Translations under genes and position numbers: made by a program
Source: Gemmatimonadales bacterium
GTDB taxonomy: Bacteria > Gemmatimonadota > Gemmatimonadetes > Gemmatimonadales > GWC2-71-9
DNA: 64,000 nucleotides
Direction: 5' to 3'
NCBI GenBank assembly: GCA_035519195.1
Contig: DATIWU010000062.1
Coordinates: forward strand, 757 to 64,756
The notes under the pieces: generated by a model
The model's input: the letters and a program-made list of their open reading frames with translations, nothing else
Told to the model about the DNA's origin: nothing
Databases searched by the model: none
Shown here: in pieces, positions 1-64,000 of the stretch
How positions within the stretch are numbered: the stretch's first letter is position 1
How the letters are laid out: each line of letters opens with the position of its first letter

Positions 1-786
1 AATCACTCGAAGCTGCCGCAATACGTGCTGCCGCTGTGCCCGGCGATTGCGCTCGGGGCCGCGCGCGTGCTGTCGCAAGCGCCGCGAGCGGCGGCGCGCA
101 CCTATGCGGCGATCGCGCTCACGCTCGGCATCGTGTTGCTGACGCTCTCGGCGTGGGGGATGTCGTTACTCCACGTGACCCCGGACGAACGGGCTGCCAT
201 TCCGTTCACCGCGCTGGCGCTGGGAACGGCGCTGCTGGGCTCGGCGGCATTCGTGCTGTTCGCCGCGCGCCGCAACGCCGTGGCCCTGGCGGCCTTGGGC
301 TATGGCGGCGTGGTGATTTCATTGCCCTTCACGAGCAGCGCACTCATGCGGGCCGTGGGTGACGACCGCTCGGCGGCCCGGCTCGCCGCCGTCGTGAAAC
401 CCGCGCTCGCACGGGATTCGGTCGAGGTCCTGGGAGTCGCGGTATATCCTCCGTCGCTTCCTTTTTACCTGCGGCGCCCGGTGGCGGTCGCGACCCCGTC
501 GGCATCCGAGCTGACCAGCACCTACATCGCTCACTTTCAGGACCGCTACCGCGAAGTGGCGAACTCGCCGCTCCGCCCGGCGCAGTTCTGGCGCGAGCGG
601 CTCGCGGCCTGCGATACGCGAACCGTATTCATCATTAATGGTGATGACCGCGACGCTGCGACCGCGCTCTCGGGGCTGCCGTTTCTCGGTGCGGACCAGC
701 ACCACGCTGCCTTCGGCCCGTGTGGCTCCGGGCCCGAGGCGCGCCCCACGATCCGCACGGCGGGACGTAAAGGACTGAGCGGCTGA
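1..786 (+). CDS. C-terminal part of a membrane glycosyltransferase (GT39/PMT_2, ArnT-like); 5' end lies outside the window
   Basis: Frame 1 is open from base 1 (NHSKLPQYVLPLCPAIALGA...). Several hydrophobic segments are followed by a soluble tail. Stop TGA 784-786 abuts the asnB ATG at 787. Family call is from motif memory only. Confidence 0.45.
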   Translation, partial: NHSKLPQYVLPLCPAIALGAARVLSQAPRAAARTYAAIALTLGIVLLTLSAWGMSLLHVTPDERAAIPFTALALGTALLGSAAFVLFAARRNAVALAALGYGGVVISLPFTSSALMRAVGDDRSAARLAAVVKPALARDSVEVLGVAVYPPSLPFYLRRPVAVATPSASELTSTYIAHFQDRYREVANSPLRPAQFWRERLAACDTRTVFIINGDDRDAATALSGLPFLGADQHHAAFGPCGSGPEARPTIRTAGRKGLSG

Positions 787-2628
787 ATGTGCGGCATCTT
801 CGGCGCGGTCTCCCTCACCGGCGAGCCGCTGCGCCATCCGGAATGCGTCGCGGCCATGGCCCGCTCGCTGGCGCATCGCGGACCGGACGGCGAGCAGATC
901 GTGGGGAACGAGCGCGCCCGGATCGGCGCGCGCCGGCTCGCCATCATGGATCTCACCACCGGCGATCAGCCGTTCCAGAGTCCCGACGGCTGCATCTGGA
1001 TGGTATGCAACGGCGAGATCTACAACGCGCACGAGCTGCGCGCCGCGGCTCGAGCGCGCGGCTACCCGTTCCGCTCGACCGGCGACATCGAGACCATCGT
1101 TCCGCTGTATCAGCAGCTCGGCGCAGACGCCGTCAACCGGCTCGAGGGAATGTTCGCGCTCGCGGTGTGGGATGCGGGCCGCGACCTGCTCGTGCTGGCG
1201 CGCGACCGCGCCGGCGAGAAGCCAATGTTCTGGACGGAGATTCACGGCGAGCTGCGCTTTGCGTCCGAGCTGCAGGCGCTGCTCGCGTTCCCCGATCAAC
1301 CGCGCCGGCTCGACCCCGACGCCGCTGACTGCTATCTCGCGCTGGGCTACACCCCCGCACCGCGCACCCTGTTCGCCGGCATTCACAAGCTTCCGCCCGG
1401 CTACGTCCTGACCGCCGGGCGTGACGGCGTGGTGAGCCAAGCCTATTGGGATCCGGCCGTGGCTGCGGCCCAGGCTTCGCGGCTGCACAGTGCGCCGCAG
1501 CTCCGCGAAGTGCTGCTGCGAGCCATCGAGCGCGAGCTCATGTCCGATGTCCCGGTCGGCGTGTTCACGAGCGGCGGGCTCGATTCGTCGCTGCTCGCCG
1601 CGGCTGCGTCGCGCGTGATGGCCGAGGAAAAGATTCACACCTACGCCGTCAAATTCCCGGACGCGAGCTACGATGAGAGCCCGTCGGCCGCGGCCGTAAC
1701 GAAACACATCCGCACCATCCACCACGTGGTAACGGCAACGGACGCCGAGCTCGAGCGCGCGCTCGGCGTGGTGTCGAACACCCTCGCCGAGCCGGTGGGC
1801 GATCCCGCGCTGCTCCCCACCTTTCTTCTGGCCGAAGCAGCGCGCGAACACGTCAAGGTCGTGCTCTCGGGAGAGGGCGCGGACGAGCTGTTCGGTGGCT
1901 ATCCCACGTATCTCGGCCACAAGGCCGCGGGGTATTACGCGCGGCTTCCCGCGCCGGTTCGCCACTTAGTGAACCGTCTCGTGGATGCTGCGCCGGTGTC
2001 TAACGAGAAAGTCACCTTCGAGTTCATGCTGAAGCAGTTCGTCGCGACCGCCGCGGCTCCGCCCGTAGAGCGCCACCTGCGCTGGTTCGGCGCGCTCGGC
2101 CCCACCGAGCGCACCACCCATGCCATCGAGCAACTGCTCGCTCGGTTCCCCACGGGAGACCGGCTGAATCAGTTCTTGTGGCTGGACTTCATTACTTATC
2201 TGCCCGACAACCTGCTCACCAAGGTCGACCGCGGCACGATGCTCGCGTCCATCGAAGCACGGGCTCCCTACCTCGATCGTGAGCTGCTCGAGCTCGTGCT
2301 CCCAGCCCCCTCCGCGCTCAAGGTGCGAGGCACGACGGGGAAAGCCATCTTACGAGAGGCGGCCCGAGGACTCGTTCCCGATTACGTGATCGGCCGGCGC
2401 AAGCGCGGGCTGTCCGTTCCGGTGGCGCGCTGGCTCAACACCAGTCTCGCGCCGCTGGTGGATCGCGTGCTGGCGCGGCCGCGCATCGCGCCACGCGACA
2501 CGACGGCCCGCCTGCTGCATGAGCATCGCACCGCTCGAGCCAATCACGCCCGGAAGCTGTGGCCGCTCCTCATGGTGGAGTTGTGGGCCGAGCGCTGGAA
2601 CGTCGCTACGGAGCGCCGGATCGCATGA
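787..2628 (+). CDS. asnB: asparagine synthase (glutamine-hydrolysing)
   Basis: N-terminal MCGI nucleophile (MCGIFGAV...), the SGGLDSS PP-loop motif, and a 613 aa length typical of AsnB. Confidence 0.9.
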   Translation: MCGIFGAVSLTGEPLRHPECVAAMARSLAHRGPDGEQIVGNERARIGARRLAIMDLTTGDQPFQSPDGCIWMVCNGEIYNAHELRAAARARGYPFRSTGDIETIVPLYQQLGADAVNRLEGMFALAVWDAGRDLLVLARDRAGEKPMFWTEIHGELRFASELQALLAFPDQPRRLDPDAADCYLALGYTPAPRTLFAGIHKLPPGYVLTAGRDGVVSQAYWDPAVAAAQASRLHSAPQLREVLLRAIERELMSDVPVGVFTSGGLDSSLLAAAASRVMAEEKIHTYAVKFPDASYDESPSAAAVTKHIRTIHHVVTATDAELERALGVVSNTLAEPVGDPALLPTFLLAEAAREHVKVVLSGEGADELFGGYPTYLGHKAAGYYARLPAPVRHLVNRLVDAAPVSNEKVTFEFMLKQFVATAAAPPVERHLRWFGALGPTERTTHAIEQLLARFPTGDRLNQFLWLDFITYLPDNLLTKVDRGTMLASIEARAPYLDRELLELVLPAPSALKVRGTTGKAILREAARGLVPDYVIGRRKRGLSVPVARWLNTSLAPLVDRVLARPRIAPRDTTARLLHEHRTARANHARKLWPLLMVELWAERWNVATERRIA

Positions 2629-3203
2629 CGAGAGATGAAGCGTTCGCGTTGATGACCGAGCACACTGCTTCCCCGGGTTTGCGACAGCACATGCTGGCCG
2701 TCGAAGCCGCGATGCGCGCCTACGCGCAACAACTCGGCGAGGACCAGGAAACCTGGGGAATCGCCGGTCTGCTGCACGACTACGATTACGAGCGCTACCC
2801 CAACGCGGCGCACTCGCCCACCGAAGAGCACCCAAGCTGGGGCGTACGCGAGCTGCGGGCGCGCGGTGTGGCCGAGCCCGTGTGCCGCGCCATCCTCGGA
2901 CACGCGAGCTACACCGGCGTGCCGCGCGACACGTCGCTGGCGCGCGCGCTGTACGCAGTCGATGAGCTGTGCGGATTTCTCGTCGCCTGCGCGCTGGTTC
3001 GTCCGTCCAAGAGCCTGGCCGATCTGGAAGTGGCGTCCGTCAAGAAGAAGCTCAAAGACAAAGCTTTCGCCCGCGGGGTGAACCGCGACGAGGTCCGGCT
3101 CGGGGCGGAAGAGCTGGGCGTGCCGCTCGACGACCACATCGCGTTCGTGATTCAGGCGCTACGCCCAGTCGAGGCGAGCCTCGGGCTCGGGGCACGGACG
3201 TAA
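2625..3203 (+). CDS. HD/HDIG-domain metal-dependent phosphohydrolase
   Basis: MTRDEAFALMTEH...LRQHMLAVE...AGLLHDYDYE (H...HD signature). ATG 2625 overlaps the asnB stop as ATGA. The listed ORF start at 2559 would overlap asnB by 70 nt. Confidence 0.75.
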   Translation: MTRDEAFALMTEHTASPGLRQHMLAVEAAMRAYAQQLGEDQETWGIAGLLHDYDYERYPNAAHSPTEEHPSWGVRELRARGVAEPVCRAILGHASYTGVPRDTSLARALYAVDELCGFLVACALVRPSKSLADLEVASVKKKLKDKAFARGVNRDEVRLGAEELGVPLDDHIAFVIQALRPVEASLGLGART

Positions 3204-3206
3204 GCG

Positions 3207-4649
3207 ATGTCATCGAGCGTGCCCACGCTGCACCACAGCCGCACTGCCACACCGCTGCCGCAGCAGGATGAGCTGGCGCTCGCGATCGACCGCGCCGCCG
3301 GCGCGCGTCGCGTCGGCGGCAACCGGTTGGAGCATTTCGCCGACAGCCCCCGAGCGCTCGACGCCATGCTCGCCCTCATCACGCGCGCCGAGCGCTGGGT
3401 GCACCTCGAGAACTACATCATCCGCGGCGACCGCACCGGGCAGCGCTTCGCCGAGGCGCTCATGGAACGCGCGCAGGCCGGCGTGCGCGTCCGCGTGCTG
3501 TACGATGGCCTCGGCTCGGTCGGCACGTCGCGCGCGTTCTGGAACCGGCTCAGAAAAGCGGGCGTCGATGTACGGGCGTTCCATCCGATCTTGTCGTGGC
3601 GCGTCTCGGAGATCGTGTCTCGCGACCACCGCAAGCTCCTGGTCGTCGATGGCGCTCAGGCGACGCTCGGCGGGCTGTGCATCGGTGATGAATGGGCGGG
3701 TGATCCCGAGCGGCACCGCCGCGCCTGGCGCGATACCGTCGTCGGGATCGCCGGCCCTGCTGTGCCCGTGCTCGATGCGGCATTCGCGTCGACCTGGCGC
3801 CGCGCGGGCCCCGACCTGCCGAACGACGAGCAAAGCGCAGACCCCGAGCCATGCGGGGGCTCGAGCGTACGCATCATCCAGGGGATCCCGCGACGCGCGC
3901 GGGTGTACCGGGCGGTGGAGCTGTTGGCGGCAAGCGCCGCGGAACGGCTCTGGATCACCGACGCTTACCTGGTCGCACCCGCCCCACTCTACGCCAGCCT
4001 GATCGACGCCGCGCGGAGCGGCGTGGATGTGCGGCTGCTCGTGCCGGGTACGAGCGACCTTCCCGTGCTGCGCTATCTCACCCGCGTGGGCTATCGCGAG
4101 CTGCTGCACCGCGGGGTGCGCATCTTCGAGTTCCAGGGGCCGATGATTCACGCGAAGACGATGCTGGTGGATCACCGCTGGGCGCGGGTGGGCTCCACGA
4201 ACCTCAACGTCTCGAGCCTGCTCACGAATTTCGAGCTCGATCTCCTGGCCGAGGGCGAAGAGCTGTGCGACGCCCTGGCGTCGCAATTCCGGCGCGACCT
4301 TTCGGCCAGCCGGGAAATCGTATTACAAAGGCGGCGGCGCTTGCCGGCGCGGCTCGTGGGAGCACCGGCTGAGTCTCCTCCGGACACACCGGAACAGCCG
4401 TCCAGCCACAAGCGAACCCGCTATGAGCTTGGGGCTGTTGCGCTTGTGGTCGTGCGCCGCGTGGCCGGCGGGATCCGGCGCGGCATTGCGGCCACGGGGG
4501 CGCTGGTGTTCGCCGGGCTGGGAACGTTGCTGCTCATTTTTCCCCGGATCATGGGTATTATCTTCGCTATCTTGGCGTACGTCGTGGCCTTGGCACTCGG
4601 GTTATATGCCGTCGAGCGCAGGCGCTCCCGGGAGGACGATGGACTCTGA
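3207..4649 (+). CDS. phospholipase D / cardiolipin synthase-like protein with C-terminal TM segments
   Basis: Two HKD motifs (SRDHRKLLVVDG and IHAKTMLVDHRWARVGSTNLN). A hydrophobic C-terminal region follows (ALVFAGLGTLLLIFPRIMGIIFAILAYVVALALGLY). Confidence 0.8.
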   Translation: MSSSVPTLHHSRTATPLPQQDELALAIDRAAGARRVGGNRLEHFADSPRALDAMLALITRAERWVHLENYIIRGDRTGQRFAEALMERAQAGVRVRVLYDGLGSVGTSRAFWNRLRKAGVDVRAFHPILSWRVSEIVSRDHRKLLVVDGAQATLGGLCIGDEWAGDPERHRRAWRDTVVGIAGPAVPVLDAAFASTWRRAGPDLPNDEQSADPEPCGGSSVRIIQGIPRRARVYRAVELLAASAAERLWITDAYLVAPAPLYASLIDAARSGVDVRLLVPGTSDLPVLRYLTRVGYRELLHRGVRIFEFQGPMIHAKTMLVDHRWARVGSTNLNVSSLLTNFELDLLAEGEELCDALASQFRRDLSASREIVLQRRRRLPARLVGAPAESPPDTPEQPSSHKRTRYELGAVALVVVRRVAGGIRRGIAATGALVFAGLGTLLLIFPRIMGIIFAILAYVVALALGLYAVERRRSREDDGL

Positions 4650-5259
4650 TCACGCGGGCTCGTCTCGATCTGCACCACTGCCTGTCCAACCCCAGGACGG
4701 CGCCCCGCGTATAGAACCCCTAGAGGATGCCGAGTTGGTGTCACGGGCGCTGGCCGGTGATCGCGGCGCGTTCGGCGTGCTCGTGGATCGGTATGCTGCG
4801 TCGGTGCGCCGGGTGGCGCGCGCGGTGTTGGGAGACGCCGATGACGCCGATGATGCCGCGCAGGACGCGATGTTGGCAACGCTCCTGAAGCTCAAGCAGT
4901 ACGACCCTCGACGTCCGTTCGGTCCCTGGCTCATGCGCGTGGTGGCCAACGCTGCGCACGATCGTCGTCGCCGCCGCAAGGTGCGGCGCACAGAGTCGCT
5001 CGACACGACGGTCATTGCGGGGGGCGAGATGCCCGATGCGCTCGCGCATCGCCACGCGCTCTCGCTGAGTCTCCGGGAAGCGTTGGCGCAGCTCTCCGAG
5101 CGGCGACGGACCGCGGTCGTGTTGTTCGATGTCGAAGGCTATTCGCACGCGGAGATCGGACGCATTCTGGGAATTCCGGAAGGCACGGTGCGATCCGAAG
5201 TGTTTCACGCGCGGCGGGCGCTGCGCGGTATCTTGGCCGATTGGAAGGAGGAGGCATGA
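4639..5259 (+). CDS. ECF-type RNA polymerase sigma-70 factor
   Basis: Region 2 (GDRGAFGVLVDRYAASVRRVARAVLGD.ADDAAQDA) and region 4 (RRTAVVLFDVEGYSHAEIGRILGIPEGTVRSEVFHARRALR). ATG 4639 is preceded by GGAGGA and overlaps the PLD gene end by 11 nt. Confidence 0.85.
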   Translation: MDSDHAGSSRSAPLPVQPQDGAPRIEPLEDAELVSRALAGDRGAFGVLVDRYAASVRRVARAVLGDADDADDAAQDAMLATLLKLKQYDPRRPFGPWLMRVVANAAHDRRRRRKVRRTESLDTTVIAGGEMPDALAHRHALSLSLREALAQLSERRRTAVVLFDVEGYSHAEIGRILGIPEGTVRSEVFHARRALRGILADWKEEA

Positions 5260-5606
5260 TTCCCCCGGAGTCCACGCCGTTCGATCATCGCCCGGACCCT
5301 GTCCTTGGCGCGGCACTGCGTCAGGCGTTGGCGGTCGACGGGCACGCGGCGTTCGTCGCCCGGGTTCTCGCACGCCTCGACGAGCGCCCGATTGCCTATT
5401 GGGATATTCTCGAATCGTGGTCCCGCGCCGGCATCACCGTCGCGGCGGCCGCGCTGCTCGCGGGATTCCTGATCAGCGGCCGGCCCAACCCCACCACGCT
5501 CGAGGACGTGCTCGCGGCTGGCGCGGGCGATTCGGGACATGTGATGCTCTCCGCGGTGCGGCCTCCTGATCCGGCCGCGGTGCTGAACGTCGCCGAGGCG
5601 CGCTAG
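5256..5606 (+). CDS. small single-pass membrane protein, putative cognate anti-sigma factor
   Basis: ATGA overlap with the sigma stop. One TM segment (AGITVAAAALLAGFLISG). No zf-HC2 motif, so the role is inferred from position only. Confidence 0.4.
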   Translation: MIPPESTPFDHRPDPVLGAALRQALAVDGHAAFVARVLARLDERPIAYWDILESWSRAGITVAAAALLAGFLISGRPNPTTLEDVLAAGAGDSGHVMLSAVRPPDPAAVLNVAEAR

Positions 5607-5608
5607 CG

Positions 5609-6001
5609 TTGAATCGCCTCAGGGCCGGCGCCCTGGCGCTGCTCCTCGTGGTCTTCGCGGCGGGGATGGCCGTGGGGTGGGGTGTGCGAAACTGGAGACC
5701 CGCGGGGCCGGCGCCGCGTTATCGTGAAGCCCGCGCCATGGTCGATTTCCTCACCAAGCAATTGAGCCTCTCGCCCGCCCAGCAGGATTCGGTGCGCGGC
5801 ATTCTGCGGCGGCATCGGCCCGAGCTCGACACGCTGTGGCATCTCGTGCATCCGCGCATGGACTCGCTGCGCGCGGTCATGCACCGCGAAATCAATGCGC
5901 AGCTCACCCCCTCGCAGCAGGCACGCTACAGCGCTCTCGTGGCGCGTGTCGAGCGTCCCGCGCAGCCGGATTCCGGCAACCCGGGGCTGGAGCGGGACTA
6001 A
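5609..6001 (+). CDS. periplasmic Spy/CpxP-like (LTxxQ-repeat) protein
   Basis: Signal/TM segment (LRAGALALLLVVFAAGMAV) and two LTxxQ-like motifs (LSLSPAQQ, LTPSQQ). Apparent TTG start 2 nt after the previous stop. Confidence 0.5.
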   Translation: MNRLRAGALALLLVVFAAGMAVGWGVRNWRPAGPAPRYREARAMVDFLTKQLSLSPAQQDSVRGILRRHRPELDTLWHLVHPRMDSLRAVMHREINAQLTPSQQARYSALVARVERPAQPDSGNPGLERD

Positions 6002-6002
6002 C

Positions 6003-7295
6003 GTGCAGCGGTCGTTTGCGGCCGCGGGGTGCCTGCTCCTGTCCCTCGCGGGTCCTGCGGCAGGACAGACTCCCACCATCTCGTTTCCCGATGCCGTACG
6101 TCGCGCGCTCCTGGTACAGCCCGCGGTCGTACAGGCGGAGGGTACCCAACGCACCGCCAGTGCCGCGCAGCGGACGGCGTGGGGGTCGTTTCTGCCAACT
6201 ATCTCGGTCGGCGGAGCGGTCGTCGACAAGTCCGCCAACCAATTCAACTCCGGCACCGGGCAGATCATTCCAGGCCAGGAAGGAACGACGTTCTCGGGCA
6301 CCCTCGGTCTGACCCTGGATCTGTTCGCGGGCTTCCGGCGTACCGCCACCCTCAACGCGTCCTCCGCGACCGTGCGCGCGGCCGAGGCGGGCCTGGTGAA
6401 CGAGCGGTATCAGGTGACGGCGACCACCGCACAGCTGTACTACACGGCGCTGGCGGACGAGGACCTTGTGCGGGTGGCCCAGGCCCAGGTGGATCGCTCC
6501 CAGCTGTCGCTGCAGATCTCGCTCAACCGGTTCCAGGCCGGCGCCGCGACCCGCTCGGATACGCTCTCCGCCAAGGTCGATTACGGCAACTCCCAGCTCT
6601 CCCTGCTGCAGGCGCAGGCGACGCTCGCCACCGCGCAGGCCAACCTGGGGCGTCAGGTCGGATTCGATACTCCGGTCCGTGCGCTCCCGGATTCCGTGCT
6701 GCCCATCCTGCCCGACACGGGTCACCTGCGGCAAGAGGCGATGGATTCGTCGCCCCAGGTGCGCCAGGCGCTGGCGCAGGCGCGCGCCGCGGAATCGCAG
6801 ATCGCGGTCGCCCGGTCGCAGTATTGGCCGACGTTTTCCGCCGGGTATTCGAACGGCTACGTCGGGGCCGGCGGCGACGTATTTTCTCCGAACGTTCCGT
6901 ACGTCGGCAACTGGTCTTTCCGCCTGTCGCTCAACTGGACACTGTTCAATGGGCTGTCGCGCGAGCAGGAAATGGTGTCCGCATCGGTGCAGCGCGACAT
7001 CGCGCTGTCGGACGCTCAGGACATGCGCCGGCAGCTCAACGCGCAATTCACCCAGCAGCTCGCGGCGCTGTTCACGGGGTATACTCAGATTGAGATCAGC
7101 GGCACGAATGTCGCCGCGGCGACGGAAGGGTTGCGCGTCCAGCAGGAGCGCTATCGCGTGGGGGCTGCCACCCAGCTCGACGTGCTCACCGCCGAGACGA
7201 ATCTGACGCAAGCAGAGGTCAATCAGGTGCAGGCGCGCTACAACTATCTCGTCGCCCGCGCGCAGCTCGAGGCGCTGGTGGGTCACGCCCTGTGA
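6003..7295 (+). CDS. TolC-family outer membrane efflux protein
   Basis: GTG 6003 gives the signal peptide [22 protein letters not shown]. Duplicated coiled-coil/beta-barrel repeat pattern typical of the OEP family (...[16 protein letters not shown] at the C-terminus). Confidence 0.85.
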
Positions 7296-8035
7296 CGAGC
7301 GCCGCGACCGCCACGTTTCGCACGGGAGAAACTCCCCAGGCGGACGTCGTCATTCTCACGCACAAGCTCGCGCGCGAATACGACATGGGCGGCGAGATCG
7401 TCCGCGCGCTGCGCGGCGTGGACGTGCAAATCCGCCGCAACGAGTACGTGGCGATCATGGGGCCCTCGGGGTCGGGCAAATCGACGCTGATGAATCTGAT
7501 CGGCTGCCTCGACACACCGACCGCGGGTGAATACTGGCTGAATGGACAGAAGGTGTCGGACCTCTCGGACGACGAGCTCGCGCGCATCCGCAACAAGGAA
7601 ATCGGGTTCGTGTTCCAGACGTTCAATCTGCTGCCCCGCGCCAACGCCCTGCACAACGTCGAGCTGCCATTGATCTACGCCGGGATCGGCGCGAAGGAGC
7701 GGCGGGAGATGGCCGTCCAGGCGCTCCAGCACGTCGGCCTGGGAGACCGCATCGAGCATCGGCCCAATGAGCTGTCCGGCGGCCAGCGGCAGCGCGTGGC
7801 CATCGCGCGCGCCCTCGTGAATCGCCCGTCGATTCTCCTGGCCGACGAGCCCACCGGAAATCTCGACACCGCTACGGGCGATGAGATCATGCGTCTGTTC
7901 GAAGAGCTGCATCGGTCGGGGCAGACGATCGTCGTCGTGACGCACGAGCCCGACATCGCGGCGCGGGCCTATCGCCAAATCATGCTTCGCGACGGGCTCA
8001 TCGAGCGCGACGAGGCCACACCGCGCAAGTCATGA
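7292..8035 (+). CDS. ABC transporter ATP-binding protein (MacB/LolD type)
   Basis: Walker [10 protein letters not shown], signature [15 protein letters not shown], Walker [17 protein letters not shown] overlap with the TolC stop. Confidence 0.9.
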
Positions 8036-9600
8036 GGGGGCGCGTGGCGGTCGCGACGCTGTGCGCCGGTCTCTCGAGTTGGGCGTGCAAGAAAGCCGAA
8101 ACCGCGCCACTGTACGAAAAATTCCCGGTGCAGCGCCGCAACATCGTCGTGACGGCAACCGCCGTCGGCGTCATCAAGCCGAGTCTCACATTCAGCGTCA
8201 AATCGAAAGCCTGGGGGCAGATTCTCGAGATGCCCGTGCAGACGGGTGACGAGGTCAAAAAGGGGCAGCTCCTCGCCCGGATCGATCCGCGCATCCAGCG
8301 CGATAATCTGACGACCGCCCAGGCCGCCCTGGCTCGCGCCCAGGCGCAGCTCACCAATGCCACGGCCCAGTACCAGCGCGCGACCGCGCTGTTCAAGAGC
8401 CAGTCGATTGCGGAAACCGATTTCGATGCGGCCAAGCTGGCCGCCGCGACCGCGCAGGCCGCGGTGGTCAAGGCCAGGGCAAACCTGCAGACGGCCCAGG
8501 ATGCCATGGAGGACACGCACGTCAAGGCGCCGATCACGGGCACCATCCTCCAGATCCAGGCCGTCCTGGGCACCGTGATCTCGAGCCCCACACTGGGCGG
8601 CGGCACCGTGATTCTGACGATGGCCAATCTCGATACGGTGCAGGATTCGGCGTTGGTGCTCGAAACCGATGTGGGCCGGATCGATTCCGGCATGCCGGTG
8701 ACAAGCACCGTGGATGCGTATCCCAACCGGCCGTTCGAGGGAAGCGTATACAAGATCGAGCCGCAGGCTCAGATCGTGCAAAACTCGACGATGTTTCCCG
8801 TCCTCACAAACGTTCCCAATCCGGGGCATTTGCTGCGTCCCGGCATGAACACGCGCGTCCAGGTGCATACCGGCGAGCGCACCGGCGTACTCGCGATCCC
8901 GAACGCGGCGCTCCGCACGCAGCGCGACATGGCTGCGGCGGCGACGATTCTCGGTCTCGACCCCGGGAATGTGCAGCGGCAACTGGCCGCTCCCCCTCCT
9001 TCCTCCAACGCACCGGCCCAAGTGGGCGGCGGGGATACCGCGCGAAGCTCGCAAGGCGGCGGCGCTACCGGAGGGCAGACCATCACGACACCGAGTGGCC
9101 GGACCATTACCCTGCCACCCGGCGTCAACGCCGATCAGGTGCGCGGCATCTTCGCGAAAATGGCGAACGGCGGTGACCTGAGCGCGGACGAACGAGCCCT
9201 GCTCACCCAACTGCGCGGATCACGGGCCGGGGGGGGCGGACAGGGTGGGGGTGGGGGGGGCGGCGCAGGCACGGGAGGTCGCGGTCAGAACCGTCGCGGC
9301 ATTGGCACGAGCTATGTCGTGTTCGTCGAGCGTGGCGGACAGCCCACTCCGGTCGCGATCCGCACCGGCCTCACGGACCAGGATTTCGTGGAGGTCACGA
9401 GCGGGCTGTCGGACCACGACACCGTGCTCGTGCTGCCGAGCGCGTCCCTGGTGCAGTCGCAACAGCAGTTCAAGCAACGCTTCCAGAATGTGACCGGTGG
9501 CGGTCTCCCGGGATTGCGGCAGCAGGGCGCGCAGGGTGCCGCGGGCGCACCGGGAGCCGCACCGGCGCAGGCGCCACGTCGCGCTCCGGCCGGCCCGTGA
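8032..9600 (+). CDS. periplasmic adaptor (membrane fusion protein, HlyD/MacA type), long form with Gly-rich insertion and Ala/Pro/Gly-rich tail
   Basis: Lipoyl/hairpin/barrel pattern ([19 protein letters not shown]...VKAPITGTI...). ATGA overlap with the ATPase gene. Low-complexity [20 protein letters not shown] segment. Confidence 0.85.
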
Positions 9601-10748
9601 GTCGCCCGCTCGATCGCCGGCTGGTGGTGCTGCTCTGCGTCGCCGCGTGCCACCGGACGGAGGCACGCCCGGCGTACGACGTCGCGCCGGTAGGGCGCGG
9701 CGACATCATCGTGTCCGTGACCGCGTCGGGCGTGATCCAGCCCGTGCTCACGCTCTCCGTCAAGTCCAAGGCGTCGGGAGAGATTCTCGAGCAGCCGGTC
9801 CAGACCGGAGACGAGGTCAAAAAGGGCCAGCTGCTGGCGCGCATCGATCCGCGTATTCCCCAGAACAATCTGACGCAGGCACAGGCAAGCCTGACGGTCG
9901 CGCAGGCGCAGCTCGACAACGCCACCGCGCAGCTCAAGCGCTCGCAGTCGTTGTATCAGACGCAGTCGATTACCAAGGCGGGATTGGATTCGGCCCAACT
10001 TTCCGCCGCGACCGCGCGGGCCGCGGTGGCCACGGCGAGCGCGGATTTGCAAACGGCGAAGGATGCGATGGAAGACACGCACGTCCGGTCGCCCATCAAC
10101 GGCACGATCCTCGAGCTCGACGCGGTGCTCGGGACGATCATCTCGAGCCCCACGAACGACGTGGGCGGCGGCACGCTGATCTTGAAGATGGCGAACCTCG
10201 ACACGGTGCAGGTGTCGGCGCTGGTCGATGAAACCGACGTCGGGAAGGTCAAGGCGGGCTCGCCGGTGACCATCACGGTCGACGCGTTCCCGAACCGCAC
10301 GTTCGATGGCACCGTCCTGAAGATCGAGCCACAGGCGCAGGTCACTCAGAATGTGACCATGTTCCCCGTGCAGGTGAACATCCTGAACCCGGGCCACGTG
10401 CTCAAGCCGGGGATGAATACGGAAGTCGAGATCCACGTGGGCGAGCGTCACAACGTGCTCGCGATTCCGAACGCGGCGCTCCGGACTCCGCACGACGTCG
10501 CCTCCGCGGCCGCGGTGCTCCGGGTCAGCCCGGCGGCCGTGCAGCAGCAGGTCGCCGTCGCGACGCGGGATTCGGCGGCCGAAGCGGCGAGCGGCGACGG
10601 CAGCTACATCGTGTTCACGAGCGAGAACCGCCAGATCGCCCCGCGCGCGATCAAGACCGGGCTGACGGACCAGGACCGCATCGAGATCCTCAGTGGGCTG
10701 ACCGAGCGGGATACGGTCGTATTGCTGACCAGTGGCGGGTCGCCCTAG
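9597..10748 (+). CDS. periplasmic adaptor (membrane fusion protein), short paralog of the preceding gene
   Basis: Colinear with the upstream adaptor over about 280 aa and highly similar by eye ([19 protein letters not shown] identical). GTGA overlap with the upstream stop. Confidence 0.85.
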   Translation: MSRPLDRRLVVLLCVAACHRTEARPAYDVAPVGRGDIIVSVTASGVIQPVLTLSVKSKASGEILEQPVQTGDEVKKGQLLARIDPRIPQNNLTQAQASLTVAQAQLDNATAQLKRSQSLYQTQSITKAGLDSAQLSAATARAAVATASADLQTAKDAMEDTHVRSPINGTILELDAVLGTIISSPTNDVGGGTLILKMANLDTVQVSALVDETDVGKVKAGSPVTITVDAFPNRTFDGTVLKIEPQAQVTQNVTMFPVQVNILNPGHVLKPGMNTEVEIHVGERHNVLAIPNAALRTPHDVASAAAVLRVSPAAVQQQVAVATRDSAAEAASGDGSYIVFTSENRQIAPRAIKTGLTDQDRIEILSGLTERDTVVLLTSGGSP

Positions 10749-10750
10749 CC

Positions 10751-11962
10751 GTGCTGCTCGGCGAAATCGTCAAGGTCGCGCTCGAGGCGCTCCGCGCCAA
10801 CAAGCTGCGCTCGCTGCTCACCATGCTGGGCATCATCATCGGCGTGGGCGCCGTGATCACCATGGTGGCGCTCGGCTCGGGCGCCCAGAAATCGGTCCAG
10901 GACCGGATCCAGGCCCTTGGCCCCACCCTGCTCTCGGTCTATCCCGGACAGAGCTTCATGCGCGGCGTGGCCTCGAACAACCGCGTCAGCCTCACGATGG
11001 ATGACGACACCGCGCTCGCCAACCATGCGCAGTACGTGTCGGCCGTGGTGCCCGAGTTGAGCCAGAACCTCCAGGTGCAGCTCGGCGATCAGAACATCAA
11101 CGTGAGCGTGGTCGGTTCCACCCCGAATTACGCCCCGGTCCATAACTACAGCGTGACGGCCGGCCGCATGTTCACGGCGGGGGACGATGCCGCGCGGCGC
11201 CGCGTGGCCGTGCTCGGCGCGTCCGTGCCCGGCATGCTGAACTCCAACCGCGACGCGATGATCGGCCAGCAGGTCATGATCCGGAGCATCTCGTTCGAGA
11301 TCATCGGCGTGCTGTCGGAGAAGGGCTCGCAGGGCTTCCAGAATCCCGACGAGCAGATCCTCATCCCGCTCGAGACGGCGCGCTACCGCGTGATGGGCAC
11401 CGACCGGCTGCGCGACATCACGGTCCAGGCCAAGGATCTCGCGTCCATGAATCTCACGATGATCGAGATCGAGCGCGTGCTCAGGCGGCAGCACAAGATC
11501 CGGCCCGGCCAGGACAACGATTTTCAGATTCGTAATCAAACCGACATTCTCGCGACGCTGCAGCAGACCACCGACACGTTCAAGTACTTGCTCGCCGGCA
11601 TCGCGGCCGTGAGCCTCGTCGTGGGCGGCATCGGCATCATGAACATCATGCTGGTGTCGGTGACCGAGCGGACGCGGGAAATCGGCGTGCGCAAGGCGCT
11701 GGGCGCGACGCGATTCAACATCATGTTTCAGTTTCTCGTCGAGGCGCTGGTGCTCTGCCTCGTCGGCGGGATCATCGGGGTCGTGCTCGGCTCGGGCGGG
11801 GCGATGATTATTTCGTCAATCGCCCACTGGAACACCCTGATTTCGCCGCTCGCGATCTTTCTCGCCTTCGTGTTCAGCGCGGCGGTAGGGCTGTTCTTCG
11901 GGATTTGGCCGGCGCGCCGAGCGGCGGGGCTCGATCCGATCGTGGCGCTGCGGTACGAATAA
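10751..11962 (+). CDS. ABC transporter permease (MacB periplasmic domain + FtsX domain)
   Basis: N-terminal TM segment, large periplasmic domain, and a C-terminal FtsX-type 3-TM bundle (REIGVRKALGATRFNIMFQFLVEA). 403 aa. Confidence 0.9.
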   Translation: MLLGEIVKVALEALRANKLRSLLTMLGIIIGVGAVITMVALGSGAQKSVQDRIQALGPTLLSVYPGQSFMRGVASNNRVSLTMDDDTALANHAQYVSAVVPELSQNLQVQLGDQNINVSVVGSTPNYAPVHNYSVTAGRMFTAGDDAARRRVAVLGASVPGMLNSNRDAMIGQQVMIRSISFEIIGVLSEKGSQGFQNPDEQILIPLETARYRVMGTDRLRDITVQAKDLASMNLTMIEIERVLRRQHKIRPGQDNDFQIRNQTDILATLQQTTDTFKYLLAGIAAVSLVVGGIGIMNIMLVSVTERTREIGVRKALGATRFNIMFQFLVEALVLCLVGGIIGVVLGSGGAMIISSIAHWNTLISPLAIFLAFVFSAAVGLFFGIWPARRAAGLDPIVALRYE

Positions 11963-11976
11963 GGGAAGAGGGAAGG
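11963..11976 (+). repeat. two copies of GGGAAG[A/G], the reverse complement of the heptamer array at 12121-12155
   Basis: gggaagagggaagg lies immediately after the permease stop codon. Confidence 0.6.
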
Positions 11977-12120
11977 TTCCGGCGATCCGCGAGCACCCTG
12001 GGGATTCACAATGGGGGTGGGATATGATCACCGAATGAGTCGACACTTTTTGCTCACGTCGTGATGGAGCCGTGACCCGCCAGATCGCTGCGCACCCGTG
12101 ACGTCGTGCGCCCGTTTACC

Positions 12121-12155
12121 CTTCCCCCTTCCCCCTTCCCGCTTCCCGCTTCCCC
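12121..12155 (+). repeat. five tandem heptamers CTTCCC[C/G] (GGGGAAG/CGGGAAG on the minus strand)
   Basis: Read directly as cttcccc cttcccc cttcccg cttcccg cttcccc. It sits 2 nt downstream of the stop (12158-12160) of the minus-strand cytochrome c gene. Confidence 0.9.
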
Positions 12156-12157
12156 GG

Positions 12158-13150
12158 TTACCACCCTCGAAATAATCCCGCGTCCGCGTAATCCCACAGG
12201 AGAAACGCGACCAACAGCGGGCTGCGCGGCTCCTGCATCGGGAAATCCACCCCCACCGAGCCGGCTACGTGTCCTAGGCGCGAGAGCCGGAACCAGAGCT
12301 GTGGCACGATCGAAAGCGTGCTCTCGTCTCCCGCCAATCGGGCGATCGTGCCGCCGATCTCGACCATCGGCGCGAACCTCCCCACTTCGCGACTCAGGGA
12401 CAGGGCGTACGGGAATCCCGTGATCTGGGATTCTTCCCACGAGGCCGCGAACTCGCCCTGCACATAGAACACGCCGGTGGGATTGGTGCCGAACGCCACG
12501 TAGGGCTCGACTTCCCATGCGTCCTGCCGCCCCCAGTCCGGAGACGCTTCGATCCCGACGCTGGCAATCGAGCGCAGCGTATTGGAGTACCAGACGTTGT
12601 ATTTGACCGCCGCAGTCGCGCCACCGAACGCCTGCGACAGGGAATCGAAGATCGTGCGCACGCTCGCCTCGATCTGAAACCGCGGGCCGAAGCGGCGCTC
12701 GTACAGCCACTCCTGTTCGTTCCCGTGCGTGGTCACCACCACTTCGTTTTCGGGATAAGCCTTCTCGGCGAAGAACGTGCGCGGAAAATTCAGCTCCCCG
12801 GGCGGCCAGCCCCGCTGCCCGCACAGCGAGCGGATGTACTGGACCACAGCGCGAATTTGCTCGGGCGTCGCGGCGTCACCGAACGCGGGCATGTCGAGCG
12901 ACAGGCCGAATGCCGCACCGCCTTCGCGCACCACGTCGATCCAGCCGCGCTCCGTCTCGGCGGTGGAAAGGCGGCAATCCGCGAGGTTCGCGGGACGGGT
13001 AGACAGACGAGTCTGCCGCTGCGGCACGCCGCGGCCGTCCACGCCGTGGCATTGTGAACACCAGGCGCGATACAGGGCCGCCCCGGTCGAGTCCCCGGCG
13101 CCGAACCGAGCGGGCGCGGTGATGCCGAGCACAATGACCATCAGGACCAC
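12158..13150 (-). CDS. c-type cytochrome domain fused to a beta-rich, outer-membrane-barrel-like C-terminal domain
   Basis: One CxxCH haem motif (WCSQCHGVDG) with a candidate distal Met (LDMPAF). The remaining ~220 aa have alternating-hydrophobic strand-like segments and a terminal aromatic (..LFRGW). GTG start at 13150. Confidence 0.6.
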   Translation of the reverse strand: MVLMVIVLGITAPARFGAGDSTGAALYRAWCSQCHGVDGRGVPQRQTRLSTRPANLADCRLSTAETERGWIDVVREGGAAFGLSLDMPAFGDAATPEQIRAVVQYIRSLCGQRGWPPGELNFPRTFFAEKAYPENEVVVTTHGNEQEWLYERRFGPRFQIEASVRTIFDSLSQAFGGATAAVKYNVWYSNTLRSIASVGIEASPDWGRQDAWEVEPYVAFGTNPTGVFYVQGEFAASWEESQITGFPYALSLSREVGRFAPMVEIGGTIARLAGDESTLSIVPQLWFRLSRLGHVAGSVGVDFPMQEPRSPLLVAFLLWDYADAGLFRGW

Positions 13151-13180
13151 AGGGCGGACCCTCTACCGTGGCACGCGGCC

Positions 13181-14065
13181 TTGCACAGATTAGGACCCGT
13201 GCATCCCTCCTACGCGCAGGCGCTCAGCGACGAATTTACCGCGAAACGGCGGCAGTATGTCCTCGCCAACACGCGCTGGCGCTGGCGCGTCGTAGGCTGC
13301 GGGCTCGTATTGCTGATTGGAGCACGGCTCGCCGGGCTCACGTCGGTTCCCTGGTGGTTCATCGCGAGCTTCGCAGTCGTGTTCGGCGCGCTCAACTACA
13401 CGCTGGGCCGCGTCGCCCGCGACCACTCATTCCGCGTATGGCACGCGCACGCCAATATCGCCCTGGGCGCCGCGATGGTCTCGGCGGTGGCGTGGGCCGC
13501 CCGGCCGAGCGGTGACCTCGTGTTTCCGGCCTATCTCATTGCGCCGTTCCAGGCGGCGTACTACCTGGGACCGTATGAGGCCTGGGAGGCCCTGGTGCTC
13601 AGCGTGTCGAGCTTCGCGCTCGTGACGGCGCTCGATCCGGCGGCCTGGGGCTGGATGATGTTCGCAAAGGAAGCCTTGGTGTTGGTGTTCGTGGCCATCG
13701 CGATCGTCCCGACCATGCTGCGCATCGTGGCGCGGCTGCGGGCCACGCGGGAGGTGCTGGCGCTGGTCGAGTATGGCGACCTCACGGCCCGCGCCGCCGA
13801 AGACGAGCACGACGAAGTCGGCTATCTCGCGGCCACGGTCAATCGCACGATCGACGCCACGGCGCAAACCCTCGGTGACGCCCAGCGCCACGCCTCGGAG
13901 CTCGACACCGTCCCGGTGGACGCGGACACCCCTCACGGGCGGTCGCTCGCCGCGACGGCGCAGCGCTTGTCACGAATTATCGGACGGTTCCGCGTGAGTG
14001 ATCCGAAAAATCAGGTGGTCGAGCGTGGCGGCGCGCTGTCGGATTCATCCGGCAGGTCGAAGTAG
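13181..14065 (+). CDS. multi-pass membrane protein with a C-terminal HAMP-like domain and no recognisable output domain
   Basis: Four to five hydrophobic segments, then VEYGDLTARAAEDEHDEVGYLAATVNRTIDA (HAMP-like). The start is uncertain (TTG 13181 or GTG 13199). Confidence 0.5.
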   Translation: MHRLGPVHPSYAQALSDEFTAKRRQYVLANTRWRWRVVGCGLVLLIGARLAGLTSVPWWFIASFAVVFGALNYTLGRVARDHSFRVWHAHANIALGAAMVSAVAWAARPSGDLVFPAYLIAPFQAAYYLGPYEAWEALVLSVSSFALVTALDPAAWGWMMFAKEALVLVFVAIAIVPTMLRIVARLRATREVLALVEYGDLTARAAEDEHDEVGYLAATVNRTIDATAQTLGDAQRHASELDTVPVDADTPHGRSLAATAQRLSRIIGRFRVSDPKNQVVERGGALSDSSGRSK

Positions 14066-14529
14066 GCCCGCAGCTCGTCCAGCAGGTCGTCTCCCGAGTA
14101 TACACCCGTCAGTATGCGCTCCGGCCCGCCCGGGTCCACCAGCACGTAGCCGTATGGATAATCGAGCCCGGAGAGCAGCACCGTGCGGCGTTGCTTGTTC
14201 GGCAGCGCCACGTACAGCGTGTCGGAGCGGGTCGCGAGCAGCTGGATGTCGTTGGCGGCGAGCACCGGGGCGACGTCCGCCGTATACGACCGCAGATCGT
14301 CAAACGCCGACGCGCGATCGTCCGACGACAGCGTATCGGCCCCCTTGAGCCAGAACACGATCACGCTGGGATCGGACACGACTTGCGGCGAGAGCCCGGT
14401 CGTGTCGCTCGAGTCGCGTCGCAACGGGAACACCGGGGCAACGGCGGTGTCCGTGGCCACACGCTCCGGGGGGTTCCGGGAATGACACGCTGTACCCGCT
14501 AACAGAACGAACGCAATTGCCTGTCGCAT
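14011..14529 (-). CDS. hypothetical lipoprotein
   Basis: MRQAIAFVLLAGTAC lipobox-like signal. Only the last 172 codons of the listed 453-aa ORF are used. Its 3' end overlaps the convergent gene by 55 nt. Confidence 0.45.
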   Translation of the reverse strand: MRQAIAFVLLAGTACHSRNPPERVATDTAVAPVFPLRRDSSDTTGLSPQVVSDPSVIVFWLKGADTLSSDDRASAFDDLRSYTADVAPVLAANDIQLLATRSDTLYVALPNKQRRTVLLSGLDYPYGYVLVDPGGPERILTGVYSGDDLLDELRAYFDLPDESDSAPPRSTT

Positions 14530-14544
14530 GCCCCGCAATATATT
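14517..14544 (+). promoter_or_regulatory. candidate sigma70-like promoter TTGCCT-16-TATATT placing the TSS on ATG 14551 (leaderless)
   Basis: The TATATT sits within the 8-bp palindrome AATATATT (14537-14544), in a 21-bp divergent intergenic gap. No SD precedes either start codon. Confidence 0.35.
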
Positions 14545-14550
14545 CGCGGA

Positions 14551-15267
14551 ATGTCCGAGGGTCCGGCCGTCGTCCACTCGCAGTCCACATCGCATCCCCC
14601 GCCCCGGCTTCCGGTTCGTCGCCACCACTGGATTGTGCGTGTCACTCATTGGGCGACGGTGATCGTCCTCGCGGGCATGATTTCGAGCGGCCTGCAAATC
14701 TACGAGGCGTATGCGCGGTTCGGGAATCGTAGCGCACCGGCATACCCCAGTCCGCTGGACGGCGAGATGTTTCCCGCCTGGAGCCGGCTGGGCGGTTGGC
14801 TCGCCGGGGCGCTGAACTGGCACTTCGCGTTGATGTGGCCGCTCGTCGCGATCGGGCTGGCCTATACCGGGTATCTCGCCGCCAGCGGGGAGTGGCGTGC
14901 CCTCCTGTTCCGGCCGAGCGACGCCCGGGGCGCCCTGGCCATGATGCGCTATTACCTGCGGCTCTCGAAGGACCATCCGCTCCAGGGCAAGCACAACCCG
15001 CTGCAGAAGCTCGCGTACACGAGCATCGTGCTGCTCGGGTGCGCCGCGATCCTCACCGGTTTGGCCATCTACAAACCGCTGCAGTTCGGCTGGCTCACCG
15101 CCCTGTTGGGCGGATTTCAGGCCGCACGCTACTGGCATTTCTGGATCGTGTGGATCTTCGTCGCATTCACGATTGTCCACGTGATCCTCGTGTTCGCGGT
15201 CGATCCGGCGTCGTTGCGCGCCATGCTGACCGGGATGTATCGCGGGCGGTTCCCCTCGCATGATTGA
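14551..15267 (+). CDS. membrane di-haem cytochrome b (cytochrome b561 / Ni-Fe hydrogenase b-subunit family)
   Basis: HHWIVRVTHWATVIVLAGMI... with conserved His residues in TM helices. About 4 TM segments, 238 aa. Confidence 0.7.
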   Translation: MSEGPAVVHSQSTSHPPPRLPVRRHHWIVRVTHWATVIVLAGMISSGLQIYEAYARFGNRSAPAYPSPLDGEMFPAWSRLGGWLAGALNWHFALMWPLVAIGLAYTGYLAASGEWRALLFRPSDARGALAMMRYYLRLSKDHPLQGKHNPLQKLAYTSIVLLGCAAILTGLAIYKPLQFGWLTALLGGFQAARYWHFWIVWIFVAFTIVHVILVFAVDPASLRAMLTGMYRGRFPSHD

Positions 15268-15964
15268 CCGTCGGGCGTTCCTGAAGCTCGCCGCCGCGAG
15301 TGGGACGGCGCCGCTCGTGGCGGCGTGCGGCTGGGATGGGGGCAACGCCATCCGGCCCCGCCTGCTCGACATCAGCCGCGTGAACGATTGGATCGGCGAG
15401 AAGATTCTCTACTCTCCCACGCGGCTGGCGCGCACGTACGATCCGGGGAAACGCAGCGCGGCTCTGCCGAGTTATTTCGTTTCTCCGACCGTGCCCATGT
15501 GGCGCAACCCCGGTTCTTGGCGCCTGCGGGTAGGCGGGCTGGTGCGCACGCCGCTCTCACTCTCGCTCGTCGACCTGATGCGGCTGCCCGGCATCACCTA
15601 CACCGTGAAGCACCACTGCGTCGAGGGATGGAGCGCGATCGCAACCTGGCATGGCGTACCCGTGTCGACGATTGCGCAGCGGGCCGAAATGCTGCCGCAG
15701 GCGCGCTACATCAACTTTGTTTCGTTCGACTCGGATTATTCCAACGGCTGGGACGTGGCGAGCGCGATGCATCCGCAGACGATCCTCGCGTATGCCATGA
15801 ATGACCGCATGCTCGGGCCGGACCACGGCGCGCCGTTGCGCCTCTACTCGCCGACCAAACTAGGCTACAAGCTGACCAAGTATCTCGTATCGATGACGTT
15901 CACCGACAAGCGACCGGGCGGATACTGGGAGGACCAGGGGTATCCGTGGTTTGGAGGGATATAG
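15260..15964 (+). CDS. molybdopterin-dependent oxidoreductase (sulfite-oxidase fold, YedY/MsrP-like catalytic subunit)
   Basis: Tat-like signal MIDRRAFLKLAAASGTA. HHCVEGWS motif typical of the SO-family Moco domain. 8-nt overlap with the cytochrome b gene. Confidence 0.8.
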   Translation: MIDRRAFLKLAAASGTAPLVAACGWDGGNAIRPRLLDISRVNDWIGEKILYSPTRLARTYDPGKRSAALPSYFVSPTVPMWRNPGSWRLRVGGLVRTPLSLSLVDLMRLPGITYTVKHHCVEGWSAIATWHGVPVSTIAQRAEMLPQARYINFVSFDSDYSNGWDVASAMHPQTILAYAMNDRMLGPDHGAPLRLYSPTKLGYKLTKYLVSMTFTDKRPGGYWEDQGYPWFGGI

Positions 15965-15970
15965 CGACGC

Positions 15971-17143
15971 CTAGATGCGGCCCTTGAGGCTCTCTCGCCC
16001 TATCGGCCCGGGGTCCGCGATCAACGCTCTCGCCTCGTCCACCTTCCCCCAGGTATTGAACAACAGGACGCCCCGCACCCGGTCCTGCGCGAGATAGTAG
16101 ATCACACCTTCCCGATACGGCTCCTTCCAGTCGGCGACGGTCTCGAGCCGCGCGTCCAGATCCCCTACCGCCTCGTAGCCCAGCTCGAACAGATCGGAAT
16201 AGAAGAACGGCAAATGATGGTACGGCTCGCTCGGTCGCACCATGTTGTGCCCGGCGATCTTGCCCATCATGTTGGCGTTATCCTCGTGCTCTACGCGCCT
16301 GCGTGTGTCCAGCGCGGGATTGAAGAAGTTCGCCACGTCGCCCGCGGCGAAGCAGATCGGATTGGTCGTGCGACAGAACTCATCGACGACAATCCCATTC
16401 TCCACCTGAAGGCCGGCTCGCTCGGCCAGCTCGGTCCCCGGGGTGATCCCGAGGCCGGCCACGACCGCGTCACACGTCAGCTCGGTGCCCTTGGACGTGC
16501 GAATGGAATAGCCGTCACCCCGCTTCTCCACGCGGGTGACGGACTCCTTCACGCGCACGTCGACGCCCTTGCCGGCGTAGTAGCTCGCCGTCTCCTTGGC
16601 GAGATTGCGGGGAAATACGAGCCCGCAGAGCCCCTCCTGAGGCGTCACGATGACGACCTCGCGATCCTGTAAACGGATCGCGGCCGCGATTTCGGCGCCG
16701 ATGAAGCCGCCGCCCACGACGACAAACCGCTGGCGCGCCGCCGTCAGCTCCCGCAGCCGGCGATAGTCGTTCAAGGTGCGATAGTAGATGACATCGCTCG
16801 GGGCGACCGCGAGCCGTCGCGGCGTGCCCCCAGTCGCAAACAGCAGCTTGTCGAAGGTGTACTGAGTGCCCTTGTCGTCGGCCACGGATTTCGCGCCCAG
16901 GTCGAGACTCGTGACGGTCCGGCCGAGGTGCGTCGTGACGCCACCCGGCAGAGCGCCGCGCCAGATCGAGTCTTCTTGCTCGCCCTTCCAGAGAGCCTTG
17001 GAGAGTGGCGGCCGGTTGTAGGGCGGATGCGGGTCTGCCCCGATCATGCCGATGGCCCCGCTCGAATCGAACTCGCGGATCCCGCGGGCAGCCGCGTCGG
17101 CCGTCATGCCGGCACCAATGATCAGGTAGGGATAGTGCGCCAT
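15971..17143 (-). CDS. FAD/NAD(P)-dependent pyridine nucleotide-disulfide-type oxidoreductase (ferredoxin-reductase/AIF-like)
   Basis: N-terminal YLIIGAGMTADAA dinucleotide fold, second fold VVVGGGFIGAEIAAA, and the AAGDVA motif. Confidence 0.85.
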   Translation of the reverse strand: MAHYPYLIIGAGMTADAAARGIREFDSSGAIGMIGADPHPPYNRPPLSKALWKGEQEDSIWRGALPGGVTTHLGRTVTSLDLGAKSVADDKGTQYTFDKLLFATGGTPRRLAVAPSDVIYYRTLNDYRRLRELTAARQRFVVVGGGFIGAEIAAAIRLQDREVVIVTPQEGLCGLVFPRNLAKETASYYAGKGVDVRVKESVTRVEKRGDGYSIRTSKGTELTCDAVVAGLGITPGTELAERAGLQVENGIVVDEFCRTTNPICFAAGDVANFFNPALDTRRRVEHEDNANMMGKIAGHNMVRPSEPYHHLPFFYSDLFELGYEAVGDLDARLETVADWKEPYREGVIYYLAQDRVRGVLLFNTWGKVDEARALIADPGPIGRESLKGRI

Positions 17144-17149
17144 GGAGGT

Positions 17150-17305
17150 CTACTCGGACCCGGGGTCGCGGCGGTGCTTTGCGTGCCGCTCGTAGCCCCG
17201 CTTCGAGCGATGGACCTTGTGGGCGGGAGTCTTCAATCGCTCCTTGACCGGTGCGTCCGGATTGGGAACGCGGACGGTGATCTTCACGCCCTTCTTGCGC
17301 GTCAT
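17150..17305 (-). CDS. small (51 aa) highly basic hypothetical protein
   Basis: MTRKKGVKITVRVPNPDAPVKERLKTPAHKVHRSKRGYERHAKHRRDPGSE. Its ATG overlaps the stop of the upstream DinB-like gene (ATGA). Confidence 0.3.
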   Translation of the reverse strand: MTRKKGVKITVRVPNPDAPVKERLKTPAHKVHRSKRGYERHAKHRRDPGSE

Positions 17306-17832
17306 GCGGCGAGGCGCTCCCGGATTTGTCTCGCGTGATGGCCGCAGTGCCAGGTGTGAAATTGCAGCCACTCGGGCAACGTCAGATCTCCGAGCACGGG
17401 GTGTTTGACGAACAGATCGCCCGATCGCCGCGGCAGGAGCTCGCGGGTCAGCCGCTCGAACCGCTCCACGCCCTCCCGAAACTGCCGTTCGACCGCATCT
17501 CGCTCGGGCTGCACCGCGGGCAGCGTCGCTGGTGGCGCGCGCCTGCGCGGCGACCAGCCAATGGTCGTGATGAAGAAATAAGCCGAAATCTGAAACAGCG
17601 TGCGCGGCCGCCGCCGCATTGGCTCGCGATCGCGGCGCGACTCGAACGTCCGGCCGCTGTGCTCGATGCCCAGCGCCAGATGATGCACGATCTGGGCGGC
17701 GCTCCACTTTCCGTCGCTGGCGCGATACCAGTCTGCGTCGGAACGCTGTGCGAGGGGTCCGAGGACCACGCGACAGACGTCGCTGAATGGCGTCACGGAA
17801 CGCCACAACAGGCGAACGCATCGAACGGACAA
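17302..17832 (-). CDS. DinB-family (DinB_2) protein
   Basis: Conserved His pattern (AAQIVHHLALGIE ... HTWHCGHHARQI). The start codon is uncertain because the listed start overlaps the upstream gene by 40 nt. Confidence 0.65.
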   Translation of the reverse strand: MSVRCVRLLWRSVTPFSDVCRVVLGPLAQRSDADWYRASDGKWSAAQIVHHLALGIEHSGRTFESRRDREPMRRRPRTLFQISAYFFITTIGWSPRRRAPPATLPAVQPERDAVERQFREGVERFERLTRELLPRRSGDLFVKHPVLGDLTLPEWLQFHTWHCGHHARQIRERLAA

Positions 17833-18212
17833 TCGTTCACCGGGCAGGCGTTCTCTCCAGGCCCGGCACTCTGATTTTTCGCCACGATGACCGTGGCGAT
17901 CGCGCCGCCAACGAGAATCGACGCCACCAGCGCACCGGTGCGCGCATCGGACGGCTCGCGCGCCTCGAGCTTCACGACATCCGTGAATCTGAGACTGTGC
18001 GCGGCACCGTTCGCGGTCCCCTGCAGCGTGTCGCCAACGAGACGAGGGGCGTCGAGCGTGAGCGTCGTCGCATCGGAGCGCGTAACCCGCACTCTTGCGG
18101 GCGGGTGAGCGCTGATCAACTGGTCACGGTCGATCGGCCGAACCGTGGTGCAGGCGAGCGATATCAGGGTCAGGATCGAGCCCGTTACGGACCGGTACGT
18201 CCCGGTGGGCAT
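17793..18212 (-). CDS. hypothetical lipoprotein with a Cys-rich C-terminus
   Basis: Signal and lipobox-like ILTLISLAC. C-terminal ENACPVNDCPFDAFACCGVP. Confidence 0.4.
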   Translation of the reverse strand: MPTGTYRSVTGSILTLISLACTTVRPIDRDQLISAHPPARVRVTRSDATTLTLDAPRLVGDTLQGTANGAAHSLRFTDVVKLEAREPSDARTGALVASILVGGAIATVIVAKNQSAGPGENACPVNDCPFDAFACCGVP

Positions 18213-18247
18213 GGGAGTCCCTCCTCGCGCGCAAAATCATTATTGTT

Positions 18248-19486
18248 GTGCCACTTTGTACACCCCCTGGTAACCTGCCGGTGCGCCTCGTCGGCCGCTA
18301 CCCGGTCTCGCTCGTCCTGATCGCGCTCATTCTCTGGAGCGCGGCGACTCCACTCCCTTCCCTGCTCGACGCGGTCACCGGCGCTCCGGCGCCCGACGCG
18401 GACCTGGTCCGCCCCGCGAGCTACGTGGCGATCGCGCCCGTGTCCAATGTGCTCGATGCCTTGACGTTTCTTGGGCTCGACCGCGCCCGCGCCCTGCTCC
18501 TCTCCTGGGCAGCCGCATTGGCGCTCGTCGGCGCGCTCCGTGCCGGCAGCGTGGGGAGGCGGGCGCTGGGGGCCGCGCTCGGGGTGCTGTGGGTGCTCGC
18601 TGCCGTGGTGGCCACGGTGTTTCTGCCGCGCCCGGTCCCGCGCCTCGTGGTCGATGACCCCGCGCTTACGGTAATCGACTATCACGCCCACACGCGGGCG
18701 TCGCATGACGGCCGCCGAGACTGGACGGACGGTGACCTGGCACGCTGGCATGCCGCGCAGGGCTTCGAGGCCACGTATGTGACCGATCACAACCGCGTGT
18801 TCGACGGGACGAGCGAAGACCAGCCCGTCGCGCTGCTCCCCGGCGCCGAGTGGAGCGTGAACGGCCAGCACCTGCTGGCCCTGGGCGAAACCGCGCCGAT
18901 CGATCCGGGGCGGTTCAATCGCGACCTTCCGGCGCTGCTCGCGCTGTTCCCCGAGCTGCACAAGCAGGGAGCGCTCGCGATTGCGTCCATCCCCGAATAC
19001 TGGCGCGCCCACTGGAACGACCTCGACGCCTTCGTCCGCGCCGGGATCGATGGCTTCGAGATCGTCAATTGCGCGCCCAAGGCCATCGTGTTTCCGCCCG
19101 CCGCGCGGGCACGCGTGGTGGCGCTCGCGAAGGCACACAACCTGCTGCTCACCGGCGGAAGCGACAATCACGGCTGGGGCAAGGTTACCTGCGTCTGGAA
19201 CCTGGCCCGGCCCAGCGCCCACGGATTTGCCGCGAACCGCGTGATCGCCCGTCCCATCGCGCTGCTCCAGTCGGATCACCACGTCTGGACGGCCGGGTAC
19301 GACCAGGCGTGGCTCATGTTTCGCGGGCTCACGTGGCCCGAGCGTGTGAGTTGGCTCACGTGGATTCTGGTGCTCGGGATTTATCGTGCGGTCCCCCGGC
19401 GCGCGGGGGATGGCGGCGGCCTGGGTATTCTGGCGCGCAGCCTGAAGCTGCGCCTGTTGCGGCGCCCCGAGCCGGCGGGGAGCTAA
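18248..19486 (+). CDS. membrane-anchored PHP (polymerase/histidinol-phosphatase) domain protein
   Basis: N-terminal TM segments, then IDYHAHTRASHDG... and TYVTDHN (PHP metal-binding motifs), plus a C-terminal TM. Confidence 0.6.
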   Translation: MPLCTPPGNLPVRLVGRYPVSLVLIALILWSAATPLPSLLDAVTGAPAPDADLVRPASYVAIAPVSNVLDALTFLGLDRARALLLSWAAALALVGALRAGSVGRRALGAALGVLWVLAAVVATVFLPRPVPRLVVDDPALTVIDYHAHTRASHDGRRDWTDGDLARWHAAQGFEATYVTDHNRVFDGTSEDQPVALLPGAEWSVNGQHLLALGETAPIDPGRFNRDLPALLALFPELHKQGALAIASIPEYWRAHWNDLDAFVRAGIDGFEIVNCAPKAIVFPPAARARVVALAKAHNLLLTGGSDNHGWGKVTCVWNLARPSAHGFAANRVIARPIALLQSDHHVWTAGYDQAWLMFRGLTWPERVSWLTWILVLGIYRAVPRRAGDGGGLGILARSLKLRLLRRPEPAGS

Positions 19487-19508
19487 TCCACTTTTTTACA
19501 CAAAGTAC

Positions 19509-19537
19509 TTGACACAAATTCGCCTCCTGACTAGGCT
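19509..19537 (+). promoter_or_regulatory. candidate promoter TTGACA-17-TAGGCT placing the TSS on ATG 19544 (leaderless)
   Basis: Consensus -35 at 19509-19514 and TAnnnT at 19532-19537. The ATG begins 7 nt after the -10. No SD. Confidence 0.35.
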
Positions 19538-19543
19538 CTCGCC

Positions 19544-20158
19544 ATGACGTTTTCCCGCCGCGCCACGCGGCCGCCCGTCGACGCTCCGGCGCTTCATGAC
19601 CGGGCCATGGACAACCTCCGCTTCATCCGCGAGACGATGGAGCGGGCGGGCGCGTTCACGGCGGTGCCGGGATGGGGGCAGGTGTGGGTTGGCTGCACGG
19701 CCGTGATTGCGGCGCTCATGGCTGCGCGGCAAAGCAATGTCGAGCTGTGGCTCGTGATCTGGCTCGCCGAAGCCGTTGTCGCCCTGGTGATCGGCGGATG
19801 GGCGCTGGCGCGCAAAGCGCACGCGGCGAACGATCCCATTCTCTCGGGACCGGCGCGGCGCTTTGGGCTGAGCTTCCTCCCCCCGATGGCCGCCGCCGGG
19901 CTGCTCACGATCGCCCTGTACCGTGCCGGTGTCTGGCAGGCGCTGCCCGCCACCTGGCTCATGATGTATGGCGCGGGTGTCGCGACGGCGGGCGCCTTTT
20001 CGGTGCGCGTGGTGCCCGTGATGGGCCTGTGTTTCATGCTGCTAGGCGCGGTCGCCTTGTTCGGCCCGGCTGCCTGGGGCAACTGGTGCATGGCCGCCGG
20101 GTTCGGCGGACTCCACTTGGTGTTCGGCGCCATCATCGCTCGGAAATACGGTGGCTAA
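19544..20158 (+). CDS. hypothetical integral membrane protein
   Basis: Five to six hydrophobic helices. Overlaps the downstream regulator gene by 8 nt. Confidence 0.5.
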   Translation: MTFSRRATRPPVDAPALHDRAMDNLRFIRETMERAGAFTAVPGWGQVWVGCTAVIAALMAARQSNVELWLVIWLAEAVVALVIGGWALARKAHAANDPILSGPARRFGLSFLPPMAAAGLLTIALYRAGVWQALPATWLMMYGAGVATAGAFSVRVVPVMGLCFMLLGAVALFGPAAWGNWCMAAGFGGLHLVFGAIIARKYGG

Positions 20159-20558
20159 GTCCAACACCGCCCACCGGCCCGAACGCGCTCAGCGGAACCC
20201 GCCGAGCGCTCCGCGCGCCGCTTCCGCGCCGGCCCCCGCCCCCGCCCCCGCCCCCGAGGCGGCGCGGCTCGATCGACTCATTCATGAGCGTATCAGGCTC
20301 GGCATTGTGAGCGCGCTGGCCGTGAACACCAGCCTCACGTTCAACGAGCTCAAGCAGCTGCTGCACACCACGGACGGAAATCTCAGCGTCCATGCCCGGA
20401 AGCTCGAAGACGCGCAGTACATCAAGTGCACCAAATCCTTCGCCGGGCGCGTCCCGAAAACCGACTTCCGTCTCACGCAAACGGGACGCCGCGCCCTTCT
20501 GGAGTACTTGAACCACATGGAAGCCTTGATTCGCGCCACGCGGGAGGGATCGGCATGA
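20151..20558 (+). CDS. winged-helix transcriptional regulator with an N-terminal Ala/Pro repeat
   Basis: [52 protein letters not shown] (wHTH, HTH_34/ArsR-like). N-terminal PAPAPAPAP tract. Confidence 0.7.
20232..20255 (+). repeat. (GCCCCC)x4 in-frame hexanucleotide repeat, (GGGGGC)x4 on the minus strand
   Basis: Read directly. It encodes the PAPAPAPAP tract of the regulator. Confidence 0.9.
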
Positions 20559-21190
20559 CAGCCTCCCGTTCGATTCATGTCGCCATCGTCATGGACGGCA
20601 ACGGCCGCTGGGCCACGCGCCGCGGCCTGCCGCGCACCGCCGGGCATCGGGCCGGAGCGCAGCGGGTGCGGCCCATTGTCGAAGCGTCGCCGGATCTTGG
20701 CGTGGGCGCGCTCACACTGTTCGCGTTCTCCGCGGACAACTGGAAACGTCCGCCGGCCGAGGTCTCGGCGCTGATGCGCTTGCTCGCCCGCCATCTGCGA
20801 ATCGAGACACCCCGGCTCCAGGCCAACGGGGTACGGCTCGAGGTCGTCGGGCGGCGCGATCGCCTCCCCGCCCCGCTCGTCGCCGCGATCGCCGCCGCCG
20901 AGTCGGCAACCGCCGCAGGACGCAAGCTGCACTTCCGCCTTGCCATCGATTACTCGTCGCGCGAGTCGATCACCGCCGGTCGATTGCTCCCCGATGTCGA
21001 CCTCCTCATCCGCACCGGTGGGGAGCAGCGGCTGAGCGACTTCCTGCTGTGGGAGAGCGCCTACGCCGAGCTGTATTTCACCGAGCGGATGTGGCCCGAG
21101 TTCGGACCACCGGATCTGGCTCAGGCCGTGGCGGAATTTCAGGCGCGCGAACGCCGTTACGGAGCCGTCCCGAAGGCAGCCGCCTCCTAG
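20555..21190 (+). CDS. uppS: isoprenyl transferase (undecaprenyl-diphosphate synthase family), compact 211-aa form
   Basis: [52 protein letters not shown] overlap with the regulator stop. Confidence 0.85.
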
Positions 21191-21202
21191 TAACTTAGGC
21201 GC

Positions 21203-22000
21203 GTGCCCTCTACGCGTCTGCCCATCGTGCAGGTCGATGCCTTCACCGATCGGCCATTCGCCGGCAACCCTGCCGCGGTGTGCATCCTGCCCGCCCCACG
21301 CGACGAGCGCTGGATGCAGGACGTCGCCAGGGAAATGAATCTCTCCGAGACCGCGTTTCTCCATCCCGAGAATTCGGGGTACCGGCTGCGCTGGTTCACT
21401 CCGGCAGCCGAGGTGGCGTTGTGTGGGCACGCCACGCTCGCGAGCGCTCATGTGCTCTGGCAGGACGGCCTGCTGCCTCCCGACGCGACCGCGCGGTTTC
21501 ACACCAAGAGCGGCATCCTGAGCGGGCGGCGGCTCGAGGCGTGGATCGAGCTCGACTTTCCGGCCACGCCGGCGCAACCGGCGCCCGCGCCGGCGGGACT
21601 GCTCCAGGCGCTCGGAGTTCGCGCCCGCACCGTGGCGCGCACGCGGTTCGATTACCTGCTCGAGCTGGACGACGAAGCCGCCGTCCGGGCCGTCCAACCC
21701 GACTTCGGCGCGCTGTCGCGCGTCGAGGCGCGTGGCATCATGGTCACGAGCCGCGCGAGTGCGCCGGGGTACGACTTCGTCTCCCGTTTCTTCGCGCCGC
21801 AAGTGGGGGTGAACGAGGATCCGGTCACCGGTTCGGCACACTGTGCGCTCGCGCCGTTTTGGGCCGAACGGCTGGGCCGGGTGGAGCTCGTGGGATATCA
21901 GGCGTCCGCGCGTGGTGGCACGGTCCGCGTGCGACTCGCCGGAGACCGCGTGCTGCTCGGTGGTCAGGCGGTTACCGTGTTGCGCGGCGAGCTCGTGTAA
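21203..22000 (+). CDS. PhzF-family isomerase
   Basis: LPIVQVDAFTDRPFAGNPAAVC ... ETAF ... CGHATLA ... DPVTGSAHC. Confidence 0.85.
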   Translation: MPSTRLPIVQVDAFTDRPFAGNPAAVCILPAPRDERWMQDVAREMNLSETAFLHPENSGYRLRWFTPAAEVALCGHATLASAHVLWQDGLLPPDATARFHTKSGILSGRRLEAWIELDFPATPAQPAPAPAGLLQALGVRARTVARTRFDYLLELDDEAAVRAVQPDFGALSRVEARGIMVTSRASAPGYDFVSRFFAPQVGVNEDPVTGSAHCALAPFWAERLGRVELVGYQASARGGTVRVRLAGDRVLLGGQAVTVLRGELV

Positions 22001-22001
22001 G

Positions 22002-22967
22002 GTGGAGTCGACCACCAGCGCGGCTGGCCGCGATCGCGACGCACGCGCAACGCGAATCGCCGGGTACGGATTCGCGTTGGCTGCCGGTGCGGTCTGGGGC
22101 ACCACCGGCCCCTTGAGCACCGCCCTGTACAAGGAAGGTGCTTCCCTCACCGGGATTGGATTCTGGCGTATTCTCGTGGGCTCGCTCGCGCTCATCGCCT
22201 ATGGAATGACACGTCCAGGATTTTTCCGGATCGATCGCCGTGGATTGCTGCTTGTCGGGCTCGGGGGAGGCGCGCTGGTCGCGCTATTCGAGGTGGCGTA
22301 TCAGTTCGGCATCGCGGGCACGGGCGTGGCCGGAGCGGCGGCGCTGCTCTACACCGCCCCCGTGATCGTGGCGCTGTTGGCGAAACCGCTGCTCGGCGAG
22401 ACGCTCACCCGCACTCGCCTGCTGCTCGCCGTCGTGGTCATGGCCGGCGCGGCGTTGACCGTGCGCGGCGGCAGTCATGGCTCAGGGGTCACCACCATTG
22501 CCATGCCGAGTCTCATTGCCGGCATCGCGGGAGGGCTGTTCGCGGCGCTGTCGTATGCGGGCAGCACGCTGCTGGGCCGCTGGTCGGTGCCGCGCTATGG
22601 AGCGCAGCGTGTCCTGCTGCTCGAGCTCGCCGGGGGCACACTCATCCTCGGGATCATCCTGCCGCTCGCGGGTCAGCCACCCATCGTGCCGCCCACGCCC
22701 GGGGCCTGGCTCTACATCGCGGCGCTCGCCATCGGTCCCGTGTTGGGCGCGAACTTTCTGTTCTTCGCCGCCCTGCGCCGGATCGACGCCGCGCCGACCG
22801 CTGTCGCGGCAACCATCGAACCCGTGGTGGGTACGATACTCGCCTTGGTGCTCTTCTCCCAGCAGCTTACGGCTGTCGGGTGGCTCGGCCTCGCGCTCGT
22901 CGTCGGCGGAGTCGCCGCCGGATATCTCACTGAGGGAGAAGCTCCCGATCGCGTCGCGGAAGTCTGA
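22002..22967 (+). CDS. EamA/DMT-family transporter
   Basis: Ten hydrophobic segments in two EamA-like halves. GTG 22002 follows the PhzF stop by 1 nt. The listed start at 21843 lies inside PhzF. Confidence 0.75.
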   Translation: MESTTSAAGRDRDARATRIAGYGFALAAGAVWGTTGPLSTALYKEGASLTGIGFWRILVGSLALIAYGMTRPGFFRIDRRGLLLVGLGGGALVALFEVAYQFGIAGTGVAGAAALLYTAPVIVALLAKPLLGETLTRTRLLLAVVVMAGAALTVRGGSHGSGVTTIAMPSLIAGIAGGLFAALSYAGSTLLGRWSVPRYGAQRVLLLELAGGTLILGIILPLAGQPPIVPPTPGAWLYIAALAIGPVLGANFLFFAALRRIDAAPTAVAATIEPVVGTILALVLFSQQLTAVGWLGLALVVGGVAAGYLTEGEAPDRVAEV

Positions 22968-23006
22968 CCGCCGCGCTCCCGTTTCGTCACTCGAGGACTG
23001 CCCCGC

Positions 23007-24977
23007 ATGCTCTCTCTCGCGCTCGCGGCCACGCTGCTGCAGCAGCAACAGCGACCCGCTCAGCAGACGCAGCTTCCGCCACTCCCGGTGCAGGTCGGTG
23101 ACACGTCGCCGTTCCGGCGGTTGCCGCTTCCGACCGCAACCATGATCCGGACCGGCTCAGGGTCGCCGGGGCCGGTGTACTGGCAGCAGCGAGCCGATTA
23201 CGTGATTCGCGCGACGCTCGATACCGGGACGCAGACGCTCTCGGGCCGCGAAACCATCCGGTACACCAACAACTCTCCGGACACCCTGCGGTACGTCTGG
23301 GTGCAGCTCGACCAGAACATTTATCGGCAGGACAGCCGCGCGGGGTTTCTCGCCCCGCCGGGCGCGAGATTCGCGGGCGGCGGGTTCGTTGGCGGGTACA
23401 CGATCGAAGACTTTTCCTCGGTGCAGCCAGCCGACAAGAAGACGAGCCGGCAGGCGGACAAGAAGACGCCGCTGAAAATGACGGTGGACGGCACGCTCAT
23501 GCGGGTCGATTTGGACCGTCCCCTCCCTCCCAAGGGCACGGTCGAGTTCAACGTCGTCTATCAGTTCCAGATACCCGAACATGGCTCCGACCGGATGGGA
23601 CGAGAGCTGTACACGGAGGGTTGGGAGTACGAGCTGGCGCAGTGGTACCCGCGCATGGCCGTGTACGACGACGTGCGGGGCTGGAACACCGAGCAATATC
23701 TCGGCCAGGGAGAGTTCTATCTCGAGTACGGGGATTTCGACGTGGAGCTCACGGTTCCGCGCAACTTCATCGTCGTCGCCACCGGCACGTTGCTCAATCC
23801 CGCCGACGTGCTGACGCAGACCCAGCGCGACCGGCTGGCGCAGGCGCTCAAATCGGATCGCACGGTGGCGATCGTCGGGCGGAACGAGGTGGGGAACCCG
23901 TCGACACGGCCCGCCGGAAAGACGCCGACGCTGACATGGCATTTCGAAGCGAAGAACGTGCGCGACGTGGCCTGGGCCGCGGCGCCGAATTTCATCTGGG
24001 ACGCGGCGGGATGGGACGGCATTCTCGTGCAGTCCGCCTACCCGCTCGAAGCCAACTCCGATTGGCAGAATTCCACGCTCTACGCGCGGCATTCGATTCA
24101 GCATTATTCAGACAAGTGGTTCCACTATCCCTACCCGGTCGCGACGAACGTGGGCGGACCGGTGGGGGGCATGGAATATCCCATGATCGTGTTCTGCGAG
24201 GATCGCTCCGGCGGGCGCGGGCTATTCCAGGTCGAGACGCACGAGCTGGGACATCAGTGGTTCCCCATGACCGTCGGATCGAACGAGCGGCTGTATGCGT
24301 GGATGGACGAAGGCTTCAACACGTTCATCAACATCTATTCGGAGATGACGTTTTATCACGACTCGATACCGCAGGGGCGCGGCGCCGCGACGCAATGGGC
24401 GCGCTTCGCAGCGCTCGGGCTCGACCAGCCCCCGATGCTTCCGGCAGACCGTGTTGCCCCTCGCCTGCTCGGTCAAGTGGAGTACAACAAGCCGGCAACC
24501 GGGTTGTATCTCCTGCGCCAGTACATCATCGGCGACACCACGCGATTCGACGCCGCCTTCCGGGAATACATCCGCCGCTGGGCCTTCAAACACCCCACCC
24601 CGGCGGATTTCTTCCGCAGTATGGAGGACGGATTGGGTGAAGACTTGTCGTGGTTCTGGCGGGGCTGGTTCTATCGCACGGACGTGGTCGACCAGGCAGT
24701 CGACTCGCTCAGCACGGTCAGGGATTCGAACGGGGTCACCTATACGGGGATTTTTCTCTCCAGTCTCGGCGCGCTTCCCATGCCCGTCGACCTGCGGATT
24801 ACGTTCGCGGATCGCTCAACCACTCGGGTGCGTCTGCCGGTCGAGGTGTGGATGCAGGGGAGCCGGTACGTGTACGTGCAGCAGTATTCGGATGACGTGA
24901 CGAAAGTCGAAGTCGACCCGGACGGCCGCATCCCGGACGTGCGGCGGGAAAACAATGTCTGGCCGAAGGGACGGTAG
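23007..24977 (+). CDS. M1-family zinc metallopeptidase (aminopeptidase N-like), secreted
   Basis: GGMEYPMIVF exopeptidase-like motif and HELGHQWF...WMDEGFNTF (HExxH-x18-E). N-terminal signal. Confidence 0.85.
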   Translation: MLSLALAATLLQQQQRPAQQTQLPPLPVQVGDTSPFRRLPLPTATMIRTGSGSPGPVYWQQRADYVIRATLDTGTQTLSGRETIRYTNNSPDTLRYVWVQLDQNIYRQDSRAGFLAPPGARFAGGGFVGGYTIEDFSSVQPADKKTSRQADKKTPLKMTVDGTLMRVDLDRPLPPKGTVEFNVVYQFQIPEHGSDRMGRELYTEGWEYELAQWYPRMAVYDDVRGWNTEQYLGQGEFYLEYGDFDVELTVPRNFIVVATGTLLNPADVLTQTQRDRLAQALKSDRTVAIVGRNEVGNPSTRPAGKTPTLTWHFEAKNVRDVAWAAAPNFIWDAAGWDGILVQSAYPLEANSDWQNSTLYARHSIQHYSDKWFHYPYPVATNVGGPVGGMEYPMIVFCEDRSGGRGLFQVETHELGHQWFPMTVGSNERLYAWMDEGFNTFINIYSEMTFYHDSIPQGRGAATQWARFAALGLDQPPMLPADRVAPRLLGQVEYNKPATGLYLLRQYIIGDTTRFDAAFREYIRRWAFKHPTPADFFRSMEDGLGEDLSWFWRGWFYRTDVVDQAVDSLSTVRDSNGVTYTGIFLSSLGALPMPVDLRITFADRSTTRVRLPVEVWMQGSRYVYVQQYSDDVTKVEVDPDGRIPDVRRENNVWPKGR

Positions 24978-24983
24978 ATCGAG

Positions 24984-27020
24984 TCACCGCCCTCCAGCTG
25001 TGGCCGTCGGCCGCAGGTACTGATCGACCCAATCCAGCACCGTTCCCCACCAGAGCCGCCGGTCGCGCGGGCGCAGCACCCAATGGCCCTCGTCCGGGAA
25101 ATACAAGAACTTGCCCGGCACGCCCATCGTGCGCAGCGCCGTAAACGCCTGGTAGCCTTCGGAGAGGTCCACGCGATAATCGTGCTGCGAGTGGATGATC
25201 AGCATCGGCGTCTTCCAGTTCTGCGCGAAATTCGAGGGTGACCACTTCTCGTACAGCTCCCGGTTTGCGGACGGCGTACCGCCGAACTCCCAGGTCACGA
25301 ACCACAGCTCTTCCGTCGACCCGAACATGCTGACGGTATTGAACACGCCGTCATGATCCACGAGGACCTTGAACCGATTCGTGTGCCCCGCAATCCAGTA
25401 CACCATGTACCCACCGTACGAGGCCCCCGCCGCGCCCATGCGCGTCGAGTCGACGTACGGCAGGCGTGACAGCACGTCCACGCCCTTCATCACGTCATCG
25501 TACGGATAGTCGCCCCAGTGCTGCGAAATGGCGTCGGTGAACTTCTGGCCGTATCCCGTGGACCCGTGGAAATTCACGGCGCCGATCACGTAGCCGCGGC
25601 TCGCGAACATCTGGTAATTCCAGCGCGCGTGCCAGTCGTCGTCCCAGGCACCTTGCGGACCGCCGTGGACCAGATACAGCAGCGGGTATTTCTTGGTGGC
25701 GTCGAAACCGGGCGGCTTGAGTGCCCAGCCGAACACCGAGTCCCCGAGCGCGCCGACGAAGCCGAACGCCTCGAGCGGTCGCAAGTCCAGCAGCGCCGTG
25801 AGCGAATCGGTGTGGTGGCTCACCGGCTTGCCGTTCGCCCAGACTTCGGGCGGCTGGGTGTTGCTTTGATGGAGGTACGTCACCGTCTTCCCGTCAGCCG
25901 AGCCGGCGGGATTGGTGTTGCAACCGCCGGAATACACCACCGTCCGGCGGAACGAGGGAACGTCGATCCGGTAGAGGTTGAGGCGGCCGCGCTCCTCGAC
26001 CACCGCATACAGGCAATCCGACCCCGGACACCACGAGTACGAGCCGACCGACAACGTCCACCCCGCCGTCGCTTCGACGGGGTTTGCGCCGCCCGTCTTG
26101 CCACCCGCCCGCTGCAACAACATCAGTCGGCCGCGATCCGCCTCGAACCCGGGTCGCTCGAGCGAGACGTACGCCAGCCACTTACCGTCCGGCGAATACC
26201 GCGGCGTGTTATCCGCGCCCTTCGACGTGGTCACCGCTTTCATGCCGGACCCGTCCGGATTGAGCGTGTAGATGTCCACGTTCGTGGTCGTCGCGACGGG
26301 CTCGTTGTGGATCGCGATCGCGATCTCCCGGCCGTCGGGCGCGACGCTCACGTCGCCATCTCCGCTGGTCGCGATGGTGGGAACGTCGCGGTCGTCGGGT
26401 ATGAGGTCCCGGGCTTTCCCGTCAGCGACAGAGATCAGGAATTCGTGCTGTCGGTGCCCGGTCCGCCAATCGTCCCAGTGCCGGTAGAACAGGTCGGTCC
26501 ACAACCGGGCGTCCGTGGGATACTGCCCGTTGCGCCGATCGATTTCCTGATCGGCGGGCCATTTGATGTCGCTCGTTACGAGCAATTCCTTGCCATCCGG
26601 CATCCACACGGGGTCGGACACGCCGTCGGGCAGGCTCGTCAGCTTGCGCGCCTCGCCACCCCGGGCAAACGGCAGCGTCCAGAGCTGCGGAGTGCCATCG
26701 CGCGTGGAGACGAACGCGAGCGACAATCCGTCGGGGGCCCAGCGCGGCTGCCGGTCGGAGCCCGGACCTTCCGTCACCTCGCGGGTGGTGCCTGCCCCGA
26801 TATCGGCGATCCAGATCCGGGATGTGCCGCGATTATCCTGCAGCGAGTACCGTGTCACCGTGTACGCGATCCTGTTCCCGTCCGGGGAAAGCTGCGGATC
26901 GGACACACTCGGCAGCGCGAGGTAATCGTCGATCGTGATGGCGCGCTTCTGGGCAACGACGGGAAGGGGGAAGAGTGCAGCGGGAAGGGTGAGACAGAAT
27001 AGCAACAGCGTGCGTCTCAT
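24984..27020 (-). CDS. S9-family serine peptidase with an N-terminal TolB-like beta-propeller
   Basis: Repeated PxxSPDG propeller motifs. GASYGGYM nucleophile elbow (GxSxGG), plus Asp and His (DEGHW) near the C-terminus. Confidence 0.9.
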   Translation of the reverse strand: MRRTLLLFCLTLPAALFPLPVVAQKRAITIDDYLALPSVSDPQLSPDGNRIAYTVTRYSLQDNRGTSRIWIADIGAGTTREVTEGPGSDRQPRWAPDGLSLAFVSTRDGTPQLWTLPFARGGEARKLTSLPDGVSDPVWMPDGKELLVTSDIKWPADQEIDRRNGQYPTDARLWTDLFYRHWDDWRTGHRQHEFLISVADGKARDLIPDDRDVPTIATSGDGDVSVAPDGREIAIAIHNEPVATTTNVDIYTLNPDGSGMKAVTTSKGADNTPRYSPDGKWLAYVSLERPGFEADRGRLMLLQRAGGKTGGANPVEATAGWTLSVGSYSWCPGSDCLYAVVEERGRLNLYRIDVPSFRRTVVYSGGCNTNPAGSADGKTVTYLHQSNTQPPEVWANGKPVSHHTDSLTALLDLRPLEAFGFVGALGDSVFGWALKPPGFDATKKYPLLYLVHGGPQGAWDDDWHARWNYQMFASRGYVIGAVNFHGSTGYGQKFTDAISQHWGDYPYDDVMKGVDVLSRLPYVDSTRMGAAGASYGGYMVYWIAGHTNRFKVLVDHDGVFNTVSMFGSTEELWFVTWEFGGTPSANRELYEKWSPSNFAQNWKTPMLIIHSQHDYRVDLSEGYQAFTALRTMGVPGKFLYFPDEGHWVLRPRDRRLWWGTVLDWVDQYLRPTATAGGR

Positions 27021-27069
27021 TGCTGGCCTCTCTTTCGGAAGTTACCGCCGCGACCGCCTATTACCCGCC

Positions 27070-27327
27070 CTAGTATTCAGGATGCCGCATGATCGCCGTC
27101 ACGATGTCCTCGAACACCCGGGACGATGGGGTCACAGCGCCCGTGGCATCGGTGTGCACGTTCCAGGCGCACAATTCGTTCAGCGCCGTGGCTTCTTCGT
27201 AGGTCAGCGTCAGGACGTAGCCGTCATCGTCCGAGCGTGCGCCGGACAGCACGCGCTCGAGCACATCGGGAAGATGTTTCGCGCCGCGTAGCGCCTCGAG
27301 CTGCTCCGTGGTCACGAAGAGATCCAT
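27070..27327 (-). CDS. hypothetical 85-aa protein
   Basis: Internal ATG 27327 (MDLFVTTEQLEAL...) chosen. No recognisable domain. Confidence 0.35.
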   Translation of the reverse strand: MDLFVTTEQLEALRGAKHLPDVLERVLSGARSDDDGYVLTLTYEEATALNELCAWNVHTDATGAVTPSSRVFEDIVTAIMRHPEY

Positions 27328-27404
27328 GCTCCCTTGCTTTGCTCGACCGGGGGCGAAATCTTCCCCATTCCCTGTGACGCCGCAACCTGCGAGCGAGGCC
27401 CGAG

Positions 27405-28400
27405 ATGCCGCGGACTGAATTCGTCGCGACCGGATTTCATGTCCCGGCACGCGTTGTCACGAATGACGACCTCGCGAAGCTCATGGACACGTCGGATGAG
27501 TGGATCACCCAGCGCTCGGGCATCCGCACGCGTCACTGGGTGGAACCAGGCGATACGGGCGCCACTCTCGCGCGCGACGCCGCAAAAGTGGCGCTCGAGC
27601 GGGCCGGTCTCCGATCCTCGGATCTGGACTGCATCATCTACTGCACCTGCACGCCCGACCATTTCGAGCCTGGGAACGGCGTCTTTCTCCAGCGGGAGCT
27701 GGGCGTCTCGACCATTCCCGCCGTCGACGTACGGAATCAGTGCAGCGGCTTCATCTACGGGCTGTCAATCGCGGACGCGTGGATCCGCTCGGGCCAGTAC
27801 CGCCGCATTCTGCTGGTCGGCGCCGAGGTGCACTCTCGCGGCCTCGATAAGACCACGCGCGGTCGCGACACGGCCGTGCTCTTCGGTGACGGAGCCGGCG
27901 CGGCCATCCTCGGCGCCACGGACGATCCGCGGCGCGGAGTGCTGTCCACCCATCTTTTCTCCGACGGGCGCGACGCGGAAAAACTCTGGGTCGACGGCCC
28001 CGGACTGGCACACGATCCGTATGTGAGTGTCGCGATGCTCGAAGCGGGCCTGCACCGGCCCGTGATGGATGGCCGGGAGGTGTTCAAGGCCGCATCGGTG
28101 CGCATGCGCGAAGCGGTGGAGCTCGCCCTCTGCACCAACGGGCTCACGGCTCCGGACATCAAGCTCCTGGTTCCACATCAGGCCAATCTCCGCATCATCG
28201 ACATGCTCGCGAAAGAGATGTCGCTGCGCGACGATCAAGTGTTCGCCAACATCCAGAAGTACGGCAACACCACAGCCGCTTCGATTCCGATCGCGCTGCA
28301 CGAGGCGTTGGGGCAGAACCGGTTGAATCGCGGCGAGCTGCTCGTGCTTGCGGCGTTTGGCTCCGGCTTTACCTGGGCCAGCGCCGCGATCCGCTGGTAA
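27405..28400 (+). CDS. fabH: beta-ketoacyl-ACP synthase III
   Basis: Catalytic triad contexts NQCSGF, VPHQANLRI and GNTTAASIP. 331 aa. Confidence 0.9.
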   Translation: MPRTEFVATGFHVPARVVTNDDLAKLMDTSDEWITQRSGIRTRHWVEPGDTGATLARDAAKVALERAGLRSSDLDCIIYCTCTPDHFEPGNGVFLQRELGVSTIPAVDVRNQCSGFIYGLSIADAWIRSGQYRRILLVGAEVHSRGLDKTTRGRDTAVLFGDGAGAAILGATDDPRRGVLSTHLFSDGRDAEKLWVDGPGLAHDPYVSVAMLEAGLHRPVMDGREVFKAASVRMREAVELALCTNGLTAPDIKLLVPHQANLRIIDMLAKEMSLRDDQVFANIQKYGNTTAASIPIALHEALGQNRLNRGELLVLAAFGSGFTWASAAIRW

Positions 28401-28414
28401 CAGGGGAGAACAGC

Positions 28415-29323
28415 GTGAACATCGATTTATCCGGAAAGCGCGCGCTCGTGGCCGGGGTGGCCGACGCCTCAGGATTCGGATTCGCGATCGCCAAGGGACT
28501 GGCCGAGGCGGGCGCCGCCGTGTGCGTCGGCACCTGGCCTCCGGCCCTGGGCATTTTTACGAAGCTCCTCGAGCGCGGGAAAATCGACGATGCGCTCAAG
28601 CTCTCGAACGGCGCGAAGCTCGAATTCGAGCGGATCTATCCCCTCGATGCCGCCTTCGACACGCTGGACGACGCGCCCACCGATATTCGCGAGAACAAGC
28701 GCTATCGGGACGTGGGGGATTTCAGCATCGCGGGAATGACCGAGCTGCTGCGCGTGGATTTCGGCGACAAGCCGCTCGATATCGTGGTGCACAGTCTCGC
28801 GAACGCTCCCGAGGTCAAGAAGCCGCTCGTGGATACGAGCCGGCGCGGGTACCTCGAGGCGTTGAGCGTCAGTGCCTACAGCAACGTCAGTCTGGTCAGC
28901 CACCTCGGGCCGCTGATGCGGCCCCATGGCGCGTTTCTATCGCTGAGTTACATGGCGGGTGAGCGGGTGATTCCGGGATACGGGGGCGGCATGTCGTCCG
29001 CCAAGGCGGCGCTCGAAGCCGACACCAGAACGTTGGCGTATGAGGCGGGACGGCGATTCAACGTGCGGGTCAACGCGATCTCGGCGGGGCCCTGGGCTTC
29101 GCGGGCGGCGAGCGCGATCGGGTTCATCGACCAGATGATCGCGTACACGAGCGCGAACTCACCCCTGCAACGGCAGATCGACGCCGAGGACGTCGGGAAT
29201 ACCGCCGTGTTCCTGCTCTCCCCGCAGGCGCGAGCCATCACTGGTTCGGTGATTTACGTCGATAACGGCTACCACATCATGGGCATGGCGGTGGCCCCGG
29301 CGCCCCTGCCAGGGTCGGAGTGA
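28415..29323 (+). CDS. fabI: enoyl-ACP reductase FabI, long (plant-plastid/chlamydia-like) form
   Basis: GVADASGFGFAIAK, VGTWPPALGIF, HSLANAPEV, YGGGMSSAKAALE (Tyr and Lys), IYVDNGYHIMG. 302 aa. Confidence 0.9.
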   Translation: MNIDLSGKRALVAGVADASGFGFAIAKGLAEAGAAVCVGTWPPALGIFTKLLERGKIDDALKLSNGAKLEFERIYPLDAAFDTLDDAPTDIRENKRYRDVGDFSIAGMTELLRVDFGDKPLDIVVHSLANAPEVKKPLVDTSRRGYLEALSVSAYSNVSLVSHLGPLMRPHGAFLSLSYMAGERVIPGYGGGMSSAKAALEADTRTLAYEAGRRFNVRVNAISAGPWASRAASAIGFIDQMIAYTSANSPLQRQIDAEDVGNTAVFLLSPQARAITGSVIYVDNGYHIMGMAVAPAPLPGSE

Positions 29324-29325
29324 TC

Positions 29326-30249
29326 CTAGACGACCTTTAAGACACCGCGTCCCAGCGCCTCCGGCTGTCCCGCCACTACGCGCAGCGCACGGACCGCGGC
29401 CAGCGCGAACGTCTTCCCCGTGCCCTTTTCGATCTCTTCCAGGGCCCGCCATTTGGGAAACGCCTCGCGGACCGGCGTGGCCATTTGCAGCGTCTCGAAG
29501 GAGTCCGCCACCGCCAGGATCTTCACCGTCAGCGGTATCGGAAGCGAATCAATCTCCCAGTCCTCGCCGACGATCTCGTAGTAATGACCGTACTCCGCGA
29601 TGATCGCCGCGGCGCCGTGCATGGCGCGCGCCACGGCAACGGTGGCGTCGCTCTCCGAGCGGGCCAGCAGCCGCAGGAGCCGTTGATCCCGAGTTCCCAC
29701 CTCGTGCAGCAAGGCCGCGACGTGGAGATTCTCGCGGTCGTCCTCCGAGAGCCGGAGCTCGGTGGCGATCGCGTCCGCCACCTGCGCCACGCGCGTGCTG
29801 TGCCCCTGCTGATGCTTTTCGGTCGATTCAATATGAAAAGCGAGCAGCTCGAGCGTCGCGAGATACGCGTTCTTCACTTCGCCGAGACGACTCTCACGTT
29901 GCTCCGCGAGCTTTCCCACCACATAGCCCGTCAGGATGAGAAACCCGCCCCAGGGAACGAGCGCGAGCAGCACCGGCAGCGAGAATCCCGGCGCCGAATC
30001 GAGGCCCTGCACCGCCTGAAAGAAGAACACCAGCCCCACGACGAACAGTCCGGACATCACGGCAAAGCGGCGACCGCCGTAGAACCCGGCGAGGATCATC
30101 GGCAGGTAATAGAAGTTCAGGAATGCGAGCTTGTCGTCGATGACGGAATGAATGACGACCATCGCGCCGACCAGGAGCAGCACGAAAATCCGCTCGAAGT
30201 GGCGGAAAAAGAACAGCTTGGCCCTCTCGACCAAACTCGGGTGGACCAC
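29326..30249 (-). CDS. membrane-anchored degenerate HD-GYP-like domain protein
   Basis: Four N-terminal TM helices, then GHSTRVAQVADAIATELRLS...AALLHEVGT...IPLTVKILAVADSFETL. The HD is replaced by HE and no HHE/GYP motifs are seen. Confidence 0.65.
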   Translation of the reverse strand: MVHPSLVERAKLFFFRHFERIFVLLLVGAMVVIHSVIDDKLAFLNFYYLPMILAGFYGGRRFAVMSGLFVVGLVFFFQAVQGLDSAPGFSLPVLLALVPWGGFLILTGYVVGKLAEQRESRLGEVKNAYLATLELLAFHIESTEKHQQGHSTRVAQVADAIATELRLSEDDRENLHVAALLHEVGTRDQRLLRLLARSESDATVAVARAMHGAAAIIAEYGHYYEIVGEDWEIDSLPIPLTVKILAVADSFETLQMATPVREAFPKWRALEEIEKGTGKTFALAAVRALRVVAGQPEALGRGVLKVV

Positions 30250-30360
30250 CTGGCCTCGCTACGTGTGTGTGGGGGGCGCGGCAGCGAAACTGGGAAAACG
30301 TGGCGCGCCGCGCAATAGCTCCCTCGCGGGCCGTATTACAAGTGCCATACCAGCAATCAC

Positions 30361-30816
30361 TTACGATTTTGCGCGGAACACGCCCTGGGTGTTGGCGGCC
30401 GTGAACTCGACGATCTCGGGCTGGACGACGCCGGCCACGACGTACGGATCCTGGGCGATCACCGCCTCGAGTGCCGCGCGGTCGGGAGCCATGGCAATCA
30501 ACACCCCCCCGCTGGGAGGGTTCCGGCGTGCCCACGCATGGAATATTCCTTGCGAGGCGAAGCGCTCGAGGTGCTCGATATGCCGCGCGCGGACAGCATC
30601 GACGTCGGCGAGCGGCTTCGTGTAGTTCAGCAGAATCACGTAGAGCATCGAGGCCTCGTATCCCGTGCAGGCGTGGACGGGCAGCTGGGGATAACGCGGA
30701 AACCGCGCGTCGGTCTCGGCGCGCGCGCAGCGGAAGAACACCGAGTCCCGTCGCGTTGCGACGGCGCGCATCCAGCGGCAGCTGAAACACAGTCCGACAG
30801 ACTCCTGGGTGTTCAT
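30361..30816 (-). CDS. fusion (or in-frame tandem) of a ~55-aa Cys-containing module and a YciI-like domain
   Basis: N-terminal CFSC...C...C (GLCFSCRWMR..FFRCARAE..RFPRYPQLPVHACTGYE). From Met57 onward, MLYVILLNYTKPL...HLERF... is YciI-like. Confidence 0.6.
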   Translation of the reverse strand: MNTQESVGLCFSCRWMRAVATRRDSVFFRCARAETDARFPRYPQLPVHACTGYEASMLYVILLNYTKPLADVDAVRARHIEHLERFASQGIFHAWARRNPPSGGVLIAMAPDRAALEAVIAQDPYVVAGVVQPEIVEFTAANTQGVFRAKS

Positions 30817-30873
30817 CCGCGTCGCCCAAAACTGCGGTCGCCCCGTCGCGAGAGGAAGGGTACGTTACTGCGC

Positions 30874-31392
30874 ATGAGCGCGACCAAGGTACAGCTCGGC
30901 TTCGAGCTGAACGGGGAGCGCGTGGACGTCGCCTTTGCCTCCCACAAGACGCTGCTCGAGGTGCTCCGTGAGGATCTCGGCCTCACGGGGACCAAGCACG
31001 GCTGTGAGCTCGGGGAATGCGGCACCTGCACGGTGCTGCTCGATCAGGTGCCGGTGCTCTCCTGTCTCGTGCTCGGCCAGGCCTGCGCCGGACGGCGGGT
31101 CGAAACCGTCGAAGGCATGGCGGACAACGCGCGGTTGCATCCGCTGCAAGACGCGTTCGCCGAGCTGGGCGCCGCGCAGTGCGGCTACTGTACTCCGGCC
31201 TTCCTGCTCGCGGCGGCCGCGCTGCTGCGCGAACACCCCGCGCCTTCCCGAGCGCTGATCCAGGAAGCCCTGGCGGGCAATCTTTGCCGCTGCACCGGTT
31301 ACCTGAAGATCTACGAGGCGGTGGAGCTCGCCGCCCGCCGGATGCGGGGCGAGCCGGCGTCCCCGGCGCGAGAAACGCTGTATGGCAGCTGA
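30874..31392 (+). CDS. (2Fe-2S)-binding small subunit of a xanthine-dehydrogenase-family molybdoenzyme
   Basis: CELGECGTCTV and CGYCTP...CRCTGY cluster motifs. ATG 30874. Confidence 0.9.
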   Translation: MSATKVQLGFELNGERVDVAFASHKTLLEVLREDLGLTGTKHGCELGECGTCTVLLDQVPVLSCLVLGQACAGRRVETVEGMADNARLHPLQDAFAELGAAQCGYCTPAFLLAAAALLREHPAPSRALIQEALAGNLCRCTGYLKIYEAVELAARRMRGEPASPARETLYGS

Positions 31393-33763
31393 CACGCTGC
31401 GCGTCGTCGGCACCGCCACCCGGAAAATCGACGCGACCGCCAAGGTGACGGGTCAAACGCGATTCGCCGATGACATCGCGCTCCCGCGCATGCTCTTTGC
31501 CCGACTGCTGCGGTCGCCCCACGCGCACGCGCGCATCCGGCGGATCGACACGAGCCGCGCCGCGGCGCGGGACGGCGTGAAGGCCGTTCTGGTCGGTCGT
31601 GATCTCCCCATCCCGTTCGGCATCCTCCCCGTCAGTCAGGACGAACATGCGCTCGCGCTCGATGCGGTGCGCTTCGTTGGCGACCCGGTCGCCGCCGTCG
31701 CCGCAACCAGCGAGGAGGCCGCGGCCGCGGCCCTCGAGTCGATCGACGTGGAGTACGAGCCGCTCACGGCGATCACATCGCCGGAGGATGCGCTCGCCAC
31801 GCCCGCGCCGCGGATCCACGACTACGGACCATCCGGGAACGTGCACAAGCTCATCGCGCTCGATTTCGGCGGCGTGGAGGAAGGGTTCGGATCGGCCGAC
31901 GTCGTGCGAGAAGATGTCTTCTTCTTCGCCGGCAACACCCACCTGCCGATGGAACAGCACGCCGCCGTGGCCAGCTGGTCGGCCGACGGAAAGCTCGTCC
32001 TCTGGAGCTCCACGCAAACCCCGCATTACGTGCACCGCGCCCTCGCCAAAGTGCTCGAGCTCGAGCCCGCGCGCATTCGCGTGATCGCGACTCCGAATGG
32101 TGGCGCCTTCGGCGGCAAGAGCGATCCGTTCGGCCATGAGATCGTAGTAGCGAAACTGGCGATGGAAACCGGGCGGCCGGTGAAGATCACGCTGACACGG
32201 GAAGAAGTGTTCTACTGCCACCGCGGCCGGCATCCCACGCTGATGTGGATCCGCACGGGGGTGAAGCGGGACGGCACGATCACGGCGCTCGATTTCAAGT
32301 CCTTACTCGATGGCGGAGCATACGGCTCGTACGGCGTCGCCACCACCTACTATACCGGCGCGCTTCAGACCGTCACGTACGTGGTCCCGCGCTACCGGTT
32401 CCGCGGCGCTCGCATGTTCACGAACAAGCCGCCGTGCGGCCCGAAGCGCGGCCATGGAACCCCGCAGCCGCGCTTCGCGCTCGAGGTCCATCTCGACAAG
32501 ATCGCCGAGCAGTTGAACATCGATCCCGCGGAGCTGCGACTCCGCCAGCTCGTGCCCGCCGGAAGCGTCACGGTCAATCACCTGCGGATCGGATCGATGG
32601 GGCTGGGCGAATGCATTCGGAAGGTCGTCCAGGGGTCGGGATGGGCAACCAAGTTCCGCAAGCTTCCCTTGGGGAGAGGCGTCGGACTGGCGTGCTCGAG
32701 TTACATCACGGGCGCGGGTCTGCCGATCTACTGGAACGACATGCCGCATTCCGGCGTGCAGCTCAAGTGCGACCGCGGCGGCGGCGTGACGGTATTCTGC
32801 GGCTCGATCGAGATCGGGCAGGGATCGGACTCCGTGCTCGCGATCATTGCCGCGGAAGTGCTCGGGATCGATCCGTTCGACGTGGCCGTCGTCGCCGGCG
32901 ATACGGATCTCACTCCGGTCGACCTCGGCAGCTACTCGAGTCGGGTGACGTTGATGACCGGGAATGCCTGCGTCGCGGCGGCGGAGCGAGCGCGCGCCAT
33001 CATTGCGCGGCATGTCGCGTCTCAGTTGGCAATTCCGGAAGATCGCGTGACGTTCGCGCGGTCGCGCGTCTTCGACGCTGCCGATCCGTCCACTACGATG
33101 ACGTTCGCGGAGGCCGTGCAGCTTGCGGAAGCGCGCGAAGGGACGGTCGGGACCGTCGGGTCCTACACTCCACCACGCAATCCGTCACGCTATCGCGGAT
33201 CGGGCGTAGGGCCTTCCCCCGCCTACTCCTACAGCGCGGCTGTGGCCGAAGTGACGGTTGAACCCGACACCGGGATCGTGCGCGTTCCTCACATCTGGGT
33301 CGCGCACGATGTGGGTCGCTCGATCAATGCCGCTGCCGTGATGGGCCAGATCGAGGGGAGCGTCTACATGGGCCTGGGGGAAGCATTGATGGAGGAGATG
33401 ACCTACCGCGAGAACCGCGGCATGGTGCACAAGGCGCCGAGCCTGCTCGAGTACAAGAGTCCCACCACGCTCGAGATGTGCGATGTGACGAGCTACATCG
33501 TCGAGCACCCCGACCCCAACGGTCCGTTTGGCGCCAAGGAGGTTGGCCAGGGCCCGCTCCTGCCCGTCATGCCCGCCGTCGCGAACGCGGTGTACGACGC
33601 CGTCGGCGTGCGCATCGACGAGGTTCCAATCACACCCGAAAAAGTGCTCAAGGCTCTCCGGCGCAAGCAGAAGGGTGAGGCGCCCCGCTTCGGCCCCGCC
33701 GGTTTCCCCGCAGTCGATTGGCCGGACGCCACGCGGGTCCCGCCTCCCGAATTGGACGGCTGA
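31382..33763 (+). CDS. molybdopterin-binding large subunit (xanthine dehydrogenase / aldehyde oxidase / 4-hydroxybenzoyl-CoA reductase family)
   Basis: 793 aa. GxxRFADD N-terminal hammerhead (TGQTRFADD), GGAFGGK, EIGQGSD and FGAKEVGQGP motifs. Confidence 0.9.
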   Translation: MAADTLRVVGTATRKIDATAKVTGQTRFADDIALPRMLFARLLRSPHAHARIRRIDTSRAAARDGVKAVLVGRDLPIPFGILPVSQDEHALALDAVRFVGDPVAAVAATSEEAAAAALESIDVEYEPLTAITSPEDALATPAPRIHDYGPSGNVHKLIALDFGGVEEGFGSADVVREDVFFFAGNTHLPMEQHAAVASWSADGKLVLWSSTQTPHYVHRALAKVLELEPARIRVIATPNGGAFGGKSDPFGHEIVVAKLAMETGRPVKITLTREEVFYCHRGRHPTLMWIRTGVKRDGTITALDFKSLLDGGAYGSYGVATTYYTGALQTVTYVVPRYRFRGARMFTNKPPCGPKRGHGTPQPRFALEVHLDKIAEQLNIDPAELRLRQLVPAGSVTVNHLRIGSMGLGECIRKVVQGSGWATKFRKLPLGRGVGLACSSYITGAGLPIYWNDMPHSGVQLKCDRGGGVTVFCGSIEIGQGSDSVLAIIAAEVLGIDPFDVAVVAGDTDLTPVDLGSYSSRVTLMTGNACVAAAERARAIIARHVASQLAIPEDRVTFARSRVFDAADPSTTMTFAEAVQLAEAREGTVGTVGSYTPPRNPSRYRGSGVGPSPAYSYSAAVAEVTVEPDTGIVRVPHIWVAHDVGRSINAAAVMGQIEGSVYMGLGEALMEEMTYRENRGMVHKAPSLLEYKSPTTLEMCDVTSYIVEHPDPNGPFGAKEVGQGPLLPVMPAVANAVYDAVGVRIDEVPITPEKVLKALRRKQKGEAPRFGPAGFPAVDWPDATRVPPPELDG

Positions 33764-34794
33764 TGCTGCGCCTGCCCGGCTTCGGCTATTGCGAGCCCAC
33801 GACGCTCCGCGAGGCGGTGGCGCGCAAGGTCGACGCGGGCCCATCGGGCATGTATGTCGCGGGGGGGACGGATCTCTATCCCAACATGAAGCGGCGCCAG
33901 CAGGAGCCGAAAACGGTCATATCGCTGATGAAAGTCCGGGAGTTGAGGCAGGACAGGCGGACCGCCGGACCGCCGGACGAAATTCTGGAACTCGGCTCCG
34001 GTCTCACCCTGACTGAACTGTCCGCCCATCAGCCCGTCCGCCTGTCCGCGCCCGTTGTCGCCCACGCCGCCTCGCTCATTTCGACTCCGCTGCTCCGCAA
34101 CATGGGCACCCTCGGCGGTAATCTTCTGCTCGATACGCGCTGCAACTACTACGACCAGACGTACGAGTGGCGCAAAGCCATCGACTTCTGCATGAAAAAG
34201 GATGGAGCGATCTGCTGGGTCGCGCCCTCGAGCCCGCGCTGTTGGGCGGTCAACTCCTCGGACCTGGCGCCCGTCGTGGTCGCGCTCGGCGCGGAGCTCG
34301 AATTCGTCGGACCGGCAGGAGGCCGGGTCGTTCCCGCATCCGAGCTGTATCGCAATGACGGGATACGGTACCTCGAGAAGGACGCACACGAGATTCTCGT
34401 CTCCGTGAAGGTGCCGGTGACACGCGGCGCCGACGCGGTGTACGAGAAGCTCAGGCGCCGTGGGGCATTTGACTTCCCAGTGCTCGGAGTGGCAGCATGG
34501 ATTCTGTGGGACGGCGACGTGGTGGCCGATGCGCGGATCGTGCTCGGCGCGGTCGCGAGCTATCCGCAGTACATCGATGCTGCAGGCGCCGCGCTCATCG
34601 GCCACCGCCTCTCCGATGACGCCATCGCCCAGGCCGCACTCGCCGCATTCGGCCCTGCGAAGCCGATGGACAACACCGATTTTGATCTTTCCTGGCGCAA
34701 GCAGATGACGCGGGTCTACGTCACTCGAGCCCTTCAGGCGCTACGAGACCGGCATCGCCGGCCGGCGTCGGTTCCGGCCGGCCTCCCAGCATGA
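33763..34794 (+). CDS. FAD-binding medium subunit with an inserted 4-Cys (putative [4Fe-4S]) loop
   Basis: VAGGTDLYPNMK FAD motif and GTLGGNL. Insertion reads CNYYDQTYEWRKAIDFCMKKDGAICWVAPSSPRC. TGATG junction with the large subunit. Confidence 0.85.
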   Translation: MLRLPGFGYCEPTTLREAVARKVDAGPSGMYVAGGTDLYPNMKRRQQEPKTVISLMKVRELRQDRRTAGPPDEILELGSGLTLTELSAHQPVRLSAPVVAHAASLISTPLLRNMGTLGGNLLLDTRCNYYDQTYEWRKAIDFCMKKDGAICWVAPSSPRCWAVNSSDLAPVVVALGAELEFVGPAGGRVVPASELYRNDGIRYLEKDAHEILVSVKVPVTRGADAVYEKLRRRGAFDFPVLGVAAWILWDGDVVADARIVLGAVASYPQYIDAAGAALIGHRLSDDAIAQAALAAFGPAKPMDNTDFDLSWRKQMTRVYVTRALQALRDRHRRPASVPAGLPA

Positions 34795-36130
34795 TCCGGA
34801 GCGCCAGCGCCGGCTCGAGCAGTCGCGTCGGTGGATCGAGCAGCAAGACGACCCTGAGAAACGCACGGTAGACGACCGGATCTCGTGCCGTCGCCGCATA
34901 CACCCTCCCGATGTACCACTCGAGCAGCGACGCGCCTTTGCGCTTTCTGCCTGTCACCCCTTCATGGCGGAAATCTTCGGTGATCGTGAGCATCCACGCG
35001 GGTGCCACGATCTTCCCCGCCCGTAAGAAGTACGTCCTGCCCAGTTCTCCCACCCGATCGGGAGCGGTGCGTTCCAGGCTCTCCCGCAATGCCACGGCTT
35101 CGAGCGCGGCGACGGTTATGCCCTCGCCATACACGGGATTGAAGCTGCAGAGCGCATCGCCGAGGACGAGAAATCCCTGTGGCAGCTTCGATTGCTTCTC
35201 GTAGTGCCGCCAGCGATTCGCGGGGAATTGATGGAATGCGAAGTCTGAAGCGGGCTCGAGGCGCGGCAGAACGGCGCCGATTTCGGGCGCGGGGAGGCTT
35301 TGCGCGAACCGCACGAAACCCAGGTCGTCGGCCGGCGCATGATCCCCGCTCCATCCGCCGAGGGTCGCAATCCAGCGATCATCCTCCATGGGAAACAGCG
35401 CGCCGAACCGGCGTTCCCGCGGCGGTCGCGGGAGCACGTACGCGGCTTTCATCCCGGGCAAGTCGCCCGTCGCACGCCGATACAGCCGGCTCGTATAGCC
35501 GACGTTCACCGTGACACTCTCCTCCGGTGGTGGCGCGTAGCCCAGCGCCTTGAGCCATGCCGGAGATTGCGAGCCGCGGCCGCTCGTGTCGACCACCAGG
35601 TCTCCCGCGAGCAATGTGGCTTCCCGCTCCCCGCTCCCCGCGCCGGCTTCCCGGACCACGACTCCGGTCACGCGCGTGCGATCGTCGTGCGTGAGCAACC
35701 CCGAGATTTCTCGTCGATCGAGCACGGCGACGTTGGGGCGGCCGAGCACCCGACGGCGAATTTCCCGCTCGAGGAAGGGACGCGTCAGGAACAACAGCCG
35801 CGCATCGGTGGCGCAGCGCACCTTGTAACTGCCGAACTGAAAAATGCGCATGTCGTTCCCGATATCGACCACGGTCGCTCCACCCGAGAGCAACGCATCG
35901 GCGGAGGTTGGGAACAAGTCGCGGACGATGCTTTCGCCACGCTTGAGCAGCACATGGAAGTGCCGGCCCTGCGGAACGCCTTTGCGGGCTTCACTGCTAT
36001 CGTCCAGCCGGTCACGCTCGACAATCGTGACGCGGGCGAAATGATCGCTCAACACGCGCGCGGCAAAGAGGCCGGCGAGGCTGCCGCCGATAACGATGGC
36101 GTGCTGTCGTGACGTCGTGGATGGCGACAT
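34721..36130 (-). CDS. FAD-dependent oxidoreductase / monooxygenase-like protein
   Basis: AIVIGGSLAGLFAARVL...VTIVERD dinucleotide fold. ATG 36130 chosen. Its 3' end overlaps the convergent gene by 74 nt. Confidence 0.7.
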   Translation of the reverse strand: MSPSTTSRQHAIVIGGSLAGLFAARVLSDHFARVTIVERDRLDDSSEARKGVPQGRHFHVLLKRGESIVRDLFPTSADALLSGGATVVDIGNDMRIFQFGSYKVRCATDARLLFLTRPFLEREIRRRVLGRPNVAVLDRREISGLLTHDDRTRVTGVVVREAGAGSGEREATLLAGDLVVDTSGRGSQSPAWLKALGYAPPPEESVTVNVGYTSRLYRRATGDLPGMKAAYVLPRPPRERRFGALFPMEDDRWIATLGGWSGDHAPADDLGFVRFAQSLPAPEIGAVLPRLEPASDFAFHQFPANRWRHYEKQSKLPQGFLVLGDALCSFNPVYGEGITVAALEAVALRESLERTAPDRVGELGRTYFLRAGKIVAPAWMLTITEDFRHEGVTGRKRKGASLLEWYIGRVYAATARDPVVYRAFLRVVLLLDPPTRLLEPALALRIMLGGRPEPTPAGDAGLVAPEGLE

Positions 36131-36235
36131 TGCTCCCCTTCCCCTGCACGGTTTTGAAAACGGGCGCGGGGCTTGAGGGGGCGAATATGGGGAAGACGCG
36201 TCCGGGCGTCCATGTTGCACGCCCGGACACACTAC

Positions 36236-36769
36236 TCAGGTGACGAGCGCCTCGATTTCCTTGGCCGTTCTCGTGAGGATCTCGGCGAGACGTTTCCGGG
36301 CAGCATCGTCCGACACCTTCCACCCCACGCGATAGACGTTCTTGACCAGCTGTCCCAGCGCGCGGTTCACCTCGGCCATGGAGCCGCCCACGGTGCGCTC
36401 CACCGCATCGGCGACCCGATCGAAAATTTCTTCCACGACATCCTTGTGCTCGAGCAGGAATGCGCGCCCCTGCTCGGTGATTTCGTAGACCTTCTTGCCG
36501 TCGACCTCGCGCGCCTTGACCAGGCCTTCATCCTCGAGCCATTGCAACGTCGGGTAGACGGTCCCCGGGGATGGCGAATAGGCACCGTGTAGCCGGTCTT
36601 CGAGCTCCTTCATGACCTCGTAGCCGTGCCGAGGCTTGTCCTGCAGCAGCTTGAGAATGACGTACTTCATGTCGCCGGACCCGAACCACTGCCGCCGGCC
36701 GCCGCGACCCCCGAAGCCCCATGCCCGCGGGCCGAACCCGAATCCCTGCCATCCAAATCCACGTCCCAT
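36236..36769 (-). CDS. PadR-family transcriptional regulator with a Gly/Arg/Phe-rich N-terminal tail
   Basis: KYVILKLLQDKPRHGYEVMKELE...SPGTVYPTLQWLEDEGLV. N-terminal GRGFGWQGFGFGPRAWGFGGRGGRR. Confidence 0.85.
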   Translation of the reverse strand: MGRGFGWQGFGFGPRAWGFGGRGGRRQWFGSGDMKYVILKLLQDKPRHGYEVMKELEDRLHGAYSPSPGTVYPTLQWLEDEGLVKAREVDGKKVYEITEQGRAFLLEHKDVVEEIFDRVADAVERTVGGSMAEVNRALGQLVKNVYRVGWKVSDDAARKRLAEILTRTAKEIEALVT

Positions 36770-36802
36770 TTTGCACCCCAATAAGATGTTACGTGAAGCT
36801 AT

Positions 36803-36928
36803 TCTTGTCAGATATATCTTGTCAAGGGCGAGACACGACTCGCTTGAGGCGCAATGGGTTAGACCGTGCCTCAAGTCACCGAATGACTTTAATTTGCGTC
36901 ACTCACTCGCGGGTATAGATTTACCCGC
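36803..36928. promoter_or_regulatory. divergent control region with three repeat elements
   Basis: Direct repeat TCTTGTCA-N6-TCTTGTCA (36803-36824), which contains a minus-strand TTGACA-18-TAGCTT for PadR. Inverted repeat CTTGAGGC-N17-GCCTCAAG (36843-36875). Inverted repeat GCGGGTA-N6-TACCCGC (36909-36928). Locally AT-richer. Confidence 0.4.
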
Positions 36929-36968
36929 TCGCAGTTCCTAAAAAAGCTGCGCCCTAGAAGGAGATGGC

Positions 36969-37643
36969 ATGTCTGTGCGGGTGACTCCCCACCCCGCGTG
37001 GGTGGCTGAGTTGGATTCGGCTCTCGAGCCGCAGCGAGAGGCGATCCTCGACACACCGGTGGTGCTGGATGCCTCCGAGAATCAGCTGACGGATGGGAAG
37101 ATTCAGAACTTCCTGGTGGCGTTTTACCCGATCATCCGGGACTTCCCCCAGTGGCTGCAATTGCTGCTCGATCGTTCGCCGGCGGAAGGCCAGGCCTTTT
37201 TCCGCGATAACATCCGCGTCGAGAAGCGTCACGACGCGATGTGGCGGGCGATGGGCGATGGGTTCAACGTGCCGCGGCAGCGGTTCCAGGTGCCCGAGCC
37301 GATGAATCCGGAAACGCGCGTGTTCCACAACTATCTGACCTCGATGTGCCGGACGGCGGCGTTCGCCACGGCCGTCGGCGCCGTGAACTACGCCGTCGAG
37401 GGCGTGGCTCAGAAGATTTCCGAAAAGGCGCTGCGCGGTCTGGGCAAGAATGAGAAGATCGGTCCGCGTGGTCGCTGGTGGCTCGAGGAGCACGCGAAGT
37501 ACGACGATGAACACCCCGTTCACGCGCTCGAGATCATCAAGAGCTGCGTGGCCAAAGGGGAGGATCCCGATGAGGTCGCGGCTGCCTCTTCGAAGAGCCT
37601 TACGTTGATGCGGGAGTCGATGCTGGCCTCGTATGCGGCATGA
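36969..37643 (+). CDS. haem-oxygenase-like fold protein (TenA/PqqC/CADD-type, putative di-iron enzyme)
   Basis: All-helical 224 aa with acidic/His motifs (VEKRHDAMW, NYAVEGVAQ, LEEHAKYDDEHPVHALE). SD GGAG lies upstream. Confidence 0.65.
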   Translation: MSVRVTPHPAWVAELDSALEPQREAILDTPVVLDASENQLTDGKIQNFLVAFYPIIRDFPQWLQLLLDRSPAEGQAFFRDNIRVEKRHDAMWRAMGDGFNVPRQRFQVPEPMNPETRVFHNYLTSMCRTAAFATAVGAVNYAVEGVAQKISEKALRGLGKNEKIGPRGRWWLEEHAKYDDEHPVHALEIIKSCVAKGEDPDEVAAASSKSLTLMRESMLASYAA

Positions 37644-39556
37644 CTAAACGCAATCGCGCGGCACCGGCACGGGAACTCCGTGCCGGCGCGGCCCCGCGCA
37701 AGCGAGCGTTCGGCGCCGTCGACGCATCCGTCATCGCCCGTGAGATCATCGCGGCGTTGGCCGATGCGGTCGTCGTGACGGGTCTCGACAGCCGGATTCT
37801 CACGGCTAATCGCGCCGCGGCAGAACTGTTCGGTCGAGCTCTCGAAGACCTTCCCGGAACCTTGATCGACGATCTCGTCGTCGCGACCGAGCGGCCGCTG
37901 TTCGCCGAGCGGGAGCGGCGCGTCCAGCGCGGTGAAGACCAGCGGTACGAGACCAAGATCATCCGGGGCGACGCCGAGCGGGACGTGGGCGTGTCCAGTA
38001 CCCCGCTGATCGTGGACGGCCAGCTCATGGGCACGGTCGCCACGATGCGAGACATCACCGAGCAGAAAGTCGCCCAGGACGAGCTGGCGCGCTCCGAGGC
38101 CCGGTATCGCAACCTGGTCGAGTCGGCCTCCGACGCGATTGCCACGTTCGATGCGAACGGACGGTTCACCACCGTCAATCACGCGGGCGAGATCGTCTCC
38201 GGACACACGCGCGAGGAGCTGATCGGGCAGTGGTTCGCGCCGATGCTCCCCGACGACGAGCTCCCCAAGGTGCTCGGCCACTTCCAGAAGGCGCTGGCCG
38301 GCGAGACGGGGCTCTACGAGACCGCGTTCTACCGGAAAGACCGTGAGGTACGGACGATTTCGGTGACGTACTCGAGCCCCAAGCGCGACGAGGAAGTGCT
38401 GTGCATCATCCGCGACGTCACCGACGGGAAGATGCTTCAGGAGCAGCTGATTCAGTCCGAAAAGATGTCGGCCATCGGCCAGCTCGTTTCGGGCGTAGCG
38501 CACGAGCTGAATAACCCGCTCGCGGGCATCTCGGCCTTCGCGCAGCTCCTGCTGACGGAAAAGCGGTTCCCGCCGGACCAGCGCACCGCGGCGGAGATGA
38601 TCTACGCGGAAGCGCGGCGCGCCTCGCGCATCGTCCAGAACCTCCTCACGTTCGCGCGGCAGCACAAACCGGAGCGGACGCCGACGTCCATCAATCAGGT
38701 GCTCGACGATACGCTCGAGCTCCGCGGCTACGAGCTCCGGGTGCGCGGCATCGAAGTCGGCCGGGAGTACGACGAAACGCTGCCCGAGACGATGGCCGAT
38801 GCGCACCAGCTGCAGCAGGTGTTCCTGAACCTGATCACCAACGCCGAGCAGGCGATGGAACGCCAGCAGCGCGAGGCGCAGCGCCTGATCGTGCGCACCT
38901 CCCGGGTCGGCGACGCGATCCGCATCGAGATCGAGGACACGGGGCCGGGGATTCCCTCGCACCTCATCGAGCGGATCTTCAACCCGTTCTTCACGACCAA
39001 GCCCACCGGCTCGGGCACCGGGCTCGGCCTTTCGATTTCGCTCGGTATCGTGCGGGAGCACGACGGCAAGATCTGGGCGGAAAATGCGCCGAGCGGCGGC
39101 GCACGCTTCATGGTGGAGCTGCCACTCGTCGCCGCAAGCACGCACGAAGTCTCGGAAGACGCGCCGGCCACGACGCCGATCGGCGAGCGTCTGCGGATCC
39201 TCGTGGTGGATGACGAGGCGTCAGTCCGTGTCGCTCTGCAGCGCTACTTCCAAAGCCGGGGGCACGACGTCGAAACCACGGCGAGCGGACGCGACGGACT
39301 CGCGCGGCTGCGCGACGCGAAGTTCGACGCGGTGGTCGTGGACATGCGCATGCCGGATTTGTCGGGCGAGCAGCTGTATGAAGAGCTCCGGGCCCGCGAT
39401 CCCGAGCACGCGGCGCGCGTCGTCTTTACCACGGGACAGATGGTCGAGGAACGGGTGCGGAACTTCCTGGCTTCGACCGGACGCCCCTACATCCCCAAAC
39501 CCTTCGAATTCTCCGCGTTCGATCAGGCGCTTCCCGCGGCCCGTCGCATCGCGTAG
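37640..39556 (+). CDS. PAS-PAS hybrid sensor histidine kinase with a C-terminal receiver domain
   Basis: Two PAS-like regions. H-box SGVAHELNNPL, N-box LITNAEQAM, G-boxes DTGPGI and GSGTGLGLS. Receiver is ILVVDDE...VVVDMRMPDLSG...KP. ATGA overlap with the upstream gene. Confidence 0.9.
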   Translation: MTKRNRAAPARELRAGAAPRKRAFGAVDASVIAREIIAALADAVVVTGLDSRILTANRAAAELFGRALEDLPGTLIDDLVVATERPLFAERERRVQRGEDQRYETKIIRGDAERDVGVSSTPLIVDGQLMGTVATMRDITEQKVAQDELARSEARYRNLVESASDAIATFDANGRFTTVNHAGEIVSGHTREELIGQWFAPMLPDDELPKVLGHFQKALAGETGLYETAFYRKDREVRTISVTYSSPKRDEEVLCIIRDVTDGKMLQEQLIQSEKMSAIGQLVSGVAHELNNPLAGISAFAQLLLTEKRFPPDQRTAAEMIYAEARRASRIVQNLLTFARQHKPERTPTSINQVLDDTLELRGYELRVRGIEVGREYDETLPETMADAHQLQQVFLNLITNAEQAMERQQREAQRLIVRTSRVGDAIRIEIEDTGPGIPSHLIERIFNPFFTTKPTGSGTGLGLSISLGIVREHDGKIWAENAPSGGARFMVELPLVAASTHEVSEDAPATTPIGERLRILVVDDEASVRVALQRYFQSRGHDVETTASGRDGLARLRDAKFDAVVVDMRMPDLSGEQLYEELRARDPEHAARVVFTTGQMVEERVRNFLASTGRPYIPKPFEFSAFDQALPAARRIA

Positions 39557-39565
39557 GAGTCCGGT

Positions 39566-40435
39566 CTAACCCTGCGGCGCGTCCCCGCCGTCGGAATCGG
39601 GACGCATCTCCCTGAACCTGAAGTGGTGCATCTGATTGTCGCGCGCCGGCACGTGCCACGTGATCGTGGCCCGTTTTTGCCGCCGCATGATGTCGATCGA
39701 TACCGTCTCGCCCGGATCGTAGGATCGGAGAATGCGCATGGCGTGCGCCGCCGACGTCGGCTTGCGACCGCCGATCGCGAGGATCACATCGCCGCTCTTG
39801 AGCGGCAGTGACGTGTCTCCCGACGCCTTGACGACGAGAATGCCTTCCTTTGTTCCGAAGTACTCTCCGAGGTCGGGATTGAGCGACACGATCTGCATGT
39901 CGCACCAGTCGCCGAAGCAGAACATGAAGTCGTCCGGCCCCGGAACGATCGACACGCGCCCACCGGGTGGCCCGGGCGGGACCGCCAACCGATCGAACCC
40001 GGAAATCACGCTCACGTCACCGGCAATCAGCGTCGTCGTTCGGACAGCCATGCCGCGCCGATATTCGACGCGCAGCGAGTCGCCGGGCTGGAGGGCGCGA
40101 GCGAGTTCGACGAGCTTGCGACCCGGTCCCGAGCCGCCGGTCTCGTCCGAGGCGACGCCCCCAAGGGCACTGCTGCCGAATTTCGTGATGACGTCACCGG
40201 CTTTGAGACCGGCCTTGGCGGCCGGACTGCCGGGGGTAACGGCTTCGATGTGCGCGCCGATACTGTCAGTCTCGGGATCGGCTTGCGTGTTGACGAGCAC
40301 GCCAAGCCGGCCATGATGCTCGCCGGGCGGGAATCCGTATCGCGGGTCGCCGGGACGGGACGGATTCTGGGCGACAGCCACCCCAGACCCCGGCACGCCG
40401 ACGATGACGACCGCGAGTGCGAGAATCCATTTCAT
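39566..40435 (-). CDS. secreted double-PDZ-domain protein without a protease domain
   Basis: Signal MKWILALAVVIVG. Two PDZ-like cores (GSPAAKAGLKAGDVITKFG and SLPLKSGDVILAIGG). Confidence 0.7.
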   Translation of the reverse strand: MKWILALAVVIVGVPGSGVAVAQNPSRPGDPRYGFPPGEHHGRLGVLVNTQADPETDSIGAHIEAVTPGSPAAKAGLKAGDVITKFGSSALGGVASDETGGSGPGRKLVELARALQPGDSLRVEYRRGMAVRTTTLIAGDVSVISGFDRLAVPPGPPGGRVSIVPGPDDFMFCFGDWCDMQIVSLNPDLGEYFGTKEGILVVKASGDTSLPLKSGDVILAIGGRKPTSAAHAMRILRSYDPGETVSIDIMRRQKRATITWHVPARDNQMHHFRFREMRPDSDGGDAPQG

Positions 40436-40457
40436 CCAGCGAACCCCGATCCTTTCA

Positions 40458-41039
40458 TTACAGCCCCACGTACGCCGCGTTGGTCGCATGCACGTCGACC
40501 AGCTGCTGCATGAGATTCACCCGATCTCGCCACAGGTCCACGGCCGCCTGTCCGATCCCGGGTTGTCCGCCCTCGAGGCCCGAAAGCTGCGCGTCCACGG
40601 CCGCAATCTGGTCTTCCAGGGCGGCCGCCATCGCGGCCGCGCGGCCGCTCTCGACGCGCGAGTCAGGATCGAGGCTCTGCAGCTCCGCTTCGAGTGACGC
40701 CGACTGCCGCTTGGCCTGAGCCAGCTCCTGGGCATACGCGGGCGTCACCTGGTGCGGCCTGAGCACGAGCACTCCGGCGAGCAGTGCCGCCGCGGCCATT
40801 CCCGAGGCCATCCAGCGCTGTCGGCGGCGCGCCTGCGTGGCAAGCACCTGGTTTCGGATCGCGGGCCAGCGGCTGCGCGGGGGCGACAGGGGCGGCAGTG
40901 CCTTGAGCCGCGCTACGCGCTGGTACATCGCGTCGAGCTCGGCGCGGCACACGTCGCATCCGTCCAGGTGCTCCCGGGCCCACGACGATCCTTCGTTGTC
41001 GCGCAGCGCCAGCAGGTCTTCGAGCGTGCAGTGCATCAT
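40458..41039 (-). CDS. zf-HC2 anti-sigma factor, single-pass, coiled-coil periplasmic part
   Basis: HLDGCDVCRAEL (H-x3-C-x2-C) and TM segment MAAAALLAGVLVL. ATGA overlap with the sigma stop. Confidence 0.75.
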   Translation of the reverse strand: MMHCTLEDLLALRDNEGSSWAREHLDGCDVCRAELDAMYQRVARLKALPPLSPPRSRWPAIRNQVLATQARRRQRWMASGMAAAALLAGVLVLRPHQVTPAYAQELAQAKRQSASLEAELQSLDPDSRVESGRAAAMAAALEDQIAAVDAQLSGLEGGQPGIGQAAVDLWRDRVNLMQQLVDVHATNAAYVGL

Positions 41040-41575
41040 TCGGCCGTTCGCTCCTCACCGAGCATGCGGCGCAGCTTCCCGTGCGCGCGCGCCAGCTGTG
41101 ATTTCGAGAAACTCGCAGTCTTCCCCATCATCTCCGCGATCTCTTCGTGCGTGTATCCCTCAACGTCATGCAGCCAGACCACCGCGCGCGACGTCTCGGT
41201 CAGTTTCTCGAGGGCCCGTTCCAGGTCCACGCGTATCGGCACGCTCGGCTGGGCCGATGCCCCCGCGAATTCCTCGTCGAACGTTTCTTCGTTGCGCACC
41301 TGGCGCCGGCGGATGCGCATCAGGGCCTTCGATGCGGCAATCTGCCGGATCCATCCCCAGAGATGACCTTCGCCGCGGAACGACCCGATGCTCCGCACGA
41401 CCTCGAGGAACGTCTCCTGGAGCACGTCCTCGGCGTCTTCCGGGCTGCGCAAGATCCGCCGCGCGAGATTGTAAACCGGGGTTTCGAAAGCGCGGTACAA
41501 TGCCTCGAGCGCTTCGAGGTCTCCGGATTTTGCGCGGGCGATCAGAACATCTGAGACGGCCAGTGAGATACTCAT
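41036..41575 (-). CDS. ECF-type RNA polymerase sigma-70 factor
   Basis: Region 2 (LEALYRAFETPVYNLARRILRSPEDAEDVLQETF) and region 4 (SRAVVWLHDVEGYTHEEIAEMMGKTASFSKSQLARAHGKLR). Confidence 0.85.
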   Translation of the reverse strand: MSISLAVSDVLIARAKSGDLEALEALYRAFETPVYNLARRILRSPEDAEDVLQETFLEVVRSIGSFRGEGHLWGWIRQIAASKALMRIRRRQVRNEETFDEEFAGASAQPSVPIRVDLERALEKLTETSRAVVWLHDVEGYTHEEIAEMMGKTASFSKSQLARAHGKLRRMLGEERTAE

Positions 41576-41650
41576 CTCCCCATGAATGGATGATGTTGCC
41601 GTACCACCAAACGTCGCATCCCGGAGCCGGGAAGGTAAGTGGTTGGCATC

Positions 41651-41679
41651 TTGGAACTTGGACCAGCCGGCGGTATCTT
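41651..41679 (+). promoter_or_regulatory. candidate promoter TTGGAA-17-TATCTT placing the TSS at or next to ATG 41685 (leaderless)
   Basis: Read directly. The ATG begins 6 nt after the -10 hexamer. No SD. Confidence 0.35.
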
Positions 41680-41684
41680 CTGGC

Positions 41685-42803
41685 ATGACCGCTCCTGACC
41701 GCCCCACCCTGCACAACTGGTTGCACCACTGGCAAGACGAGCTGGATGCCGCCTACCTCTACGTCGCCCTCGCGTCGGAAGAAGCCGACCCGAGAAAGCG
41801 GGAAATCTATCGCCAGCTGGCGCAGGTGGAGCGACGGCACACGGACCTCTGGGCCAAGCTGCTGGCGGCCAACGGCCACCCCGTCCCCGCCCAGGAACGT
41901 CCCTCGCTGTCCGCGCGGATCATGGCCTGGCTCGGCCGGCGCTTCGGCCCGCGCTATCTGCTCCCGCTGCTGCTGCGCGAGGAAGGACGCGAGGTCAAAG
42001 GGTACATGGACCTGCACTCGGCATCCCGTGCCGAGGACGCGCGTCAGGTCTCCCTGACGCTGGCACGAGAGTCGGCCGAACACGCCGGCACGCTCGCGAG
42101 CCTCGCGGGCCAGAGCGCCGAGCCCTGGCACCGAACGGAATCCGGCGGATTTCTCCGCAACGTCGTGTATGGCTTCAACGACGGGTTGACCGCGAACTTT
42201 GGCCTGGTCGCGGGAGTGATCGGCGCATCGGTCGCTCCCCACGTCATCCTGGTCTCCGGGATTGCCGGCATGATCGCCGACGCATTGTCGATGGGCGCGT
42301 CGGGATATCTCGCGGCCAAGAGCGAGCAGGAAGTGTATGCGCACGAGATCGCGATGGAGAAAGAAGAGATCCGGCTGATGCCGGACGTGGAGCAGGAAGA
42401 GCTGACGCTGCTGTATCAGGCCAAGGGCGTCGACCCCCGCACCGCGCGGCGCATGTCGGAAGAAGTCATGCGGGACCCGCAGCGGGCGCTGGGCGAGCAG
42501 GTACGCGAAGAGCTGAAGATCGGCGAAGCGCAGGCGACGCCATTCCGCGAGGGGTGGCTGACCGGCGCGGCCACCGCGGTGGGCGCATTCATTCCGGTTG
42601 CCCCGTTCCTGGTGTTTTCCGGACACGCGGCCGCCTGGATCGCATTCGTTATCGCGATGGCGTCGCACTTTCTCGTGGGCGGCGCCCGCAGTCTGTTCAC
42701 CGGCCGCGGAATGCTGCGGAGCGGGCTGGATATGTTCGTCGTGGGGTTGGGAGTGGCCGCCGTGGGGTACGTGGTCGGGGATCTGATAGCGAAGGTTCTC
42801 TAG
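41685..42803 (+). CDS. VIT1/CCC1-family iron/manganese transporter with an N-terminal ferritin-like domain
   Basis: N-terminal EL.AAYLY...E.RH ferritin-like motifs. C-terminal VYGFNDGLTANFGLVAGV...GASGYLA and 5 TM segments. Confidence 0.8.
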   Translation: MTAPDRPTLHNWLHHWQDELDAAYLYVALASEEADPRKREIYRQLAQVERRHTDLWAKLLAANGHPVPAQERPSLSARIMAWLGRRFGPRYLLPLLLREEGREVKGYMDLHSASRAEDARQVSLTLARESAEHAGTLASLAGQSAEPWHRTESGGFLRNVVYGFNDGLTANFGLVAGVIGASVAPHVILVSGIAGMIADALSMGASGYLAAKSEQEVYAHEIAMEKEEIRLMPDVEQEELTLLYQAKGVDPRTARRMSEEVMRDPQRALGEQVREELKIGEAQATPFREGWLTGAATAVGAFIPVAPFLVFSGHAAAWIAFVIAMASHFLVGGARSLFTGRGMLRSGLDMFVVGLGVAAVGYVVGDLIAKVL

Positions 42804-45220
42804 ACCACGAGATTCAACAGCCGGTCCTGCACGTAGATCGTCTTCTTGACCTTCCTGCCCTCCACGAATTTCTGTACCGTGCCGTCGGCGAGCGCGAGCG
42901 CCGCAATCGCTCCCTCGGCGAGGCCGCGGGGCACGGTCAGGCGCGAGCGCACTTTGCCGTTCACCTGAACCGCGATCTCGACATCGCCGGACGCGGCGAG
43001 GCGTTCGTCGTAGGCCGGCCAGCGGGCCGCGAACACCGACGTGCGGTGCCCCATTCGCTCCCACAGCTCCTCCGCGAGGTGCGGAGCAAACGGCGCGAGC
43101 ATGACGAGCAGCGGCACGACGGCGCCCCGGACTTTCACGCCCGATTCGCGAGCGAGATTGACGTACTCCATCATGGCCGCGATCGCGGTGTTGTAGTCGA
43201 GCCGCTCGGTGTCTTCGGTCACCTTGCGGATCGTCTGATGCAGCTTGCGCTCGATGTCCTGCGGCAAGGCGCCGTCTGATTCGGCGGCCGTTTCGTGCGC
43301 GAGCAGCCACACCTTGTCGAGGAACCGGCGGATGCCCGTGATCCCCTCATCGCGGAAGTCACCGCCCTCCTGGAACGGGCCGAGAAACATCAGGTACATC
43401 CGGAACGTGTCCGCGCCCCACTTCTGGATGAAGGCGTCCGGAATGACCACGTTGCCCCGGGATTTGGACATCTTGGCGCCGTCCTTGATGATGAGGCCGT
43501 GCGCCCGGAGCTTCGGAAACGGTTCCTCGAAATCGATGTGGCCGAGGTCGTGCAGCACCATGCTGATGAACCGCGAGTACAGGAGGTGAAGCACGGCGTG
43601 CTCGTTCCCGCCGATGTAGCTCGTCACCGGCAACCAGGTGCGCGTGCGCTCGCGGTCCCAGGGGCGATCCTCGATTTCGCTCGACGGATAGCGGAGGTAG
43701 TACCAGGATGAGTCGAGGAACGTGTCCGACACGTCGGTCTCGCGCCGGCCCATCGCCCCACAGCTGGGACAGGGCACGTAATACCATTCGCGATGGCGCG
43801 CGAGCGGGCTGACACCCGTGTCGTCGGGACGGAAATCCTCGATCAGCGGCAGCTCGACCGGGAGATCGTCCTCCGGTACTCCCACCGGTCCGCACCGGTC
43901 GCAATGGATGATGGGAATCGGCGGGCCCCAGTATCGCTGCCGCGAAATGCACCAGTCATGCAGCCGGAACTGCACGCGCGCGGTCGCGAGCCCCTGGCTA
44001 CCGAGCCATTCGACGATGCGCCGCTGCGCCACTTTGCAGCTCACGCCGTCGAATTGCCCCGAATTCACCAGCAACCCGTCCTCGGACTCGAGCGGCAGCG
44101 GATCATCGCCATGCCGGACCACCTGGACGATCGGCAACCCGAACTGCACCGCGAACTCGTAGTCCCGGCGATCGTGGGCCGGCACGGCCATGATCGCACC
44201 CGTGCCGTATTCCATCAGCACGTAGTCCGCGATCCAGACCGGGATGGACGCGCCGGTCGCGGGATTCCGAACGTACGAGCCGAGGAAGACCCCCGTCTTG
44301 GTCTTGTCGCCCACCTTGCGCGAGACGATGTCCTGCGCGGCGACCCGGCGCTGGTAGCGGTGAACACTCCCGCGCTGCTCCTCCGCCGTGAGCGCGTCCA
44401 CGAGCGGGTGCTCCGGGGCGACCACGAGGTACGTCGCGCCGAACACCGTGTCGGGACGAGTCGTGAACACGGTGATCGTTTCTCCGCTGGGCGCGGCGAA
44501 GACCAGCTCCGCTCCCTCGCTCCGGCCGATCCAGTTCCGCTGCATGGCGATGGTGCTGCTGGACCAGTCGAGCGTGTCGAGATTATCGAGCAGTCGCTGG
44601 GCGTACTTCGTGATCGCGAAGAACCACTGTTCCAGGAATCGCTGCTCGACCTTGACGTCGGGATGGCGCTCACAATAACCGTTGATTACCTGCTCGTTCG
44701 CGATCACCGTCTTGCAGGAAGGGCACCAGTTGACGGCGGCCTTCTTGCGGAACGCGAGTCCGGCTTTGAAGAGCTGGAGAAACAGCCACTGGGTCCACTT
44801 GTAATAGCGGGGATCGGTGGTCGAAACTTCATGACGCCAGTCGAACATTCCCCCGAAGCGGCGCAGCTGACGCCGGAAGGTGGCGATATTCTGGGGAATG
44901 AGGCGGGCGGGATGAACGCCGATCGTCAACGCGTAATTCTCGGAGTGGATCCCGAACGCGTCGAAACCGATCGGCTCGAATACCTCATGCCCCTGGAGCC
45001 GCTTGAACCGGCCGTAGATGTCGGCGCCCGTGAAGGCGAACATGTTGCCCACGTGCAGCCCCTCGGCCGAGGGGTAGGGAAACATCATGAGGTTGTAGAA
45101 TGGCCGAGCCGGATGGCCCAGGTCGGGCTCGTTGGTGTGCGCCTCGTCCCAACGCTTCTGCCAGCGCGCTTCCACCTGCGCCGGATCGTAGACCGGCGTC
45201 GGATGCGTCGTGCTCGTCAT
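42800..45220 (-). CDS. leuS: leucine--tRNA ligase
   Basis: PYPSAEGLHVGN (HIGH-type) and KMSKSRGN (KMSKS) motifs. 806 aa. Confidence 0.95.
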   Translation of the reverse strand: MTSTTHPTPVYDPAQVEARWQKRWDEAHTNEPDLGHPARPFYNLMMFPYPSAEGLHVGNMFAFTGADIYGRFKRLQGHEVFEPIGFDAFGIHSENYALTIGVHPARLIPQNIATFRRQLRRFGGMFDWRHEVSTTDPRYYKWTQWLFLQLFKAGLAFRKKAAVNWCPSCKTVIANEQVINGYCERHPDVKVEQRFLEQWFFAITKYAQRLLDNLDTLDWSSSTIAMQRNWIGRSEGAELVFAAPSGETITVFTTRPDTVFGATYLVVAPEHPLVDALTAEEQRGSVHRYQRRVAAQDIVSRKVGDKTKTGVFLGSYVRNPATGASIPVWIADYVLMEYGTGAIMAVPAHDRRDYEFAVQFGLPIVQVVRHGDDPLPLESEDGLLVNSGQFDGVSCKVAQRRIVEWLGSQGLATARVQFRLHDWCISRQRYWGPPIPIIHCDRCGPVGVPEDDLPVELPLIEDFRPDDTGVSPLARHREWYYVPCPSCGAMGRRETDVSDTFLDSSWYYLRYPSSEIEDRPWDRERTRTWLPVTSYIGGNEHAVLHLLYSRFISMVLHDLGHIDFEEPFPKLRAHGLIIKDGAKMSKSRGNVVIPDAFIQKWGADTFRMYLMFLGPFQEGGDFRDEGITGIRRFLDKVWLLAHETAAESDGALPQDIERKLHQTIRKVTEDTERLDYNTAIAAMMEYVNLARESGVKVRGAVVPLLVMLAPFAPHLAEELWERMGHRTSVFAARWPAYDERLAASGDVEIAVQVNGKVRSRLTVPRGLAEGAIAALALADGTVQKFVEGRKVKKTIYVQDRLLNLVV

Positions 45221-45242
45221 AAGTGCCTGAAACTAAATACGC

Positions 45243-45271
45243 TTGCTCCTGCGTGTAACCGGCCCTACTTT
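45243..45271 (+). promoter_or_regulatory. candidate promoter TTGCTC-17-TACTTT upstream of the MCP gene
   Basis: Read directly. It uses the same -10 hexamer as the 52394 promoter. The ATG at 45289 lies about 11 nt from the predicted TSS. Confidence 0.3.
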
Positions 45272-45288
45272 AACGCCTTCAACCCCTG

Positions 45289-47376
45289 ATGCCGATCAGC
45301 TTCGAGCAAATCCGCTCGAGCTTCCTCCTGAAGGGGGCTCTGGCCGCCGCTGCCCTGTTGATCGTTCTCGGAGGGCTCGGGGGCGAAGCCGCCCGGCGCA
45401 CGCTCGAGCGCCTCGCGAACGAGCGGGGACGTGAAGTGGGCACCCGGGTAGCGGCACTGGCCTCGAGCTACATGCGCGAGCGGCGCCATGAAGCCGAAGT
45501 GCTCGCCACATCGCCGTCCGTGGTCGCGGCGGCGCGGCAGGCCGGTCAGCTCGCGACCGAGCGCAAGCTCGACGCCCGCCATCCACCGCATCGCGAGCTG
45601 GGCAACGATCCCGAGCTTCGGGCCTTCCTGCAGGCGTACCCGCAACACTCCGATCTCAGTCAGGTTCTGATCACGGAGAGCCACGGCTTCACCGTGCTCG
45701 CGTCGACCGCTGCCACCGGGTTCGCGCACGCGGAGGAACCGTGGTGGCAGGTTGCCATGCGCGACGGCAGCTTCGACGGGACACCGCGGTACGACTCGAG
45801 CTCGGCGGCCGTGACCGTCGAATACGCGGTCGCGGTCCGGTCTGCCGCCGGCGGGCGGCCGCTCGGCGTGCTGCGCGCCACCTTTGCGCTCGACAAGCTC
45901 GCGTGGCTCTTGGCCGTGGCGGATCTGGGCGACAGCGCCTATCTGCAGGTCGTGGACAGTGAGGGCCGACTCCTGGTCACGCCCAACGCCTCGCAGCTGC
46001 TGCAAACCCTGCCAGAGCAGCGTCTGATTCCGCGCCTGGACGCCCCCGCCACGGTGATCGTGCCCACCTCGCGTGGCCCTGACCTGGTCATTTCGATCAT
46101 GGCCAACAAGCGTTCGTGGTGGGTGCTGTTCCGACAGCCAACGAGCCGGGCATACGCGGCGGTGCAAACCACGCGGCGATCGATCTGGATTGGCTCACTC
46201 ATCGTGCTCGCCCTCGCAATGGTGCTGTTGTGGCAGCGCAGCCGGTGGCTCGAAGAGCGCGTGACGCGCCCGATCATGGCGGCGGGCGCGGCCGCGAGCC
46301 GGGTGGCGGGTGGAGACCTCTCGGTCAGCCTGACGCGGCGCGCGGACGAGCGCAGCGAGGTGGGCGAGCTCCTGAACTCCGTGCAAACGATGGTCTCGGC
46401 ATTGCGACGCCTGGTCGGCGCGATCCGAACCGCGGCGGACGAAGCGGCCGCGATGGCCTCCCAAATTTCGGCGTCCACGCAACAGATGAGCGCATCCACG
46501 GAGGAGATGGCGGCAACGTGTCAGGATCTTTCCCGCCAGTCCGCCGAGCAGGCGCAGCTGGTGCGGGCCGCCGCGGAGGATGTCCAGAAGATCCTGGCGA
46601 TCACGACCATCCTCGCCGACGGGTCCGCGGACTCGGTGCGCCGCAATGGCAACCTCCTGGTCCTGGCAAAGCGCAACAAGGAAGTGCTGGACCAGAGCAC
46701 CGGGGAGCTCGCCAAGCTCGCTGAAGAGGTGAGCCGGGGCGCCGCCGAAGCCGAAGCGCTTGCCGCGGCATCCACCGAGATTCAGCGCTTCGTCACTCAA
46801 ACAAAGGCCGTGGCCACGCAGACCAACATGCTCGCGCTCAATGCCGCCATCGAGGCCGCGCGCGCGGGGCCGCAGGGCCGCGGCTTCGCCGTGGTGGCCG
46901 ACGAGGTTCGCAAACTCGCGTCCGTCGCGGCCACGGCGGCCGGCGAAACCGCCGATACGGTACGCGGCGTGCTCGCCCGAGTACAGGCGACACGCGACCG
47001 CCTGGTACAGCTCGCGCAAGGAAGCGCGGCCGCGCGCCAGGCCGCCCAGACCGCCGCGGAGGGACTCGCCAACGCAGCCGTCGCGGCGGAAGCCAACGAC
47101 CTTTGGGGCCGTGAGATCGCCAACTCAGCCGGCGAGGTTCGGGCATTACTCCAGGAGATCTCGGCGCGGCTCCAGACCGTTACGCAAAGCACCGAGGGGT
47201 TGCTCGCTTCGAGCGAGGAGATTGCCGCCTCGAGCGAGCAGCAATCCGCCTCCACCCAGGATATCGCTTCGTCCGCTAATCAGCTCGCCGAGGCCGCGGA
47301 CCGCCTTACGGGCGCGGTGCAATCGTTCCGGCTGCTCGGAGCTGAGCAGAAACCAGTAAGCGACGCCGCAGACTGA
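45289..47376 (+). CDS. methyl-accepting chemotaxis protein with a periplasmic Cache-like sensor and HAMP domain
   Basis: TM - ~270 aa periplasmic region - TM - HAMP. Highly conserved signalling hairpin [34 protein letters not shown]. Confidence 0.9.
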
Positions 47377-47502
47377 GCTTGCTTCTGGAATCTCGATTTC
47401 CTATCGTAGGATCCTCATGGTTTCCCTGACCCCGGTGACGGAGTTGTCGCGCTGAGCGCCGCCAGGCGACTCAGCCCCTCGTCTGGATTCGTTGTCTTCG
47501 CA

Positions 47503-47919
47503 TTGGTGACGTGCCCCGTCACGGTTCGCGCCCAGATCGCCGTCGTCGTAAACCGCGCCAATCCCATTCAAAACCTCTCGTTGTCCGACCTGCGCCGTCT
47601 GTACCTCGGCCAGTCGGTCACATTCGCGAATGGGACGCGGGTCGCGCTCGTCACCTACCCACCCGCCCAGGCCCGATTCTACAACACAGTGCTCGGGCTG
47701 AGCGAGGACCGTTTCCAGCGGCATTGGATGGAGCTGGTTTTCCAGGGACAGGATGCCACACCGCCCAAAGCCATTGCGGTCGGTGCGGAGCTCAACCGGT
47801 TTGTCGCGGAGCACCCGGGGGCGCTGGCATTTGTGGATCTCCCGGCGGTAGACCAGAGCGTCAAGATCGTGACCATAGACGGCCAGGCACCGACCGATAC
47901 GGGTTACCGGTTGCATTGA
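47503..47919 (+). CDS. short PstS/PBP-like (half periplasmic-binding-protein) domain protein; the true start is probably upstream (see findings)
   Basis: IAVVVNRANPIQNLSLSDLRRLYLG...G..V........G...F.......A.AFVD pattern typical of the PBP_like_2 family. The first canonical start (TTG 47503) removes an in-frame signal-peptide-like segment. Confidence 0.55.
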   Translation: MVTCPVTVRAQIAVVVNRANPIQNLSLSDLRRLYLGQSVTFANGTRVALVTYPPAQARFYNTVLGLSEDRFQRHWMELVFQGQDATPPKAIAVGAELNRFVAEHPGALAFVDLPAVDQSVKIVTIDGQAPTDTGYRLH

Positions 47920-47945
47920 GACGAAGCGAGGAGGGACACGAGCGC

Positions 47946-48992
47946 ATGCGCAGACTCCCGGGCCCGGTGGTACTGCTGTCGCTGCTGCTCGCCGCACGAG
48001 CGCTTTCCGCCCAGGAAACCCAGATCCGCGGGTTTACGGACGTCACGGCGTCCGCGTCTGATGGCATCGGGGCCCATTCCACCTTTGCGCTGGGCCAGTA
48101 CGACCTGTACATCACCTCGGCGCTGGCCCCCAAGTGGTCGTTTCTCGGCGAGAGTGTCTTCGAATTCGACGAGGACTTTGTGGTCGACGTAGAGCGTCTC
48201 ATCATCTCGTACCGGCCGAGCAGCCACATCCAGGTGGCCATCGGAAAGCACCATACGCCCTTCGGCTACTGGAACAACGCCTATCACCACGGGGCGTTGA
48301 TGCAACCGACGATCGAGCGGCCCGACATGTTCCTGTTCGAGGACGATGGCGGGATCCTCCCGATTCACACGACCGGACTGCTCATCGCGGGCCGCGACCT
48401 GACGCCTCTGCACCTCGGCTTCGACGCGATGGTCGGCAACGGGATCGGTTCGACGCCCATCTCCGACAACAACGTGGCGAAGTCGGTCACGCTGTCACTC
48501 CATTCTCAGGTCACCCACGAGGTCAAGGTGGGGGTGAGCTATTACGATGATCGGATCCCTCCAGGCACTCCACAGATCTACGGCGCTCCGGTCGACAGCA
48601 CGCTGCCCGGCGGCGACACCGTCGCCACGGCCCTGAAACAGCAGATGTTCGGCGGCTACGCGGTGTATTTCGGCCGGGCGTTGGAATTGATGGCCGAGTA
48701 CCAGCGGGTCACGCACGTCCCGGTCGCGGGGGGCACCACGACGACGAACGATGCATTCTACGTGTACGGCGGTTACCGGATCGGGAAGCTGGTTCCGTAC
48801 GTGCGGTACGATGGACTGCTGTTCGACGCCGCAGATCTCTACTACCTCGCGGACGACTCCCACCTCCTGGTTCTCGGGGGGCGGTACGATTTTGCCGCAA
48901 CCGTTCAGGTCAAGCTCGAGTACCAGCACCGCTCCACGACCTTCGAGGGGAAGGTCAACGCCGTCACGGTACAGGCCGCCATCGGATTCTAG
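47946..48992 (+). CDS. putative outer-membrane beta-barrel porin
   Basis: Signal MRRLPGPVVLLSLLLAARALSAQ. Alternating strand pattern and C-terminal ...VTVQAAIGF (terminal Phe). Confidence 0.55.
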   Translation: MRRLPGPVVLLSLLLAARALSAQETQIRGFTDVTASASDGIGAHSTFALGQYDLYITSALAPKWSFLGESVFEFDEDFVVDVERLIISYRPSSHIQVAIGKHHTPFGYWNNAYHHGALMQPTIERPDMFLFEDDGGILPIHTTGLLIAGRDLTPLHLGFDAMVGNGIGSTPISDNNVAKSVTLSLHSQVTHEVKVGVSYYDDRIPPGTPQIYGAPVDSTLPGGDTVATALKQQMFGGYAVYFGRALELMAEYQRVTHVPVAGGTTTTNDAFYVYGGYRIGKLVPYVRYDGLLFDAADLYYLADDSHLLVLGGRYDFAATVQVKLEYQHRSTTFEGKVNAVTVQAAIGF

Positions 48993-50593
48993 ATGCTTGA
49001 ATCGCCGAGGTAGGCGAGCCGCACCTGCAGCACATCAGGCAGTTTTCCGAGCGCGTCCAGCACACCATCGCGCAGTGGTTGATCGACCGTAATCGCCGCC
49101 AGGGCCTCACGTCCCGGCGGCGCTAGCCGGGCCTGGTGGTAACTCCCGATGTTGATGGCCGCGGTCCCGAGCAGAGTTCCCACATTTCCGATCACGCCGG
49201 GCACGTCGCGGTTGCGAATCACGAGCATCCAACCTTCCGCCGCGACGTCCACGTGATAGTCATCGATCCGGATTACGCGGCCATGGCCATCTCCCACGAG
49301 CGCGCCCGCCACCCGTACACGACCCTGCGACGTACTGAGGGTCAGCCCCAGCGTGGTCTTGAACCCCGGCTCTGGGGGAGCGGTCTGCCGCGAGTGTCGG
49401 ATGCCGCGCTCCTCCGCGATCTGCAAGGCATTGATCAAACTGATCGATTCAACGCCCATCGCCGACAGCAGTCCCTCGAGGGCTGCCACGAGCACCGGGC
49501 GTGGGGCCGCATCGTCGTCTCCGCCGTAGGCGAGCTCGATGCCGGTTACCGGGCCACCCGCGAGCGCCAGCGCCAGCCGTCCAAGGCGCCGTGCCAGATC
49601 CAACACTGGCCCGAGCCGGCGCAGTGTCGCCCCGCTGATTCCCGGGACATTGATCGCGAAGGAGAGATCCCCTTCGAGCAGCGCGTCGCGCACCGCGTCG
49701 CACGTTTCCATGCTCACGCGCTCCTGCGCCTCGGCCGTCGATGCCGCGAGATGCGGCGTCAGCAGCACGCGCTCGAGCCTGCGCAGCGGGGAATCCGCCG
49801 GGAGCGGCTCAACGGCGAACACGTCCAACGCGGCGCCGGCCAGCCGGCCCTCCGCAACGGCCGCCGCGAGCGCCTGCTCGTCGATCAATTCTCCCCGCGC
49901 GGTGTTCACGACTACGGCCGTCGGCTTGAGCAGCGCGAGCCGGTCCGCGTTCAATAGGCGACGCGTCTGGTCGGTGTGCGCGAGGTGCAGCGTGATCACA
50001 TCCGAGTCCCGCAGCAGCATGTCAAGCGGAATCAGTTTGACGTGCAGCTCGTCGGCGCGATCGGGGGAGAGATACGGGTCGTGCGCCACGACCTGCATCC
50101 CGAAGGCTCTGGCAAGCTGGGCGACGTGGCCGCCGATCCGCCCGAGCCCGAGCACGCCAAGCGTCTTGCCCCTGAGCTCTGAGCCCTCGAAGCGTTTGCG
50201 GTCCCACTCACCACGCCGCATCGAATCGACGGCCCACGGGATCCGCCGCACGAGCGACAGCAGCAGGGCCATGGTGTGCTCCGCGGCGCTGATGGTGTTC
50301 GCTCCGGGGGCGTTCATGACGGCGATACCGCGCTTGGTGGCGGCCGGCACGTCGATGTTGTCGACTCCGACCCCGGCGCGGGCGATCACCCGCAGATGCG
50401 GTGCGTGCGTGAGGAGGTCTGCGGTGACGCGGGTCTCGCTCCGCACAATGAGCGCGTGAGCCAGCGCGAGCGCGCGCTCGAGCTCCGCGCGCGGCTTCCC
50501 CGCCAGGGCGACCACTTCGATTTCCGGAGCCGCGGTCAACCGTTTGAGTCCGGCCTCGGCCACGCGATCCGCGACAACGACGCGATAGCTCAC
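48989..50593 (-). CDS. serA: D-3-phosphoglycerate dehydrogenase (long form with C-terminal ACT domain)
   Basis: GLGRIGGHVA NAD fold and catalytic R/E/H contexts (NTARG, TPHLAAST). GTG 50593 overlaps the upstream stop (GTGA). The listed 615-aa ORF has an 81-aa spurious extension. Confidence 0.9.
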   Translation of the reverse strand: MSYRVVVADRVAEAGLKRLTAAPEIEVVALAGKPRAELERALALAHALIVRSETRVTADLLTHAPHLRVIARAGVGVDNIDVPAATKRGIAVMNAPGANTISAAEHTMALLLSLVRRIPWAVDSMRRGEWDRKRFEGSELRGKTLGVLGLGRIGGHVAQLARAFGMQVVAHDPYLSPDRADELHVKLIPLDMLLRDSDVITLHLAHTDQTRRLLNADRLALLKPTAVVVNTARGELIDEQALAAAVAEGRLAGAALDVFAVEPLPADSPLRRLERVLLTPHLAASTAEAQERVSMETCDAVRDALLEGDLSFAINVPGISGATLRRLGPVLDLARRLGRLALALAGGPVTGIELAYGGDDDAAPRPVLVAALEGLLSAMGVESISLINALQIAEERGIRHSRQTAPPEPGFKTTLGLTLSTSQGRVRVAGALVGDGHGRVIRIDDYHVDVAAEGWMLVIRNRDVPGVIGNVGTLLGTAAINIGSYHQARLAPPGREALAAITVDQPLRDGVLDALGKLPDVLQVRLAYLGDSSI

Positions 50594-51669
50594 GCCATCG
50601 CTTTCTCGACGAGCCCCAGCAGCTCCTGAAGCGCCGGAACCGTGTGGTCCCCCATGTGGCCGATGCGAATCGTCGAGTCCTTCAGCTCGCCATAGCCGGA
50701 CCCGATCACCCAGCCCTGCTTCTTGAGAGCGCTGACAATGCCCGCCGCGCGACCCTCGGGAACTCGGAGACAGGAGACCGTCCAGCTCCGCCGGCCTTCG
50801 GGCGGCAGGTACTCGATGCCACGTTGGGCGCTCCACTGTTCCACGGCGCGGCGCATGGCATCGTGGCGCCGCCAGCGCGCTTCCACTCCGCCTTCCTGCT
50901 CGATTCTCGCGAGCTGGACTTCGAGCGCATAGAAGAGCGACAGCGCCGGCGTATTGGTGGGCTGCGCCTTCCGCGTCGCCTCTTCGAACGTGACGAGGTC
51001 GAAGTATTGCCCGCGTCCCGAGAGCGTCCGGGCGCGCTGCCGCATCCGTTCGGAGGCGACCCCCAGGGCGAGCCCGGGAGGCAGCGCCAGCGCCTTTTGC
51101 GATCCTGTGAAAGTGAAGTCGAGCCCCCAGTGCTCCGGCTCAACGGGTGAGCCGGCGAGCGACGTGACCGCGTCCACCAGCACGAGCACGTCGTCGAATT
51201 CGTGGACCACCTGCGCGAGCGCCGCGACGTCCTGCAGGACTCCCGTCGAGGTCTCGGAGTGCACGAGCGTCACCGCGTCCACGGGAGTGCGGCGCAGCGC
51301 ATCCCGGAGCATGTCGGGCTCGACCGCGCAGCCGAGCGGAACGTCGAGCCGGATGGTTTCCTTGCCGCACGCGCCGACCAACCGGGCGAACCGGTCGCTG
51401 AACGAGCCGTTCACGAGCGACAGCGCGCGGCGGCGCACGCCGTTGCGCACGGCCATTTCCATGAACCCCGTGGCGGATGCCGTTCCTACGAGCACCGGCT
51501 CCCTGGAACGGAACATCTGACCCAAACGCGGCGCGATTCCCGCGAGCAGCGCTTCCATGGCGCTCGAGCGATGTCCGATCATCGGCCGCTGCATGGCCGC
51601 GAGCACGTCAGGATGGACATCCGTCGGCCCCGGCAGGAAAAACCGCCCGAAGGCTGGCGTGTCAGTCAT
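50590..51669 (-). CDS. class-V pyridoxal-phosphate aminotransferase (serine-glyoxylate/alanine-glyoxylate type; plausible phosphoserine aminotransferase role)
   Basis: FLPGPTDVHPDVL..., TGSQKALALPPG (PLP Lys). 359 aa. Coupled to serA. Confidence 0.8.
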   Translation of the reverse strand: MTDTPAFGRFFLPGPTDVHPDVLAAMQRPMIGHRSSAMEALLAGIAPRLGQMFRSREPVLVGTASATGFMEMAVRNGVRRRALSLVNGSFSDRFARLVGACGKETIRLDVPLGCAVEPDMLRDALRRTPVDAVTLVHSETSTGVLQDVAALAQVVHEFDDVLVLVDAVTSLAGSPVEPEHWGLDFTFTGSQKALALPPGLALGVASERMRQRARTLSGRGQYFDLVTFEEATRKAQPTNTPALSLFYALEVQLARIEQEGGVEARWRRHDAMRRAVEQWSAQRGIEYLPPEGRRSWTVSCLRVPEGRAAGIVSALKKQGWVIGSGYGELKDSTIRIGHMGDHTVPALQELLGLVEKAMA

Positions 51670-52330
51670 GTGGCGCCGTGGCGAGCTCTCGAATGAAGCG
51701 CGGTTCGACCACTTCCGCCGTCTGGACCAGCCGCACCCCTTCCTCCGCCCACTCCTTGAGAAGGTGCTGAGCCGCGGTGCGGTCGATGGGTTTCATGGCA
51801 TCCGTCACCGCGAACAGCCGCGTTTGCGGACGGCGGGCGAGCAGACCTTCGATGGCAAACCGATCGCACACGTCGAGCGCGACACCATACAGGACGATGT
51901 CCTCCGGATCGAGTACCTGCAGCACGATGTCGACGTTCGCGTTCGTGAATACGTCGAAGCGGTGCTTCAGGAACAGAATGTCGCCACGGTGAGCGCGGAC
52001 TCGCTCCGCGAGAAGAGACGGATCGGCCCGCACCGGCTCGATGACGAGCGGGTCCACGAGGCGCGTCTCGGGAATTTTCTCTTGCCCCGGCGTGTCTCGC
52101 ATGCAGTGCGGCGGAAAGGTGGTTCTCCAATCGGGGGCGTCGGACAGCTCGGCATGACCCGCGATGTGATCGTCCGCACTGGCCACGATCCGGATGCCGT
52201 ACTGATGCGCGAAATTCGTGAGTTGCGCGAGTCGCGGGATGATGGCCTCGGACTCGGGGACGTACAGTTTTCCCTCGGACTTCAGGAAATCGTACTGGGT
52301 ATCGACATCCCAGAAGATCAGTCGTGGCAT
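51662..52330 (-). CDS. isochorismatase-family cysteine hydrolase (nicotinamidase-like)
   Basis: LIFWDVDTQYDF, HC (PPHCMRDTPG), and a GVALDVC-type catalytic Cys context. SD GGAG 8 nt upstream. Confidence 0.75.
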   Translation of the reverse strand: MPRLIFWDVDTQYDFLKSEGKLYVPESEAIIPRLAQLTNFAHQYGIRIVASADDHIAGHAELSDAPDWRTTFPPHCMRDTPGQEKIPETRLVDPLVIEPVRADPSLLAERVRAHRGDILFLKHRFDVFTNANVDIVLQVLDPEDIVLYGVALDVCDRFAIEGLLARRPQTRLFAVTDAMKPIDRTAAQHLLKEWAEEGVRLVQTAEVVEPRFIRELATAPHD

Positions 52331-52370
52331 CGCGCGGAATCTCCAAAGCGCGGATCGGTCGTGTCAACGG

Positions 52371-52399
52371 TTGACAGCATGAATGTGTAAGCCTACTTT
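52371..52399 (+). promoter_or_regulatory. candidate sigma70-like promoter TTGACA-17-TACTTT
   Basis: Consensus -35 at 52371-52376, a 17-nt spacer, and TAnnnT at 52394-52399. The predicted TSS coincides with ATG 52407. Confidence 0.5.
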
Positions 52400-52406
52400 C
52401 TGGCCC

Positions 52407-52499
52407 ATGCAGCCTCGGGCTCGTCTCGTGTGTTGTTGCTGTTGTCGCCGCCAACTCGAGGGTTGGACGGATGCCTTCAGCTCGCCCGTGACGACATGA
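52407..52499 (+). CDS. 30-codon leader peptide MQPRARLVCCCCCRRQLEGWTDAFSSPVTT with five consecutive Cys codons (putative attenuator leader, leaderless mRNA)
   Basis: Codons tgt tgt tgc tgt tgt at 52431-52445. No SD. The ATG sits at the predicted TSS. Below the ORF-track size cutoff. Confidence 0.5.
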   Translation: MQPRARLVCCCCCRRQLEGWTDAFSSPVTT

Positions 52500-52531
52500 G
52501 GACCTAGCACCTCTTCGACCACAGCAGAGAC

Positions 52532-52568
52532 AAAGGCCCGGCCACCCTCAAGTGGCCGGGCCTTTTTT
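52532..52568 (+). terminator. Rho-independent terminator (attenuator terminator)
   Basis: An 11-bp GC-rich stem ggcccggccac/gtggccgggcc (52535-45 with 52552-62), a 6-nt loop, and a T6 tract at 52563-68 preceded by AAA. Confidence 0.8.
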
Positions 52569-52653
52569 GCGCCGGCCAGCGAACCGCGGAGCGCTGATGC
52601 AATTGAGCGACGTGAATTGGTATCTCGGCGATCAACCTGGACAGGAACGCCTG

Positions 52654-53889
52654 ATGAGCATCTCGGGTCGGGGATGGGCGCGTTTGCTTGGCACGGCGAG
52701 CGTCTGGACGTGCGGACTGGCCGTTCCATCCAACCGAGCTCTCGGGCAGAGCGATTCGGTGCCCCCGGCGACGGCGGGTCCGGGCGGCTTCACGATTCAG
52801 TCGCGCGAGGGCAGCTTCCAATTCCGGCTGAGAGGATACATCCAGGCCGACGGCCGCTTCTTTCCCGACGTGCCCGCAAATTTCGGAGCCAGCACATTCC
52901 TGCTCCGCCGCGCACGGCCCGTCATGGACGTGACTACGTGGCGGTACTTCACGCTGCGTCTCACGCCGGACTTCGGTCAGGGGAAGGTCACCCTGTTTGA
53001 TGCCTATCTGGATTTCCGTCCCGTGTCCCACGCGGGCCTGCGCTTCGGCAAGATGAAACCCCCGGTTGGTCTCGAGCGTCTTCAGCCAGCGATCGACCTG
53101 CGGTTTGCGGAACGCGCCCTGCCGACCAATCTCGTGCCGACGAGAGACGTGGGCGCGCAGCTGTTTTACGAGAAGCCGATCGTGTCGGTCGCCGCGGGAG
53201 TGTTCAACGGCGTCCCGGATTTTGGGAATGGGGACATCGACGGCACGAACGACAAGGATTTCGAGGCTCGCGTCTTCTTCCACGTGCCACACGTCGGCGT
53301 CGGGATCGCGGGCACCACCGGACAGGAGCACGGAACGATCACTGCCCCCGCCCTGCCGAGCTATGTGACCCCGGGCCAGCAACCCATGTTTCGGTATCGG
53401 GACACTACGATCGCGAACGGGACGCGCAGCCGCATCACTCCGCAAGGCTACTTCTATTTCGGCCCGTTCGGCCTTCTGGGCGAATACGTGCGGTCCGCGC
53501 AGCGCGTGAGCCGCACTACCGCCACGGCTGACCTCGCCAACTCGAGCTGGCAAATCGCCGCGTCGGTGTTTGTCACGGGCGAACGGGCGTCATTTGCGAC
53601 CGTGTCCCCGCGCCACAAGTTCGATCCCGCGGCGCACCACTGGGGCGCCATCGAGCTGGCGGCCCGCTACAGTGAGCTCTCGATCGACCCGGCCGCGTTC
53701 CCGACATTCGCGAATGTCGCGAACTCCCCGACCAAGACGACCGCGTGGGCGGTGGGGGCCACCTGGCACCTCGCGCCCGCCGTGAAGATCGCACTGAACT
53801 ACGAACTGGCCCAATTCTCGGGAGGAGCCGCGGGCGGTGACCGCGCGCCCGAGCATTTCCTCGTCACTCGATTCCAACAGGCGTTCTGA
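52654..53889 (+). CDS. OprO/OprP-family anion-selective porin
   Basis: Signal MSISGRGWARLLGTASVWTCGLAV.... FQFRLRGYIQADGRFF and FGKMKPPVGLERL motifs of the Porin_O_P family. C-terminal ...TRFQQAF. Confidence 0.8.
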   Translation: MSISGRGWARLLGTASVWTCGLAVPSNRALGQSDSVPPATAGPGGFTIQSREGSFQFRLRGYIQADGRFFPDVPANFGASTFLLRRARPVMDVTTWRYFTLRLTPDFGQGKVTLFDAYLDFRPVSHAGLRFGKMKPPVGLERLQPAIDLRFAERALPTNLVPTRDVGAQLFYEKPIVSVAAGVFNGVPDFGNGDIDGTNDKDFEARVFFHVPHVGVGIAGTTGQEHGTITAPALPSYVTPGQQPMFRYRDTTIANGTRSRITPQGYFYFGPFGLLGEYVRSAQRVSRTTATADLANSSWQIAASVFVTGERASFATVSPRHKFDPAAHHWGAIELAARYSELSIDPAAFPTFANVANSPTKTTAWAVGATWHLAPAVKIALNYELAQFSGGAAGGDRAPEHFLVTRFQQAF

Positions 53890-53896
53890 GCCCGCG

Positions 53897-54775
53897 ATGA
53901 CTACGGCACTTCTCGTTCTCGTCCTCATCACCCTCCTCGCCGCCACGGTCAACGGGGCGCTGGGGTATGGGTTTTCCTCGATCACCGTTCCGGTGGCGCT
54001 GCTGTTTTATACGAACCGCGTGCTCAATCCCGCGCTCGTCTGGATCGAGGTCGTCCTGAATGCGTACGTGCTGTGGGTGAATCGCGCGAGCATCCCGAAT
54101 GTCTGGCGCCGGGTATTGCCCATGGTCGTCGGACTCGCCCCCGGGGTTGTGATCGGGACTTCGATTCTGCATCGCGTCCAGCCGAGCTGGCTCAAGCTCA
54201 TCACGTTCATCGTGCTGCTGCCCTTGATTCTGCTCCAGGCCGCGGGCTTTCGTCGTCCCATCCGGGCCGAGCGCCGCGCCGGCCTGGCCTTCGGCGGCGG
54301 ACTCGGCGTGCTCTATGCCGTGACGACGATCTCGGGACCACCACTCGCCGTCATGCTGTCGAACCAGGGACTCACGAAACGGGATTTCCGGGCCGGTCTG
54401 GGACTGGTACGGTTGGCGGAGTCCACATTCACCGCCATCGCGTACTACTTCGCGCACATGTTCACGAGAGAAAGCGCGGGGCTGCTGCCGTACATCCTGC
54501 CGAGTCTCGCGATCGGCATCCCGGCCGGGGTGCAGTTGATCAAGCGCGTGCGGCCGGAGACGTTCCGGCGTATCTGCATGAGCTTCGACGCGTGGGTGGT
54601 GGGATTCGGGATTTCGACGTTGTTGCAGCAGCTGCACATCATCGAGGGCGGAGCGGCGTTCTCGGTCCTCGCGGGCGTGGGCACGCTCGACCTGTGGCTC
54701 TTGTACCGTTTCTTCAGCAGGTTGCCCGAGATCCCCAGGGAATCGGAGCGCGAGCTCGCCCCGGTGACAAACTAG
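53897..54775 (+). CDS. TauE/SafE (TSUP) family anion permease
   Basis: Eight hydrophobic helices and the N-terminal motif VNGALGYGFSSITVP typical of the family. Starts 7 nt after the porin stop. Confidence 0.85.
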   Translation: MTTALLVLVLITLLAATVNGALGYGFSSITVPVALLFYTNRVLNPALVWIEVVLNAYVLWVNRASIPNVWRRVLPMVVGLAPGVVIGTSILHRVQPSWLKLITFIVLLPLILLQAAGFRRPIRAERRAGLAFGGGLGVLYAVTTISGPPLAVMLSNQGLTKRDFRAGLGLVRLAESTFTAIAYYFAHMFTRESAGLLPYILPSLAIGIPAGVQLIKRVRPETFRRICMSFDAWVVGFGISTLLQQLHIIEGGAAFSVLAGVGTLDLWLLYRFFSRLPEIPRESERELAPVTN

Positions 54776-55266
54776 AACCGGAGCACGACCGCCACTTCAT
54801 CGCAGCAGTTCTGGCGCGGGCAGCGGGCGCAGTCCGCCCACACCTTCAGCGGGAAGTGCTCCCGGTCTGAAGCTTCGAAGCCGAGATTCAGAAAGAATGC
54901 GGGCTTGCGGGTGAGTGCCAGGACCTCGCGAATTCCCGCACGCCGCGCTTCCTCGATCAGGGCAAGCGTGAGCGCCCGCCCGATGCCCTGCCCCTGATGG
55001 CTCGCGGACACCGCGAGGGCGCCCAGCTCCGCGAGCTCCCGCGAGTAGACCTTGAGCGAGGCACATCCGACGATCGCTCCCTCACGTTCCGCCACCACGT
55101 ATTCCTTGATGTGCCGGCAGAGGTCGTAGTTGCTGCGCGGCAGCAGATCCCCCGTGGCCACGTACGGAGCCATGAGCGACTCGAGCCCCGGCACGTCAGC
55201 CAGGTTCGCCGGCCGAACGGCGGGACTGACCGCCAGGACGCGTGCGTGCAGCGCGCGGGCTGTCAC
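54772..55266 (-). CDS. short single-domain GNAT, N-acetylglutamate synthase-like
   Basis: Acetyl-CoA motif HQGQGIGRAL and C-terminal KVWADCARCPRQNCCDEVA. GTGA overlap with the argD stop. The listed 346-aa ORF is an artefactual extension. Confidence 0.7.
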   Translation of the reverse strand: MTARALHARVLAVSPAVRPANLADVPGLESLMAPYVATGDLLPRSNYDLCRHIKEYVVAEREGAIVGCASLKVYSRELAELGALAVSASHQGQGIGRALTLALIEEARRAGIREVLALTRKPAFFLNLGFEASDREHFPLKVWADCARCPRQNCCDEVAVVLRF

Positions 55267-56432
55267 GCGAGCACGGACTCGAGGATGGCGGCGCCGCGCC
55301 CCAAATCGTCCTGCGTCGCCACGAGCGGCGGCAAGAGGCGCATCACGTTCGGACCGGCACCCACGACGAGCAGTCCCCGCTCCCGTGCGGCCGTGATGTA
55401 GGGCGCCGCGGGTTCGACCAGCTCGATGCCCCACATGTAACCGCGGCCGCGGACCGCGCGCACCCGTCTGGCGCGTGCCGCGAGCGCGTTCAGTCGCGCG
55501 CCGAACCACTCGCCGTTGCAGCGCACGGCATCGAGGAATTCTGGCTGCGCGATGGTTCGCAGCACATCGAGCGCGACACTCGCGATGAAGGGACCGCCGC
55601 CGAACGTCGTGGCGTGATCCCCGGGCGCGAGCACCGCGCCAATGGCTTCCTTGAACAGCACGGCGCCCATGGGCAGGCCACCCGCGAGCGGTTTGGCGAG
55701 CGTGAGGATGTCGGGCACGACGCCGGCCTGCTCGTAGGCGAACAGCGTGCCTGTTCGGCCGAGCCCGCACTGCACCTCGTCGAAGATCAGCGCCACGCGG
55801 TGCGCGTCGCACAGCTCGCGCAGCCGCTTCAGGAATCCGAAATCGATCGGCCGGATGCCTCCCTCGCCCTGCACCGGCTCGATGATGACCGCTCCCGTCG
55901 TCGGTGCGGTGACGGCGGCGTGCACGGCAGCCGCATCATCGAGCGGAACAATCTGGATTCCGGGGACGAGGGGCTCGAAGGGACGCCGGAAATCGGGCCG
56001 ATCGGTCGCGGCGAGCGAAGCGAACAGCCGGCCGTGAAACGCGCCGCTGAACGCAATGATGCCGGGCCGCCCTCCACCCGACCATTTCCGGGCGAACTTG
56101 AACGCGGCCTCGTTGGCTTCCGCGCCGGAATTGCAGAAGAAGACCTGATCCGCAAACGACAGCCGCACCAGCTCGGCGGCGAGCCGCTCGCCCGGCTCGG
56201 TCCGGTAAAGGTTCGACACGTGAATCAGGCCGGTCTCGAGGGCGCGCGCGATCGCGTCGCGCACCACCGGGTGGTTGTAGCCGAGCGCGTTGACGCCGAT
56301 CCCGGCGACGAAATCGAGATAGCGCTCCCCGTCCTGCCCGATGAGCTCGCATCCCTCGCCCCGCACGAAGACGGGGCCGACCCGCGCATAGACGTTCGCC
56401 AACACGGAGGCGGAAGCCTGCACGGCCGTCAC
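55263..56432 (-). CDS. argD: acetylornithine aminotransferase
   Basis: VFFCNSGAEANEAA, DEVQCGLGRTG, LAKPLAGGLP (PLP Lys). GTG 56432 overlaps the argB stop. Confidence 0.9.
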   Translation of the reverse strand: MTAVQASASVLANVYARVGPVFVRGEGCELIGQDGERYLDFVAGIGVNALGYNHPVVRDAIARALETGLIHVSNLYRTEPGERLAAELVRLSFADQVFFCNSGAEANEAAFKFARKWSGGGRPGIIAFSGAFHGRLFASLAATDRPDFRRPFEPLVPGIQIVPLDDAAAVHAAVTAPTTGAVIIEPVQGEGGIRPIDFGFLKRLRELCDAHRVALIFDEVQCGLGRTGTLFAYEQAGVVPDILTLAKPLAGGLPMGAVLFKEAIGAVLAPGDHATTFGGGPFIASVALDVLRTIAQPEFLDAVRCNGEWFGARLNALAARARRVRAVRGRGYMWGIELVEPAAPYITAARERGLLVVGAGPNVMRLLPPLVATQDDLGRGAAILESVLA

Positions 56433-57190
56433 GCGGGCTCCGTGGCCGCGTCCACGATCCGCGTTCCGGCGGCGGGGCCGTCCAGCATGTCGAGATTGCC
56501 GATGCGCACGCCGTGCGCACCGCCGCGCAGCGCGGCCGCCGCGGCTCTGAGCTTGGCGGCCATGCCGTCGCGCGCCACGCCGGCGCTGATGAGCGTCTCG
56601 AGCTCGGAAATCGCGAGCTCCCGCTGGGTCGCTCCGCCGACTGCCACACCCGGTACATCGGAGATGAACAGGACTTCGCGCGCCGCGAGCGCCGCTCCGA
56701 CCGCTGCGGCCGCCTCGTCGGCGTTCACATTGAACGGTATCCCGCCAGCGGGCACGGGAGCGATCGGCGCGATCACGGGAACGAGGCCGGCGCGCAGCAA
56801 TCCTTCGAGCAACCCGCCGCGCACGCTGAGAATCGTCCCCACGTGGCCGAGTCCGCCATCGGCGTGACGCGCGCTGAACAGCCCGCCGTCGACTCCCGTC
56901 AGACCAACGGCATCGAGACCCACGGCGCGCAGCGCGTCCACCACCTGCCGGTTGATCGGCCCGGCAAGCACCATCTCGACCACTGCCGCGATTTCGGGGG
57001 TCGTTACTCTCACCCCGTCTCTTTTTTCGACCGGCAGCCCGAGACGCTGGGAGACCGCATTGATGGCCTGGCCCCCGCCATGAACCACGACGAGCGGTGT
57101 CACTTGCTTGAGTCGGCGGGCACACTCCGCCAGCCACTCGGGACGGTCGAGCTCGTTTCCCCCGATTTTCACGACACAGGGTGCTAGCAT
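56429..57190 (-). CDS. argB: acetylglutamate kinase
   Basis: VVKIGGNE, VVVHGGG, and the NVNADEAAAAVGAAL motif. Confidence 0.9.
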   Translation of the reverse strand: MLAPCVVKIGGNELDRPEWLAECARRLKQVTPLVVVHGGGQAINAVSQRLGLPVEKRDGVRVTTPEIAAVVEMVLAGPINRQVVDALRAVGLDAVGLTGVDGGLFSARHADGGLGHVGTILSVRGGLLEGLLRAGLVPVIAPIAPVPAGGIPFNVNADEAAAAVGAALAAREVLFISDVPGVAVGGATQRELAISELETLISAGVARDGMAAKLRAAAAALRGGAHGVRIGNLDMLDGPAAGTRIVDAATEPA

Positions 57191-58143
57191 ACGAGCCCCG
57201 CGGTCTCCTCGATGCCCAGCATGACATTCATATTCTGGATCGCCTGCCCGGCGGCGCCCTTCACGAGATTGTCGATCGCCGCCACCACCGTGAGCCGCGG
57301 CCGCCGAACCTGCGCGACCGCCACGACGCCGATCGCCACCCGGTTGCGGTACACGACGTCACGCAGCGAAGGCAACCCACCCGGCATGAGCTGGATGCAG
57401 GCTTCGCCAGCGTACGCTTCGGCGTAGACCGAGAGCGCGGCCGCCTGGTCGAGCGGGCGGGCGAGCGGGACGTGGATCGTTTCCAGGATGCCGCGCCGTA
57501 CGGGAAGCAGGTGGGGCGTGAAGACCAGATCGCCCGCGAACCCTGTCTCGCGCTCCAGCGTCGCGCGCAGCTCGGGGATGTGCCGATGCGAGTTGCCCGC
57601 GGCGTAGGCGCGATAGTCCTCCGCCACTTCGCCGAACAGGTACTCGCGCTTCGGGCTCCGGCCGGCGCCGGTCACTCCGGATGCGGCGTCGATCACCACT
57701 TCACGCTCGGTGTCGATCAGCTGACGCCGCGCCAGCGGGATCAACGCCAGCAGTGCGGCAGTGGGATAACAGCCGGGGTTCGCCACCAGATCGGCCCCCA
57801 CCACCCTCGGGCGCGCGACCTCGGTGAGCCCGTACACGGCCTCCGGGCTGAGCCGGAAATCCGCGGACAGATCCACCGATCGGATTCCCTGGGCGCGCAC
57901 GTGCTGCACGTAACGGCCCGACACGCCGTGCGGGAGGCACGAGAACACCAGCTCCGCGCGGGTGAGCGGGGCCTCCTCCAGTTTGACGAGCCTGATGCCC
58001 TCGTGGACTTCCCCCGCCGCCGAATCGGCGGTGGCAAAGGCGACGGAGGCCTCGGGGTGGCCAACCAGGAGCCGAAGCAGCTCCTGGCCGACGTAGCCCG
58101 AGGCCCCGAGGACGCCGACGGGCACCCGTGTATTTTTATGCAT
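57184..58143 (-). CDS. argC: N-acetyl-gamma-glutamyl-phosphate reductase
   Basis: VGVLGASGYVGQELLRLL and the catalytic Cys context ANPGCYPTA. Confidence 0.9.
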   Translation of the reverse strand: MHKNTRVPVGVLGASGYVGQELLRLLVGHPEASVAFATADSAAGEVHEGIRLVKLEEAPLTRAELVFSCLPHGVSGRYVQHVRAQGIRSVDLSADFRLSPEAVYGLTEVARPRVVGADLVANPGCYPTAALLALIPLARRQLIDTEREVVIDAASGVTGAGRSPKREYLFGEVAEDYRAYAAGNSHRHIPELRATLERETGFAGDLVFTPHLLPVRRGILETIHVPLARPLDQAAALSVYAEAYAGEACIQLMPGGLPSLRDVVYRNRVAIGVVAVAQVRRPRLTVVAAIDNLVKGAAGQAIQNMNVMLGIEETAGLVC

Positions 58144-58191
58144 TACAGCGCAAAACTATACAGGAGCGAAGCGTTCTTCAAGGGCGCCACC

Positions 58192-59064
58192 TCACCGCGG
58201 TACGGGCCAGGAGAACGTGGTGACGATCGTATCCCGGTCGGAAAGAGGCAAGGTGCGAGCGACGTTGTTCACGCGGCCGCAGCGCACATGCGGCGGCTCC
58301 TCCACCGAGGGGTCGACGACCCGCAGGCACACGATATCCGCATCGCGCGCGAGCGTACTGTCCGCGGGATCGAGGGCGGGACCGGACGAGAGCAACGCGA
58401 TATCGAGCGTGGCTGCTTGATTTCGGCCGAGCACGAACGTGACCAGTTTCGACGGTCCATCAGTGACCATGTCGAGCAGCTTCGGCGCGCTGGAGCTGTC
58501 GCCGCGGAGCAGCGTCACGCGCACGGCGGCCCGGTGCGGGTGCACGACCGCCTCCATCCTGACGTGCACCGTGGAGTCGAACACGACCACCGATTCGAGG
58601 GGACGGGTATCGCCTGCCACGCGATCGCGCGTCACGGTGATAGCGAGCCACAGTGGCGGGCGGCGGCCCGGCCTCGCGGCGCCGAACGGATAGAGCAGGG
58701 CGGTGCCACCCAATGACAGACGCACGGAGCGGTGATAGTCGTCCACCTCCCAGAGCGGCAATCCGCGGGAGGAGCGTCCGGCCGCAAGACGACGATGAAA
58801 CCCGCCGCTGAGCTCGACGGTATCCCCCTGCCCCAGGACGGCAAGCAGCGCATCGAGGCGCGCCTCATCGGTCAGGAGCTCGAGCCGTAGCCGCGTTTCC
58901 TCCGGTCCGCTGATCCGGCCGTGCGCCACGACGACGGACTCTGCTCCTGCCCGTGGCGCGATCACCCGGACGTCGTACTTCACGCGTCCGGGCCCTTGCG
59001 CGGCCGCATGGGAGGCCGCGACCAGTAGCGCCGCCAGCGCGCTACTGTACCACGAAAACGGCAC
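58192..59064 (-). CDS. hypothetical secreted protein
   Basis: GTG 59064 gives VPFSWYSSALAALLVAASHAAAQ (signal-like). No recognisable domain. The listed start is 59130. Confidence 0.4.
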   Translation of the reverse strand: MPFSWYSSALAALLVAASHAAAQGPGRVKYDVRVIAPRAGAESVVVAHGRISGPEETRLRLELLTDEARLDALLAVLGQGDTVELSGGFHRRLAAGRSSRGLPLWEVDDYHRSVRLSLGGTALLYPFGAARPGRRPPLWLAITVTRDRVAGDTRPLESVVVFDSTVHVRMEAVVHPHRAAVRVTLLRGDSSSAPKLLDMVTDGPSKLVTFVLGRNQAATLDIALLSSGPALDPADSTLARDADIVCLRVVDPSVEEPPHVRCGRVNNVARTLPLSDRDTIVTTFSWPVPR

Positions 59065-59383
59065 GCGACGACTCGAGGGACCCGCGCACAGGAGTGCCCC
59101 AGCGGGCGTGCGCCAGCCAGCCCACGGCACCTGCCGCGACGATCGAGATCAGGAGCCACAGCGCCACGGAACGAGCTGCTGGACGCACGCGACCCGGCGC
59201 GCGGGAAGCGTCATGGCCGGTGGGGCGCGCCAGGGCCAGCCGGAGCTCGAGCTGGCTCACCCGGGCGCTCGCGCACGCGCCGCAGGCGGCCAGGTGGCGG
59301 GCGAGTCCCGCGGATTCCTGGAGGCTGAGCTCTCCATCGAGCTCTGCGTTGATCAGCCGGACCCAGTCTTCGTGCATGGTCAT
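59042..59383 (-). CDS. zf-HC2 anti-sigma-factor-like single-pass membrane protein (no adjacent sigma gene)
   Basis: HLAACGAC (H-x3-C-x2-C) and TM segment VALWLLISIVAAGAVGWL. Start overlaps the upstream GT2 stop. Confidence 0.6.
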   Translation of the reverse strand: MTMHEDWVRLINAELDGELSLQESAGLARHLAACGACASARVSQLELRLALARPTGHDASRAPGRVRPAARSVALWLLISIVAAGAVGWLAHARWGTPVRGSLESSRAVFVVQ

Positions 59384-60108
59384 CAGCGTAGCTCCTCTCG
59401 AACCTCATAGCGCAACGCGCGCCGCTGCATCCAGCGCACCGCGAGGGCGTCGATGAACGAGCGCAGCACTCGATTCCACATCCCGTACTTCGTTGCTCCG
59501 TACCGGCGCGGCCGATGGCGGACCGGGACCTCCGTTACCGTTCCGCCCCGGAGCTTGACCAGTGTCGGCAGGAAGCGGTGCATCCCGTCGAACCATGGAA
59601 GGTTCCGGACGGCCTCGGCACGGAATGCCTTGAGCGAGCACCCCGTGTCCCGAATCGACTCGCCATTGAGACGATTGCGAACCGCATTGGCGATGCGGCT
59701 CTGCACCAGCTTCCAGCGCGAATCGTGGCGGTTCGTCCGGTAGCCCGCGACCACGCTGGCTCCGCTCGATTCGAGCGCCGCCACGACCACCGGAATGTCG
59801 CTGGGGTCGTTCTGGAGGTCCGCGTCAAGCGTCACAATCACGCTGCCGGCCGCCGCCGCAAACCCCGCCGCAAACGCCGCGGTCTGCCCCGCATGGGCCC
59901 GCAGCGGGATCACGCGCAGCTCCCGACATGCTCCCTTGAGGCTCTTGAGCGTCTCGAGGGAACCATCCGTCGAGCCGTCGTCCACGGCCACGATCTCGAA
60001 GCGCCGCCGCTCGAGCGCGCGGGAAATTTCAGCGATCAAGAACGGCAGGCTTTCCCGTTCATTGTAGACCGGGATGACAACCGACAGCTCAGGCCCCGCC
60101 GAGGTCAT
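59383..60108 (-). CDS. family-2 glycosyltransferase (polyprenyl-phosphate sugar transferase type, DPM1/ArnC-like)
   Basis: LSVVIPVYNE, VAVDDGSTDGS, TLDADLQNDP. Confidence 0.85.
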   Translation of the reverse strand: MTSAGPELSVVIPVYNERESLPFLIAEISRALERRRFEIVAVDDGSTDGSLETLKSLKGACRELRVIPLRAHAGQTAAFAAGFAAAAGSVIVTLDADLQNDPSDIPVVVAALESSGASVVAGYRTNRHDSRWKLVQSRIANAVRNRLNGESIRDTGCSLKAFRAEAVRNLPWFDGMHRFLPTLVKLRGGTVTEVPVRHRPRRYGATKYGMWNRVLRSFIDALAVRWMQRRALRYEVREELR

Positions 60109-60589
60109 GCATGAGCTCTGGCGCCTCGGGATATTTCGCGCGCAGCTGCTGCAGGAGCGCCGCGGACTTTGCGGGATCGTGCTGGTGCGTGCGATAGATC
60201 TCCGCCAGCCGTATGGCGGCGAGGATCTCCCGATGGGGTACGGGTGGGGGATCCGCAATCAGGCGTTCGAGCATCACGGTTTCCTGATCGATATCGATTC
60301 TGAGGGGCGGGCCGCCATCCTCCATCCCCGCAATCTGCCCGCCCACGATACGGCCGAGCCCTGTTGCGACCCCGAAGACATCGCCCACGAGCCCCCAGAA
60401 CACCCAGAGGGTTCCGACGAACGCCAGGAGTCGCGCATCGACGTGACCCGAGTCCAGCAGCACGATGATGATCCCGACGGTCGCCAGGATCAGCGCGCCG
60501 GCGAAGATGCCGCGCGCAACCGCAAGCGGGCTGGGTGGATCGGTCGGGTCGTAGTCGATTGACACGCGCGGAACGTAGGGTTCGGCCAC
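60089..60589 (-). CDS. hypothetical membrane protein with a helical C-terminal domain
   Basis: Two TM segments (IFAGALILATVGIIIVLL, LLAFVGTLWVFWGLVG). 20-nt overlap with the GT2 gene. Confidence 0.4.
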   Translation of the reverse strand: MAEPYVPRVSIDYDPTDPPSPLAVARGIFAGALILATVGIIIVLLDSGHVDARLLAFVGTLWVFWGLVGDVFGVATGLGRIVGGQIAGMEDGGPPLRIDIDQETVMLERLIADPPPVPHREILAAIRLAEIYRTHQHDPAKSAALLQQLRAKYPEAPELMHDLGGA

Positions 60590-60665
60590 GGGCCGGGCAA
60601 GTTGACAGCCATCGACGGCCTAGAGAACGTAGCCGATCACTATTCCACGCGGACAATCGCTCGCG

Positions 60666-61820
60666 ATGCGTTGCTGGCCCGGTCGGAGGAGAGCCTGTTT
60701 GACGCTGCTGGGGCTGGCGGTGGGGGGCGGCGTTCCGGGCGCCGCGAACGCGCAACGCGTCTGGCACACCGCCGTGTATCCCACGTTCCGCTACAGCACG
60801 GTCGACGGCTTCTGGGGAGCCGCCAATGTCGCGGTGTCGACGCCCATCGGCTTCACGGAGCGGCGTGAAGCGTACGCTGCGCGATACGCCTTCAGCGCGG
60901 GATGGAGCACGAGCGGCAGCTACGCCTACGTCGCCGATGCCGCACTCCCGGCCTATTGGGAAGGGTGGCGGCTCCGCGTGACCGCCGCGGCCACGCGGGA
61001 CAATCGCCTGGGCTTCTATGGTATCGGCAACGAGACACCCTATGTGCCCGGGAAGGTGACGACCGTTGACCCGTTCTACTACCGCGTAAGCCGCTCACGC
61101 GGGTATGCGCGCCTCACACTCGGGCGGCAACTCATCGGCCCGTTGCGCGTGTTTGTGGGGGGCACGATCGAGCGCACCAGCTTCCGCTCCCTGCCCGGCG
61201 CGACCGTCTTTCGCACAAGCTTCGCCGGCGACACGACCCAATCCCCCGTCACCGACAAGGTGGTGCGGGGCGGCCTCGTGTTCGACACTAGAGACAATGA
61301 AGTCGACCCGCACACCGGGGTTTACCTGGAGGCGCTGTTCGCCAACGGGACGGGATACACCCGCACCGGAGGCGGCGCGCGGGGATTTATCTCCCCGCTG
61401 CCGCGACTGACTCTCGCGGGGAGGATAGCGGGTGAAGAAATGACGGGCGCGCCGCTCGTCGCGGAGCAGTTGCAGATGGAGTCGAGCGAGCAGTCGTTCG
61501 TCGCACTGGGGGGCTACTACTCGCTCCGCGGATTCTACGATGCGCGCTACATCGGGTCCGGCAAGCTGCTCGGCGGTGTCGAAGCGCGGTATGCCCTGGT
61601 CTGGTCACCCACCGTGGTCAAGCTGGTTCTGGGCGGATTTTACGACACCGGAAGGGTCTTCGGCCCGGGAGAGTCGTTCCAGCTCACCACGAACGGACTC
61701 CACCACACGGGCGGAGGGGAGCTCGCGCTGCGATTCCTGCGCAACTCGTTGCTCGTGATCGGCGTGGGGGCGGGGGACGAAGGCGCCGAGCTGCTGTTTG
61801 CCGGGAGCTGGAGTTACTAG
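60666..61820 (+). CDS. Omp85/BamA-like (bacterial surface antigen D15) outer-membrane barrel without POTRA repeats
   Basis: Signal RCWPGRRRACLTLLGLAVGG. VFDTRDNEVDPHTGVY and SLRGF motifs. C-terminal ...LLFAGSWSY. Confidence 0.6.
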   Translation: MRCWPGRRRACLTLLGLAVGGGVPGAANAQRVWHTAVYPTFRYSTVDGFWGAANVAVSTPIGFTERREAYAARYAFSAGWSTSGSYAYVADAALPAYWEGWRLRVTAAATRDNRLGFYGIGNETPYVPGKVTTVDPFYYRVSRSRGYARLTLGRQLIGPLRVFVGGTIERTSFRSLPGATVFRTSFAGDTTQSPVTDKVVRGGLVFDTRDNEVDPHTGVYLEALFANGTGYTRTGGGARGFISPLPRLTLAGRIAGEEMTGAPLVAEQLQMESSEQSFVALGGYYSLRGFYDARYIGSGKLLGGVEARYALVWSPTVVKLVLGGFYDTGRVFGPGESFQLTTNGLHHTGGGELALRFLRNSLLVIGVGAGDEGAELLFAGSWSY

Positions 61821-62959
61821 ATCTCGCGAATCTGAATGCGGCGCTTCGCCAGTTCCTGGACGTATTCGTCGAACGGCACGGCGGCGTCCGGCGTGCACAC
61901 GCCGGTGGTGCTGATGCGGCCGTCCGTCTGCATCAAGCCCGTGATCGCGAGCGAGTAGCCCGTCGTGCGGCGCATGGCGCTCACCCCGCGCGCCTCGTCG
62001 AAATAGTCGAGCAGCTGCCAGGCGACGCGCCCGCCATCGTGCCCGCGCACGTCGACGCGCAGCGCGACGAGATCGCGCCCCTCGGGTTTGGTGAGGCGCG
62101 GCGACACGCTGGCGATGAAGACGTCGCGCGGGACAATCTCCTTCCCCTTCACCCTGATGGCCGTCAGGTCGAGCAGCCCGAGATCGCGGATCGCCTGCAT
62201 GATCGTCGCGTGGCCGGGGTAGCGCAGCGTCTTGTACTCCATGGTTCGCACCCGCCCCTCATAGGTCCAGGGAAGCGTGGAGATTCCGCCGCCGGTATGA
62301 AATGCTTCGAGCACCCCCACGGGAGGCGGAAACGAGACCGCCTCGAGCTCCGACAGCGCGTCCACGCGAGCGGGCCGTGCCTCCCGCAGCACCCATGACG
62401 GGGTCGTGTAATAGTCGAGTGCCCCTTCGAGGGAGTACACGATCTGATAGTTCAAGGGCGGCTCGGGGTGCTGCGGCAAGCCCCCCACGAAGATCTTCAC
62501 GCTCTCGGCGCCACCCAGGCGCCGAATGCCCTCGGCCGCGAGGATGTTCACCATCCCGGGTGCGAGCCCGCAGTCGGGGATGACCGAGATGCCCTTCGCC
62601 TTCGCATCGGAATCGAGTTTGCGCTGCTGGAACACGATCTCGGTGTTGCCGCCCAGATCCGAAAAGGGAATGCCGAGGTCGATCGCGGCGTGCGTGACGT
62701 CGAGATTGTGGTAGTAGGGGAGCGCGCAGAGCACGGCGTCATGGCCCTGCATCACGGACGCAAGACTGGCGCGATCCTGCACGTCGACTTTCGCCAGCTC
62801 GAGTCGCTTGCCGCTGTGGGGCTTGAGCAGCGGCGGCAACCGGTCGGCTTTCAGGTCCGCCAGGGTCACCCGCTCGACCTGCTCCTGTTGCAGCAGGTCG
62901 AACGCGCATGCCGATCCCTGCAGGCCGGCGCCCAGCACGAGCATCCGCACGGGTTTCAT
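61817..62959 (-). CDS. saccharopine dehydrogenase-family NAD(P) oxidoreductase
   Basis: MLVLGAGLQGSACAFDL Rossmann fold. CGLAPGM motif typical of the Sacchrp_dh family. Confidence 0.8.
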   Translation of the reverse strand: MKPVRMLVLGAGLQGSACAFDLLQQEQVERVTLADLKADRLPPLLKPHSGKRLELAKVDVQDRASLASVMQGHDAVLCALPYYHNLDVTHAAIDLGIPFSDLGGNTEIVFQQRKLDSDAKAKGISVIPDCGLAPGMVNILAAEGIRRLGGAESVKIFVGGLPQHPEPPLNYQIVYSLEGALDYYTTPSWVLREARPARVDALSELEAVSFPPPVGVLEAFHTGGGISTLPWTYEGRVRTMEYKTLRYPGHATIMQAIRDLGLLDLTAIRVKGKEIVPRDVFIASVSPRLTKPEGRDLVALRVDVRGHDGGRVAWQLLDYFDEARGVSAMRRTTGYSLAITGLMQTDGRISTTGVCTPDAAVPFDEYVQELAKRRIQIREI

Positions 62960-63987
62960 GAGGCGGCACCCCCGGTCCGTCGCAGTTCGAACAATTCAAT
63001 CTCCGGTGGCACGAACACTCTGATCGGCACGCCCACGACCCCAATCCCCCGGCTCACGTAGAGCTGGCTCGCCGCGCGCTGGAAATGCCCCATCACGTAC
63101 TTCGTGATGAGGCGCCCGGCCGACCACCCAACGAGCGGAAGGTAAAACTGCCCGCCGTGAATATGACCGGCTAGCGTGAGGGGAATCCCGCGCGGCACCG
63201 CGGAATCCCACGCGCCCGGCCGGTGCGCCAGGAGAATCTTGAACGCCTCCGGCGGAGCGCCCCGCAACGCAGCGTCCACGTATTCGGGTTGGGGATCGTC
63301 GGCCTTCCAGTTTTCGGGGTCGTCGATGCCGAGGATGGCGAGCAGGGCCCCGCCGCGTTCGATCACGTGGCAGCGATTGTTCAGAAAAATCTGTCCTGCG
63401 TGCTTCACTCCGTGCGTCACGGCCTCGGCGCCCGCGTAGTGATCGTGGTTGCCCAGCACCGTTACACAGCCGAGCGGCGCCCACAGATCCCGAAAGGCGC
63501 GAACGTACGAGGGGATGTATGACGTCGAGCTGTCGATCATGTCGCCGGTCTGGAGGATCAGGTCGGGGCGCAACGCACTCGCCTGCGCCACGATCTCCTG
63601 CATCTTGTCGAACCCGAGGTGCGGTCCGGCGTGCAGATCCGATATGTGGAGCACGCGGAGACCATCGAATGCCGCGGGGAGATCCGGAAACACGAGCGTG
63701 CGGCGCGTGATGCTCGGCAGCGCGTACGCGGTCCAGATGCCGTACGCCGAGAGGGCCGCGCCGGCGGCCGCGTAGGTGTACGTGGCGCGGGCCAGAAATT
63801 GCCGGCGTGACACCCGAACGTCGGGCGCGTCGGACAATTCGAAGGCGACCAACGGATCGACCTCCCCACGGACCCGGCGTTCCGCCGCGCCGACGACCCA
63901 GAGCACGCCTTTCGTGAGCAGATAGAGCGCGACGAAGGCGGCGAACATCCATCCCAAGAGCTGCCACGCGACGAACGGTCCGATCAT
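62956..63987 (-). CDS. membrane-anchored metallophosphoesterase
   Basis: HISDLHAG, TGDMID, LGNHD and GHIHGG motifs. Two N-terminal TM segments. ATGA-type overlap with the downstream gene. Confidence 0.8.
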   Translation of the reverse strand: MIGPFVAWQLLGWMFAAFVALYLLTKGVLWVVGAAERRVRGEVDPLVAFELSDAPDVRVSRRQFLARATYTYAAAGAALSAYGIWTAYALPSITRRTLVFPDLPAAFDGLRVLHISDLHAGPHLGFDKMQEIVAQASALRPDLILQTGDMIDSSTSYIPSYVRAFRDLWAPLGCVTVLGNHDHYAGAEAVTHGVKHAGQIFLNNRCHVIERGGALLAILGIDDPENWKADDPQPEYVDAALRGAPPEAFKILLAHRPGAWDSAVPRGIPLTLAGHIHGGQFYLPLVGWSAGRLITKYVMGHFQRAASQLYVSRGIGVVGVPIRVFVPPEIELFELRRTGGAAS

Positions 63988-64000
63988 GGGAATCCAGGTC

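What the first reader, a model, noticed from the sequence alone, without database searches (positions are those of the whole stretch)
52371..52568. Candidate cysteine-sensing leader-peptide attenuator: leaderless 30-codon ORF with five consecutive Cys codons and three mutually exclusive helices
Seen in sequence:
- Promoter: TTGACA (52371-76), a 17-nt spacer, then TACTTT (52394-99). This puts the TSS on ATG 52407, and no SD precedes it.
- ORF 52407-52499 encodes MQPRARLVCCCCCRRQLEGWTDAFSSPVTT, with tgt tgt tgc tgt tgt at 52431-45.
- Helix P1 lies 3 nt after the last Cys codon: ccgccaac (52448-55) pairs with gttgg(a)cgg (52462-70), 8 bp with one bulge.
- Alternative helix: 52455-70 (ctcgagggttggacgg) pairs with 52538-52 (cccggccaccctcaag). 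That is 13 Watson-Crick pairs, 2 mismatches and 1 bulge, and it consumes most of the terminator 5' arm and its loop.
- Terminator: 11-bp GC stem (52535-45 with 52552-62) followed by T6.
Inference: a ribosome stalled on the Cys run would cover the 5' arm of P1. That frees 52458-70 to form the antiterminator, giving read-through under Cys-tRNA limitation. This is the geometry of the classical trp/his/leu attenuators. Runs of Cys codons as the sensing element are rare, and I know of none in front of transport genes.
Basis: partly seen in the sequence, partly recalled or inferred. Interest (0 to 1): 0.88.

Follow-up and report, generated by a model that had tools for sequence, protein, structure and literature searches.

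The report
Cysteine-sensing leader peptide transcription attenuator
A tiny upstream gene with five cysteine codons in a row, followed by a switchable terminator hairpin, most likely lets this soil bacterium turn on a sulfate-uptake operon only when cysteine runs short. This is a classical attenuator used for an amino acid for which terminator-type attenuation has, as far as I could find, not been described.

Summary
The same about 165-nt element sits upstream of the orthologous porin gene in 12 distinct relatives, probably Gemmatimonadales. All 12 keep these features:
- TTGACA, a 17-18 nt spacer and TAnnTT
- a start codon 7-8 nt after the -10 box in most members (10-13 nt in two)
- a 28-33 codon ORF with 4-5 Cys codons ending 1-2 nt before hairpin P1
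- a 12-bp pairing between the P1 3' arm and the terminator 5' arm
- a strong terminator

In all 12, folding with a ribosome placed on the last Cys codons replaces P1 with the antiterminator. A ribosome at the stop codon does not.

The regulated operon is sulfur-related: a porin plus a TauE permease here, and a porin plus sulfate ABC transporter genes (Sbp, CysT and downstream ABC components), with or without an OscA-like gene, in orthologous loci. Three sequence-unrelated Cys-rich leaders, two with clear terminators, precede homologous porins elsewhere.

The antiterminator is invariant, so covariation cannot test it. Nothing here has been tested experimentally.

Precedents exist: translational poly-Cys leaderless sORFs in mycobacteria, and predictions in Actinobacteria and Deinococcus. 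I therefore rate it a new variant of a known kind.

The parts
52371..52376 (+). -35 box TTGACA
   Evidence: Read. It is TTGACA or TTGACT in all 12 relatives, while the spacer sequence varies and its length stays 17-18 nt. The pattern is rare in the window.
52394..52399 (+). -10 box TACTTT (family consensus TAnnTT)
   Evidence: Read. Relatives have TACCTT, TAGCTT or TAGGTT at the same distance from the -35 box. The generic scan did not call it.
52407..52499 (+). Leader ORF of 30 codons plus stop. The ATG lies 7 nt after the -10 box, so the transcript is probably leaderless.
   Evidence: The ORF is kept in frame at 28-33 codons in 12 relatives despite indels. The N-terminal residues are not conserved.
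52431..52445 (+). Five consecutive Cys codons (TGT TGT TGC TGT TGT), the proposed sensor
   Evidence: Unique in the window, 0 expected. Relatives keep 4-5 Cys (CCCCC, CCxxCCC or CxxCCC), and the last codon always ends 1-2 nt before P1. The leader uses the minority codon TGT 4:1, whereas long ORFs in the window use TGC 50:13.
52448..52455 (+). Region 1: the 5' arm of P1 (CCGCCAAC). The extended P1 starts at 52444.
   Evidence: P1 hairpin -12.5 kcal/mol. A ribosome with its A site on Cys4 or Cys5 covers it.
52458..52477 (+). Region 2: the 3' arm of P1 (GUUGGACGG, 52462-70). Alternatively it forms the 5' strand of the antiterminator (GAGGGU, GG, CGG, GCCUU).
   Evidence: Its nucleotides are invariant across the family, including fourfold-degenerate third codon positions (ACG, GCC).
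52481..52529 (+). Middle hairpin. Its tip is GAGG 52498-501 pairing with CCUC 52510-13, which overlaps the UGA stop codon. Its base is CUCGC pairing with GC.GAG.
   Evidence: -11.4 kcal/mol. GAGG/CCUC is invariant, and it is kept in L088 where the stop codon has moved. The basal helix has 3 compensatory pairs.
52533..52549 (+). Region 3: the terminator 5' arm (52535-45) plus flanks. Alternatively it forms the 3' strand of the antiterminator.
   Evidence: Its nucleotides are almost invariant in the family, with only one substitution (L097) and one insertion (L088). Its terminator partner varies more (C.A mismatch, bulged C, GG.UU wobble).
52552..52568 (+). Region 4: the terminator 3' arm (52552-62) and the T6 tract (52563-68)
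   Evidence: -29.1 kcal/mol. It is present in all relatives.
52654..53889 (+). First regulated gene, an OprO/P-family anion porin. Its start is probably ATG 52654, after a weak AGGA.
   Evidence: Pfam Porin_O_P, E = 4e-22. Orthologues are followed by sulfate ABC transporter genes (Sbp and CysT homologues, then further ABC components).
53837..54775 (+). Second regulated gene, a TauE/SafE-family permease. Its true start may lie a little downstream.
   Evidence: Pfam TauE, E = 1e-24. There is no gap to the porin gene, and the next gene is convergent.

Best explanation
This is a ribosome-mediated (leader-peptide) transcription attenuator that reads charged tRNA-Cys.

Proposed steps:
1. A sigma-70-type promoter starts the transcript at or next to the AUG of a 30-codon ORF. 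This is inferred; there are no TSS data.
2. When Cys-tRNA is plentiful, the ribosome runs through the five Cys codons to the UGA. Hairpin P1 (regions 1:2) forms or re-forms behind it, and region 3 is left free.
3. The terminator (regions 3:4, -29 kcal/mol, followed by U6) then stops RNA polymerase about 85 nt before the porin gene.
4. When Cys-tRNA is scarce, the ribosome stalls with one of the last Cys codons in its A site, and its footprint covers region 1.
5. Region 2 is then free when region 3 emerges. The 12-16 bp antiterminator (-24.6 kcal/mol), closed over the middle hairpin, forms before region 4 is made.
6. Transcription continues into the porin-TauE operon, which probably imports sulfate or a related sulfur anion.

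Shown here: the sequence features, their conservation, the thermodynamic switch in silico, and the sulfur context.
Inferred: the TSS, translation of the ORF, stalling, and read-through.
For: (1) Family conservation. Twelve distinct relatives carry the element at the same place, upstream of the orthologous porin.
- The hexamers and their spacing are kept while the spacer sequence diverges.
- The start codon (ATG or GTG) lies 7-8 nt after the -10 box in most members, and 10-13 nt after it in L004 and L097.

(2) The ORF behaves as an ORF.
- It is in frame in all reliable members, with length changes in whole codons (28-33 codons).
- The N-terminus is unconserved.
- Only the Cys codons are conserved without an RNA-structure explanation. 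They vary synonymously (TGT/TGC) and favour the minority codon.

(3) Geometry. The last Cys codon ends 1-2 nt before P1 in every member.

(4) Constrained folding of the nascent RNA.
- A ribosome on the last 2-3 Cys codons gives no P1 and an antiterminator of 12-19 pairs.
- A ribosome at the stop codon, or no ribosome, keeps P1 and gives no antiterminator.
- This holds in 12 of 12 members.

(5) The 2:3 complementarity has z about -3 against dinucleotide shuffles. Region 3 is more conserved than its terminator partner, which fits a dual constraint on it.

(6) Context.
- In almost all of about 95 loci the porin homologue is followed by homologues of the sulfate-binding protein Sbp and the permease CysT (tblastn). 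Pfam shows the remaining ABC components in the loci I inspected. Sbp scores above the NCBIfam cutoff.
- An OscA-like sulfur-starvation gene sits between leader and porin in L001, L009 and L097.
- In the window's own clade, TauE replaces the ABC transporter.

(7) Convergence. Three unrelated Cys-rich leaders precede homologous porins.
- Group B (MCCRSVCCGRS..., 9 loci) has a strong terminator. It uses the words CGCUCUC/GAGAGCG in both P1 and the terminator.
- Group C (L037) has TTGACA-17-TAACAA-7-ATG, ...CCMSPCC, and a terminator.
- Group D (L005, Myxococcota) has CCC codons and alternative CCCACC/GGGUGGG pairings, followed by a hairpin with only a weak T run.

(8) No Rfam family matches.

(9) Precedent. 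Ribosome stalling on poly-Cys leaderless sORFs regulates cysteine operons in mycobacteria (10.1101/834739).
Against: - There are no transcript, TSS, termination or translation data.
- The 12 core antiterminator pairs never vary, apart from alignment artefacts at the L088 insertion. Covariation therefore neither supports nor tests it.
- The one informative change, in L097, weakens the outer helix rather than compensating.
- The -10 box is poor by the E. coli consensus, and the scan does not call the promoter.
- Stalls at the first one or two Cys codons do not reach P1 geometrically in several members.
- The stop codon lies 27 nt beyond region 2, so termination relies on P1 re-forming behind the ribosome rather than on the ribosome masking region 2 as in trp.
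- Equilibrium folding of truncated RNAs is only a proxy for co-transcriptional folding.
- All group A sequences come from one fairly narrow clade with conserved synteny (a serC-like gene upstream).
Confidence: 0.75

Rival explanations
1. It is an independent small RNA gene of about 160 nt, with its own promoter and terminator, that acts in trans. The ORF and the Cys codons would be incidental, or the attenuator RNA would have a second job in trans as rnTrpL does in Sinorhizobium.
For: - A discrete promoter-to-terminator unit with a significantly stable fold (z = -3.7).
- Nucleotide-level invariance of long stretches.
- Released attenuator RNAs are known to act in trans (PMC6614838).
Against: - The element is always immediately upstream of, and on the same strand as, the sulfur-uptake operon.
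- The scan found no promoter between the terminator and the porin gene.
- The in-frame start, the Cys cluster and the stop are kept across indels, with synonymous variation in the Cys codons.
- Unrelated leader families share only the Cys codons plus the alternative-pairing logic.
- A purely trans-acting sRNA does not explain a Cys run placed 1-2 nt before a hairpin whose 3' arm matches the terminator.
Confidence: 0.1
2. It is a ligand- or protein-binding leader, such as a riboswitch or a protein-dependent antiterminator, that senses a sulfur metabolite directly. The conserved GGGUUGGACGG and GGCCCGGCCACCC blocks would be the binding site, and no translation would be needed.
For: The two blocks are invariant well beyond what a simple helix requires. 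There is also a conserved internal hairpin.
Against: - No Rfam family matches, even at E = 10.
- There is no multi-helix junction or other conserved unpaired core typical of aptamers. The conserved blocks are fully explained as the shared strands of P1, the antiterminator and the terminator.
- This reading does not explain the conserved start codon at the predicted TSS.
- It does not explain the Cys codons or their reappearance in unrelated leaders.
Confidence: 0.05
3. It regulates mainly at the level of translation, as in mycobacteria. In read-through mRNA the Cys-tract region pairs with the porin ribosome-binding site, and a stalled ribosome frees that site. The terminator would be only a minor contributor.
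For: - In the window, the MFE fold of 52407-52675 pairs 52413-52450 with 52626-52673. That partner region includes the AGGA motif and ATG 52654.
- The duplex has z = -2.1 in the window and -3.4 in L002.
- Precedent: 10.1101/834739.
Against: - It is not conserved. Seven other members, including L001, L004, L088 and L090, have z between -1.2 and +0.9.
- In the window the energy is matched by random windows inside the gene (-36.5 against -36.3).
- A -29 kcal/mol terminator with U6 is conserved in every member.
Confidence: 0.07
4. It is a gene for a functional Cys-rich micropeptide, for example one that binds metal or is redox-active, with its own terminator.
For: The ORF is conserved at 28-33 codons, with 4-5 Cys and a conserved GWTDA motif.
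Against: - GWTDA is encoded by the invariant region 2 nucleotides. These include fourfold-degenerate sites, and L004 has a D-to-G amino-acid change. The constraint is therefore on the RNA.
- The rest of the peptide is unconserved.
- The stop codon position shifts in L088 and L009.
- The arrangement and spacing of the Cys residues vary.
Confidence: 0.03

Closest known systems
Classical leader-peptide transcription attenuators of enterobacterial amino-acid operons (trpL, hisL, leuL, thrL, ilvL, pheL)
   Same: - A short leader ORF with clustered codons for the sensed amino acid.
- Mutually exclusive 1:2, 2:3 and 3:4 pairings.
- An intrinsic terminator upstream of the first structural gene.
- Use of a minority codon in the sensor. 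From my own knowledge, leuL uses the rare CUA codon.
   Different: - It senses cysteine.
- The ORF appears to be leaderless, with no Shine-Dalgarno sequence.
- The regulatory codons lie just 5' of region 1 rather than inside it.
- The stop codon lies well beyond region 2, inside a third conserved hairpin.
- It controls uptake genes (an outer-membrane porin and a permease) rather than biosynthetic enzymes.
- It is in Gemmatimonadota.
- It has no Rfam relative; the best leader match is Thr_leader at 17 bits against a cutoff of 55, which is on the terminator only.
Mycobacterial polycysteine leaderless sORF attenuators, the 'Cys ribulon' (Ms5788A and others; Canestrari et al., bioRxiv 10.1101/834739, Mol Microbiol 2020)
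   Same: - A leaderless short ORF.
- A run of consecutive Cys codons as a sensor of charged tRNA-Cys.
- It is the first cistron of an operon for cysteine or sulfur metabolism.
- The peptide is otherwise poorly conserved.
   Different: - The characterised mycobacterial case acts on translation. The Cys tract pairs with the downstream Shine-Dalgarno sequence and there is no terminator.
- Here a conserved intrinsic terminator and antiterminator are the core.
- Pairing with the ribosome-binding site is seen only weakly, in the window and in L002.
- There is no sequence homology, and the phylum is different.
Predicted Cys leader peptides in Actinobacteria (Seliverstov et al. 2005, PMC1262725) and the leaderless 10-aa, two-Cys leader upstream of cysS in Deinococcus deserti (de Groot et al. 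2014, PMC4007540)
   Same: Short upstream ORFs with Cys codons in front of cysteine-related genes. The D. deserti one is leaderless and was proposed to act by transcription attenuation.
   Different: - The actinobacterial ones lack recognisable terminators.
- The D. deserti one has two Cys codons and precedes a tRNA synthetase gene.
- In neither case was an explicit conserved terminator/antiterminator pair described in the passages I read.
- Neither controls sulfate-uptake genes.

Membership tests
Leader-peptide (ribosome-mediated) transcription attenuator | A short ORF in the 5' leader with clustered codons for the regulating amino acid | tested here: met
   A 30-codon ORF with 5 consecutive Cys codons. 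All 12 relatives keep 4-5 Cys. The run is unique in the window with 0 expected.
Leader-peptide (ribosome-mediated) transcription attenuator | An intrinsic terminator between the leader ORF and the first structural gene | tested here: met
   An 11-14 bp GC-rich stem followed by T6, -29.1 kcal/mol. It is conserved in all relatives. The simple scan did not call it.
Leader-peptide (ribosome-mediated) transcription attenuator | An antiterminator that excludes the terminator and is itself excluded by an upstream hairpin (1:2, 2:3, 3:4) | tested here: met
   The pairings share strands. The 2:3 duplex is -24.6 kcal/mol with z about -3. The complementarity is kept in 12 of 12 members.
Leader-peptide (ribosome-mediated) transcription attenuator | Evolutionary (covariation) support for the alternative pairing | tested here: inconclusive
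   Of the 12 antiterminator pairs, 10 never vary and none covaries. Only the neutral middle helix shows compensatory changes. The change in L097 is not compensatory.
Leader-peptide (ribosome-mediated) transcription attenuator | A ribosome stalled at the regulatory codons selects the antiterminator, and a ribosome at the stop codon does not | tested here: met
   Tested in silico only. Footprint-masked MFE folds of the nascent RNA give this result in 12 of 12 members.
Leader-peptide (ribosome-mediated) transcription attenuator | The regulated genes belong to the metabolism of the sensed amino acid | tested here: met
   The operon is a porin plus TauE here. Orthologous loci carry a porin plus sulfate ABC transporter genes, with or without an OscA-like gene.
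Leader-peptide (ribosome-mediated) transcription attenuator | Read-through responds to the charging level of the cognate tRNA | not testable with these tools
   This needs reporter fusions, Term-seq or Northern blots under cysteine or sulfur limitation.
Mycobacterial-type polycysteine leaderless sORF attenuator | The transcript starts at the AUG or GUG of the sORF (leaderless) | tested here: inconclusive
   - The distance from the -10 box to the start codon is 7-8 nt in most members, and there is no Shine-Dalgarno sequence.
- The same architecture precedes a 204-aa ORF at 19509-19546 and the divergent isochorismatase gene.
- There are no TSS data, and L004 and L097 would have leaders of 3-6 nt.
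Mycobacterial-type polycysteine leaderless sORF attenuator | At least 2 consecutive Cys codons in an sORF upstream of cysteine or sulfur genes | tested here: met
Mycobacterial-type polycysteine leaderless sORF attenuator | Attenuation by a duplex between the Cys tract and the downstream ribosome-binding site (translational, no terminator) | tested here: not met
   A conserved intrinsic terminator is present. Leader-RBS pairing is notable only in the window (z = -2.1) and in L002 (z = -3.4), and is absent in 7 other members.
Any Rfam family (riboswitch, known leader, sRNA) | A covariance-model match at or near the gathering score | tested here: not met
   The best match is 28.6 bits against a cutoff of 70 (asX1), and it lies on the terminator hairpin only. 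Nothing reaches gathering score in the window or in 6 related loci.

The most novel reading that the evidence does not exclude
Terminator-type cysteine attenuation may be a real, previously undescribed and convergently evolved way of controlling outer-membrane sulfate uptake in several diderm phyla. Gemmatimonadota would have at least two leader families. Another family comes from an unidentified lower-GC soil bacterium, and one from Myxococcota. In the window's lineage it may work at two levels: the terminator, and pairing of the Cys tract with the porin ribosome-binding site. The released 160-nt RNA might also carry sulfur status in trans.
Probability: 0.3. Interest if true: 0.7.

Novelty: new variant of a known kind. 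Interest (0 to 1): 0.58.

Why it matters
Cysteine was long the conspicuous gap among amino acids known to be sensed by leader-peptide attenuation. The 2020 mycobacterial paper states that uORF-mediated attenuation for cysteine had not been described before it, and the case it characterises is translational.

This locus would add three things:
- a textbook terminator/antiterminator version of Cys attenuation
- an example in a poorly studied phylum that seems to use leaderless mRNAs widely
- control of sulfur import across the outer membrane rather than of biosynthesis

Unrelated Cys-rich leaders recur in front of homologous porin and sulfate ABC transporter operons. This suggests a general and easily evolved solution, a 'Cys ribulon' beyond Actinobacteria. 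It also gives a simple sequence signature for annotating sulfur-regulated operons in metagenomes: a Cys-codon cluster followed by a terminator, upstream of Porin_O_P and Sbp genes.

The context also argues that this clade of 'phosphate-selective porin O/P' homologues is really a sulfate or thiosulfate porin.

Tried and rejected
- **Rfam.** I searched at E up to 10 on the region, and at gathering score on the whole window and 6 related loci. Only terminator-hairpin noise came back.
- **Generic promoter/terminator scan.** It called neither site. I relied on phylogenetic footprinting and pattern statistics instead.
- **Covariation for the antiterminator.** This is impossible because the pairs are invariant. 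Four extra look-ups for more divergent members added L097, whose two changes are not compensatory.
- **Further copies of the family.** nhmmer with the family alignment found no second copy in the window, and no copy lacking the ORF.
- **The only other (TGY)4 run in the window** (23039-23050, minus strand). It is antisense to the start of a + strand ORF that begins at 23007, so it is not a leader.
- **Mycobacterial-style pairing of the Cys tract with the ribosome-binding site.** It is present in the window and in L002 but is not family-wide, and in the window it is no better than in-gene controls. I kept it only as a minor rival.
- **A pairing in the no-ribosome folds** between the ORF 5' end (52412-21) and the terminator 5' arm. 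The 5' ORF sequence is not conserved in relatives, so I treated it as chance.
- **L094** was left out of the ORF statistics. It is a long-read contig with a truncated porin, and its leader stop codon is lost through an indel.
- **The genome-contig scan** with the single porin returned only 4 loci. The metagenome scan with an alignment was far more productive.
- **No protein search with the 30-aa peptide.** Gene callers had not called the ORF on the window's own contig.
Full report
**1. The observation**

- TTGACA at 52371-76, a 17-nt spacer, then TACTTT at 52394-99.
- ATG at 52407, 7 nt after the -10 box, with no Shine-Dalgarno-like motif before it.
- An ORF at 52407-52499 encoding MQPRARLVCCCCCRRQLEGWTDAFSSPVTT*.
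- TGT TGT TGC TGT TGT at 52431-45.
- Hairpin P1, 52448-55 pairing with 52462-70.
- An 11-bp GC stem, 52535-45 with 52552-62, followed by T6.

The 162-nt unit folds at -71.5 kcal/mol, z = -3.7. The MFE contains P1 and the terminator.

These features are well beyond chance:
- The run of five TGY codons is unique in the 64-kb window, which is 67% G+C. It never appeared in 40 Markov-1 simulated windows.
- TTGACA-N17-TAnnTT-N7-ATG occurs once, against 0 in 100 shuffles.

The generic promoter/terminator scan called neither site. The -10 box matches TATAAT at only 3 of 6 positions. The scan probably missed the terminator because the stem can extend into its flanking A and T runs; that explanation is my inference.

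Rfam has nothing here beyond matches to the terminator hairpin.

**2. Surroundings**

Upstream, on the other strand, lie an isochorismatase-family gene (51662-52330), a class-V aminotransferase and a D-3-phosphoglycerate dehydrogenase.

Downstream, on the same strand, lie an OprO/P-family porin and a TauE/SafE-family permease. The porin probably starts at ATG 52654. The next gene is convergent. The operon is therefore leader, porin, TauE.

The nearest named porin relatives are from Gemmatimonadales.

**3. Relatives**

I fetched about 95 loci through the porin.

The porin clade is tied to sulfate uptake.
- In almost every locus the porin is followed by homologues of the sulfate-binding protein Sbp and the permease CysT (tblastn).
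- Pfam shows a second permease and a TOBE-domain ABC ATPase in the loci I inspected.
- Sbp scores 515 bits against an NCBIfam cutoff of 288.
- In the window, L001, L002 and L088, a TauE permease replaces the ABC transporter at the same position.
- In L001, L009 and L097, a DUF2292 gene lies between the leader and the porin. The L001 copy matches the NCBIfam model for the sulfur-starvation protein OscA at E = 9e-14, which is below the curated cutoff.

Twelve distinct loci carry the same leader family: the window, L001, L002, L004, L095, L096, L099, L008, L009, L088, L090 and L097. nhmmer E-values are 1e-35 to 1e-46.

All twelve keep the following:
- The -35 box (TTGACA or TTGACT) and the -10 box (TAnnTT), with a spacer of constant length (17-18 nt) but divergent sequence.
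- A start codon, ATG or GTG, 7-8 nt after the -10 box. In L004 it is 10 nt and in L097 13 nt.
- A 28-33 codon ORF.
- Four or five Cys codons, arranged CCCCC, CCxxCCC or CxxCCC, with the last one ending 1-2 nt before P1.
- P1 itself.
- A GAGG/CCUC hairpin.
- The block GGCCCGGCCACCC.
- The terminator.

The N-terminal residues are unrelated between sub-lineages (MQPRARLV, MIIALR, MTLA, VTPIS, MKPTSRAM, MTTTPR). Length differences are whole codons.

The conserved 'GWTDA' peptide motif is encoded by nucleotides that are invariant even at fourfold-degenerate sites (ACG, GCC), while L004 has a D-to-G amino-acid change. In L088 the stop codon has moved, but GAGGA is kept. The constraint on those stretches is therefore on the RNA. 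The only conserved feature that needs a reading frame is the start-Cys-stop arrangement.

The Cys codons also vary synonymously. They are mostly TGT, whereas long ORFs in the window use TGC 50 times and TGT 13 times.

**4. Mechanism in silico**

RNAalifold on the family gives P1, the GAGG/CCUC hairpin and the terminator.

On the stretch from region 2 to the terminator loop, it gives a 12-bp helix that encloses the middle hairpin. This helix is GGG.UGG.CGG..GCC pairing with GGC.CCG.CCA.CCC.

Energies in the window, in kcal/mol:

| Structure | Energy |
|---|---|
| P1 | -12.5 |
| 2:3 duplex | -24.6 (z about -3 against dinucleotide shuffles) |
| Middle hairpin | -11.4 |
| Terminator | -29.1 |

I folded each nascent RNA cut just before the terminator 3' arm. 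A 31-nt footprint, from 18 nt before the A site to 12 nt after it, was made unpairable.
- With the A site on the last two or three Cys codons, P1 disappears and the 2:3 antiterminator (12-19 pairs) is the MFE.
- With the ribosome on the stop codon, or with no ribosome, P1 is kept and 2:3 is absent.
- This holds in all 12 members.

At full length the terminator always wins. That is expected for an attenuator, and it means the decision must be kinetic.

Region 3 is almost invariant: one substitution in L097 and one insertion in L088. Its terminator partner tolerates a C.A mismatch, a bulged C and G.U wobble at the base. This fits a double constraint on region 3.

**5. Limits**

The antiterminator pairs never vary, so covariation says nothing for or against it. 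Only the structurally neutral base of the middle hairpin shows compensatory changes.

In L097, the most divergent member, one change in region 2 (GCC to GCU) and one in region 3 (GGC to GAC) weaken the outer three pairs rather than compensating.

The TSS, translation of the ORF, stalling and read-through are all inferred.

Leaderless initiation is plausible for three reasons:
- The same promoter-to-ATG spacing precedes a 204-aa ORF at 19509-19546.
- It also precedes the divergent isochorismatase gene, as TTGACA-18-GAGATT-7-ATG.
- One survey lists Gemmatimonadetes with a value of 22 in a table I read as the percentage of genes using a Shine-Dalgarno sequence (PMC10783764).

**6. Independent support from unrelated leaders**

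Upstream of more distant porin-Sbp loci I found three further small-ORF families that share no sequence with the window's leader.

- **Group B** (9 loci) encodes M..MCCRSVCCGRSLESAHGGRAVL..PCPCC, followed by a 14-bp terminator. The words CGCUCUC and GAGAGCG are used both in a hairpin just after the CC..CC codons and in the terminator, so 1:2, 2:3 and 3:4 are again possible. A ribosome masked on the first four Cys codons switches the fold to 2:3.
- **Group C** (L037) has TTGACA-17-TAACAA-7-ATG, an ORF ending in ...VCCMSPCCPT, and a terminator.
- **Group D** (L005, Vitiosangium, Myxococcota) encodes MPTSLSLMVCCCRF.... It has alternative CCCACC / GGGUGGG / CCCACC / GGUGGG pairings and a final hairpin with only a weak T run.

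In the 800 nt upstream of the porin in these loci, almost every strong terminator follows a Cys-cluster ORF. Most other loci have neither feature and are presumably regulated in another way.

**7. Comparison with what is known**

In its logic this is a classical trp/his/leu-type attenuator, and it meets every defining feature that can be tested in silico. It is not a member of any Rfam leader family.

The closest functional relatives are the mycobacterial polycysteine leaderless sORFs. There, a ribosome stalled in the Cys tract frees the Shine-Dalgarno sequence of the next gene. That is a translational mechanism without a terminator. The authors noted that uORF attenuation for cysteine had not been described before (10.1101/834739).

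Cys leader peptides without terminators were predicted in Mycobacterium, Propionibacterium acnes and Bifidobacterium longum (PMC1262725). A leaderless 10-aa leader with two Cys codons was predicted upstream of cysS in Deinococcus deserti (PMC4007540).

My literature searches found no Cys attenuator with a defined terminator/antiterminator pair, none in Gemmatimonadota, and none in front of sulfate-uptake genes. Absence from the searchable library is not proof of absence.

A mycobacterial-style pairing between the Cys tract and the porin ribosome-binding site does appear in the window and in L002. It is not family-wide, and in the window it is no better than in-gene controls.

**8. Verdict**

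- Best explanation: a Cys-tRNA-sensing, probably leaderless, leader-peptide transcription attenuator of a sulfur-anion uptake operon (confidence about 0.75).
- Novelty: a new variant of a known kind.
- What is new: the terminator-based mechanism for cysteine, the phylum, the uptake-gene target, and the convergent recurrence.

Noticed in passing
L009:2224-2248, L088:2958-2982, L090:2959-2983, L001:~3957-3981; looser copies at L014:~576-600, L015:~657-681, L016:~856-880, L027:~2125-2149, L058:~597-621: A conserved small hairpin element, CUGACCGGAC(N)NCCGGA(A/G)GU(G/U)CUCA, lies 10-25 nt upstream of the porin ribosome-binding site in many relatives. These include loci that have no Cys leader. It is absent from the window. 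It could be a second regulatory RNA hairpin or a DNA operator. Rfam has no match.
   Followed up: partly
L036, L039, L043, L044, L054, L064, L065, L068, L078 (e.g. L039:2000-2185); L037:1848-2085; L005:2565-2700: Three further, sequence-unrelated Cys-rich small ORFs lie upstream of homologous porin-Sbp operons. Two are followed by clear terminators, and the third (L005) by a hairpin with only a weak T run. They look like convergent Cys attenuators.
   Followed up: partly
window 52362-52376 and 52330-52367 (- strand): TGTCAAC-G-GTTGACA forms two back-to-back -35 boxes. On the minus strand, TTGACA-18-GAGATT-7-ATG precedes the isochorismatase gene, so that gene looks leaderless too. The inverted TGTCAAC...GTTGACA pair recurs in relatives with variable spacing (1-16 nt), which argues against a dimeric operator.
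   Followed up: partly
window 19509-19546: TTGACA-17-TAGGCT-6-ATG lies directly in front of a 204-aa ORF (19544-20158). This is a third instance of the promoter-then-ATG architecture in the window, and it suggests that leaderless mRNAs are common in this organism.
   Followed up: partly
window 52413-52450 with 52626-52673: In the read-through RNA, the leader ORF, including the Cys tract, can pair with the porin ribosome-binding site and start codon. This includes GUUGUCGCCG pairing with CGGCGA(U)CAAC. The duplex has z = -2.1 here and -3.4 in L002, but it is absent in 7 other family members.
   Followed up: yes
window 52431-52445 against long ORFs in the window: The leader uses the minority Cys codon TGT (4 of 5 here, and mostly TGT across the family), whereas long ORFs in the window use TGC 50 times and TGT 13 times. 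This may be a rare-codon sensitisation, as I recall for the leu leader.
   Followed up: partly
L001:3741-3932, L009:~2031-2210, L097:1252-1440; remnant at L090:~2845-2900: A DUF2292 (OscA-like sulfur-starvation) gene is inserted between the leader terminator and the porin in some relatives. It has decayed to a fragment in L090 and is absent from the window.
   Followed up: partly
window 53837-54775 against L004, L008, L090 and others: Within one syntenic neighbourhood (serA, serC-like gene, leader, porin, then argD/argB on the other side), the sulfate ABC transporter genes after the porin are replaced by a single TauE-family permease in the window's sub-clade. This suggests that the TauE protein is the inner-membrane sulfate or sulfur-anion importer there.
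   Followed up: partly
L094:2396-3960: In this long-read contig the leader ORF has lost its stop codon through an indel, and the porin is truncated to 319 aa. These are probably assembly frameshifts, so I left it out of the ORF statistics.
   Followed up: no
window 23039-23050 (- strand): This is the only other run of four TGY triplets in the window. It is antisense to the start of a + strand ORF that begins at 23007 (a Gln-rich N-terminus), so it is not a leader.
   Followed up: yes

Follow-up and report, generated by a model that had tools for sequence, protein, structure and literature searches.

An OprO/OprP-like porin and a TSUP permease behind a Cys-codon leader in a soil Gemmatimonadales bacterium: a predicted route for sulfate across both membranes

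The window, a stretch of 64,000 nucleotides from a Gemmatimonadales bacterium (contig DATIWU010000062.1, assembly GCA_035519195.1), carries a short leader, a terminator and two genes on the same strand (Table 1). The first gene matched the Porin_O_P profile (E 4.1e-22; 79.4 bits, gathering cut-off 20.9; model positions 2-345 of 370) and the second the TauE profile (E 9.6e-25; 88.1 bits, cut-off 32.6; model positions 1-229 of 237), while neither the porin nor the TSUP permease matched any NCBIfam model. The two genes are 7 nt apart as read from the sequence. The preliminary description had called them operonic and had placed them directly behind a Cys-codon attenuator, and the coordinates, the Pfam matches and the finding of a terminator and of a leader ORF that contains five Cys codons agree with both statements. 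The host is a soil bacterium, and the porin belongs to a large branch that carries the database label "phosphate porin".

Table 1. Features of the porin-permease locus (positions in the window)
Feature	Position	Strand	Description
Leader ORF	52407-52499	+	30 codons, five consecutive Cys codons; MQPRARLVCCCCCRRQLEGWTDAFSSPVTT (stop)
Intrinsic terminator	52525-52558	+	GC-rich hairpin and T-run; GGCCCGGCCAC / loop / GTGGCCGGGCC then TTTTTT
Porin gene	52654-53889	+	411 aa; ATG 52654-52656, TGA stop 53887-53889; PF07396 Porin_O_P
Permease gene	53897-54775	+	292 aa; ATG 53897-53899, TAG stop 54773-54775; PF01925 TauE

RNA folding placed the 14-bp terminator hairpin in the minimum-free-energy fold, and the whole leader had a z-score of -3.4. 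The hairpin and the T-run are kept in nine related leaders. Regardless of the cargo that follows, Cys-rich leaders stand at the equivalent position throughout the genus (seven of seven genomes) and also in two metagenome populations. An Rfam search of positions 51500-55500 returned only a sub-threshold sRNA match, which was positioned on the terminator, and a consensus promoter/terminator scan gave nothing, not even the terminator that is visible by folding. A genome-wide search for short ORFs with runs of Cys codons was too noisy at the high GC content of this genome. We infer from this layout that the leader ORF is the sensor of an attenuator controlling the porin-permease operon, presumably by conventional attenuation.

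The 80 nearest homologues of the porin (44-80% identity; four lie on contigs of the congeners G005, G002, G001 and G003) come from at least eight phyla, with Gemmatimonadota, Acidobacteriota/Thermoanaerobaculia, Myxococcota, Thermodesulfobacteriota, Methylomirabilota, Nitrospirota, Binatota, Verrucomicrobiota and Lentisphaerota as source groups. The usual order is the porin followed by sbp-cysT-cysW(-cysA): the gene directly downstream was sbp in 69 cases, TSUP in two, cysA in one and another gene in seven, and one contig ended there. An Rrf2/CymR-like gene was found upstream of the porin in 30 of 66 cases. The partner genes were identified by NCBIfam as Sbp (517 bits), CysT, CysW and CysA; the binding protein also passes the cut-off of the CysP (thiosulfate) model, with 350 bits. 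A second Porin_O_P paralogue, found in G005, is not linked to pst genes, and its neighbours encode uncharacterised secreted proteins. We found no paper in the literature on a sulfate-selective or sulfate-specific porin, or on a sulfate-linked OprO/OprP (Porin_O_P) branch.

These neighbourhoods bear on the database labels themselves. Following the Pfam family names and the JGI/NCBI products ("phosphate-selective porin OprO/OprP" and "sulfite exporter TauE/SafE family protein"), the porin would be a phosphate or pyrophosphate channel that adjoins a sulfite or sulfonate exporter by chance. We regard this as highly improbable, as none of the 80 nearest homologues lies near pst or pho genes while 69 precede sulfate ABC genes, as a Cys-codon leader controls the operon and sulfite export would make no sense in cysteine starvation, and as TSUP takes the place of an importer in the same slot, as described below. 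The earlier proposal that this porin clade serves a sulfur oxyanion and not phosphate is therefore supported. On the evidence of its neighbours only, the branch is predicted to be the outer-membrane partner of sulfate importers and to form a sulfate anion channel.

The AlphaFold2 model of the porin (pLDDT 88.9, pTM 0.84) had its best PDB matches in OprO/OprP (4rjw, 4rjx and 2o4v; Foldseek TM 0.71-0.72, E about 1e-20). OprP positions were mapped by an HMMER alignment to OprO at only 18-19% identity, combined with column counts over the 80 sequences, and all assignments to OprP positions below should be read at this distance. The basic residues at the positions of R59, R60 and R133 are invariant in the branch. 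Among the central phosphate-binding residues listed for comparison (D94, Y62, S124, S125, K121, K126, R34 and R133; PMC5877670), the R133 position is Arg in 80/80 and the K121 position Arg in 78/80, the D94 position is Asp or Glu in 71/80, and the S124 position is Ser in 75/80 and Pro in the window porin. The Y62 position is Arg in 80/80, and S125, K126 and R34 are replaced by Ala, Thr and Tyr. R88 and K135 of the window porin (OprP positions 62 and 114) were considered as a signature of sulfate specificity and rejected; both also occur in Porin_O_P paralogues that these genomes encode without a sulfate linkage, which leaves sulfate specificity with no clean signature in the sequence. The comparison of the Arg/Lys ladder with OprP and OprO that had been proposed thus indicated that the basic R59/R60/R133/K121 positions are kept, and residues 62 and 114 are not diagnostic of sulfate. 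Separately, R130, K133 and R142 of the porin differ from the non-sulfate-linked paralogues in this distant alignment.

That R88 and K135 are common to paralogues of uncharacterised specificity would fit a porin that is non-selective or broadly anion-selective, does not truly favour sulfate and is co-expressed only for more outer-membrane permeability in sulfur starvation; according to energetics studies listed in PMC12653301, OprP lets sulfate and chloride pass to some degree. We consider this unlikely, since the linkage of the branch to sulfate importers is tight and ancient, across at least eight phyla, and 13 Arg/Lys positions invariant over the 80 branch sequences fit a dedicated channel better.

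The genus was compared over seven genomes (G000-G006, of which G000 is the window's genome). The leader is followed by the porin and TSUP in G000, G005 and G002, by TSUP in G006, by the porin and sbp-cysTWA in G001 and G003, and by sbp-cysTWA at a different locus in G004. In five genomes, the cassette lies between a class-V aminotransferase gene (serine operon) and GNAT-argD; in G006, TSUP adjoins the same serine operon, and no GNAT-argD match was found within the 18 kb covered. Over the seven genomes, TSUP and Sbp strictly exclude each other (four against three); they are never together and never both missing. A genome-wide profile search gave no TIGR00971 (sulfate-binding protein) match in G000, G002, G005 and G006; the window's genome is 71% complete, and its close relative G005, likewise lacking a match, is 98% complete. 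Together with the absence of cysT/W/A matches at the locus, this agrees with the preliminary description, which had seen no periplasmic binding protein or ABC components. TSUP stands in for Sbp-CysTWA in the same slot behind the same Cys leader.

In the tree, the TSUP-linked porins and two Sbp-linked congeners form a clade with 100% support inside the Sbp-linked Gemmatimonadota porins. Because the TSUP-linked porins are nested in this way, the porin-TSUP pairing is a derived variant, and only this one genus has it. The idea that the two genes form a pair stands as a modular two-membrane sulfur route and not as a co-conserved unit: porin and TSUP occur together in only three genomes, all of one genus. 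Behind the leader, a solitary TSUP is the more frequent case, and for the porin the ABC importer is by far the commoner partner. Such modularity strengthens, and does not refute, the functional reading of the porin with TSUP. As comparative evidence, the swap within one genus is unusually clean, both for sulfate import by this TSUP subfamily and for a porin that works independently of its inner-membrane partner.

In more distant relatives of the permease (43-57% identity), the gene overlaps cysH or lies right beside it. Four clusters of relatives adjoin cysH, which stands before TSUP (L149, L166/L167) or after it (L164, L165), and in one further cluster (L150) TSUP follows an Rrf2/CymR-like gene. 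In metagenomes, TSUP is found alone behind a Cys leader in abundant soil populations. One relative at 50% identity has a context unrelated to sulfur. For the relative P0251, Xsc was considered as the identity of the neighbouring TPP enzyme and rejected; the score of 89 bits lies far below the cut-off (676), and the context is uninformative. The TSUP family takes in carriers of sulfite, sulfoacetate and toluenesulfonate. TSUP-type sulfate permeases are already known, namely C. glutamicum CysZ (2005) and a P. fluorescens TauE homologue (2024). CysZ, a DUF81 protein, is required for growth when sulfate or sulfite is supplied at less than 5 mM (PMC1266029), the P. fluorescens homologue complements an E. 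coli ΔcysA mutant, and an Acidovorax TauE homologue is cofit with sulfate adenylyltransferase (PMC11535334). The window TSUP is thus a putative importer of sulfate, possibly also of sulfite, with its direction and substrate deduced from context and relatives.

The breadth of the TSUP family, the failure of C. glutamicum ΔcysZ on sulfite too (PMC1266029) and the CysP match of the binding protein in the relatives could instead point to a route for a sulfur anion other than sulfate (thiosulfate, sulfite or an organosulfonate, for example). This seems improbable to us, as the partner protein scores far higher as Sbp than as CysP, the TSUP relatives sit with cysH, whose step is specific to sulfate-derived APS/PAPS, Sat-CysC is encoded in the genome, and no sulfonate-degradation genes are adjacent. 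These Sbp and CysP scores, together with the sulfate import described for characterised members of the TSUP family (PMC1266029, PMC11535334), narrow the substrate to sulfate, with sulfite as a further possibility.

Taken together, it is quite probable that this operon serves sulfate uptake across both membranes and is induced by cysteine starvation. When Cys-tRNA is scarce, ribosomes would stall where the leader has its five Cys codons, no terminator would form, and the porin and the permease would be co-transcribed; the 7-nt gap suggests that they are also translationally coupled. Sulfate would then cross the outer membrane through the OprO/OprP-like barrel, with its conserved constriction lined by Arg and Lys, and TSUP, probably a secondary carrier, would move it over the inner membrane in the role of the relatives' Sbp-CysTWA. 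Activation by Sat-CysC and reduction by CysH and sulfite reductase would follow, the genes lying elsewhere in the genome: a Sat-CysC fusion is at C55:38346-40091, and a cysH-cysG-sir operon on contig C147 is preceded by a second Cys-rich leader and hairpin. Since two SulP-family genes are also present, TSUP is not provably the sole route for sulfate.

We also propose, as a doubtful extension, that the porin branch is truly sulfate-selective and forms a third OprP/OprO specificity class, an exchangeable module for either importer type, in which the N-terminal, periplasmic coiled coil of the branch docks to Sbp or hands sulfate over to it. All three TSUP-linked porins would therefore have lost the coiled coil along with the ABC system, and all three are in fact without it.

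Textbooks assign the outer-membrane step of sulfate assimilation to general porins. Thousands of "phosphate-selective porin" genes in many soil and sediment phyla probably encode this step. The two-gene system also offers a small setting for identifying the features by which an OprP-type channel favours sulfate over phosphate.

The Pseudomonas aeruginosa porins OprP and OprO (2o4v, 4rjw) share with the window porin the Pfam family, the barrel fold, the basic R59, R60, R133 and K121 (Arg here) positions and the acidic D94 position. However, beside the low identity, Tyr/Phe62 and Tyr/Asp114 have become Arg and Lys, S125, K126 and R34 are lost, an N-terminal coiled coil is present in most of the branch, a Cys leader (in other genera, Rrf2) takes the place of Pho control, and the neighbours are sulfate importers and not pst genes. 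CysZ (cg3112), TK06_RS10770 and Ac3H11_578 are of the same Pfam family as the window TSUP and are likened to it by family and context; they are also clustered or co-regulated with assimilatory sulfate reduction and are one-component replacements of Sbp-CysTWA. On the other hand, C. glutamicum CysZ functions without an outer membrane, and no report pairs any of the three with a dedicated porin or places it behind a Cys-leader attenuator. The common form of the locus is the Sbp-CysTWA (SulT) operon with an upstream Porin_O_P gene of the same branch, presumably for the same substrate, which inside the genus shares the leader and the chromosomal slot; in the window, its four ABC genes are replaced by one predicted secondary carrier, and the porin has no N-terminal coiled-coil segment. 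The leader resembles the trpL and hisL attenuators in that an intrinsic terminator follows a short ORF in which codons for the regulated amino acid form a run, but unlike these it is predicted to sense cysteine and controls transport genes.

The porin gene and the TSUP (TauE-family) permease gene, 7 nt apart in an assembly of 2.6 Mb that is 71% complete, were found at the positions given in the preliminary description, and Pfam placed them in the families proposed there; NCBIfam had no model for either of them.

Positions of the porin-TSUP locus and of sulfate-related genes elsewhere in the same genome (C-numbers are contigs of this genome)
Feature	Position	Strand	Remark
Leader ORF, 30 codons, MQPRARLVCCCCCRRQLEGWTDAFSSPVTT	window 52407-52499	+	upstream of porin, read from sequence
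Terminator (GC-rich hairpin and T-run)	window 52525-52558	+	3' of leader ORF
Porin ORF	window, ATG 52654, stop TGA 53887-53889	+	PF07396 Porin_O_P, 4.1e-22
TSUP permease ORF	window, ATG 53897, stop TAG 54773-54775	+	PF01925 TauE, 9.6e-25
Sat-CysC fusion (ATP sulfurylase + APS kinase)	C55:38346-40091
cysH-cysG-sulfite reductase operon	C147
Second Cys-rich leader MTRRRTTICCKACRCTGCARSPWSGHDCGALSGNERT*, 7 Cys/37 codons	C147:~42775-42930, outside window		directly 5' of cysH-cysG-sulfite reductase
SulP-family transporter gene	C31:196-1293
SulP-family transporter gene	C149:18247-19338

A porin orthologue was present in only 7/41 related genomes. A profile of the seven porins was run against ~186,000 species genomes and gave 220 relatives, and the neighbourhoods of the best 80 (44-80% identity, four being the contigs of congeners G005, G002, G001 and G003) were classed by tblastn with the Sbp, CysT, CysW and CysA of a congener, whose identities NCBIfam confirms (Sbp, 517 bits). 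Directly 3' of the porin, 69 of these best 80 loci carry sbp, the first gene of the sulfate ABC importer set sbp-cysTWA, two carry TSUP, one a cysA fragment and seven another gene, and one reaches the contig end; no pst genes were seen near the porin among the 80. Some of the seven look sulfur-related too: in one, the porin is an extra copy that follows a cys ABC operon, and another has DUF2292/YezD and NifS-like genes downstream. The loci span Gemmatimonadota, Acidobacteriota/Thermoanaerobaculia, Myxococcota, Thermodesulfobacteriota, Methylomirabilota, Nitrospirota (Manganitrophus), Binatota, Verrucomicrobiota and Lentisphaerota. The porin is therefore a member of a branch tied to sulfate importers, and the earlier suggestion that it serves a sulfur anion rather than phosphate was supported. 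Public databases label these proteins "phosphate-selective porin OprO/OprP" or plain "porin".

TSUP partners were rare in the survey, and the Cys leader was constant within the genus. The fold of the leader region beats 200/200 shuffles (z = -3.4), and a Cys-rich leader with terminator precedes a varying cargo in all seven genomes of the genus. Outside it, a Rrf2/CymR-like gene and an AT-rich spacer precede porin-sbp-cysTWA instead of the Cys leader (L012:5884-6530, L013:12425-13051), which indicates two control devices for the same cargo; where the flank was long enough to tell (66 loci), such a regulator gene lies 5' of the porin in 30.

Several small elements were noted around the leader. 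The GGGTTGGACGG stretch (window 52462-52472) is kept as nucleotides at the equivalent site of loci L133 and L141, while its frame in the leader ORF differs (..EGWTD.. in the window, ..RVGRI.. in L133), and it is similar to the terminator's 3' arm; probably, therefore, the conserved unit is RNA (the antiterminator strand) and not a peptide motif. The palindrome TGTCAAC-G-GTTGACA (window 52362-52376) is kept in G005 and G002, but its halves are spaced 8, 17 and 25 nt in G003, G001 and G006, respectively, and only TTGACA is left where the divergent serine operon is lacking. Hence it seems to be a pair of back-to-back -35 boxes for divergent transcripts, which are probably leaderless, and not an operator. 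Between terminator and porin, the close relative G005 has a small DUF2292/YezD (OscA-like) ORF (L008:~9705-9900, minus strand, Pfam 3.8e-17), also found in other genera (L013; L095:9368-9601); the window has an 80-nt spacer there, without this ORF.

Within the genus, the leader is followed by porin and TSUP in the window genome, G005 and G002, by TSUP alone in G006, by porin and sbp-cysT-cysW-cysA in G001 and G003, and, at a different locus, by sbp-cysTWA alone in G004. The porin and TSUP are thus a pair in only 3/7 genomes, and their co-conservation did not hold. In 5/7 genomes the cassette occupies the same slot between a class-V aminotransferase (serine operon) and GNAT-argD; the G006 TSUP adjoins the same serine operon, and no GNAT-argD match was found within the 18 kb fetched. 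Genome-wide, four genomes have only a TSUP orthologue and three only Sbp; none has both or neither. In a maximum-likelihood tree the three TSUP-linked and two Sbp-linked congener porins form one clade (100% support) nested inside Sbp-linked Gemmatimonadota porins, so that porin with ABC importer is ancestral and porin with TSUP derived. At the same site, sbp-cysTWA has been replaced by the non-homologous TSUP, which argues that TSUP does the job of Sbp-CysTWA, with the porin as an accessory module for either inner-membrane importer.

When 1.8 billion cluster representatives were searched exhaustively, just 652 TSUP matches reached E ≤ 1e-10, and the permease therefore belongs to a subfamily that is narrow within a very large family. 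Soil metagenomes are very rich in homologues at 78-89% identity, and in two abundant populations TSUP is the only gene behind a Cys leader and terminator (e.g. MRPTPLSCLVCCCSRPP...). Genomic context was sampled for seven representatives. TSUP follows cysH in L149 (48% identity to the window TSUP; APS reductase TIGR02055, 248 bits) and in L166 and L167 (43%), precedes and overlaps cysH in L164 (57%) and L165 (47%), and lies 3' of a Rrf2/CymR-like gene in L150 (59%); L151-L154 (50%) have no sulfur link, and the contig of L155 (41%) was too short for its context to be read.

In the same genome, the reduction operon on C147 also has a Cys-rich leader, followed by a hairpin (GGGCCCGCTTCTCGGAGCGGGCC and TTTGCTTT) with a T-rich tail. 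Uptake and reduction genes thus appear to be under the same kind of control, and the sequence suggests a small cysteine-attenuation regulon. The Sat-CysC fusion follows a sugar-transferase gene and has no Cys leader. We propose that at low cysteine a ribosome would stall at the Cys run of the leader, by which the terminator would be bypassed and porin and TSUP made together. Sulfate, the presumed substrate, would then enter through the porin, a channel predicted to select for it, and through TSUP, acting as an importer, to be reduced to sulfide by Sat-CysC, CysH and sulfite reductase. As two SulP-family genes are present, TSUP need not be the sole sulfate route.

The AlphaFold2 model of the porin (80-sequence alignment; pLDDT 88.9, pTM 0.84; signal peptide at residues 1-33) had its best structural match in OprO/OprP (TM 0.72, 18-19% identity). 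Pore residues were counted over 80 branch sequences by HMMER alignment to OprO and transfer to OprP numbering with the F62Y/D114Y pair of 4rjx as anchor; the alignment rests on this 18-19% identity. OprP/OprO R59, R60 and R133 correspond to window R85, R86 and R154 (each Arg in 80/80), K121 to R142 (Arg 78/80) and D94 to D120 (Asp or Glu 71/80), while S125, K126 and R34 are not conserved. Position 62 (Tyr in OprP, Phe in OprO) is R88 (Arg 80/80), and position 114 (Tyr in OprP, Asp in OprO) is K135 (Lys 79/80). Arg88/Lys135 was ruled out as a sulfate-specificity signature because Porin_O_P paralogues of these genomes without sulfate linkage have both; R130, K133 and R142 do set the branch apart from those paralogues, in what is a distant alignment. 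Most Sbp-linked porins also have an N-terminal periplasmic coiled coil of ~40 aa (consensus ..LDQKVRILERxxEL..AAAK..; e.g. L010:9760-10011, L011:8783-9040; compare window 52654-52790), which is absent from all three TSUP-linked porins and from three Thermoanaerobaculia Sbp-linked ones (L026, L073, L078).

Our literature search turned up no publication on an OprO/P porin with a link to sulfate. Sulfate uptake by TSUP-type permeases is already known: the gene for CysZ (DUF81) of C. glutamicum is part of the cysIXHDNYZ operon, and growth on <5 mM sulfate or sulfite depends on it (PMC1266029). For TauE homologues, complementation of E. coli ΔcysA (P. fluorescens) and cofitness with sulfate adenylyltransferase (Acidovorax) are on record (PMC11535334). 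The contexts of the TSUP subfamily match this published role, and what is particular to the window locus is the derived pairing of porin and TSUP under a putative Cys-leader attenuator, together with the four-way modularity inside one genus.
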